Below are positions 1 through 4,002 of a stretch of DNA of 4,002 nt, in pieces. Each line of letters opens with the position of its first letter. Within the stretch, counting starts at the first letter, position 1. This DNA is from a virus. Taxonomy: Duplodnaviria > Heunggongvirae > Uroviricota > Caudoviricetes. The DNA lies in IMG/VR virus record IMGVR_UViG_3300029476_000064; one strand, given 5' to 3'. The notes beneath the pieces are model-generated. The model ran no database searches and had not been told where the DNA came from. It saw only the letters and a list, made by a program, of their open reading frames with translations. The position numbers and the translations under genes were made by a program.

Positions 1-636
1 GTTGCTGACGGGCGACTCGGAAATTTTTGGCGAAGAATCTAGGGCTGGCGCGGTCTGCATGGTGGTGGGCGACTCGGCTTTTTCGGCACCCTGAAGCATG
101 GCGTCGCGGCATCCGTCATACGCTTCTTTCATAGCATCACGCACCCATCCGACAGGTTTCTGCTCAGTCAACTCACACCATTTCTCGAATGTGGGCACAG
201 ATACCGGAACTGGCGGTGCTGCATAAAGCGCCTGACAACTCCAGCCAGACCAGTGAGCACCCTCCGCTCTCTCATCATCTTCAGGGCGAACAAGCGTGAC
301 TTCGCTCGGGTGTTTCCTGTGTGACCACAGCCAGGCTACGGTTTCGGCATTGGCTGGCTCTGGCGGGGCGGAGTAAAAATACTCATCCTCAATCCCATCA
401 ACGGGCTTTGAGAAGCCGATAAAATCACCATAATGCCAAGGATAGGGGCCGTATGGCTCAGAGGTCACACGACGCCACCGGTGAATGGCAGGCTCCGCTT
501 CGAGCGATGCCAGCGCGATACGCAGTGCCGCCAGCGTGTTGCTGTCGCCTTCGTCCAGACCGAACGGGATTTCATCTCTGGCTGCTTCCATGTCGGCAAT
601 TTTCTGCTGCAGCCATTGTTTGGTAATAGTGCTCAT
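1..636 (-). CDS. Hypothetical phage protein, 3' end beyond window (at least 211 aa visible)
   Basis: My own translation of the minus strand is open from 636 down to position 1. ATG at 636..634 is preceded by an AAGGAGAGG Shine-Dalgarno and overlaps the upstream stop (ATGA at 636..633). N-terminus reads MSTITKQWLQQKIADMEAARDEIPFGLDEGDS. Not in the ORF track, presumably because it is incomplete. I do not recognise the family. Confidence 0.55.
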   Translation of the reverse strand, partial: MSTITKQWLQQKIADMEAARDEIPFGLDEGDSNTLAALRIALASLEAEPAIHRWRRVTSEPYGPYPWHYGDFIGFSKPVDGIEDEYFYSAPPEPANAETVAWLWSHRKHPSEVTLVRPEDDERAEGAHWSGWSCQALYAAPPVPVSVPTFEKWCELTEQKPVGWVRDAMKEAYDGCRDAMLQGAEKAESPTTMQTAPALDSSPKISESPVSN

Positions 637-902
637 GATGCCTCTCCTTTACCGGATGCGGCGGCGATCAGCTTCTGCGCCTGCTGAATGTCAGGATTGC
701 CTGCAATCATCACTTCTGGCGCGTCACAGTCACCGCCAAGGTCAAGAATGCGCTCATGTCCGGTACGCAGGCAGGATTTGTATCCTGAAACCGTCTGCTT
801 GAGCGATTCGGTCAGCACAGCAATCCTCTGGTCTTTGGCTTCCAGCTCATCCAGCAGCGCCAGCACTGTGGCTGGGTTGGCTGCGGAGTTCAGCGCGTTC
901 AA
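633..902 (-). CDS. C-terminal segment of a small hypothetical protein; 89 codons from TTG at 902, probably the downstream part of a gene interrupted by an in-frame TGA
   Basis: ORF track entry starts at a TTG with no Shine-Dalgarno upstream. It is in the same frame as the 38-codon ORF at 930..1046, separated only by a TGA at 932..930 and nine sense codons. Stop at 635..633 overlaps the next ATG. Confidence 0.4.
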   Translation of the reverse strand: MNALNSAANPATVLALLDELEAKDQRIAVLTESLKQTVSGYKSCLRTGHERILDLGGDCDAPEVMIAGNPDIQQAQKLIAAASGKGEAS

Positions 903-929
903 GGCAGTGATATCTGCATCAAGCTGAGT

Positions 930-1046
930 TCATTCTGCCAGTGAGATATCGAAAATGTCATCAGGCGGCATAACACTAAGGCGCTCATGTGCACCAACTG
1001 CTGCCTCAGCGATTTCACGTAATGCGCGTTTGTCGATGTTGCTCAT
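930..1046 (-). CDS. Small ORF, 38 aa (MSNIDKRALREIAEAAVGAHERLSVMPPDDIFDISLAE); likely N-terminal part of the interrupted gene continuing to 633
   Basis: ATG at 1046..1044 with GGAGGA about 7 nt upstream; ATGA overlap with the stop of the 76-aa ORF. Ends at TGA 932..930. Below the ORF-track length cutoff; translated by hand. Confidence 0.4.
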   Translation of the reverse strand: MSNIDKRALREIAEAAVGAHERLSVMPPDDIFDISLAE

Positions 1047-1273
1047 TCTTCATCCTCCAACTCAGATACGGCGTCCATTACATCTGAGCCGCGAATGGTT
1101 TCGAATGCCACACAAGCCATTTCAAAGCACAGGCGCTCATGCGGGTGCGGAGATTGCCAATACTTGAAGCCAGGACGATGCGAATAGCCCTGCATCGCAT
1201 AAAACTCTCCGGCCAATTCAATGGCGGCATCCACCAGTTCACGGTTTGTCATTGGTTTGTCGATGTTGCTCAT
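1043..1273 (-). CDS. Small acidic hypothetical protein, 76 aa
   Basis: ORF track. ATG at 1273..1271 with AGGAGG 7 nt upstream; ATGA overlap with the upstream stop. Begins MSNIDK and carries an acidic C-terminal tail (SELEDEE). I do not recognise the family. Confidence 0.55.
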   Translation of the reverse strand: MSNIDKPMTNRELVDAAIELAGEFYAMQGYSHRPGFKYWQSPHPHERLCFEMACVAFETIRGSDVMDAVSELEDEE

Positions 1274-1470
1274 TGGGCGGCCTCCTGGATTAACTTTTCG
1301 AGAATGGCATCAAGGGCTTTCCGTTTTCCGATATACCCGCCACCAACCCACTCTCCACGAAGCAAGGCGTAATATTTCCCGTCGTCTTCGTGATACGGTC
1401 CTCGGATAGACCAGTCGGTTGTGATGGCGTCGATAGCCTTTTTAGTTTCTGCGAAATCCATCATGCTCAT
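1270..1470 (-). CDS. Small hypothetical protein, 66 aa (MSMMDFAETKKAIDAITTDW...)
   Basis: Internal ATG of the 85-aa track ORF at 1470..1468, preceded by GGGGGAGGG and forming an ATGA overlap with the ren stop. The longer start at 1527 would overlap ren by 60 nt and is less likely. Confidence 0.5.
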   Translation of the reverse strand: MSMMDFAETKKAIDAITTDWSIRGPYHEDDGKYYALLRGEWVGGGYIGKRKALDAILEKLIQEAAQ

Positions 1471-1760
1471 ACCCCTACCCTCCCCCAAACCATCAACACC
1501 CGCTTCATCGCGGCACTCTGGCGACACTCCTTAAAAATCAGGTTAGTGCTCACCTTTCCTTCCCGTTCTTCCCTGGTAGCGAATCTGTAATACACCGTTC
1601 GCCAGACCTTACCATCAATGACCAAGATTCCTGCCCGCGCCATTTTAGCCGCAGCCTGATTTATGCTGGTTACTGTTGCGCCTGTTACCGCGGCAACGTC
1701 CTGCGCACAGAAGCTCTTATGCGTCCCCAGGTAATAAATAATTGCCTCTTTGCCCGTCAT
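1467..1760 (-). CDS. ren: Ren protein (Rex-exclusion resistance), lambda-like
   Basis: The 97-aa translation (MTGKEAIIYYLGTHKSFCAQDVAAVTGATVTSINQAAAKMARAG...) closely matches lambda Ren as I recall it. Position directly after P with an ATGA overlap, as in lambda. AAGGAG Shine-Dalgarno upstream. Confidence 0.85.
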   Translation of the reverse strand: MTGKEAIIYYLGTHKSFCAQDVAAVTGATVTSINQAAAKMARAGILVIDGKVWRTVYYRFATREEREGKVSTNLIFKECRQSAAMKRVLMVWGRVGV

Positions 1761-2448
1761 ACACTTGCTCCTTTCAGTCCGAACTTAGCTTTGATTTCTG
1801 CGATCTTCGCCAAAGCCTGTGCACGATTTAAAGGTCTACCGCCCATGACAGGAAGTTGTTTTACTGGTTCAGGTATCGCCTCACCACGGTTAATTCGCGC
1901 GGTCATACAGGTCAGCTCATCGGCAGCTTTACGCCGTAATTCCGCGTCAGTCAGCGCATTGGCCCGCATGTTCTGGTACAGGTTGGTAACCAACCAGTAG
2001 TGCGCGTTTGATTTCCATGGATAAGACTCTGCGTCCGGATACAGGCCACGCTTCCGGCAATACTCGTAAACCATATCAACCAGCTCGCTGACGTTTGGCA
2101 GTCCGGNNNNNNNNNNNNNNNNNNNNNNNNNNNNNNNNNNNNNNNNNNNNNNNNNNNNNNNNNNNNNNNNNNNNNNNNNNNNNNNNNNNNNNNNNNNNNT
2201 TCCATCGTGGTGATCCCGTTTTCCCGAAAAGCCAGAACCCACTGGCGACGGATTTCGTTCACTTCGTTCTGGTCACGGTTAGCCAGGCTCGCCGGGAAAG
2301 TTGCCAGTAACTGGCTGAACACACCGTTGATGATCTGCGCTACCTGCTGTACCTGCGGCTTTTCGTCGTACTGTTCCGGCATGTTGTTGGCGATCCGACG
2401 CATCTGCTCACGGTCAAAGTTAACCATCTGTGCGGCGATGTTTTTCAT
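1757..2448 (-). CDS. P: Replication protein P (DnaB helicase loader), lambda-like; coding sequence interrupted by an N run at 2107..2199
   Basis: N-terminal track ORF (MKNIAAQMVNFDREQMRRIANNMPEQYDEKPQVQQVAQIING...ITTME) and C-terminal track ORF (GLPNVSELVDMVYEYCRKRGLYPDAESYPWKSNAHYWLV...GLKGASV) both match lambda P as recalled. The two track ORFs are in different frames because of the N run. ATG at 2448..2446 overlaps the O stop. Confidence 0.85.
2107..2199. other. Run of 93 N (gap or masked sequence) inside the P gene
   Basis: Seen directly in the sequence. The flanking P reading frames are out of phase across it, so 93 is probably not the true length. Confidence 0.95.
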
Positions 2449-3374
2449 AGATCCACCCCGTAAATCCAGTCTGTGTTTGTCAGGTCGAGTTTTGGTTTGC
2501 TGGCTGTCACGCCTGCCTGTTGCTTGTTACGGTTGATTTCGAGTTGGGTCCACTTATCGCGGAGTTTGGCCGGACTTAGCACGTTACCGGACCAGAAGTT
2601 GTCCTGGCATGCCCAGCGGAACAGCACGCACATGTCGCGGTGGTTACGTCCGTCACGTTCACGCATCAGGCGGATATCGTTAGCCCACCCTGCAAAATTC
2701 GGTTTTCTGGCTGATGGCGCGATGGTCTTCACCATGTCAAACATCCACTCTGCGGCGGTCAGGTCTTCTGCTGTCCCCCACCTGCTGCCGCTCTGAATTG
2801 CAACATCTGGTTTCTCCACAGGAAGATCGTTTTCTGGTTGGTCAGAGGATTCGCCAGAATTCTCGGACGAAAAAGGTTTTATATTGTCTTTTGTTAGTTT
2901 GTCTTTTGTGTTTACCTGATTCGGGTAAACGCCTTTACCTGATTTGGGTAAACTTTTCTTACCTGATTCAGGTAAATTTACCTCTTTCAGGTAAACTTTA
3001 TTTTTCTTACCTGATTCGGGTAATGTTGACCATTCACTGACCACATTATTAATGCCGATATTCCGCCCGCTCTGAATAAAAATCCCACGCTTTACCAGAA
3101 CACTTTTTGCAGCAGAACACTTGTGCGGCAATATCCCGGTCAACTCGGAAAGTTGCTCGTTGCTCACCCAATCCAGTTTTTTATTAAAGCCATATGTTTT
3201 GCGCATGACAGCCAGGAAGACCAGAAGCTGGTGCTGTGTTAATCCGGCCAGCATCACAGCTTCCAGCAACTCATTTGCAATGCGCGTATAACCATCATCG
3301 AGATCTGCCACATTACGCTCCTGTTTGGCAAAGTTACCTCTGCAGAAGTTGAGTATTTTTGCTGTATTTGTCAT
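2445..3374 (-). CDS. O: Replication initiator protein O, lambda-like C-terminal domain with a divergent N-terminal iteron-binding domain
   Basis: The 309-aa track ORF has a first ~27 aa and a C-terminal ~125 aa (SRWGTAEDLTAAEWMFDMVKTIAPSARKPNFAGWANDIRLMRERDGRNHRDMCVLFRWACQDNFW...TNTDWIYGVDL) that match lambda O as recalled. The middle differs. AGGAG Shine-Dalgarno upstream; origin iterons lie inside the gene. Confidence 0.9.
   Translation of the reverse strand: MTNTAKILNFCRGNFAKQERNVADLDDGYTRIANELLEAVMLAGLTQHQLLVFLAVMRKTYGFNKKLDWVSNEQLSELTGILPHKCSAAKSVLVKRGIFIQSGRNIGINNVVSEWSTLPESGKKNKVYLKEVNLPESGKKSLPKSGKGVYPNQVNTKDKLTKDNIKPFSSENSGESSDQPENDLPVEKPDVAIQSGSRWGTAEDLTAAEWMFDMVKTIAPSARKPNFAGWANDIRLMRERDGRNHRDMCVLFRWACQDNFWSGNVLSPAKLRDKWTQLEINRNKQQAGVTASKPKLDLTNTDWIYGVDL
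2875..2911. other. AT-rich region next to the iterons (candidate DNA-unwinding element of the origin)
   Basis: The stretch GGTTTTATATTGTCTTTTGTTAGTTTGTCTTTTGTGTTT is strongly AT-rich and lies immediately promoter-distal to the iterons, as in lambda ori. Confidence 0.5.
2912..3023. repeat. Replication origin iterons: five copies of a 17-bp dyad-symmetric repeat TTACC-N7-GGTAA inside the O gene
   Basis: Copies at 2912-2928, 2935-2951, 2959-2975, 2978-2994 (variant TTACCTCTTTCAGGTAA) and 3007-3023. They sit in the O linker region, the same place lambda carries ori, but the repeat sequence differs from the lambda iteron. Confidence 0.8.
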
Positions 3375-3377
3375 AAT
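3349..3377 (+). promoter_or_regulatory. pO-like promoter for oop RNA (-35 TTGAGT, 17-bp spacer, -10 CATAAT)
   Basis: TTGAGT at 3349-3354 and CATAAT at 3372-3377 on the plus strand. The flanking sequence is near-identical to the lambda pO/oop region as I recall it. Confidence 0.6.
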
Positions 3378-3384
3378 GACTCCT

Positions 3385-3462
3385 GTGGATTGATCCAGTA
3401 ATGACCTCAGAATTCCATCTGGATTTGTTCAGAACGCTCGGTTGCCGCCGGGCGTTTTTTAT
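3385..3462 (+). ncRNA. oop: oop antisense RNA, about 77 nt, overlapping the 3' end of cII on the opposite strand
   Basis: Sequence GTGGATTGATCCAGTAATGACCTCAGAATTCCATCTGGATTTGTTCAGAACGCTCGGTTGCCGCCGGGCGTTTTTTATT is near-identical to lambda oop as recalled. It has an internal ATCCAG/CTGGAT stem and ends at an intrinsic terminator. Confidence 0.7.
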
Positions 3463-3703
3463 TGGTGAGTCCATCAAGCGCATACTTAAAAGCCCTGCTA
3501 ATCGGACTGATGTCTGATGCCATTCCGAAAGCACACAAGACCGAAGCAATAAATCTCCAGTCCGTTCTGCTTATCTTCGATTCATGACAGCCAATCATCT
3601 TTGCCAGACCGCGCTGGGTAATAGCTGACAGATTGATAAGTAAATCTGTTTCTGCGCGATCAACGTCACGCTGTGATAGTTTGCTGTAACTTGTTCTTTC
3701 CAT
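3407..3703 (-). CDS. cII: Transcriptional activator CII; C-terminus identical to lambda CII, N-terminal part divergent
   Basis: The 98-aa track ORF ends ...LTNKKRPAATERSEQIQMEF, which matches the lambda CII C-terminus as recalled. The N-terminal region has the SKISR helix-turn-helix-like motif but differs from lambda. Position between the cro-like gene and O, with the 3' end overlapped by oop. Confidence 0.85.
   Translation of the reverse strand: MERTSYSKLSQRDVDRAETDLLINLSAITQRGLAKMIGCHESKISRTDWRFIASVLCAFGMASDISPISRAFKYALDGLTNKKRPAATERSEQIQMEF
3436..3460 (+). terminator. Intrinsic terminator of oop (lambda tO-like)
   Basis: Stem GCTCGG (3436-3441) pairs with CCGGGC (3448-3453) with one G-U, loop TTGCCG, followed by a T6 run at 3455-3460. 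Confidence 0.75.
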
Positions 3704-3788
3704 TTCTTAAGATTTCCAATAGTGAATAGTTAGTTGAAAGGTATGCGTGGAAACGCATATGGCCTTAGTTGGTCAGATATCTTGGAAC

Positions 3789-3834
3789 TCGCTTTTCAGC
3801 GACGTAGGACGAATGTCCGTTGTTACAAAGAGCG
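3789..3834 (-). promoter_or_regulatory. Candidate nutR-like antitermination site: boxA-like CGCTCTTTG plus boxB-like hairpin TCGCT-GAAA-AGCGA
   Basis: On the minus strand, CGCTCTTTGTAACAA (plus 3834-3820) resembles boxA (CGCTCTTA in lambda, TGCTCTTTAACAA in rrn). Downstream, TCGCTGAAAAGCGA (plus 3802-3789) is a 5-bp stem with a GAAA-type loop like lambda boxB. Location between the cro-like gene and cII matches lambda nutR. The boxA-to-boxB spacer is longer than in lambda. Confidence 0.4.
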
Positions 3835-3844
3835 GATCCGCTTA

Positions 3845-4002
3845 TTAAGCGGCTTTGTGTTCCGGCGGGAACACGTCATCAAGACTGACTTTTGCGCCTA
3901 ACTTGTTTAGGCACGCAACAAGAGCACGGCATGTTTTAAGGTCTGGGAAGCGACGACCAGATTCCCAATGTCCGATAGCTCCCTGTGTGCATCCAACTGC
4001 CT
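3845..4002 (-). CDS. Cro-like HTH (XRE-family) regulator, 5' end beyond window; 51 C-terminal codons visible
   Basis: My own minus-strand translation from 4000 gives AVGCTQGAIGHWESGRRFPDLKTCRALVACLNKLGAKVSLDDVFPPEHKAA, ending at TAA 3847..3845. The pattern matches the recognition helix and following helix of XRE-type HTH proteins. Same strand as, and immediately upstream of, cII, which is the cro position. Confidence 0.55.
   Translation of the reverse strand, partial: AVGCTQGAIGHWESGRRFPDLKTCRALVACLNKLGAKVSLDDVFPPEHKAA

Follow-up and report, generated by a model that had tools for sequence, protein, structure and literature searches.

A probable mosaic cassette of coupled accessory genes, one of them an interrupted Ead/Ea22-family gene, directly after ren in a lambda-like phage

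Beyond ren, phage lambda continues with its nin genes, and the locus described here raises the question of what is encoded by the small, tightly coupled genes that occupy this position in a lambda-like phage, and of where such genes come from. The window, meaning the whole stretch of 4,002 nucleotides that was analysed, contains the following features, listed from ren onwards:

1467..1760, minus strand: ren, 97 codons, the last lambda-like gene
1270..1470, minus strand: orf66, 66 codons, product identical to RefSeq WP_000062289.1
1255..1274, minus strand: copy 2 of a 20-nt direct repeat, spanning the orf76 start codon
1043..1273, minus strand: orf76, 76 codons; acidic product, identical to WP_000065088.1
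1028..1047, minus strand: copy 1 of the 20-nt direct repeat, spanning the start codon of the Ead/Ea22-like gene (MSNIDK)
930..932, minus strand: premature TGA codon of the Ead/Ea22-like gene; GGA (Gly) in four of four aligned intact relatives
633..1046, minus strand: Ead/Ea22-like gene (PF13935), 137 codons, that is 38, the TGA and 98
1..636, minus strand: fourth coupled ORF, with its 5' 212 codons in the window and the rest outside

The earlier note on this DNA had described three ORFs after ren (one of 66 codons, an acidic one of 76 codons and an interrupted one of 38 + 98 codons), each having a Shine-Dalgarno sequence as well as an ATGA stop/start overlap, and this layout was confirmed by the ORF coordinates. 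The run of coupled genes was longer than had been noticed, as it continues at position 636, also through an ATGA overlap, with a fourth ORF of 268 codons. The same overlap is found at all the junctions (ren/orf66, orf66/orf76, orf76/Ea22-like gene and Ea22-like gene/fourth ORF), a Shine-Dalgarno sequence precedes every start (GGGGGAGGG, AGGAGG, GGAGGA and AAGGAG), and RefSeq annotates an identical prophage with the same 4-bp overlaps between the cassette genes. Neither promoter nor terminator signals exceeded chance in positions 1-2100 of the window, and thus none separates the cassette from O-P-ren; the cassette region did not match any Rfam family. As the gene layout suggests, the cassette would be transcribed with the replication genes in a rightward early (pR-type) operon, and its translation would proceed by coupled termination-reinitiation.

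Being short and without functional annotation, these ORFs could be suspected of having arisen by chance in spacer DNA that codes for nothing, a reading that was refuted by the pattern of conservation and to which we give virtually no probability. Purifying selection acts on orf66 and orf76, with dN/dS values of about 0.05-0.10 at saturated synonymous divergence and a value of 0.32 for one close pair, the range for orf66 being 0.05-0.32. The lengths of the homologues, 66 aa for orf66 and about 74 aa for the orf76 family, are kept across genera. Therefore, neither orf66 nor orf76 is a chance ORF, and the Shine-Dalgarno sequence and ATGA overlap at each ORF, together with a confident AlphaFold2 model of orf76, also argue against chance.

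The product of ren shows 89% identity with lambda Ren across 93 aa and matches PHROG 142 ('Ren-like exclusion protein', E = 6e-41). Similarity to lambda-type phages, as detected by megablast, stops at about positions 1489-1494, around 8 codons before the ren stop codon. Judged from the sequence, the junction between lambda and non-lambda DNA falls within the 3' end of ren, and the final 8 codons or so are already non-lambda. The genes that follow share the ren-Q slot and the operon position of the lambda nin region (ninB-ninI), and also resemble it in being packed, overlapping and presumably non-essential, whereas lambda has an intergenic spacer between ren and ninB in place of the direct ATGA overlap found here. 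None of the four cassette products matched NinB, NinC, NinD, NinE, NinF, NinG, NinH or NinI in Pfam, NCBIfam or PHROGs. The proposal of a variable slot after ren, filled with coupled small early genes without resemblance to lambda nin genes, was thus borne out.

Searches of Pfam, PHROGs, NCBIfam and PADLOC with all cassette products gave matches only to PF13935, to PHROG 4132 and to the PHROGs of the 268-aa protein encoded by the fourth ORF; a PADLOC match to DpdC (E = 0.017) was dismissed as noise. PF13935 is the Ead/Ea22 family, and it was matched by the interrupted ORF, in which the TGA had been swapped for a sense codon before the scan, over residues 2-100 with 83.9 bits (E = 2.1e-23; gathering cut-off, 27 bits). 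The earlier note had considered that no function could be assigned to its three proteins, which still holds for two of them, but the interrupted ORF can be placed in the Ead/Ea22 family. A homology check on the three proteins returned one named family only, itself poorly understood, and did not refute the note's reading of the cluster.

The reading frame of the Ead/Ea22-like gene is not intact in the window. The TGA at codon 39 is a single G-to-T change away from the GGA present in the E. coli C8 prophage and in three more distant intact relatives (alignment A3, n = 4), and the C8 prophage, 99.5% identical, carries an allele of 137 aa (WP_000065101.1) that is annotated as intact. Of the 59 matching E. 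coli records, 11 contain an exact 61-mer with the TGA; these 11 come from several unrelated strains, which indicates a stable allele and not a sequencing error. Such stability would be in favour of a further reading, in which the TGA were decoded, as selenocysteine or by programmed read-through, or the gene were deliberately split into two products. Recoding was rejected on the basis of the GGA in the intact relatives and of the RNA 3' of the TGA, which has no significant structure (z = -0.92). In addition, the sole in-frame restart codon after the TGA is a TTG at position 902, without a Shine-Dalgarno sequence upstream, and in the identical SF-468 prophage RefSeq marks the gene as a pseudogene with the note 'internal stop'. 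We consider decoding or splitting highly improbable; as read from its sequence, this Ead/Ea22-family gene is inactivated by a recent nonsense mutation and is a pseudogene in this lineage. The genes of the nin region are dispensable and diverse, and some of them are nonsense-inactivated as well (PMC5630979).

Like lambda Ea22 and P22 Ead, the window gene is an early, coupled accessory gene with an above-threshold HMM match to the family, and its MSNIDK-type N-terminus is common to the aligned E. coli prophage relatives of about 93% identity. In contrast to lambda Ea22, encoded between exo and xis, the window gene lies after ren in the rightward operon; its product is shorter (137 aa versus 182 aa) and differs in the C-terminal part, and the window copy is nonsense-inactivated. 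A K-G-E motif described near the C-terminus of Ea22 proteins (PMC7093339) is also found close to the C-terminus of the window protein, the sequence concerned by this K/R-G-E motif idea being AAAGGAGAG.

Ea22 consists of a short region at the N-terminus, a coiled coil in the centre and a variable C-terminal domain, and is oligomeric at full length (PMC10834534); the entire protein is a tetramer and its C-terminal domain a dimer (PMC7093339, PMC10834534). It is pro-lysogenic in phage development (PMC7093339). By analogy with lambda and Stx-phage Ea22, a protein of this type may be an oligomeric coiled-coil scaffold whose variable C-terminal domain is offered to a partner in the host, and may shift development in favour of lysogeny, an activity that would be lost in the window. 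As pairwise BLAST revealed no similarity between lambda Ea22 and the window protein, a pro-lysogenic role is connected with the latter only through shared Pfam membership.

The product of orf76 (pI 4.57, net charge about -9) is a member of PHROG 4132, annotated as function unknown (E = 4.8e-37; residues 4-76 on profile positions 106-178 of 179). Three phage proteins of about 74 aa, phiV10 gp47, HK629 gp34 and D6 orf95, are 76-79% identical to it. The confident AlphaFold2 model is a three-helix bundle, and alignment A2 revealed in the family a conserved loop rich in His, Arg, Lys, Tyr and Trp (GYxHRxGFKYWxSxHPxE). The model had no informative structural relative among solved or predicted viral structures, and PDB sequence searches with single sequences and family profiles of the cassette proteins gave nothing meaningful. 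No domain fusions were found, the 158 profile matches being all short and without a Pfam domain, and none of the 120 of these 158 that were listed had an informative name.

Phages of Enterobacterales, Acinetobacter and Vibrio, temperate as well as lytic, contain homologues of orf76 within arrays of small early genes, and the copies from Acinetobacter BS46 and Vibrio are stand-alone small genes. The phiV10 and HK629 copies are, as in the window, directly upstream of an Ead/Ea22-like gene. The window gene differs from these relatives in having acquired an Ea22-type MSNIDK start, absent from most family members, through the copy of the 20-nt repeat at its beginning. This exact direct repeat, AATGAGCAACATCGACAAAC on the coding strand, constitutes family D1 in the repeat search, and in alignment A2 the MSNIDKP start is found only in the window orf76 and in the sequences P0016 and P0017.

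The earlier note had named a small toxin-antitoxin-like pair as one possibility for the cluster. Adjacent to each other, of similar small size and overlapping by 4 bp, orf66 and orf76 could be taken for such a pair or for another obligate two-gene pair. Their partners, however, differ between loci. The genes located 5' of orf76 homologues are unrelated (DUF4752, a 64-aa ORF, an eae-like gene and others), and those located 3' of orf66 homologues are either an Ead/Ea22 gene or an unrelated 94-aa ORF, and not an orf76 homologue. This variability of neighbours argues against a toxin-antitoxin pair, as do the acidic character of both proteins and the lack of any toxin, antitoxin or helix-turn-helix match in Pfam, NCBIfam and PADLOC. 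The suggestion was thus contradicted, and an obligate pair of any kind is hardly to be expected here. As orf76 moves between phages as a single-gene unit, it most likely acts on its own, and its product would be a small acidic protein-binding module.

The family of orf66, whose product is acidic like that of orf76, is narrow, with 15 clusters in a set of 5.8 billion proteins and 9 representatives in a library of 1.84 billion proteins searched with HMMER, and its members are always located directly downstream of replication genes. No match was found in Pfam, PHROG, NCBIfam, PADLOC or PDB, or by tblastn against 50,697 phage records, and the AlphaFold2 model was poor (pLDDT 59). One of the 9 HMMER matches is a repeat protein of 1,828 aa, uninformative with respect to the function of orf66 because the common part is only a 21-residue motif ('HExDGKYYxxL').

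In the identical SF-468 prophage, the fourth ORF encodes an acidic protein of 268 aa (WP_060710351.1) that matches PHROGs 28084, 60, 5117, 660 and 3323, all annotated as function unknown, and has no match in Pfam. Taken together, the fourth ORF and the Ea22-like gene matched DNA of phages mEp213 and mEp043 in two pieces, at about 93% identity, within the early-left 'ea' region.

Several E. coli genomes contain annotated prophages to which the cassette is 100% identical, and it was found nearly unchanged in 24-25 of 5,426 complete genomes; in the SF-468 prophage it is followed by ybcN, ninE, ybcO, rusA and Q. The closest relatives of the Ea22-like gene, with about 93% identity in the first 210 nt, and homologues of orf76 are located between abc/erf and xis-int, both in prophages of E. 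coli and in HK629 and mEp213/mEp043. In phiV10, and in prophages from Enterobacter and from metagenomes, the same types of genes also follow the replication genes, so the 'ea' region is a typical, not an obligatory, location for Ead/Ea22 members. Shuffling of cassettes is indicated by the varying neighbours of orf66 and orf76, by the 20-nt repeat at two of the gene starts and by the junction with lambda DNA within the 3' end of ren. The locus is probably an ordinary mosaic accessory cassette that came from the shuffled pool of 'ea' genes in lambda-like phages and now occupies the slot between ren and the nin genes. As a whole, we favour as a likely explanation that it comprises four (or more) coupled delayed-early accessory genes of the rightward operon, with products that are non-essential modulators. 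These products would act on the host cell or on the lysis-lysogeny decision, and would not be enzymes of replication or recombination.

The strong purifying selection on orf66 and orf76 implies that they matter to the phage, and an anti-defence function fits this as well as a role as modulators does. According to such an explanation, orf76, orf66 or both would be early inhibitors of a bacterial immune system, acting for example by blocking an effector or by sequestering a signal. The proteins are small and acidic, belong to an early-gene array and are strongly conserved; orf76 shows single-gene mobility among unrelated temperate and lytic phages, a distribution typical of counter-defence genes, and the conserved loop of its confidently predicted fold is a candidate binding site. 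These features are, however, generic to phage accessory genes. Moreover, no similarity of orf76 to a solved structure was found, in a set that would include anti-defence proteins deposited up to 2026, and a literature search found no paper that connects Ea22-like genes with anti-defence. The analysis as a whole gave nothing that favours the anti-defence or host-takeover cargo named in the earlier note, and nothing decisive against it. We regard an anti-defence function as rather unlikely, and we also doubt that orf76 founds a family of phage counter-defence or host-factor inhibitors, of which orf66 could be a second example.

As an accessory cassette that is already annotated and recurrent, with a pseudogene as the one gene that could be identified, the locus has little significance for new biology. 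It is a clean example of lambdoid 'ea'-type accessory genes moved between the leftward and rightward early operons, a movement that uses short conserved linkers composed of a start codon and a Shine-Dalgarno sequence. Small and strongly conserved, orf66 and orf76 are reasonable candidates for anti-defence or host-takeover screens.

The minus strand of the window corresponds to the rightward early region of a lambdoid prophage, in which the following features were identified:

upstream of cII, minus strand: C-terminal end of a Cro-like gene
3407-3703, minus strand: cII
2445-3374, minus strand: O, with iterons
1757-2448, minus strand: P, broken by a run of N
1467-1760, minus strand: ren, 89% identity to lambda Ren
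1270-1470, minus strand: orf66, 66 codons, directly 3' of ren
1043-1273, minus strand: orf76, 76 codons, next after orf66
633-1046, minus strand: Ea22-like frame, 38 codons, a TGA and 98 codons
from 636 and leaving the window, minus strand: fourth ORF, preceded by AAGGAG and with an ATGA overlap

The starts of orf66, orf76 and the Ea22-like gene each overlap the preceding stop as ATGA and lie 6-9 nt behind a Shine-Dalgarno sequence (GGGGGAGGG, AGGAGG and GGAGGA, respectively), and the product of orf76 is acidic (pI 4.57, charge of about -9). Therefore, the earlier note was correct in the coordinates and description of these three ORFs, as their sizes, the acidic 76-aa product, the Shine-Dalgarno sequences and the ATGA overlaps were all found. 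The coupled array extends past position 633 into the fourth ORF, which has 268 codons in an identical prophage. Between ren and the small genes, neither a sigma-70 promoter nor an intrinsic terminator gave a signal above chance, and Rfam families gave zero matches. The four genes form a cassette that would be transcribed, like O, P and ren, as part of the rightward early operon, with termination-reinitiation at each ATGA overlap as the mode of translation.

Regarding the source of the DNA, positions 1-1500 were 100% identical to prophages of E. coli SF-468, MS15052, 10035004-3 and UID2404240036, and about 20 further prophages matched at 99-99.8%; at least 80% of this segment was present in 25 of 5,426 complete genomes. 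In SF-468, P and ren are followed by a 66-aa hypothetical (WP_000062289.1), a 76-aa hypothetical (WP_000065088.1), an ead/Ea22-like pseudogene and a 268-aa hypothetical, and then by two hypotheticals, ybcN, ninE, ybcO, rusA, ylcG and Q. Therefore, the cassette fills the front of the nin slot (the interval from ren to Q). RefSeq already contains its exact sequences, entered as hypothetical proteins and a pseudogene.

Similarity to lambda-type phages ends about 8 codons ahead of the ren stop, placing a mosaic junction inside the 3' end of ren. The window is identical to the SF-468 prophage over 1-3311 and different at its immunity-proximal end. As identity is lost at about 3311, in the 5' part of O, with 3312-4002 differing, a second mosaic junction lies in the N-terminal part of O; the cII/Cro-like end is replaced in SF-468 by a YdaT-type module. 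Outside the window, the SF-468 prophage (L001 7288-8141) also carries a Panacea-domain gene and a partner between the kil/gam side and the repressor, which may be a toxin-antitoxin or defence module unrelated to the cassette. The 93 N at 2107-2199 inside P are a masked or unassembled stretch with flanks identical to P of the SF-468 prophage, and the tandem 19-23-nt repeats of the TTACCTGATTCGGGTAAAC type in O (2884-3000) represent, by comparison with the lambda annotation, the iterons of a lambda-type ori.

The small ORFs are real genes. All homologues of orf66, from Enterobacter, Citrobacter and metagenomes, have 66-67 aa and share 15 invariant positions, and those of orf76 have about 74 aa and 18 such positions. 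Codon alignments against homologues 64-79% identical in protein gave dN of 0.14-0.31 with synonymous sites near or at saturation, and dN/dS, where computable, was 0.05-0.10, with 0.32 in one close orf66 pair. Chance ORFs are excluded by this conservation pattern.

When gene neighbourhoods were compared, every orf66 homologue came right after replication genes of the lambda O/P or DnaC type and ahead of nin/Q. An Ead/Ea22 gene stood next, in some loci with an unrelated 94-aa ORF in between; in none of the orf66-homologue loci compared did an orf76 homologue come directly next. An Ead/Ea22-like gene is found 3' of the orf76 homologue in HK629, phiV10 and one metagenomic locus, other neighbours being Dam, phiTE_015-like genes and other small ORFs; in HK629 the homologue itself belongs to the leftward 'ea' region, and in phiV10 to the post-replication region. 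E. coli prophages and mEp213/mEp043 carry the closest relatives of the Ea22-like gene (about 93% identity over the first 210 nt), in the interval from abc/erf to xis-int. Such varied neighbours indicate single-gene cassettes that shuffle independently, drawn from the 'ea' pool of accessory genes, and therefore orf66 and orf76 are no obligate pair. The toxin-antitoxin-like pair proposed earlier is thus contradicted, both by synteny and by the absence of family matches. The Ea22-like and orf76 starts both lie within copies (1028-1047 and 1255-1274, respectively) of an exact 20-nt direct repeat, AATGAGCAACATCGACAAAC, which gives orf76 an Ea22-type MSNIDK N-terminus that most members of its family lack; the repeat is probably a recombination footprint at cassette boundaries.

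The orf76 product matched PHROG 4132, of unknown function (E=4.8e-37), and its AlphaFold2 model was a confident three-helix bundle (pLDDT 91.3, pTM 0.79), in which the loop between helices 1 and 2 gathers the invariant residues GYxHRxGFKYWxSxHPxE. Foldseek against PDB and BFVD returned nothing at E<=0.001, the one suggestive structure match being to a family member from an Acinetobacter phage, itself uncharacterised. Homologues include phiV10 gp47, HK629 gp34, orf95 of the P1-like phage D6, and proteins of Klebsiella phages, Acinetobacter phage BS46 and Vibrio phages, plus 158 Enterobacterales clusters, whose proteins are all short and free of Pfam domains; in the 120 clusters listed, every name was hypothetical or uncharacterised. 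We favour a small protein-binding module that would act alone. Anti-defence cargo is consistent with the distribution of orf76 and the selection on it, but nothing speaks positively in its favour and we regard it as unlikely; that orf76 is the founding member of a new family of counter-defence proteins or host inhibitors seems quite improbable.

For orf66, zero matches were obtained in all family libraries and PDB, none in 50,697 phage records, and just 9 representatives among 1.84 billion proteins; its model was unreliable (pLDDT 59). It is a conserved early protein tied to the post-replication slot, and we go no further than this. Residues 18-38 (window ~1357-1419; core DWSIRGPYHEDDGKYYALLRG) matched a 21-residue unit (…GEIHEQDGKYYVVLDEEN…) that occurs eight times in P0089, a 1,828-aa repeat-rich metagenomic protein (E=5.8e-14), a likeness that may reflect a small hairpin motif in common or convergence.

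The earlier view that no function could be assigned holds for orf66 and orf76, which had no informative matches, but not for the interrupted ORF, which matched Pfam PF13935 (Ead/Ea22-like) at 83.9 bits against a cut-off of 27, as well as several PHROGs of unknown function. Pairwise BLAST against lambda Ea22 gave no similarity, so family membership is at the profile level only. RefSeq describes the SF-468 copy as an 'ead/Ea22-like family protein, internal stop', that is, a pseudogene, whereas E. coli C8 has a 99.5% identical cassette in which the gene is intact and encodes 137 aa (WP_000065101.1). At codon 39 (930-932), C8 and three more distant relatives in the alignment have GGA, and the window alone has TGA; a 61-mer centred on this codon was exact in 11 E. 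coli records and had one mismatch in 48 others. Therefore, the TGA is a genuine G-to-T nonsense mutation that is inherited and present in a minority of the lineage. The GGA of the relatives is inconsistent with recoding at this codon. As the RNA downstream had no significant structure (z=-0.92) and the sole in-frame restart, a TTG, lacks a Shine-Dalgarno sequence, the ORF is read as a pseudogene and not as a recoded or split gene.

Ea22 proteins end in a K/R-G-E tripeptide 'of unknown significance' (PMC7093339). Its codons, AAAGGAGAG or AAGGGGGAG, form a Shine-Dalgarno sequence, and in 8 of the 14 Ead/Ea22-like genes examined K-G-E or K-G-G-E was accompanied by the ATG of the next ORF 0-7 nt from the stop. 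Motif sites are at window 637-654 (minus strand), where K-G-E has a nearby ATG (ggtAAAGGAGAGgcatcATGA), and in comparison loci L002-L005, L009, L010, L014 and L006; in lambda the motif is retained and no ATG follows closely. As it doubles as a Shine-Dalgarno sequence near the next ATG, the motif may serve translational coupling or as a cassette linker, and not protein function.

What has been shown is the gene layout with its coupling signals and conservation and, for one gene, the family and the inactivation. Like the lambda exo-xis and P22 'ea' accessory genes and the nin genes, the cassette is a set of early genes that are small, overlapping and non-essential and occupy a mosaic slot; it stands apart in that its ea-type genes lie in the rightward operon and two of its families lack any annotation. 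Nin-region genes are diverse, non-essential in the laboratory and in some cases carry inactivating nonsense codons (PMC5630979). The sole experimental precedent for an Ea22-type gene is Ea22 of lambda and Stx phages, an early protein that forms tetramers and is built of a short N-terminal region, a coiled coil and a C-terminal domain that varies; it favours lysogeny via a host partner (PMC7093339, PMC10834534). By analogy with this precedent, the pro-lysogenic role of Ea22 would be lost in the window. The cassette products would be dispensable and would modulate the host or the lysis-lysogeny decision.

Follow-up and report, generated by a model that had tools for sequence, protein, structure and literature searches.

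An in-frame TGA codon in a lambdoid prophage sequence raises the question of whether the two stretches of open reading frame on either side of it are one gene or two, and whether the stop itself is real. The window, by which we mean the whole stretch of 4,002 nucleotides analyzed here (IMG/VR record IMGVR_UViG_3300029476_000064, Caudoviricetes), contains this codon at positions 932 to 930 on the minus strand, with 38 codons before it and 98 sense codons after it in the same frame. The first-pass annotation, made from the letters of the DNA, had proposed a single gene broken by a nonsense change, and had also considered a sequencing error and, as less likely, programmed readthrough. We compared the locus with its relatives in complete genomes, viral contigs, and metagenomes, and searched it for signals of translation, recoding, and transcription. 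Taken together, the region from 1046 to 633 on the minus strand is very probably one ead/Ea22-like gene that was inactivated by a single nonsense change.

Genomic context of the interrupted gene

The window comes from a lambdoid E. coli prophage. On the minus strand, the gene order is cII (3703-3407), an O-like replication gene (3374-2445), the gene for replication protein P, ren, two small hypothetical genes, ead, and one more hypothetical gene, beginning at ATG 636. The P gene is interrupted by a run of 93 N (2107-2199). This run makes the P frame appear as two ORFs, and since SF-468 has 103 nt in its place, the mask is 10 nt short. A mosaic junction lies at about position 3311, inside the O-like replication gene. 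Positions 1 to 3311 share 100% identity with the prophages of SF-468, MS15052, 10035004-3, and UID2404240036, in which a YdaT-domain gene lies upstream, and positions 3312 to 4002, on the cII side, match other prophages at about 96.5%.

The interrupted gene overlaps both of its neighbors. Upstream, a 76-amino-acid hypothetical gene (WP_000065088.1; 1273-1043, minus strand) ends in a TGA that overlaps the ATG of ead in the sequence ATGA. Downstream, a second ATGA (636-633) joins the natural stop of ead (635-633) to the ATG of the next gene (636-634), a hypothetical gene that runs from 636 to position 1, where it leaves the window, and that encodes 268 amino acids in SF-468. This next gene has its own Shine-Dalgarno sequence (AAAGGAGAGG, -8.7 kcal/mol).

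Short identical stretches were seen at both ends of ead. The 76-amino-acid gene (1273-1255) and ead (1046-1028) have the same first 19 nt on the minus strand (ATGAGCAACATCGACAAAC, encoding MSNIDK), and the two proteins are otherwise unrelated. Phage relatives begin with ATGAGCAACATCGACAAAC too, and this common start may be a short linker shared in module shuffling. At the other end, ead genes with unrelated C-terminal halves end alike in GGTAAAGGAGAG (...GKGE; window positions 650-636, minus strand; columns 495 to 503 of alignment A1), which doubles as the Shine-Dalgarno sequence of the next gene. From its recurrence in the alignment, this 3' end looks like a conserved module junction.

A single domain spans the reading frame on both sides of the stop

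The ead/Ea22-like gene occupies positions 1046 to 633 on the minus strand and consists of 137 codons and a stop, with the premature TGA (932-930) as codon 39. It is preceded by the Shine-Dalgarno sequence GGAGGA (1058-1053), whose duplex with the anti-Shine-Dalgarno sequence scored -9.3 kcal/mol, comparable with those of neighboring genes and in agreement with the good ribosome-binding site that had been noticed for this ORF. The residual translated part, from ATG 1046-1044 to position 933, encodes the 38 residues MSNIDKRALREIAEAAVGAHERLSVMPPDDIFDISLAE. Past the stop, the 98 sense codons that are now untranslated (929-636) form an open frame longer than expected by chance, since only 1.1% of the stop-to-stop intervals in 300 shuffles of the window had at least 98 sense codons.

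The downstream half had been described as having neither an ATG nor a Shine-Dalgarno sequence. The first part of this needs correcting, as ATG 710 is in frame past the TGA together with TTG 902, GTG 866, GTG 818, and GTG 713. The second part stands: when all in-frame ATG, GTG, and TTG codons of the downstream half were scored against the anti-Shine-Dalgarno sequence, none had a convincing Shine-Dalgarno sequence. TTG 902 scored +0.4 kcal/mol, and an independent start for the downstream half was dropped with a best score of -5.8 kcal/mol (GTG 818).

Both halves match the Pfam family Ead_Ea22 (PF13935), and they do so in order, which agrees with the original description of one 137-codon frame cut into 38 and 98 codons at 932-930. 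The intact allele scores 83.1 bits (E = 3.7e-23) over profile positions 1 to 113, where the gathering cutoff is 27 bits. Scored separately, the 38-residue piece from the window reaches 34.5 bits (profile positions 1 to 36) and the 98-residue piece 46.2 bits (profile positions 57 to 113), the latter being followed by the variable C terminus. The break falls inside one Pfam domain that spans both halves. Alignment with relatives gave the same layout for Ead/Ea22 proteins generally, namely a conserved N-terminal module (MSxIxxxALRE...P.TVLALLDE) and divergent C termini, and alleles with the common N-terminal 49-mer range from 114 to 234 amino acids. An NCBIfam scan with the intact protein and its neighbors found no family, PHROGs matches were to families of unknown function only, and a PDB sequence search with the intact protein found no related solved structure.

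The same interrupted interval has been annotated before. A megablast search with 561 nt around the site matched 25 E. coli records over the full length at an identity of at least 98%. In six fetched genomes (S51, SF-468, KKa014, fS54a, 2018-06-4CC, and EH08-18-36), PGAP annotates the identical 414-nt interval as an "ead/Ea22-like family protein" pseudogene with an "internal stop." Elsewhere the same interval is intact and encodes 137 amino acids (WP_029488729.1, WP_000065101.1, and WP_227474763.1), with the gene order ren, hypothetical, hypothetical, ead, hypothetical unchanged. RefSeq thus already records the internal-stop pseudogene in identical DNA, and we regard it as an ordinary nonsense pseudogene.

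Relationship to phage ead genes and lambda Ea22

Relatives of the window's gene were also found in phages. In mEp043 and mEp213 (where the product is annotated as "EaD protein"), Louie, and CurroJimenez_Bas106, almost all of the N-terminal ~70 residues agree with those of the window's gene, the DNA being about 93% identical for the first ~210 to 235 nt, and these genes also end in ...GKGE. Their C-terminal halves, however, are unrelated to that of the window's gene, so that the relationship is mosaic. The location differs as well: the phage ead genes lie in the early-left "ea" region beside abc2, DUF2737, or EaA, whereas the window's gene lies in the nin region after ren.

Three further observations concern ead genes outside the window. 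Phage mEp043 has two adjacent ead/Ea22-like genes. The metagenome contig L063 contains the conserved 49-mer twice (1759-1807 and 2283-2331), 524 nt apart, which suggests tandem ead paralogs. In Salmonella phage L (MW013502.1; L024:401-922), an ead-like reading frame runs uninterrupted for 173 codons from MSNIDKRALREV, of which MW013502.1 annotates only the last 109 ("orf109 of ST64T"); judging from the open frame, the start was probably mis-called in that record.

Another bearer of the family name is lambda Ea22, which we liken to the window's gene by its shared Pfam family name and by its published description. Published accounts (PMC10834534, PMC7093339) give that protein a short domain at the N terminus, a coiled coil, and a variable domain at the C terminus. 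Ea22 is pro-lysogenic in lambda and Phi24B, and tetramer formation has been described for the lambda protein (PMC7093339, PMC10834534). Lambda ea22 lies in the exo-xis region of the early-left operon, whereas the window's gene is downstream of O, P, and ren, and because of this nin-region location we regard it as a member of the family and not as a positional ortholog of lambda ea22. The pro-lysogenic function of the lambda and Phi24B proteins cannot be transferred to this distant paralog.

Codon 39 is a glycine codon in intact alleles

In the DNA alignment, codon 39 is GGA (Gly) in every intact close relative, including those of G1/2, 23AR0885, WEM25, and the phages Louie and mEp043. As read from this alignment, the event is a G-to-T transversion at window position 932 on the coding strand (C to A on the plus strand), which turned GGA for Gly39 into TGA. 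The first-pass annotation had proposed aligning homologous prophage loci to look for a sense codon at this position, which is indeed what intact copies have, and had named Trp as an example, which is not the residue found. A TGG-to-TGA origin is ruled out by the GGA in all close relatives.

The intact alleles are otherwise nearly indistinguishable from the allele in the window. The DNA of WP_000065101.1 and WP_029488729.1, both from E. coli prophages and both with 137 codons, is the same but for one or two bases; these alleles have GGA where the window's gene has TGA, and the latter gene can yield no more than its first 38 residues. Base 932 is the sole difference between the window's gene and the ead of LR-62-2, and the remaining intact alleles each have one further substitution. 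Seven more distant relatives, at 30 to 64% protein identity, have G, L, or K at the aligned position and never a stop, in ORFs that are continuous (the distant relatives compared include PhiR41_1, phiv205-1, P13374, and Klebsiella phage F14). The tblastn matches in 57 phage records likewise run as single pieces across the position of the stop. Homologs consistently split into two genes, with a conserved stop, would have spoken for separate genes, but no examined homolog is split there. One gene broken by a nonsense change, as originally proposed, is supported by the intact 137-amino-acid alleles with a sense codon, by the single domain, and by the internal-stop annotation in RefSeq.

Distribution of the stop allele

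In order to count alleles, a 61-mer centered on the site was searched in both allelic forms in 5,426 complete E. coli genomes. These mirror-image searches found T in 11 records (10 genomes) and G in 48 records, and no record had a base other than T or G. The T allele is present in 10 of the 56 E. coli genomes that have the site (about 18% of carriers) and in 10 of the 24 that have this version of the gene. For IMG/VR, metagenomes, and the GTDB species representatives, the query was an exact 49-mer in which the site was N. IMG/VR viral contigs gave 5 T and 26 G (5/31), the metagenome matches 1 T and 29 G (1/30), and the GTDB representatives no T and 1 G, with neither A nor C seen at the site in any of these 49-mer matches. 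The T allele is real and heritable, and its fetched carriers originated in Switzerland (from poultry meat), the USA (from blood), and Japan (from river water), and also in Malawi, Viet Nam, and Laos.

The one GTDB match lies in a genome that by name is not an Escherichia, the chromosome of Apirhabdus apintestini CA-0114 (CP138906.1; L027:3476-3692). Its copy of the N-terminal module is 93% identical and carries the GGA allele.

Origin and recombination of the stop allele

Among all genes recovered, T was found only in the 137-codon version of ead, whereas G alleles with the same N-terminal module have 114 to 234 codons and a wide variety of C-terminal modules. A single step separates the T haplotype from an intact one, T is confined to one haplotype family, and the pattern is consistent with a single origin of the T allele. 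A sub-lineage formed by 2018-06-4CC and EH08-18-36 has adjacent changes in codons 110 and 111 (Pro to Pro and Glu to Lys) that were not found in any G allele. These two adjacent changes are the only ones past the stop among the T alleles, and they are too few to show a relaxation of constraint there.

When T carriers were compared over the 3.3 kb that they share, the differences lay almost entirely in the O and P genes (above window position 1670), and the segment from ren to ead was nearly invariant. The concentration of differences in O and P points to recombination around one original allele. T alleles also adjoin differing downstream modules, with S51 and L030 diverging at window position 290, and the left-hand module beside the T allele is of another kind in the window itself (cII type, beyond 3311). 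The simplest reading of these haplotypes would be that T arose once and that its flanks then recombined. From this we infer that T-carrying phages or prophages are still transmissible and that ead is dispensable.

Several other lesions have been collected at this locus in other strains. The start codon of ead is changed from ATG to ATA in QEC11-421 and in the IMG/VR contig L033 (homologous to window position 1044), and 23AR0885 has a 6-bp tandem duplication of CTTGAC within ead (homologous to about 747). In the upstream 76-amino-acid gene, the G1/2 group has a +1 T frameshift (homologous to about 1117), and LR-62-2 and SCU-104 have an 11-bp deletion (homologous to 1251-1261). Such independent lesions suggest weak constraint on the accessory genes of this region. 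An ead with the ATG-to-ATA change is still annotated as intact by RefSeq.

One observation counts against reading the T allele as a plain pseudogene, namely that it is common for a null, being found in several recombinant backgrounds and on several continents. With such a frequency, the allele may have been under selection, whether for the loss of ead or for a promoter-like site that the same base creates.

The same base completes a candidate promoter

A consensus scan identified a sigma-70 promoter-like match on the sense strand at 961 to 932, the sole site on that strand between positions 500 and 1400. This candidate consists of ATGACA (961-956), an 18-nt spacer ending in TGg, and CAGAAT (937-932). 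The mutated base is the final T (position 6) of the -10 hexamer, and the TG of an extended -10 element is present. In the intact allele, which has CAGAAG, the same scan found no sigma-70-like site. By the same criteria, such a site is created by 6 of the 1233 substitutions possible in the intact gene and by 1 of the 40 possible nonsense substitutions, which is the one observed.

The SNP may have been kept for a putative sigma-70-type promoter, which would lie in an operon that repression normally silences in the lysogen. The nin-region genes downstream would then be transcribed from it in the prophage state, ead being lost only incidentally, and a fairly frequent allele in several recombinant backgrounds is in keeping with this. 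However, the observation was made post hoc, and the match is weak, agreeing with the consensus at 9 of 12 positions with an 18-nt spacer and without T at position 1 of the -10 hexamer. Comparable matches occur in shuffled sequence at about 0.7 per 900 bp, which is about chance density. No benefit can be named for such a transcript, as the downstream genes are without known function, and the frequency is accounted for just as well by hitchhiking with a successful prophage. We therefore consider selection for a promoter to be improbable. The same small probability attaches to the proposal that the G-to-T change both truncates ead and completes a candidate extended -10 promoter, which would give a repressor-independent nin-region transcript in lysogens.

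Recoding, separate genes, and sequencing error

Programmed recoding, in which the UGA would be read as selenocysteine or by efficient readthrough so that full-length protein is the main product, is less probable still and can be given very little credence. The frame is open for 98 codons past the stop, and the base that follows the stop is A, a relatively weak termination context in E. coli. Against this, the stop is limited to one derived haplotype family, with GGA in the 48 E. coli records, 26 viral contigs, and 29 metagenome matches counted above, and the ancestral codon specifies glycine and not Cys or Sec. The 66 nt spanning the UGA have a minimum free energy of -11 kcal/mol against a shuffle mean of -10.35 kcal/mol (z = -0.26), with no SECIS-like hairpin, and the 60 nt that follow the UGA are likewise no more stable than their shuffles. 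An Rfam scan of the whole window by E-value returned only a chance-level match to rliD, away from the UGA. A selenocysteine or readthrough signal was rejected on the folding score, the lack of an Rfam match, and the unconserved stop, and the suggestion of programmed readthrough found no support, as the stop is absent from all other alleles. Background readthrough of stop codons in bacteria is generally 10^-3 to 10^-2 (PMC10057733), so that traces of full-length protein are possible, but these would not amount to a program.

It is hardly credible that a 38-amino-acid gene and an 89-amino-acid gene from TTG 902 exist as two real genes. Mechanical ORF calling does list 633-902 (TTG, 89 amino acids) and 930-1046 (38 amino acids) separately, but a single Pfam domain spans both, TTG 902 is without a Shine-Dalgarno sequence (its score is given above), no homolog is split, and the PGAP annotation has one pseudogene here. 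By analogy with lacI, where restarts follow early nonsense codons, some low-level restarting at TTG 902, 28 nt past the stop, is conceivable, and its product would be a by-product and not that of a gene.

A sequencing or assembly error in the source genome, which a single-base difference from an intact allele might have indicated, is excluded for practical purposes, because the identical T recurs in 10 complete genomes that were sequenced independently and come from varied laboratories, hosts, and countries, in 5 IMG/VR contigs, and in 1 metagenome contig.

Consequences of the truncation

The inactivation of one ead/Ea22-like gene by a nonsense change has several predicted consequences. The G-to-T change at window position 932 turned codon 39 into TGA in the nin-region ead of a lambdoid E. 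coli prophage, and ribosomes starting at ATG 1046 would release a 38-residue N-terminal peptide without the conserved NPxTVLALLDELE segment and without the variable C-terminal part. Since the stop precedes the NPxTVLALLDELE segment, the 38-residue product should be inactive and the gene functionally null. At most, traces of longer products would be expected, either from background readthrough of the UGA or from a restart at TTG 902. Because translation of ead ends early, translational coupling to the next gene is probably lost as well, and that gene keeps its own ribosome-binding site. The 98 codons past it are probably still open only because the mutation is recent. The stop allele appears to have been carried into several recombinant prophage backgrounds, which would fit a dispensable accessory gene.

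As the inactivation of an accessory gene, the change is routine decay in a prophage and matters little. For annotation, it means that the 38- and 89-amino-acid ORFs should not be called as two genes. If the promoter-like site or the loss of ead were in fact under selection, this would explain why T is found in about 18% of carriers and in several backgrounds, and if the candidate promoter were active, it would be a natural promoter born by one mutation inside a silent prophage operon.

What the first reader, a model, noticed from the sequence alone, without database searches (positions are those of the whole stretch)
1028..1274. 20-bp direct repeat covering the start codons of two adjacent small genes
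GTTTGTCGATGTTGCTCATT on the plus strand occurs identically at 1028-1047 and 1255-1274. On the minus strand it encodes the shared N-terminus MSNIDK of the 38-aa and 76-aa ORFs, each preceded by a GGAGG Shine-Dalgarno. This points to paralogous genes or to a recombination linker used for module shuffling at gene starts.
Basis: seen in the sequence. Interest (0 to 1): 0.45.

Follow-up and report, generated by a model that had tools for sequence, protein, structure and literature searches.

The report
Shared gene-start cassette for phage gene shuffling
The 20-base repeat is two copies of a roughly 32-base "gene-start cassette" (ribosome-binding site, overlapping stop/start, first six codons) found in many enterobacterial lambda/P22-like prophages between unrelated genes, and it looks like a crossover point that lets these phages swap small accessory genes.

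Summary
GTTTGTCGATGTTGCTCATT occurs exactly at 1028-1047 and 1255-1274 (0 of 200 shuffles gave two copies). Each copy covers an ATGA stop/start overlap and the codons MSNIDK, with GGAGG 7 nt upstream.

The genes are not paralogs. The "38-aa ORF" is the head of an Ead/Ea22-like pseudogene with an internal TGA at 930-932. The 76-aa gene belongs to an unrelated family whose core starts at Met8 and whose first 3-8 residues vary among homologs.

The repeat is the core of a cassette spanning -13 to +18 (consensus AGGAGGCCGCCCA|ATGAGCAACATCGACAAAC). It occurs in at least 120 IMG/VR contigs, in phages including P22, ST64T, ES18 and Gifsy-1/2, and in several enterobacterial genera. Every phage copy sits at a gene start.

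- Flanks are unrelated beyond sharp edges at about -13 and +19.
- Codons 2-6 are almost free of synonymous change (4 of 535), against 32% for codons 8-11.
- 65 upstream and 49 downstream gene clusters form 138 combinations.
- 79 locus pairs are at least 97% identical on one side and unrelated on the other.

Best explanation: a conserved boundary sequence used for homologous-recombination shuffling of accessory genes. This is a known kind of element. The crossover mechanism is inferred, not shown.

The parts
1255..1286 (-). Start cassette, copy A, canonical form: AGGAGGCCGCCCA|ATGAGCAACATCGACAAAC. It supplies the last codons (..EAAQ*) of the upstream 66-aa gene, the SD, the ATGA overlap and codons 1-6 of the 76-aa gene.
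   Evidence: It matches the consensus of 100 non-redundant contexts. GGAGGCCGCCCA is the commonest upstream half (39 of 100).
1028..1058 (-). Start cassette, copy B. The 20-nt core is identical to copy A. The upstream half is replaced by the 76-aa gene's own tail (GGAGGATGAAGA, ..LEDEE*), which keeps GGAGG at the same 7-nt spacing. It starts the Ead/Ea22-like pseudogene.
   Evidence: D4, 84% over 31 nt.
1043..1273 (-). 76-aa gene (WP_000065088 family, phrog_4132, function unknown) bracketed by the two cassette copies. The family core begins at Met8 (MTNRELVDAAIELAG..).
633..1046 (-). Ead/Ea22-like gene, a pseudogene here (in-frame TGA at 930-932).
1270..1470 (-). 66-aa hypothetical gene whose last four codons (EAAQ) and stop are encoded by cassette copy A.
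   Evidence: Homologous upstream genes are joined through the cassette to at least 4 different downstream genes.
619..636 (-). Second cassette type (ATGAGCACTATTACCAAA, MSTITK) at the start of the next gene. It is not part of the reported repeat but appears to be the same kind of element.
1..636 (-). EaA-like accessory gene, running off the window (268 aa in SF-468).

Best explanation
The two 20-mers are copies of a conserved start cassette of about 32 bp. It comprises an SD (GGAGG), 7 nt, an ATGA stop/start overlap and the codons MSNIDK, and it is native to Ead/Ea22-like accessory genes of enterobacterial lambdoid and P22-like (pro)phages. The cassette encodes both the tail of whatever gene lies upstream and the head of whatever gene lies downstream, so a crossover inside it yields two intact, translationally coupled genes.

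Proposed mechanism: when two such phages or prophages meet in one cell, homologous recombination within the 20-32 identical bases reassorts everything upstream with everything downstream. The likely enzymes are phage Rad52-like annealases such as Red-beta or Erf, or host RecA. In this window the unrelated 76-aa gene carries the cassette at its own start, probably acquired once by fusion at codon 6/7. It is followed by a second copy at the start of an Ea22-like pseudogene, which makes it a cassette-bracketed, exchangeable unit of 227 bp.

Shown: the conservation pattern, the sharp edges and the reassortment. Inferred: that crossovers occur in the cassette, and which enzymes act.
For: (1) All 132 exact copies in the first scan lie at a gene start in an ATGA overlap.
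(2) In 100 non-redundant contexts ascertained only on the 20-mer, mean top-base frequency is 0.36-0.37 upstream of -13, 0.82 at -13 to -2, and 0.51 with a codon-like pattern after +19.
(3) In a scan ascertained on the protein sequence MSNIDK[QR]ALRE, 107 unique contexts show 4 synonymous changes in 535 codons for codons 2-6. Codons 8-11 show about 32% non-modal synonymous codons.
(4) The 174 usable junctions fall into 65 upstream and 49 downstream clusters forming 138 combinations, with 11 four-gamete squares. Upstream partners span about 15 unrelated Pfam families, all ending in ..AAQ.
(5) 56 pairs are at least 97% identical over 300 nt upstream and below 40% downstream, and 23 pairs show the reverse. 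The first mismatch is at +19/+20 in 37 of the 56, and at -4 to -15 in all 23.
(6) Window-specific comparisons, given as upstream / cassette / downstream identity: versus L077, 93/97/18%; versus L083, 36/97/90%; versus L088, 33/100/86%; copy B versus L059, 25/79/92%.
(7) The 76-aa gene with the MSNIDKP head lies behind at least 4 different upstream genes and before 3 different downstream genes.
(8) Homologs without the cassette show where it was grafted. DUF4752 ends ..MFRQE|KANGSKAND* in L262 but ..MFRQE|AAQ* in cassette loci.
(9) Tandem cassette-gene-cassette arrangements exist for 5 different inner genes, including eaf-ead of phage P22.
Against: No recombination event was observed directly. 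The predicted precise deletion of the 76-aa gene between the two copies was not found in 5,426 complete E. coli genomes. No presence/absence pair for a bracketed unit was found.

20-32 bp is short for efficient homologous recombination. Recombination alone does not explain why the cassette resists mutation, so some nucleotide-level constraint such as translation initiation may also act. Counts of contexts are not phylogenetically independent. The cassette is present in only about 190 of 5,426 complete E. coli genomes.
Confidence: 0.7

Rival explanations
1. The cassette is conserved because it is an optimised, portable translation-initiation and translational-coupling signal (SD, spacing, ATGA, A-rich unstructured first codons), or the binding site of a regulator. 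The mosaic joints arise by illegitimate recombination followed by selection for working joints. Under this view recombination in the cassette is incidental.
For: The element contains exactly the parts of a coupled initiation region. Six consecutive genes here are joined by 4-nt overlaps. Predicted unpaired probability is somewhat higher at 0 to +19 (0.58) than in the flanks (0.45) over 109 contexts. Nucleotide-level constraint beyond the protein level needs some explanation.
Against: Translation signals do not normally require identity at every synonymous site, and the accessibility gain is modest. Illegitimate joining would scatter the breakpoints, yet most are flush with the 20-nt core. The same 32 nt recur between about 65 x 49 partner types. 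No Rfam family, promoter or terminator lies in the cassette.
Confidence: 0.2
2. The two genes are paralogs from a tandem duplication, and the 20-mer is the last undiverged remnant.
For: The first six codons are identical and there is a weak 10/18 N-terminal match.
Against: There is no similarity beyond residue ~18. The genes belong to different families: PF13935 versus phrog_4132. Homologs of the 76-aa family have unrelated or absent N-terminal extensions. The same 20-mer heads dozens of unrelated genes in other phages.
Confidence: 0.03
3. The cassette is a target or landing pad for a dedicated enzyme, for example free-standing HNH homing endonucleases encoded in the same regions. Breaks made by the enzyme would drive gene conversion of neighbouring accessory genes.
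For: HNH_3/AP2 endonuclease genes are among the upstream partners. HNH endonucleases are annotated next to cassettes in several E. coli prophages and phages. An HNH gene begins with the second cassette type. In phage epsilon34 an EaE N-terminus is fused to an HNH homing endonuclease (PMC2629481).
Against: Only 2 of 54 upstream clusters are HNH genes. Most cassette loci, including this window, show no endonuclease nearby. The cassette has no palindromic or structured site. No cleavage data exist.
Confidence: 0.05

Closest known systems
Short conserved boundary (linker) sequences at mosaic joints of lambdoid phages (Susskind and Botstein 1978 modular theory; Clark et al. 2001, HK620), as cited in PMC2327257 and PMC3029335
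   Same: A short sequence conserved among otherwise unrelated neighbours, located at gene boundaries in lambdoid phages. It is proposed to serve as the site of homologous exchange that reassorts modules.
   Different: I could not read Clark et al. 2001, so I cannot say whether this particular cassette was listed there. Here the element is also a complete coupled translation start that contributes codons to both neighbouring genes. It shows near-absolute synonymous-site conservation across genera.
[quoted passage not shown]
   Same: A repeated short regulatory cassette flanks small non-essential ORFs in hyperplastic regions. Recombination between copies inserts, deletes or replaces genes. Direct repeats bracket single ORFs, as the 76-aa gene is bracketed here.
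   Different: PeSLs are transcription signals in intergenic DNA of virulent myoviruses. This cassette is a translation signal inside overlapping coding sequence of temperate lambdoid phages. No promoter or terminator was detected in it. Mini-circles have not been looked for.
Relaxed homologous recombination by phage Rad52-like recombinases (Red-beta, Erf, RecT) between phages and defective prophages (PMC3945230, PMC2327257)
   Same: It provides the enzymology that could use short or imperfect homology. In P22-like prophages the cassette lies just downstream of the erf/rad52-ssb-abc genes.
   Different: Those studies used homologies of hundreds of bp. Activity on a 20-32 bp island has not been tested for this element.
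Integron gene cassettes (attC/attI)
   Same: Small promoterless genes are each bounded by a recurring site, which allows mix-and-match arrays.
   Different: Integrons use a tyrosine recombinase and a structured, imperfectly palindromic attC. Here there is no integron integrase and no palindrome in the cassette, and the site lies in coding sequence.
Ead/Ea22-like protein family (Pfam PF13935; lambda Ea22, P22 Ead)
   Same: The second gene of the window is a member. The cassette is the usual start of this family, and the family is known for high sequence diversity and a coiled-coil region (PMC7093339, PMC10834534).
   Different: The papers read here describe protein-level domain diversity. They do not mention a nucleotide-conserved start shared with non-Ea22 genes, and a full-text search for MSNIDK or the DNA string found nothing.

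Membership tests
Conserved boundary/linker sequence of lambdoid phage mosaics | A short sequence conserved between genomes whose flanks on both sides are unrelated | tested here: met
   Top-base frequency is 0.82-1.0 at -13 to +18, against 0.36 upstream and 0.51 downstream, in 100 non-redundant contexts.
Conserved boundary/linker sequence of lambdoid phage mosaics | Located at a gene or module boundary | tested here: met
   132 of 132 copies sit at an ATGA stop/start overlap. The 22 copies in genomes of other genera behave the same way, apart from 3 degenerate or chance cases.
Conserved boundary/linker sequence of lambdoid phage mosaics | The same sequence joins different partners on each side (reassortment) | tested here: met
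   65 x 49 clusters form 138 combinations with 11 four-gamete squares. 79 recent one-sided identity pairs have the switch at the cassette.
Conserved boundary/linker sequence of lambdoid phage mosaics | Recombination actually takes place within the sequence | not testable with these tools
   This needs crosses or sequencing of recombinants. The predicted deletion product was not found in complete E. coli genomes.
Paralogous gene pair | Detectable similarity along the proteins beyond the shared start | tested here: not met
Ead/Ea22-like family (PF13935), for the gene holding the 38-aa ORF | Match to the family profile above the curated cut-off | tested here: met
   The repaired 137-aa product scores 83.1 bits against a cut-off of 27, E=3.7e-23. 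RefSeq annotates it as an ead/Ea22-like pseudogene.
T4-type PeSL cassette | Sigma-70 early promoter followed by a terminator stem-loop | tested here: not met
   No promoter-like or terminator-like site overlaps either copy. The element works like a PeSL but is not one.
Integron attC site | Imperfect inverted repeats forming a folded recombination site, with an integron integrase nearby | tested here: not met
   No inverted repeat involves the cassette. No integron integrase appears in the 9.8-kb annotated context.
Known RNA family | Match to an Rfam covariance model | tested here: not met
   The only hit in the window was a sub-threshold chance match elsewhere.

The most novel reading that the evidence does not exclude
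Lambdoid and P22-like phages may have a general start-cassette system. At least two nucleotide-frozen translation-start cassettes exist (MSNIDK and M[ST]TITK), plus an internal frozen block (ALLDELEA). Together they would act as standardized connectors, so that accessory genes in both the early-left 'ea' region and the region after the replication genes behave as a shared, freely recombining pool. Cassette-bracketed genes such as the 76-aa gene or P22 eaf would move as units, possibly through excised circles as with T4 PeSLs. The freezing of synonymous sites would then reflect selection for, or transmission bias towards, exchangeability rather than protein or translation function.
Probability: 0.2. 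Interest if true: 0.7.

Novelty: new member of a known kind. Interest (0 to 1): 0.5.

Why it matters
Two views of phage mosaicism compete. One holds that it arises mainly by random illegitimate joining followed by selection. The other holds that it arises by homologous exchange at conserved linkers. [quoted passage not shown]

This cassette is a well-populated, sharply bounded example. It joins dozens of partner genes on each side, it shows recent exchanges, and it is present in laboratory phages such as P22. That makes the linker model directly testable by crosses with wild-type and synonymously scrambled cassettes.

There is also a practical point for annotation. Genes starting with this cassette are sometimes given wrong starts, as with eaf and ead in the original P22 record. 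Short ORFs such as the 38-aa one can be recognised as fragments.

Tried and rejected
- Paralogy was rejected.
- Chance was rejected.
- Assembly artefact was rejected. The region is 100% identical over 1.8 kb to four complete E. coli chromosomes.
- The precise deletion product, with the 66-aa gene fused through one cassette to this Ea22 gene, was sought. All 25 full-length hits in complete E. coli genomes were two-piece and still contain the 76-aa gene.
- A structured RNA or known RNA family was sought. There was no Rfam hit and only a modest accessibility increase.
- No promoter or terminator lies in the cassette.
- No inverted repeat involves the cassette.
- The function of the 76-aa, 66-aa and neighbouring proteins could not be assigned. 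Pfam, NCBIfam, PADLOC and PDB sequence searches gave nothing useful.
- Single-linkage clustering of downstream proteins collapsed the mosaic Ea22-like proteins into 8 clusters. It was replaced by greedy clustering of the 40 residues next to the cassette.
- Clark et al. 2001 could not be read. Full-text searches for the peptide or the DNA string found nothing.

Full report
**Observation.** The 20-mer GTTTGTCGATGTTGCTCATT is present exactly at 1028-1047 and 1255-1274. No other copy exists at up to 3 mismatches, and none of 200 shuffles gave two copies. On the minus strand each copy reads A-ATG-AGC-AAC-ATC-GAC-AAA-C. In each case the ATG overlaps the stop codon of the preceding gene (ATGA), and GGAGG lies 7 nt upstream. 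With mismatches the repeat extends to 31 nt at 84% identity, spaced 227 nt apart.

**Context.** The window is part of an E. coli lambdoid prophage and is 100% identical over 1.8 kb to strain SF-468 and three other complete genomes. All genes lie on the minus strand, in this order: cII, O (with ori iterons), P, ren, a 66-aa gene, the 76-aa gene, an Ead/Ea22-like gene and a 268-aa gene. From P onwards each gene is joined to the next by a 4-nt ATGA overlap.

The 38-aa ORF is not a gene. It is the first 38 codons of the 137-codon Ead/Ea22-like gene (633-1046), which carries an in-frame TGA at 930-932. RefSeq marks it as a pseudogene with an internal stop. In strain NCTC9112 the codon is GGA and the gene is intact. 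The repaired product matches Pfam PF13935 with E=3.7e-23.

**Not paralogs.** BLASTP of the two products aligns only the first 18 residues. The 76-aa protein has no Pfam or NCBIfam match and hits phrog_4132. Its 70 homologs share a core starting at Met8 (MTNRELVDAAIELAG...). Before that they carry unrelated extensions of 3-8 residues (MSKQP, MNQEP, MEKET, MAAKR and others) or none at all. In one homolog's locus (L262) the conserved Met itself sits in an ATGA overlap with an upstream DUF4752 gene. The MSNIDK head is therefore a graft onto this family.

**What the repeat is.** In all 132 occurrences it lies at a gene start with the ATGA overlap.

- **Downstream genes.** What follows codon 6 is very diverse. 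Most are Ead/Ea22-like variants, but clearly different proteins also occur.
- **Upstream genes.** The preceding genes belong to many unrelated families, including DUF977, HNH_3 endonucleases, Lar, DUF5448, DUF4752, DUF4406, GmrSD_N, DUF7446, DUF551 and wHTH proteins. Nearly all end in ..(E/G)AAQ, which is encoded by GGAGGCCGCCCAATGA.
- **Conservation profile.** In 100 non-redundant contexts ascertained only on the 20-mer, the top-base frequency is 0.36-0.37 up to -14. It jumps to 0.66-0.95 at -13 to -2. After +18 it falls to a codon-like pattern in which third positions vary.
- **Upstream-anchored scan.** A scan anchored on the upstream half (GGAGGCCGCCCAATG) was followed by the exact downstream half in 57 of 116 hits. 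Most of the rest came from unrelated GC-rich phages.
- **Synonymous sites.** A scan ascertained on the protein MSNIDK[QR]ALRE with fully degenerate codons gave 107 unique contexts. Codons 2-6 used the canonical codon in 105-107 of them, which is 4 synonymous changes in 535. Codons 8-11 had about 32% non-modal synonymous codons.

The element is thus a nucleotide-conserved cassette of about 32 bp (-13 to +18) and not merely a conserved peptide.

**Distribution.**
- It occurs in about 190 of 5,426 complete E. coli genomes, with 1-3 copies per genome.
- It occurs in species representatives of Enterobacter, Citrobacter, Pseudocitrobacter, Trabulsiella, Lelliottia, Pluralibacter, Apirhabdus and Candidatus Erwinia dacicola.
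- It occurs in 97 phage records, including P22, ST64T, L, epsilon34, epsilon15, ES18, ST64B, Gifsy-1/2, Sf101, mEp213/237/390 and HK225.
- In P22-like prophages it lies in the early-left 'ea' region, just after the recombination genes. In this window it lies in the early-right operon after ren.

**Reassortment.**
- The 174 junctions with usable flanks fall into 65 upstream and 49 downstream clusters forming 138 combinations. Of these, 35 upstream and 31 downstream clusters have two or more partners (up to 9), and there are 11 four-gamete squares (a coarser clustering is).
- Among all pairs, 56 are at least 97% identical over the 300 nt upstream and below 40% over the 300 nt downstream. Another 23 pairs show the reverse.
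- In the first class the first mismatch is at +19/+20 in 37 pairs and never beyond +45. In the second class the nearest mismatch lies at -4 to -15.
- For the window, identities are given as upstream / cassette / downstream. Copy A versus L077 is 93/97/18%, versus L083 36/97/90% and versus L088 33/100/86%. Copy B versus L059 is 25/79/92%.
- The 66-aa gene family is joined through the cassette to at least 4 different downstream genes. The 76-aa gene with the MSNIDKP head lies behind at least 4 different upstream genes and before 3 different downstream genes.

**Anatomy in the window.** Copy A (1255-1286) is the canonical cassette. It encodes the EAAQ tail and stop of the 66-aa gene and the head of the 76-aa gene. 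Copy B (1028-1058) has the identical 20-nt core. Its upstream half is the 76-aa family's own tail (..LEDEE), which happens to carry GGAGG at the same spacing.

The 76-aa gene is therefore bracketed by direct repeats 227 bp apart. The same cassette-gene-cassette arrangement exists for four other inner genes: P22 eaf, which precedes ead, two other small genes and one Ea22-like gene.

**Mechanism.** What is shown: a sharply bounded, nucleotide-frozen island that contributes codons to both neighbours and separates freely reassorted flanks, with recent one-sided identities switching at the island.

What is inferred: crossovers occur inside the island by homologous recombination. The probable enzymes are phage Rad52-like annealases or RecA. 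These are known to act on short or diverged homology in lambdoid phages (PMC3945230, PMC2327257). Any such crossover preserves both reading frames and translational coupling.

A further inference concerns origin. The first graft of the cassette onto the 76-aa gene would have been a rare fusion at codon 6/7, because all MSNIDKP members share the same joint. Once grafted, the gene could spread by cassette-mediated exchange.

A direct-repeat deletion of the 76-aa gene is predicted but was not seen in 5,426 genomes.

**Rivals.** A purely functional explanation, as a translation-initiation or regulator site, may account for part of the constraint. Accessibility is slightly raised (0.58 against 0.45). 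However, that explanation accounts neither for the flush breakpoints nor for the number of partners. No Rfam family, promoter, terminator or palindrome is involved. A homing-endonuclease link is suggested only by occasional neighbouring HNH genes.

**Comparison with known systems and novelty.** The kind is known. Short conserved boundary sequences were proposed as sites of homologous exchange in lambdoid phages by Susskind and Botstein (1978) and by Clark et al. (2001), as cited in PMC2327257 and PMC3029335. Repeated PeSL regulatory cassettes shuffle ORFs in T4-type phages (PMC2839356).

This cassette meets the sequence-level criteria of a boundary sequence. It works like a PeSL but is not one, because it has no promoter or terminator. 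I found no description of this specific cassette, but I could not read Clark et al. 2001. I rate it a new, unusually well-documented member of a known kind, of moderate interest.

Noticed in passing
window 619-636 (-), start of the 268-aa gene: A second start-cassette type, ATGA[GC]CACTATTACCAAA (M[ST]TITK), preceded in most contexts by GAGGACTAACCC. It was found in at least 120 IMG/VR contigs and 65 non-redundant contexts, with conservation limited to about -12 to +19 and diverse sequence after it. P22 eaA starts with it.
   Followed up: partly
window about 811-834 (-), codons ALLDELEA of the Ea22-like gene; 90 contexts in related loci: The internal Ea22 motif ALLDELEA is also conserved at the nucleotide level. 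The modal codons GCG CTG CTG GAT GAG CTG GAA GCC are each used in 90-100% of 90 contexts not ascertained on it. This suggests a further recombination anchor inside these mosaic genes.
   Followed up: partly
L287 (phage P22, AF217253) 2657 and 3013: P22 carries two tandem MSNIDK cassettes, 356 bp apart, at what look like the true starts of eaf and ead. The original annotation uses a start 12 codons upstream for eaf and a different start for ead.
   Followed up: partly
window 930-932 (-): A nonsense codon (TGA, against GGA in strain NCTC9112) inactivates the Ead/Ea22-like gene. Because the genes are chained by ATGA overlaps, it may also reduce coupled translation of the downstream 268-aa gene.
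   Followed up: partly
window 2907-3025: There are four to five copies of a ~20-nt iteron (TTTACCTGATTCGGGTAAAC and variants) inside the O replication gene. This is the lambda-type origin of replication (D1/D2).
   Followed up: no
window 2107-2199: A run of 93 N interrupts the P gene in the window. The same region is complete in the identical E. coli SF-468 record.
   Followed up: no
L014, L043 (genes starting MSTITKKQRA.LRMKFGGRCAYCG); upstream partners in alignment A2: Free-standing HNH endonuclease genes occur both as upstream partners of the MSNIDK cassette (HNH_3/AP2, 2 of 54 clusters) and as genes that start with the second cassette type.
   Followed up: no
L183: A variant of the 76-aa gene start reads ..MSNIDKPMTNQ in one frame, followed by MTNRELV... 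This looks like a small duplication or frameshift in the start region, where GACAAACC occurs twice.
   Followed up: no
L268 (metagenome bin contig CAVGKZ010000067.1): One exact copy of the 20-mer starts an ORF (MSNIDKLMADGTYSNLSKRELLQISRQRAKLEKNLGSIADLTRLPSALFV) that has no overlapping upstream gene or cassette-like upstream half and does not look Ea22-like. I did not identify it. It may be a chance occurrence outside the phage context.
   Followed up: no

Follow-up and report, generated by a model that had tools for sequence, protein, structure and literature searches.

It has been textbook knowledge since the 1970s-80s that lambdoid phages have module boundaries within cII and O, and that the DNA-binding domain of O is transferred together with its iterons. 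A 4,002-nt stretch of viral DNA (IMG/VR record IMGVR_UViG_3300029476_000064), referred to as the window in the following, raises the question from which parents such a mosaic replication region was assembled and at which point they were joined. A preliminary description placed recombination breakpoints inside the coding sequences of cII and O and likened the arrangement to the classical imm and ori hybrids of lambdoid phages. The comparisons reported here lead to the same interpretation and narrow it down. The cII-oop-O(ori)-P segment very probably belongs to a lambda-like temperate Escherichia coli phage or prophage and is a recombinant of two known lambdoid types.

Gene content of the window

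Read on the minus strand, the window presents the 3' part of a cro gene (cro'), cII, oop, O, which contains the origin, P, ren and a nin region. The following features were annotated:

3845..4000, minus strand: cro-like HTH repressor gene, 3' part, continuing beyond the window edge; weak PF01381 (HTH_3) match
3470..4002, minus strand: ev207-type immunity-side module (cro', intergenic region, cII codons 1-78); 533/533 identical to ev207, 40% to lambda
3407..3703, minus strand: cII gene, 98 aa; PF05269 (Phage_CII), E=7e-34, residues 1-92
3349..3466, plus strand: predicted pO promoter, oop antisense RNA gene and terminator tO, homologous to lambda oop
3289..3469: lambda-like block (last 21 cII codons, oop, pO, O ribosome-binding site, O codons 1-29); 175/181 identical to lambda, 181/181 to ev207
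2445..3374, minus strand: O replication initiator gene, 309 aa, hybrid; PF04492, residues 22-115
3289-3311: crossover interval, 23 bp, GTGGCAGATCTCGATGATGGTTA when read on the minus strand; codes for O V22-Y29, where the Pfam Phage_rep_O domain starts
2912..3288, minus strand: 4C10/SF-468-type O DNA-binding domain with iterons (origin-specificity cassette); 377/377 identical to Lambda_4C10 and SF-468, 47% to lambda
2911-2928, 2934-2951, 2959-2975, 2978-2994 and 3007-3023: five dyad-symmetric iterons TTACC-N7-GGTAA (repeat family D1)
2865..2911: A/T-rich zone adjoining the iterons; 36/47 identical to lambda, 47/47 to SF-468 and 4C10
2445..2864, minus strand: lambda-type O C-terminal domain, residues ~170-309; 98% nucleotide identity to lambda
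1757..2448, minus strand: P gene (helicase loader), split by an N run at 2107-2199; PF06992 on both halves
1467..1760, minus strand: ren-like gene of the SF-468 type; 100% identical to SF-468 ('protein ren'), 93% to lambda ren

The sequence features of a lambda-type O initiator with an intragenic origin were found: an N-terminal Phage_rep_O (winged-helix) DNA-binding domain (PF04492, E=1e-33, profile positions 2-95 of 95), the iteron array with its A/T-rich zone, and a lambda-type C-terminus. The iteron copies lie 19-29 nt apart, every one of them an inverted repeat, and the A/T-rich zone opens with a 12-nt block, ACACAAAAGACA, that is common to both O types. The start of P overlaps the stop codon of O, which is the lambda arrangement. 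The reading frame of P is lost only because of the scaffold gap, in which 93 N replace 103 bases of lambda, ev207, 4C10, SF-468 and a further contig, L005, described below.

The cII end of the segment has the layout of a putative antisense unit, in which a CII-family gene is paired with a convergent short RNA gene whose predicted promoter lies in the 5' end of O and whose terminator lies in the 3' end of cII. On the plus strand, a promoter-like TTGAGT-17-CATAAT with an upstream TG is located at 3349-3377, and a terminator hairpin at 3431-3458 is followed by a T tract. In lambda, the 77-nt oop RNA extends from 38675 to ~38599 and overlaps the last 55 nt of cII (PMC3349717). A scan of the whole window at E<=0.1 returned no Rfam family match for oop. 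Both pO and tO are intact and lie entirely on the ev207 side of the crossover interval. Since the junction in cII is situated 8 nt past the 3' end of the antisense oop, the lambda-like block corresponds to the tO-oop-pO unit plus the first O codons.

Identity to lambda along the window

Alignment with lambda (NC_001416) yielded a stepwise profile. Positions 3470-4002 are 40% identical, with no BLAST match, and are followed by 3289-3469, which correspond to lambda 38591-38771 at 96.7%. Identity is 47% over 2912-3288 (the O DNA-binding domain and five iterons), 77% over the A/T-rich zone (2865-2911), 98.0% over 2200-2864 (652/665) and 93.0% over 1494-2106; no lambda match was found for 1-1493 in this nucleotide comparison. 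The transitions are abrupt, each change taking place inside one 40-nt bin. The profile thus shows sharp switches (40/96.7/47/77/98%) and not the uniform divergence that had been named as the result speaking against mosaicism.

The coordinates assigned to the mosaic in the preliminary description, 2445-3703, enclose exactly the two genes cII and O. Its statement that the N-terminal part of cII and the O DNA-binding domain with its iterons do not resemble lambda agrees with the nucleotide identities of 40% and 47%. The last 20 residues of cII and the stop codon are identical to lambda and the remainder is a diverged homologue (43% overall), which accounts for the 21 lambda-matching residues originally counted. 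In an O protein alignment that took in lambda, 4C10 and ev207, 27 of residues 1-29 are shared with lambda, in keeping with the earlier estimate of ~27, and residues 30-168 are diverged, with a 10-residue insertion that constitutes the fifth iteron. The lambda-like C-terminus (residues 169-309, 137/141 identical) had been underestimated; it comprises ~141 residues, not ~125.

Two parents and a 23-bp crossover interval

The window is an exact two-parent recombinant of ev207 and SF-468 (Lambda_4C10-type O) sequences. Positions 3289-4002 are 100% identical to phage ev207 (NC_049949, Jouyvirus), with agreement at 658/658 parent-informative sites, and the identity from cro through O codon 29 is shared by ev017, PhiR57_1 and PhiR63_2. 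The cro' fragment itself is 100% identical to genes of ev207 and PhiR57_1 that are both annotated Cro. Positions 1-3311 are 100% identical to the prophage of E. coli SF-468 (NZ_CP012625), with agreement at 278/278 informative sites, 67/67 of them within the well-conserved O C-terminus, P and ren part. Lambda_4C10 (LR595861, Bievrevirus) is 100% identical over the O N-domain, the iterons and the A/T-rich zone.

Beyond the shared interval, the parents differ from the window in characteristic ways. The O DNA-binding domain and iterons of ev207 are lambda-type, and NinB follows ren. In SF-468 and 4C10, O is preceded by a YdaT-domain gene instead of cII/oop, is annotated as 339 aa and carries an N-terminal tail of its own, MANTAEIFNFPVPD... 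The window last differs from SF-468 at 3312 and first differs from ev207 at 3288, which leaves the 23 bp at 3289-3311. From cro to the A/T-rich zone, the parents have no other substring of at least 14 nt in common, and on either side of this block they are ~50% identical. It is identical in lambda, ev207, 4C10, SF-468 and epsilon34.

Among the three junctions, only the joint at O codons 22-29 is specific to the lineage of the window. The cII/oop and iteron/A/T-rich junctions are older module boundaries, unchanged from the two parents. The former (3469/3470) is already present in ev207 and many Stx-phage cII genes, and the latter (2865-2911) in SF-468, Lambda_4C10 and 44% of complete E. coli genomes. 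The 4C10-type O DNA-binding cassette was counted in 2396 of 5426 complete E. coli genomes (44%), and the 5' part of cII in 1415 of the 5426 (26%).

An identical 309-aa hybrid O is encoded on an independent, gap-free ENA metagenome contig, L005 (k119_62410). This contig is ev207 with a ~1.25-kb patch of the SF-468 type, whose left joint is the same as that of the window and whose second crossover lies in 60 bp of identity inside P. At the location of cro', it carries a complete 71-aa HTH gene. Positions 1-2106 of the window are linked to the remainder only across the scaffold gap at 2107-2199, which adjoins the second crossover interval of L005. Because this linkage crosses the N run, the right arm beyond P could come from a different co-resident prophage.

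Probable mechanism of the exchange

The left arm, from cro and cII through the antisense oop unit and pO to O codons 1-21, comes from an ev207-like phage. A prophage resembling SF-468/Lambda_4C10 supplied the right side, which starts with the O winged-helix DNA-binding domain, its five cognate iterons and the A/T-rich zone and continues with the C-terminal domain of O, P, ren and the nin genes. The arms were very probably joined by homology-dependent exchange within the 23 bp of perfect identity, the sole usable identity to the left of the origin. The joint has the form expected of short homology, each flank being identical to a different parent.

A phage annealase of the Red-beta (Rad52-like) type, not RecA, would probably have catalysed this step. 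Mosaics of this kind between lambda and prophages have been shown to arise through Rad52-like recombinases of phages (PMC3945230; PMC2327257), and exo, bet/RecT-like and gam modules are annotated in the records of both parental types, the annealase of ev207 being RecT-like; the part of the recombinant that would hold such genes lies outside the window. Efficient pairing takes at least 23-27 bp with Red-beta and at least 31-34 bp with RecA (PMC3945230). With 23 bp, the joint lies within the Red-beta range, at its very bottom.

A real exchange of another kind, either by host RecA acting on two resident prophages or by illegitimate end-joining with subsequent selection, seems rather unlikely, although it carries some weight. 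Given modules found in 44% and 26% of E. coli genomes, many cells would hold both prophages for long periods, and the 60 bp of identity at the second crossover of L005 is usable by RecA. The segment that RecA needs for pairing is, however, longer than the 23 bp available at the shared joint, and Red-type recombinases are 10-100-fold better on diverged substrates (PMC3945230). The position of the joint exactly within the sole identity block argues against homology-independent joining.

The hybrid replicon should be functional, because co-adapted parts stay together. Thus cII remains next to the antisense oop and pO, the DNA-binding domain of O next to the iterons that belong to it, and the C-terminal domain of O next to P. 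Relative to the origin donor, only the 21-residue N-terminal tail of O is exchanged.

Occurrence and authenticity of the joint

Exact 52-mer and permissive 45-mer junction probes gave 0 matches to the joint among IMG/VR viral contigs, GTDB representative genomes and JGI metagenome contigs. A 161-nt junction probe found no place with >=80% coverage in 5,426 complete E. coli genomes. The joint was also not found among 50,697 phage records, in which the best match over the first 115 O residues did not exceed 89.6% identity. Other 309-aa proteins of the same 90% cluster were considered as further cases of the joint and rejected, all sampled ones having a 4C10-type tail. As the joint is missing from every large collection searched, the recombination event is rare. 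Both modules are common in E. coli, and their joint is rare.

The physical continuity of the joint rests on two assemblies, the window and L005. It is very improbable that an assembler merged two co-occurring lambdoid prophages at 3289-3311 and produced a molecule that does not exist. The scaffold gap indicates that the assembly was scaffolded and probably metagenomic, JGI/IMG and one ENA contig are the only known sources of the exact O protein, and modules that are common in E. coli could share one sample. Yet neither a de Bruijn nor an overlap assembler could cross from one parent to the other over just 23 shared bases between flanks of ~50% identity, and the identical joint recurs in L005, a gap-free contig whose name indicates k=119. 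The two are not the same sequence, because one base and the whole region to the right of P differ.

Still less credible is an origin without any recombination, in which uneven selective constraint conserved patches such as oop/pO and the P-contacting O C-terminus in an anciently diverged homologue: the 3' end of cII is indeed doubly constrained by the antisense oop RNA and the terminator (PMC3349717), cII and the O N-domain are recognisable lambda homologues throughout and the VADLDDGY motif is kept at the protein level in distant O genes, but synonymous sites are conserved as well (96.7-98% nucleotide identity) beside segments of 40-47%, in distant O genes the synonymous positions of the motif do vary (13-17/23), so that constraint alone leaves the nucleotides unfrozen, and two different sequenced parents, each 100% identical to the window on its own side of a single point (658/0 and 0/278 informative sites), refute this origin for the 3289-3311 joint.

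The 23-bp block as a possible linker

The block at the first winged-helix codons of O may conceivably be a 'linker' of the Botstein type, a crossover site kept identical at the nucleotide level, but this is quite doubtful. It is the same at all seven synonymous positions between O types that are ~50% identical on both sides. A linker function is supported by phage epsilon34, in which a third natural joint falls at the block: the sequence to its left is P22/HK97-like and that to its right is lambda-type. If the block did serve as a linker, origin-specificity cassettes made up of DNA-binding domain and iterons would be swappable between early regions of the cII/oop type and the YdaT type.

Two related ideas found no support. 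A frequent crossover hot spot is unsupported by the flanks of 120 IMG/VR contigs that contain the exact 23-mer (lambda/lambda 62, 4C10/4C10 55, other/lambda 3, lambda/4C10 0, the last being the combination of the window). Family-wide constraint of the block at the nucleotide level is unsupported as well; phiES15, mEp237 and Gifsy-2 keep the motif and match at 13-17 of 23 nt only. Both observations also speak against the linker reading. A GATC site is included in the block.

Comparison with known lambdoid hybrids

The gene order and overlaps of the window are those of lambda (NC_001416, 38360-40283), P is 93-98% identical, and in both the origin, made up of iterons and then an A/T-rich zone, is placed within O. 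The lambda iterons are four in number and of the TCCCTC type, whereas the window has five of the form TTACC-N7-GGTAA and an O that is longer by 10 residues. Further differences are the diverged alleles at cII residues 1-78 and O residues 30-168, and an unrelated nin region downstream of ren.

Lambda imm21, lambda imm434 and the lambda/P22 hybrid hy106 (rep-P22) have their joints at the same module boundaries as the window. In imm21 the joint lies inside cII just left of oop, and in the lambda/P22 hybrid it falls within pO, where the replication gene begins (PMC3349717). In these classical hybrids, too, origin specificity moves with the DNA-binding part of the initiator. They are laboratory constructs or selections with other alleles, whereas the joint of the window is natural and 55-77 nt deeper in O, at codons 22-29. 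The mosaics that lambda and defective prophages form through relaxed homologous recombination (De Paepe et al., 2014, PMC3945230; Martinsohn et al., 2008, PMC2327257) likewise contain a prophage-type segment of 100% identity bounded by short identities in diverged DNA. The patch-type double crossover of L005 is of the same kind.

With both alleles common in E. coli, the window represents ordinary textbook phage mosaicism and offers little that is new in principle. Its value is that of a clean natural case, with two parents of 100% identity, a crossover resolved to 23 bp at the lower Red-beta limit and a second contig in which the same cassette appears as a double-crossover patch. It illustrates how origin specificity can change without disturbing the cII/oop switch or the O-P interface, and the two parents could readily serve as substrates for measuring how natural lambdoid phages recombine over short homologies.

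Gene content and stepwise identity to lambda

All genes of the window lie on the minus strand, in the same order as in lambda, and a plus-strand promoter-like site and a terminator are found between the O start and the cII end.

Features of the window
3845-4000, minus strand: cro-like HTH gene fragment
3407-3703, minus strand: cII, 98 aa, PF05269
2445-3374, minus strand: O, 309 aa, PF04492 across residues 22-115
~1757-2448, minus strand: P, PF06992 on each half, broken by 93 N at 2107-2199
1467-1760, minus strand: ren-like gene
several small non-lambda ORFs, minus strand, including an Ead/Ea22-like fragment
3349-3377, plus strand: promoter-like site TTGAGT-17-CATAAT, between O start and cII end
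3431-3458, plus strand: terminator hairpin and T tract, between O start and cII end
2911-3023, within O: five dyad-symmetric iterons TTACC-N7-GGTAA

The two plus-strand elements are predicted and would correspond to lambda pO-oop-tO; in lambda, oop starts at 38675, is 77 nt long and covers the final 55 nt of cII (PMC3349717). The window was compared with lambda (NC_001416) by BLAST and a five-way MAFFT alignment.

Nucleotide identity to lambda along the window
3470-4002: cro', cII codons 1-78, 40%
3289-3469: equivalent to lambda 38591-38771, 96.7% (175/181)
2912-3288: O DNA-binding domain and iterons, 47%
2865-2911: A/T-rich zone, 77%
2200-2864: O C-terminus and P 5' part, 98.0%
1494-2106: P 3' part and ren, 93.0%
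1-1493: nin region, without lambda match

Uniform divergence is clearly absent and identity changes in sharp steps. As the preliminary description had proposed, the end of cII, the oop/pO stretch and the start of O are lambda-like, with the final 20 residues of cII identical and 27 of 29 matching over O residues 1-29, and the cII N-terminal part and the O DNA-binding domain with its iterons are not lambda-like. From residue 30 to 168, O is diverged, with 10 inserted residues that constitute the extra iteron. The lambda-like O C-terminus is real and needs the sole numerical correction, since it spans about 141 residues (137/141 match over residues 169-309) instead of 125. Together with the two-parent match described below, these steps bear out breakpoints inside cII and O of the classical hybrid-phage kind; the mosaic is real and was rightly interpreted. 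The intermediate A/T-rich zone ends (window 2865; last clustered mismatch at lambda 39165) just where the lambda record has misc_recomb features, at 39157^39158 and 39165^39166 (L001 2158-2167), whose note fields are empty.

The stretch 3' of ren (1-1493) contains SF-468-type small ORFs instead of the lambda nin genes: besides the Ead/Ea22 fragment, there are ORFs of 85 and 76 aa and an open-ended one of at least 212 aa without a Pfam match. No phage record among the matches listed covers this stretch. The Ead/Ea22-like ORF (633-1046, minus strand, PF13935) is broken by an internal stop near 903, and the record of E. coli SF-468 lists the identical copy as a pseudogene, also with an internal stop.

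Two parents and a 23-bp crossover block

The window is a recombinant of two parents, one like Escherichia phage ev207 (NC_049949) and the other like the prophage of E. coli SF-468 (NZ_CP012625). Wild lambdoid phages that have been sequenced contain 100%-identical copies of every non-lambda module: ev207, ev017, PhiR57_1 and PhiR63_2 share the cro-cII 5' block, and Lambda_4C10, 4A7, 1W, 3W, Perceval and PhiR47_2 the O N-domain/iteron block. Some prophages in complete E. coli genomes, the one in SF-468 among them, are 100% identical over window 1-3311, where the match ends. In the alignment, the window agrees with ev207 at 658/658 sites that separate the two parents left of the joint and with SF-468 at all 278 such sites to its right, 67 of them in the well-conserved O C-terminus/P/ren part.

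Since the last SF-468 difference lies at 3312 and the first ev207 difference at 3288, the crossover is confined to a block of 23 bp, GTGGCAGATCTCGATGATGGTTA. Lambda, ev207, 4C10 and SF-468 all have this block unchanged, and it encodes O V22-Y29, precisely where the Pfam Phage_rep_O domain begins. The parents share no other substring of at least 14 nt between cro and the A/T-rich zone, and therefore any homology-dependent exchange left of the origin must fall in this block; identical runs of 40-131 bp occur only rightward, in the O C-terminus, P and ren.

Independent evidence for the joint

The reality of the joint was judged from independent assemblies. The exact 309-aa hybrid O has just two recorded sources, JGI/IMG, where the window presumably comes from, and one ENA contig (L005, ERZ27272305 k119_62410; 5,192 bp, without N). 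This contig is 100% ev207 at 1-3128, SF-468 type at 3129-4378 (one mismatch) and ev207 once more from 4319 onward (one mismatch); it therefore represents ev207 with an SF-468-type patch of ~1.25 kb, from O codon 29 to about P codon 117-136, a double-crossover replacement of an 'origin cassette'. Its left joint is the 23-bp joint of the window and its second crossover falls in 60 bp of identity inside P (4319-4378). An ev207 allele occurs at 3998, within the patch. Against the window, L005 shows one difference in the 1,803 bases left of the N-run and 43 in the 613 bases to its right, which makes it a different sequence. That the joint is an assembly chimera is very improbable, because an assembler could not create it from parents with only 23 identical bases there and ~50% identity on both sides, and because the gap-free L005 contains the same joint.

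The N-run at 2107-2199 is 93 N long, against 103 bases in each of lambda, ev207, 4C10, SF-468 and L005, and the P reading frame therefore looks shifted; most likely the run is a scaffold gap of estimated size. It corresponds to L005 4218-4320, adjoining the second crossover interval. Window 1-2106 is therefore linked to the remainder by scaffolding only, a caveat that leaves the region of the finding (2445-3703) untouched.

Relative age of the junctions

Only the junction at 3289-3311 is lineage-specific. Both ev207 and, at 97% identity, many Stx-phage cII genes already have the cII junction (3469/3470, lambda 38591); it lies 8 nt past the oop 3' end, and thus the lambda-like block consists of the tO-oop-pO unit and the first O codons. 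The post-iteron junction, composed of the 12-nt common ACACAAAAGACA, a 77% zone and 98% identity from 2864, already exists in SF-468 and 4C10. Unlike in the window, the O-type gene of these two stands behind a YdaT-domain gene, not behind cII/oop, and its product has a different N-terminal tail. In Lambda_4C10 (L004 3825-4844) and SF-468 (L002 2848-3867) this gene is annotated as 339 aa, overlapping the upstream YdaT-domain gene. An internal ATG after GGGAGG lines up exactly with the start of lambda O and yields a product of 309 aa, a start that many database entries adopt; the longer annotation is probably too long. The 100% identity of phage D2 (OM475427) to the 4C10-type O N-domain stops after 160 nt (window 3129-3288), beyond which D2 diverges, and E. 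coli GF31 keeps just 151 nt of it, adjoining ybcN. Both may point to more breakpoints or deletions within the DNA-binding domain itself.

The block as a module boundary and its frequency

In Salmonella phage epsilon34 (L131, ~position 160), the exact 23-mer is flanked on the left by P22/HK97-like sequence (22/60 identical to the window) and on the right by a lambda-type O N-domain (58/60 identical to lambda), and represents another natural joint at the same block. Three IMG/VR contigs with an 'other/lambda' flank pair have an epsilon34-like arrangement and share GGAGCGTAAT directly before the block. Matches to the 23-mer number 22 in SEN34, 20 in P22 and Klebsiella RCIP0034, 19 in SEN22, 17 in Gifsy-2, 15 in phiES15 and 13 in mEp237. 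The motif V/M-A-D/E-L/V-x-D/N-G-Y/F is kept in all these O genes while the nucleotides vary, and the family as a whole is therefore under no constraint at nucleotide level. That the closer enterobacterial types are perfectly identical here would fit repeated exchange ending at the block, without proving it.

The O N-domain/iteron module occurs in 2,396 of 5,426 complete E. coli genomes (44%) and the cII 5' module in 1,415 (26%). Their joint was found in none of the 5,426 (161-nt junction probe, no place at least 80% covered), and 52- and 45-nt junction probes had no match in IMG/VR, GTDB representative genomes and JGI metagenome contigs. No phage record exceeded 89.6% identity over O residues 1-115. 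The 120 IMG/VR contigs with the exact 23-mer have lambda/lambda (62), 4C10/4C10 (55) or other/lambda (3) flanks and never lambda/4C10. From the empty joint searches and these flanks it follows that the recombinant is rare.

Lambdoid phages have their origin in mid-O, with iterons and an A/T-rich region (PMC7466680), and joints of hybrid phages lie left of oop in cII (imm21) or inside pO (lambda/P22) (PMC3349717). The window presents the same picture, with its origin in mid-O and joints inside cII and O. This kind of feature is long known and the recombinant is an ordinary member; the particular recombinant is new to the databases searched.

Proposed mechanism and consequences of the exchange

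The minimal efficient pairing segment is 23-27 bp for Red-beta and 31-34 bp for RecA, and lambda gains prophage DNA through diverged homology via Rad52-like phage recombinases (De Paepe et al., PMC3945230). Red does likewise on diverged sequences (Martinsohn et al., PMC2327257). With exo-bet-gam annotated in both parental types, we infer that the 23-bp block was the site of an exchange of the Red type. The partners could have been two prophages, or else an ev207-like phage in lytic growth and the SF-468-type prophage of its host cell; the right-hand exchange would lie beyond the window, or inside P as in L005.

Judged from its sequence, the recombinant would keep three co-adapted pairs intact. 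The first is cII with oop and pO; all of pO is left of the joint, and 37 nt separate its putative -35 hexamer from the left edge of the joint (3312). The second pairs the O DNA-binding domain with its own iterons, and the third pairs the C-terminal domain of O with P. Compared with the donor of the origin, just the 21-residue tail of O has been exchanged.

Follow-up and report, generated by a model that had tools for sequence, protein, structure and literature searches.

The span 2875-3023 of the window (the whole 4,002-nucleotide stretch of viral DNA analysed here, IMG/VR record IMGVR_UViG_3300029476_000064) is very probably the replication origin of a lambdoid prophage or phage, built like ori-lambda, with its own type of O and compatible with a lambda-type P. 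It is an ordinary and very common lambdoid origin of a specificity class other than that of lambda. The evidence comprises the anatomy of the region, its homology, its register with the annotated lambda iterons, the covariation of the dyads, the mosaic boundaries, the matching P gene, the prevalence of the origin and its identity with coliphage origins. From these features, by analogy with studied origins, we infer binding by O, unwinding, recruitment of P and a separate specificity of the window origin.

Gene context of the origin

On the minus strand of the window, ORF calls together with Pfam and PHROG matches identify part of a lambdoid early operon, from cII through O and P to ren (Table 1). 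The reading frames of cII, O and both readable parts of P are intact over their full length. The PF04492 match on O spans the full profile, assigning a Phage_rep_O N-terminal DNA-binding domain to the protein. The P gene is broken by a run of 93 N, and PHROG 109 (P-like helicase loader) matches both readable halves, with E values of 1e-29 and 4e-40. A nearly identical contig, L016, has an intact P of 233 aa that matches Pfam Phage_lambda_P, and relatives that are 100% identical carry 10 more bases across the mask. The helicase-loader gene directly 3' of O, together with the lambda-type C-terminal domain of O, is the arrangement of a lambda-type (O/P) origin. Records of the exact O protein come solely from JGI/IMG and ENA metagenome data.

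Table 1 Features of the window, in the order of transcription of the minus strand. Iterons are numbered in the sense of O.
Feature	Position	Strand	Remarks
cro-like HTH gene, 3' part	3845-4000	-	First in transcription order
cII	3407-3703	-	Just upstream of O, same operon; Pfam Phage_CII, E=7e-34
O, replication initiator, 309 aa	2445-3374	-	ORF; Pfam Phage_rep_O (PF04492), aa 22-115, E=1e-33
Left mosaic junction	3289-3311		23 nt common to window, lambda and 4A7; encodes VADLDDGY; switch from lambda-type to 4A7-type
Putative origin-binding N-terminal domain of O (~aa 22-115)	3030-3311	-	Non-lambda; holds LPHKCS, aa 82-87
Iteron 1, TTACCCGAATCAGGTAA	3007-3023		First in O sense; read as LPESGK; extra copy compared with lambda, 29 bp upstream of iteron 2
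Iteron 2, TTACCTGAAAGAGGTAA	2978-2994		Register of lambda iteron 1; read as (V)YLKEVN, second frame
Iteron 3, TTACCTGAATCAGGTAA	2959-2975		Perfect 8-1-8 palindrome; register of lambda iteron 2; read as LPESGK
Iteron 4, TTACCCAAATCAGGTAA	2935-2951		Register of lambda iteron 3; read as LPKSGK
Iteron 5, TTACCCGAATCAGGTAA	2912-2928		Register of lambda iteron 4; read as (V)YPNQVN
AT-rich stretch, presumed DNA-unwinding element	2865-2911		Adjoins iteron 5
Box ACACAAAAGACA (O sense)	2900-2911		Opens the AT-rich stretch
15-nt direct repeats	2879-2893 and 2894-2908		Two copies, within the AT-rich stretch
Right edge of the non-lambda cassette	2855-2872		From sliding identity and exact runs
P, lambda-type helicase loader	1757-2448	-	Overlaps the O stop codon; PHROG 109
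Run of 93 N	2107-2199		Interrupts P
Ren-like gene	1467-1760	-	After P
Several small ORFs, one Ead/Ea22-like			After the Ren-like gene in transcription order

Five iterons inside the O coding sequence

The motif TTACC-N7-GGTAA has five exact matches at 2912-3023 and none elsewhere in the window. Its chance expectation is a mean of 0.03, and 0 of 200 dinucleotide-preserving shuffles reached five matches. The repeat finder returned a single family, made of five 20-nt copies that are 85-100% alike. An earlier note on this DNA had described the entire span 2875-3023 as an iteron origin. The five exact dyads are indeed there, and the first 37 bases (2875-2911) belong to the AT-rich stretch and not to the iterons. 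The same note had called the iterons dyad-symmetric, which agrees with the 6-8 of 8 possible dyad pairs that each copy forms.

The array is located inside the O coding sequence, between the parts coding for the two domains, and contains at least four dyads phased at ~20-24 bp. In the sense of O, the start-to-start spacings are 29, 19, 24, and 23. Iteron 1 sits in a 30-nt (10-aa) insertion relative to lambda O in the alignment. In the Klebsiella relatives, whose origins are 85-87% identical to that of the window, the arms of iterons 2-5 are almost unchanged and the central positions vary, and iteron 1 is less conserved, with one arm reading GGTAC and the centre changed. This upstream fifth copy appears to be auxiliary.

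In the frame of O, the array reads TLPESGKK-NKVYLKEVN-LPESGKK-SLPKSGK-GVYPNQVN. The linker peptides that the earlier note had quoted (LPESGK, LPKSGK, and YLKEVN) are all present in O, with the refinement that two reading frames are involved, one shared by iterons 1, 3, and 4 and the other used by iterons 2 and 5. With LPESGK or LPKSGK encoded by three of the five copies, the repeats could be imagined to reflect peptide units of the O linker, without any DNA function and with a dyad symmetry that is incidental. However, the two other copies give VYLKEVN and VYPNQVN in a different frame, and three of the four spacings (29, 19, and 23) cannot be divided by three. The copies are also palindromic, a property that a repeated peptide would not call for, and they share columns with the iterons that the lambda and 434 records annotate as sites of O binding. 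In other classes, moreover, both arms change symmetrically while the linker peptides are quite different. We reject the peptide explanation, which we regard as extremely improbable, because the copies are read in two frames; for the same reason, it is as DNA that the repeat is kept, with the peptide repeat as a by-product. Since the iterons lie in the linker-coding part of O, it would be the DNA requirement that dictates the repeated linker peptides and not the reverse. As a separate observation, Rfam gave one sub-threshold match on the repeats, to the Listeria RNA rliD (16 bits against a gathering score of 50, E=0.25), which we attribute to chance.

Directly after the last iteron, the DNA becomes AT-rich, and the GC content reaches its minimum of 22.5% at 2870-2909. 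The boundaries of this stretch, its box and its direct repeats are listed in Table 1.

Comparison across ten O-type origins

Ten origins were aligned in the initiator sense: those of the window, KO-TP1, HK544, lambda, P22, phi80, HK140, mEp043, epsilon34, and SEN34. The last four iterons of the window share alignment columns with the four annotated iterons of lambda and with the repeats of the other phages. The spacing is 20/24/23 in lambda, P22, HK544, and mEp043 and 19/24/23 in the window. The last iteron is directly followed by ACACAAAAGACA and then by a second ACAAAAGA motif, inside an AT-rich stretch, in nine of the ten origins; phi80, which departs somewhat, is the only one with a diverged ACACAAAAGACA box. 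At the level of the aligned sequences, the ten origins thus share one scaffold, namely four dyads spaced about 20/24/23 and then the ACACAAAAGACA box (diverged in phi80).

On this scaffold, the arms of the iterons differ between classes (Table 2). The earlier note had stated that the iterons are not those of lambda, and this holds, as lambda iterons are annotated as TCCCT-N7-AGGGA in J02459. It had also named phi80 and the HK-series phages for comparison; among the three of these in the alignment, HK140 has lambda-type iterons, HK544 has TTAGC arms, and phi80 has its own repeats. Between classes, both arms always change together, which is what binding by a symmetric dimer predicts.

Table 2 Iteron arms in the aligned origins.
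Arms	Origins	Register or spacing
TTACC/GGTAA	Window, Klebsiella phages	Common 17-bp register
TTTAC/GTAAA	P22	Common 17-bp register
TTAGC/GCTAA	HK544, SEN34	Common 17-bp register
TCCCT/AGGGA	lambda, HK140, epsilon34	Common 17-bp register
GTCAC/GTGAC	mEp043	Common 17-bp register
TTCCCG/CGGGAA (16-mers)	phi80	21-bp spacing

We computed the identities of the initiators separately for the N-terminal domain (aa 20-115) and the C-terminal domain (aa 190-285). The window and lambda are 51% identical in the N-terminal domain and 98% identical in the C-terminal domain. The corresponding values are 99% and 20% for epsilon34 and lambda, 85% and 26% for the window and KO-TP1, and 45% and 84% for SEN34 and lambda. 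The C-terminal domain of the window O is therefore lambda-like, as the earlier note had claimed from the sequence, and a lambda-type P follows it. The N- and C-terminal identities are uncoupled, and the iteron arms track the N-terminal domain in all ten modules and never the C-terminal domain. Because the arms follow the N-terminal domain, the window origin most likely has an O-ori specificity of its own and works with a lambda-type P. This covariation across the ten modules lends support to the earlier prediction of an origin specificity distinct from that of lambda.

The coupling between arms and N-terminal domain in the ten modules agrees with the type-specificity rule for lambda, phi80, 82, and P22. 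P22 also obeys this rule, the N-terminal half of its initiator being type-specific for ori. For hybrids of lambda, phi80, and 82, the passage of PMC6022878 that cites Furth and Yates (1978) describes the N-terminal half of O as type-specific for ori and the C-terminal half as specific for P.

Likeness to named systems

In lambda (J02459), the iterons are annotated at 39034-39118 inside O, in the linker-coding part, and the array of the window is equally placed. The two origins have in common 17-18-bp dyads in the same columns, the ACACAAAAGACA box, an AT-rich stretch, cII upstream, and a P gene that overlaps O. They differ in the iterons, which are TCCCT-N7-AGGGA in four copies in lambda and TTACC/GGTAA in five copies in the window; the window has neither the arms nor the N-terminal domain of the lambda specificity class. 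Its AT-rich stretch is also nearer to the P22/HK544 form (ACAAAAGACAATA) than to that of lambda. In the comparison that included phage 21, the N-terminal domain of this phage is 57.4% identical to that of the window, and the figure for lambda is equal.

Additional iterons are known from the Stx phages 933W and P27, which have lambda-type origins with six iterons, the extra copies adding residues to O (PMC7466680); in P27, the extra iterons are weakly bound and still required (PMC7466680). The Stx phage origins retain lambda-class iterons and a lambda-like N-terminal domain, whereas the window origin is of a different class and has one extra copy.

Like the window, the phages 4A7, Lambda_4C10, 1W, 3W, Perceval, Turner, and those of the PhiR series combine this origin with a lambda-type C-terminal domain and a lambda-type P. 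The O of the 4A7 group begins with MANTAEIFNFPVPD and has a different cII-like gene upstream, while the O of the window starts with the lambda-type MTNTAKILNFCRGNF and follows a lambda-type cII 3' end. The Klebsiella phages KO-TP1, GZ7, and ST11-VIM1phi8.2 have the same iteron class in five copies, with a degenerate upstream extra iteron; their origins are 85-87% identical and their N-terminal domains 85% identical to those of the window. Their C-terminal domain, in contrast, is unrelated to that of the window (26%), and two of the three phages carry a downstream gene with the annotation of a DnaC-type or AAA loader. The N-terminal domain and iteron class of the window is therefore found with a lambda-type P here and with DnaC-type or AAA loaders in GZ7 and ST11-VIM1phi8.2.

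P22 gene 18 and the HK97/HK544-type origins share the scaffold with the window, having four dyads at 20/24/23 followed by ACAAAAGACAAT repeats. The initiators of P22 and HK544 type have a Phage_rep_O-type N-terminal domain, as in the window, but they carry a C-terminal domain of a different type, which goes with a DnaB-type helicase gene, whereas that of the window is lambda-type. The window does not fall into the P22 gene 18 class, as its arms are shifted by one base on each side and its C-terminal domain is 16% identical to that of P22.

Closeness to P22 raises the question of whether the specificity of the window origin is independent at all, since the window O might also recognise the P22-type TTTAC-N7-GTAAA, or P22 gp18 the window iterons. 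The N-terminal domain of gp18 is the closest of any other class (64% identical to that of the window), and TTACC and GGTAA occur within the P22 iterons as well, with a shift of one base on either side. Some cross-recognition may occur, given that the arms of P22 differ by this one-base shift only. Nevertheless, when placed in the common 17-bp register, the P22 half-sites lie nearer to each other by 2 bp, and the two proteins differ at aa 82-87 (LPHKCS in the window, APTKCS in P22). We consider a lack of independent specificity rather unlikely, and we retain the reading in which the origin has a specificity of its own.

A candidate specificity motif at aa 82-87 of O

When the six iteron classes are compared in register, a short stretch of O stands out as a candidate specificity motif. 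At aa 82-87, the residues covary with the arms: LPHKCS in the window (TTACC), HHTH(V/C) with TTAGC, PVKRCN with TCCCT, and PRQKVN with GTCAC. The Klebsiella phages have LPHK(CS), like the window. The comparison of SEN34 and HK544 separates this motif from the rest of the domain. The N-terminal domain of SEN34 is closest overall to that of P22 (68% identity) and is 43% identical to that of HK544; despite this low value, SEN34 and HK544 have TTAGC arms in common and HHTH in common at aa 82-85. We infer that aa 82-87 of O may set the arm specificity and that this position is probably the start of a recognition helix. Searched with the O protein and with a profile of ten sequences, the PDB yielded no solved structure of an O relative, and the single-sequence AlphaFold model of O was unusable (mean pLDDT 40).

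Mosaic structure of O and its junctions

The O gene is a mosaic, with codons 1-29 of lambda type, codons 30 to ~168 of non-lambda (4A7) type, and codons 169-309 again of lambda type. From 3469 down to 3289, the window is identical or nearly identical to lambda, across the cII 3' end, the oop region, and O codons 1-29. Exact runs place the left junction: the window equals lambda over 3324-3289 and equals 4A7 over 3311-2855. The latter run, of 457 nt, spans the N-terminal domain, the five iterons and the AT-rich stretch. Downward from ~2864, the window is again 92-100% identical to lambda and resembles lambda and 4A7 alike. The non-lambda cassette therefore comprises ~424 bp (3288-2865), with lambda-like sequence on both flanks. 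Since the cassette differs from that of lambda and its flanks are lambda-like, the origin would be expected to be served only by its own type of O and to be compatible with a lambda-type P.

The left junction, which joins a lambda-type O start to a 4A7-type N-terminal domain, is rare. It is missing from 50,697 phage records, where the best match to the N-terminal part is 89.7%; none of the complete E. coli genomes reaches a coverage of 80% over 3180-3480; and a 62-mer across the junction is absent from three contig collections (genome, viral, and metagenome). A single ENA MEGAHIT contig, k119_62410, has the junction; over 1803 nt, this contig and the window differ by 1 base. As the same junction stands in this contig, a natural recombinant is likelier than an assembly artefact.

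These features bear on a reading in which the origin is unused in this copy, the window being part of a defective prophage or an assembly chimera. The source is a short metagenome-type contig, its exact left junction occurs only in the window and in the one ENA contig, and its P is interrupted by the masked run. However, the intact reading frames of cII, O, and both parts of P argue against a defective element. The recurrence of the junction in the MEGAHIT contig argues against a chimera, which a shared stretch of 23 nt would be unlikely to cause. Furthermore, the junction is 266 bp from the iterons and does not touch them, and the origin cassette is 100% identical to those of sequenced coliphages. 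We regard this reading as quite improbable.

Proposed mechanism of initiation

On the model of lambda, dimers of O would bind the five 17-bp dyads through the N-terminal domain (~aa 20-115) to form an O-some, which would destabilise the adjoining AT-rich stretch. The lambda-type C-terminal domain of O (aa 169-309) would then recruit the P-DnaB complex, made with the downstream lambda-type P, after which host chaperones would free the helicase. Transcription from pR through the region may activate the origin, as in the lambda model.

Prevalence and relation to phage 82

To describe the prevalence of the origin, we used a 181-bp query (2860-3040). The query is 100% identical in Turner, Lambda_4C10, 4A7, 1W, 3W, Perceval, PhiR5_1, and PhiR47_2 and 98.9-99.4% identical in six further phages; about 15 sequenced coliphages carry the origin. 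It is 85-87% identical in six Klebsiella phages. At a query coverage of at least 80%, it is found in 2413 of 5426 complete E. coli genomes (~44%), and 1704 records match it with an identity of at least 99%. In E. coli, the class of the window is the commonest one with a lambda-type C-terminal domain.

This abundance is one of the points suggesting that the window origin is the classical origin of phage 82 and hence already described, a reading that we hold to be a real possibility without favouring it. The origin of phage 82 reportedly has five repeats, which also counts for the identification. In genetic work of the 1970s, phage 82 was reportedly found to have an O with its own ori specificity that works with lambda P. 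Its origin, ori82, is said to have been sequenced in 1979-1981, by Grosschedl and Hobom in 1979 and by Moore, Denniston and Blattner in 1981. The architecture fits as well: in the passage of PMC6022878 that draws on Furth and Yates (1978), phage 82 has a non-lambda N-terminal half with its iterons and a lambda-type C-terminal half that recombines with lambda. Against this, the phage 82 replication region was not among the matches in the phage collection, and literature text searches returned nothing on ori82. In addition, SEN34, with TTAGC arms, is another case of a non-lambda N-terminal type joined to a lambda-type C-terminal domain, and phage 82 could be of the SEN34 type instead. If the phage 82 reading is true, the finding is already known.

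We tentatively put forward a different possibility, at about the same level of confidence, in which the TTACC-N7-GGTAA cassette is not of the phage 82 type and represents an O/ori class that has never been characterised experimentally, although it is more common in E. coli prophages than any other class. The motif at aa 82-87 would then track the arms independently of the rest of the domain, and natural chimeras would let the specificity determinant be deduced from sequence alone. If this is true, there would be a small set of mutually orthogonal initiator-origin pairs on one scaffold. Origins with one scaffold and different arms could give orthogonal replicons for laboratory plasmids. For phage biology the gain is small, as the window adds one more case in which an N-terminal half and its iterons move as a cassette and the C-terminal half matches the helicase loader.

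The annotation of these elements may benefit more directly. A full-text search of the open-access literature with six iteron strings gave no match, and the records examined name the gene O or "replication protein" and leave the iterons unannotated. The array and its adjoining AT-rich stretch locate the replication origin of a very common family of E. coli prophages.

A probable cassette swap in O and a mosaic junction in or beside the masked part of gene P

At positions 3289-3311 of the window, the lambda-type start of O, together with the cII 3′ end and the oop region, is joined to a 4A7-type N-terminal domain (the type of coliphage 4A7). This join is rare. None of the 5426 complete E. coli genomes covered the span 3180-3480 to at least 80%, and the join itself was found neither in 50,697 phage records nor in three contig collections. 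We detected it in one ENA MEGAHIT contig, k119_62410 (locus L016, 2415-4217), whose sequence agrees with that of the window at all but 1 of 1803 bases. On its upstream side the join borders a block shared at 100% identity with an E. coli ATCC 11775 prophage, whose O is lambda-type; the block on the downstream side has a 100% match in E. coli SF-468. The join is probably a natural cassette swap; an assembly chimera is less likely.

Gene P contains a run of 93 N at 2107-2199, which replaces 103 real bases. Relatives with 100% identity have 3321 bases over a stretch that includes this run and measures 3311 in the window, and k119_62410 has 103 bases at the same place. As 93 N stand for 103 bases, the frameshift in P is only apparent, caused by the mask and not by damage to the gene. 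The window and k119_62410 are identical as far as the N run and just 93% alike past it (window 1500-2106 versus L016 4321-4927). The genes past P also differ, being ren and ninB in k119_62410 and small ORFs with an Ead/Ea22-like gene in the window. This loss of identity and the change in gene content place a second mosaic junction inside or beside the masked part of P.

Genes and RNA around the replication module

Lambda carries the nin genes after ren, whereas the window has four ORFs at that place, past its Ren-like gene, with weak PHROG matches to families of unknown function only.

Features on either side of the O-P segment
Feature	Position	Strand	Note
ORF, 85 aa	within 1-1527	-	past Ren-like gene
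ORF, 76 aa	within 1-1527	-	PHROG 4132, unknown function
ORF, 89 aa	within 1-1527	-	Ead/Ea22-like
ORF, 212 aa, open-ended	within 1-1527	-	past Ren-like gene
lambda oop RNA counterpart	about 3374-3460	+	antisense to cII 3′ end

The oop region is nearly identical to that of lambda and contains a GC-rich hairpin and a T run at about 3440-3461. In the annotated 434 record, oop lies at the equivalent position; a search of Rfam gave no matching family for the counterpart.

The 4A7-type O is annotated as a protein of either 339 or 309 aa (phage 4A7, locus L002, 2501-3520; cluster members P0001, P0007, P0010 and P0013). The longer version has a 30-aa extension that overlaps the upstream gene, and the shorter one begins with MANTAEIF. 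Of the two starts, the one that gives 309 aa agrees better with the alignment to lambda O.

Origin arrays and the right edge of the cassette

In SEN34, the first iteron position resembles the first iteron of P22 (TAACGGATTC...; SEN34, L014 850-940 versus P22, L009 801-887), and the remaining three have TTAGC arms, as in HK544. This composition suggests recombination within an origin array.

The AT-rich stretch contains two tandem 14-15-nt copies of a ACAAAAGACAAT-like sequence (window 2879-2908; P22, L009 888-915; locus L006 899-928), which are conserved across origin classes with unrelated iterons. In the window, the non-lambda cassette has its right edge just beyond these copies, at about 2855-2872.
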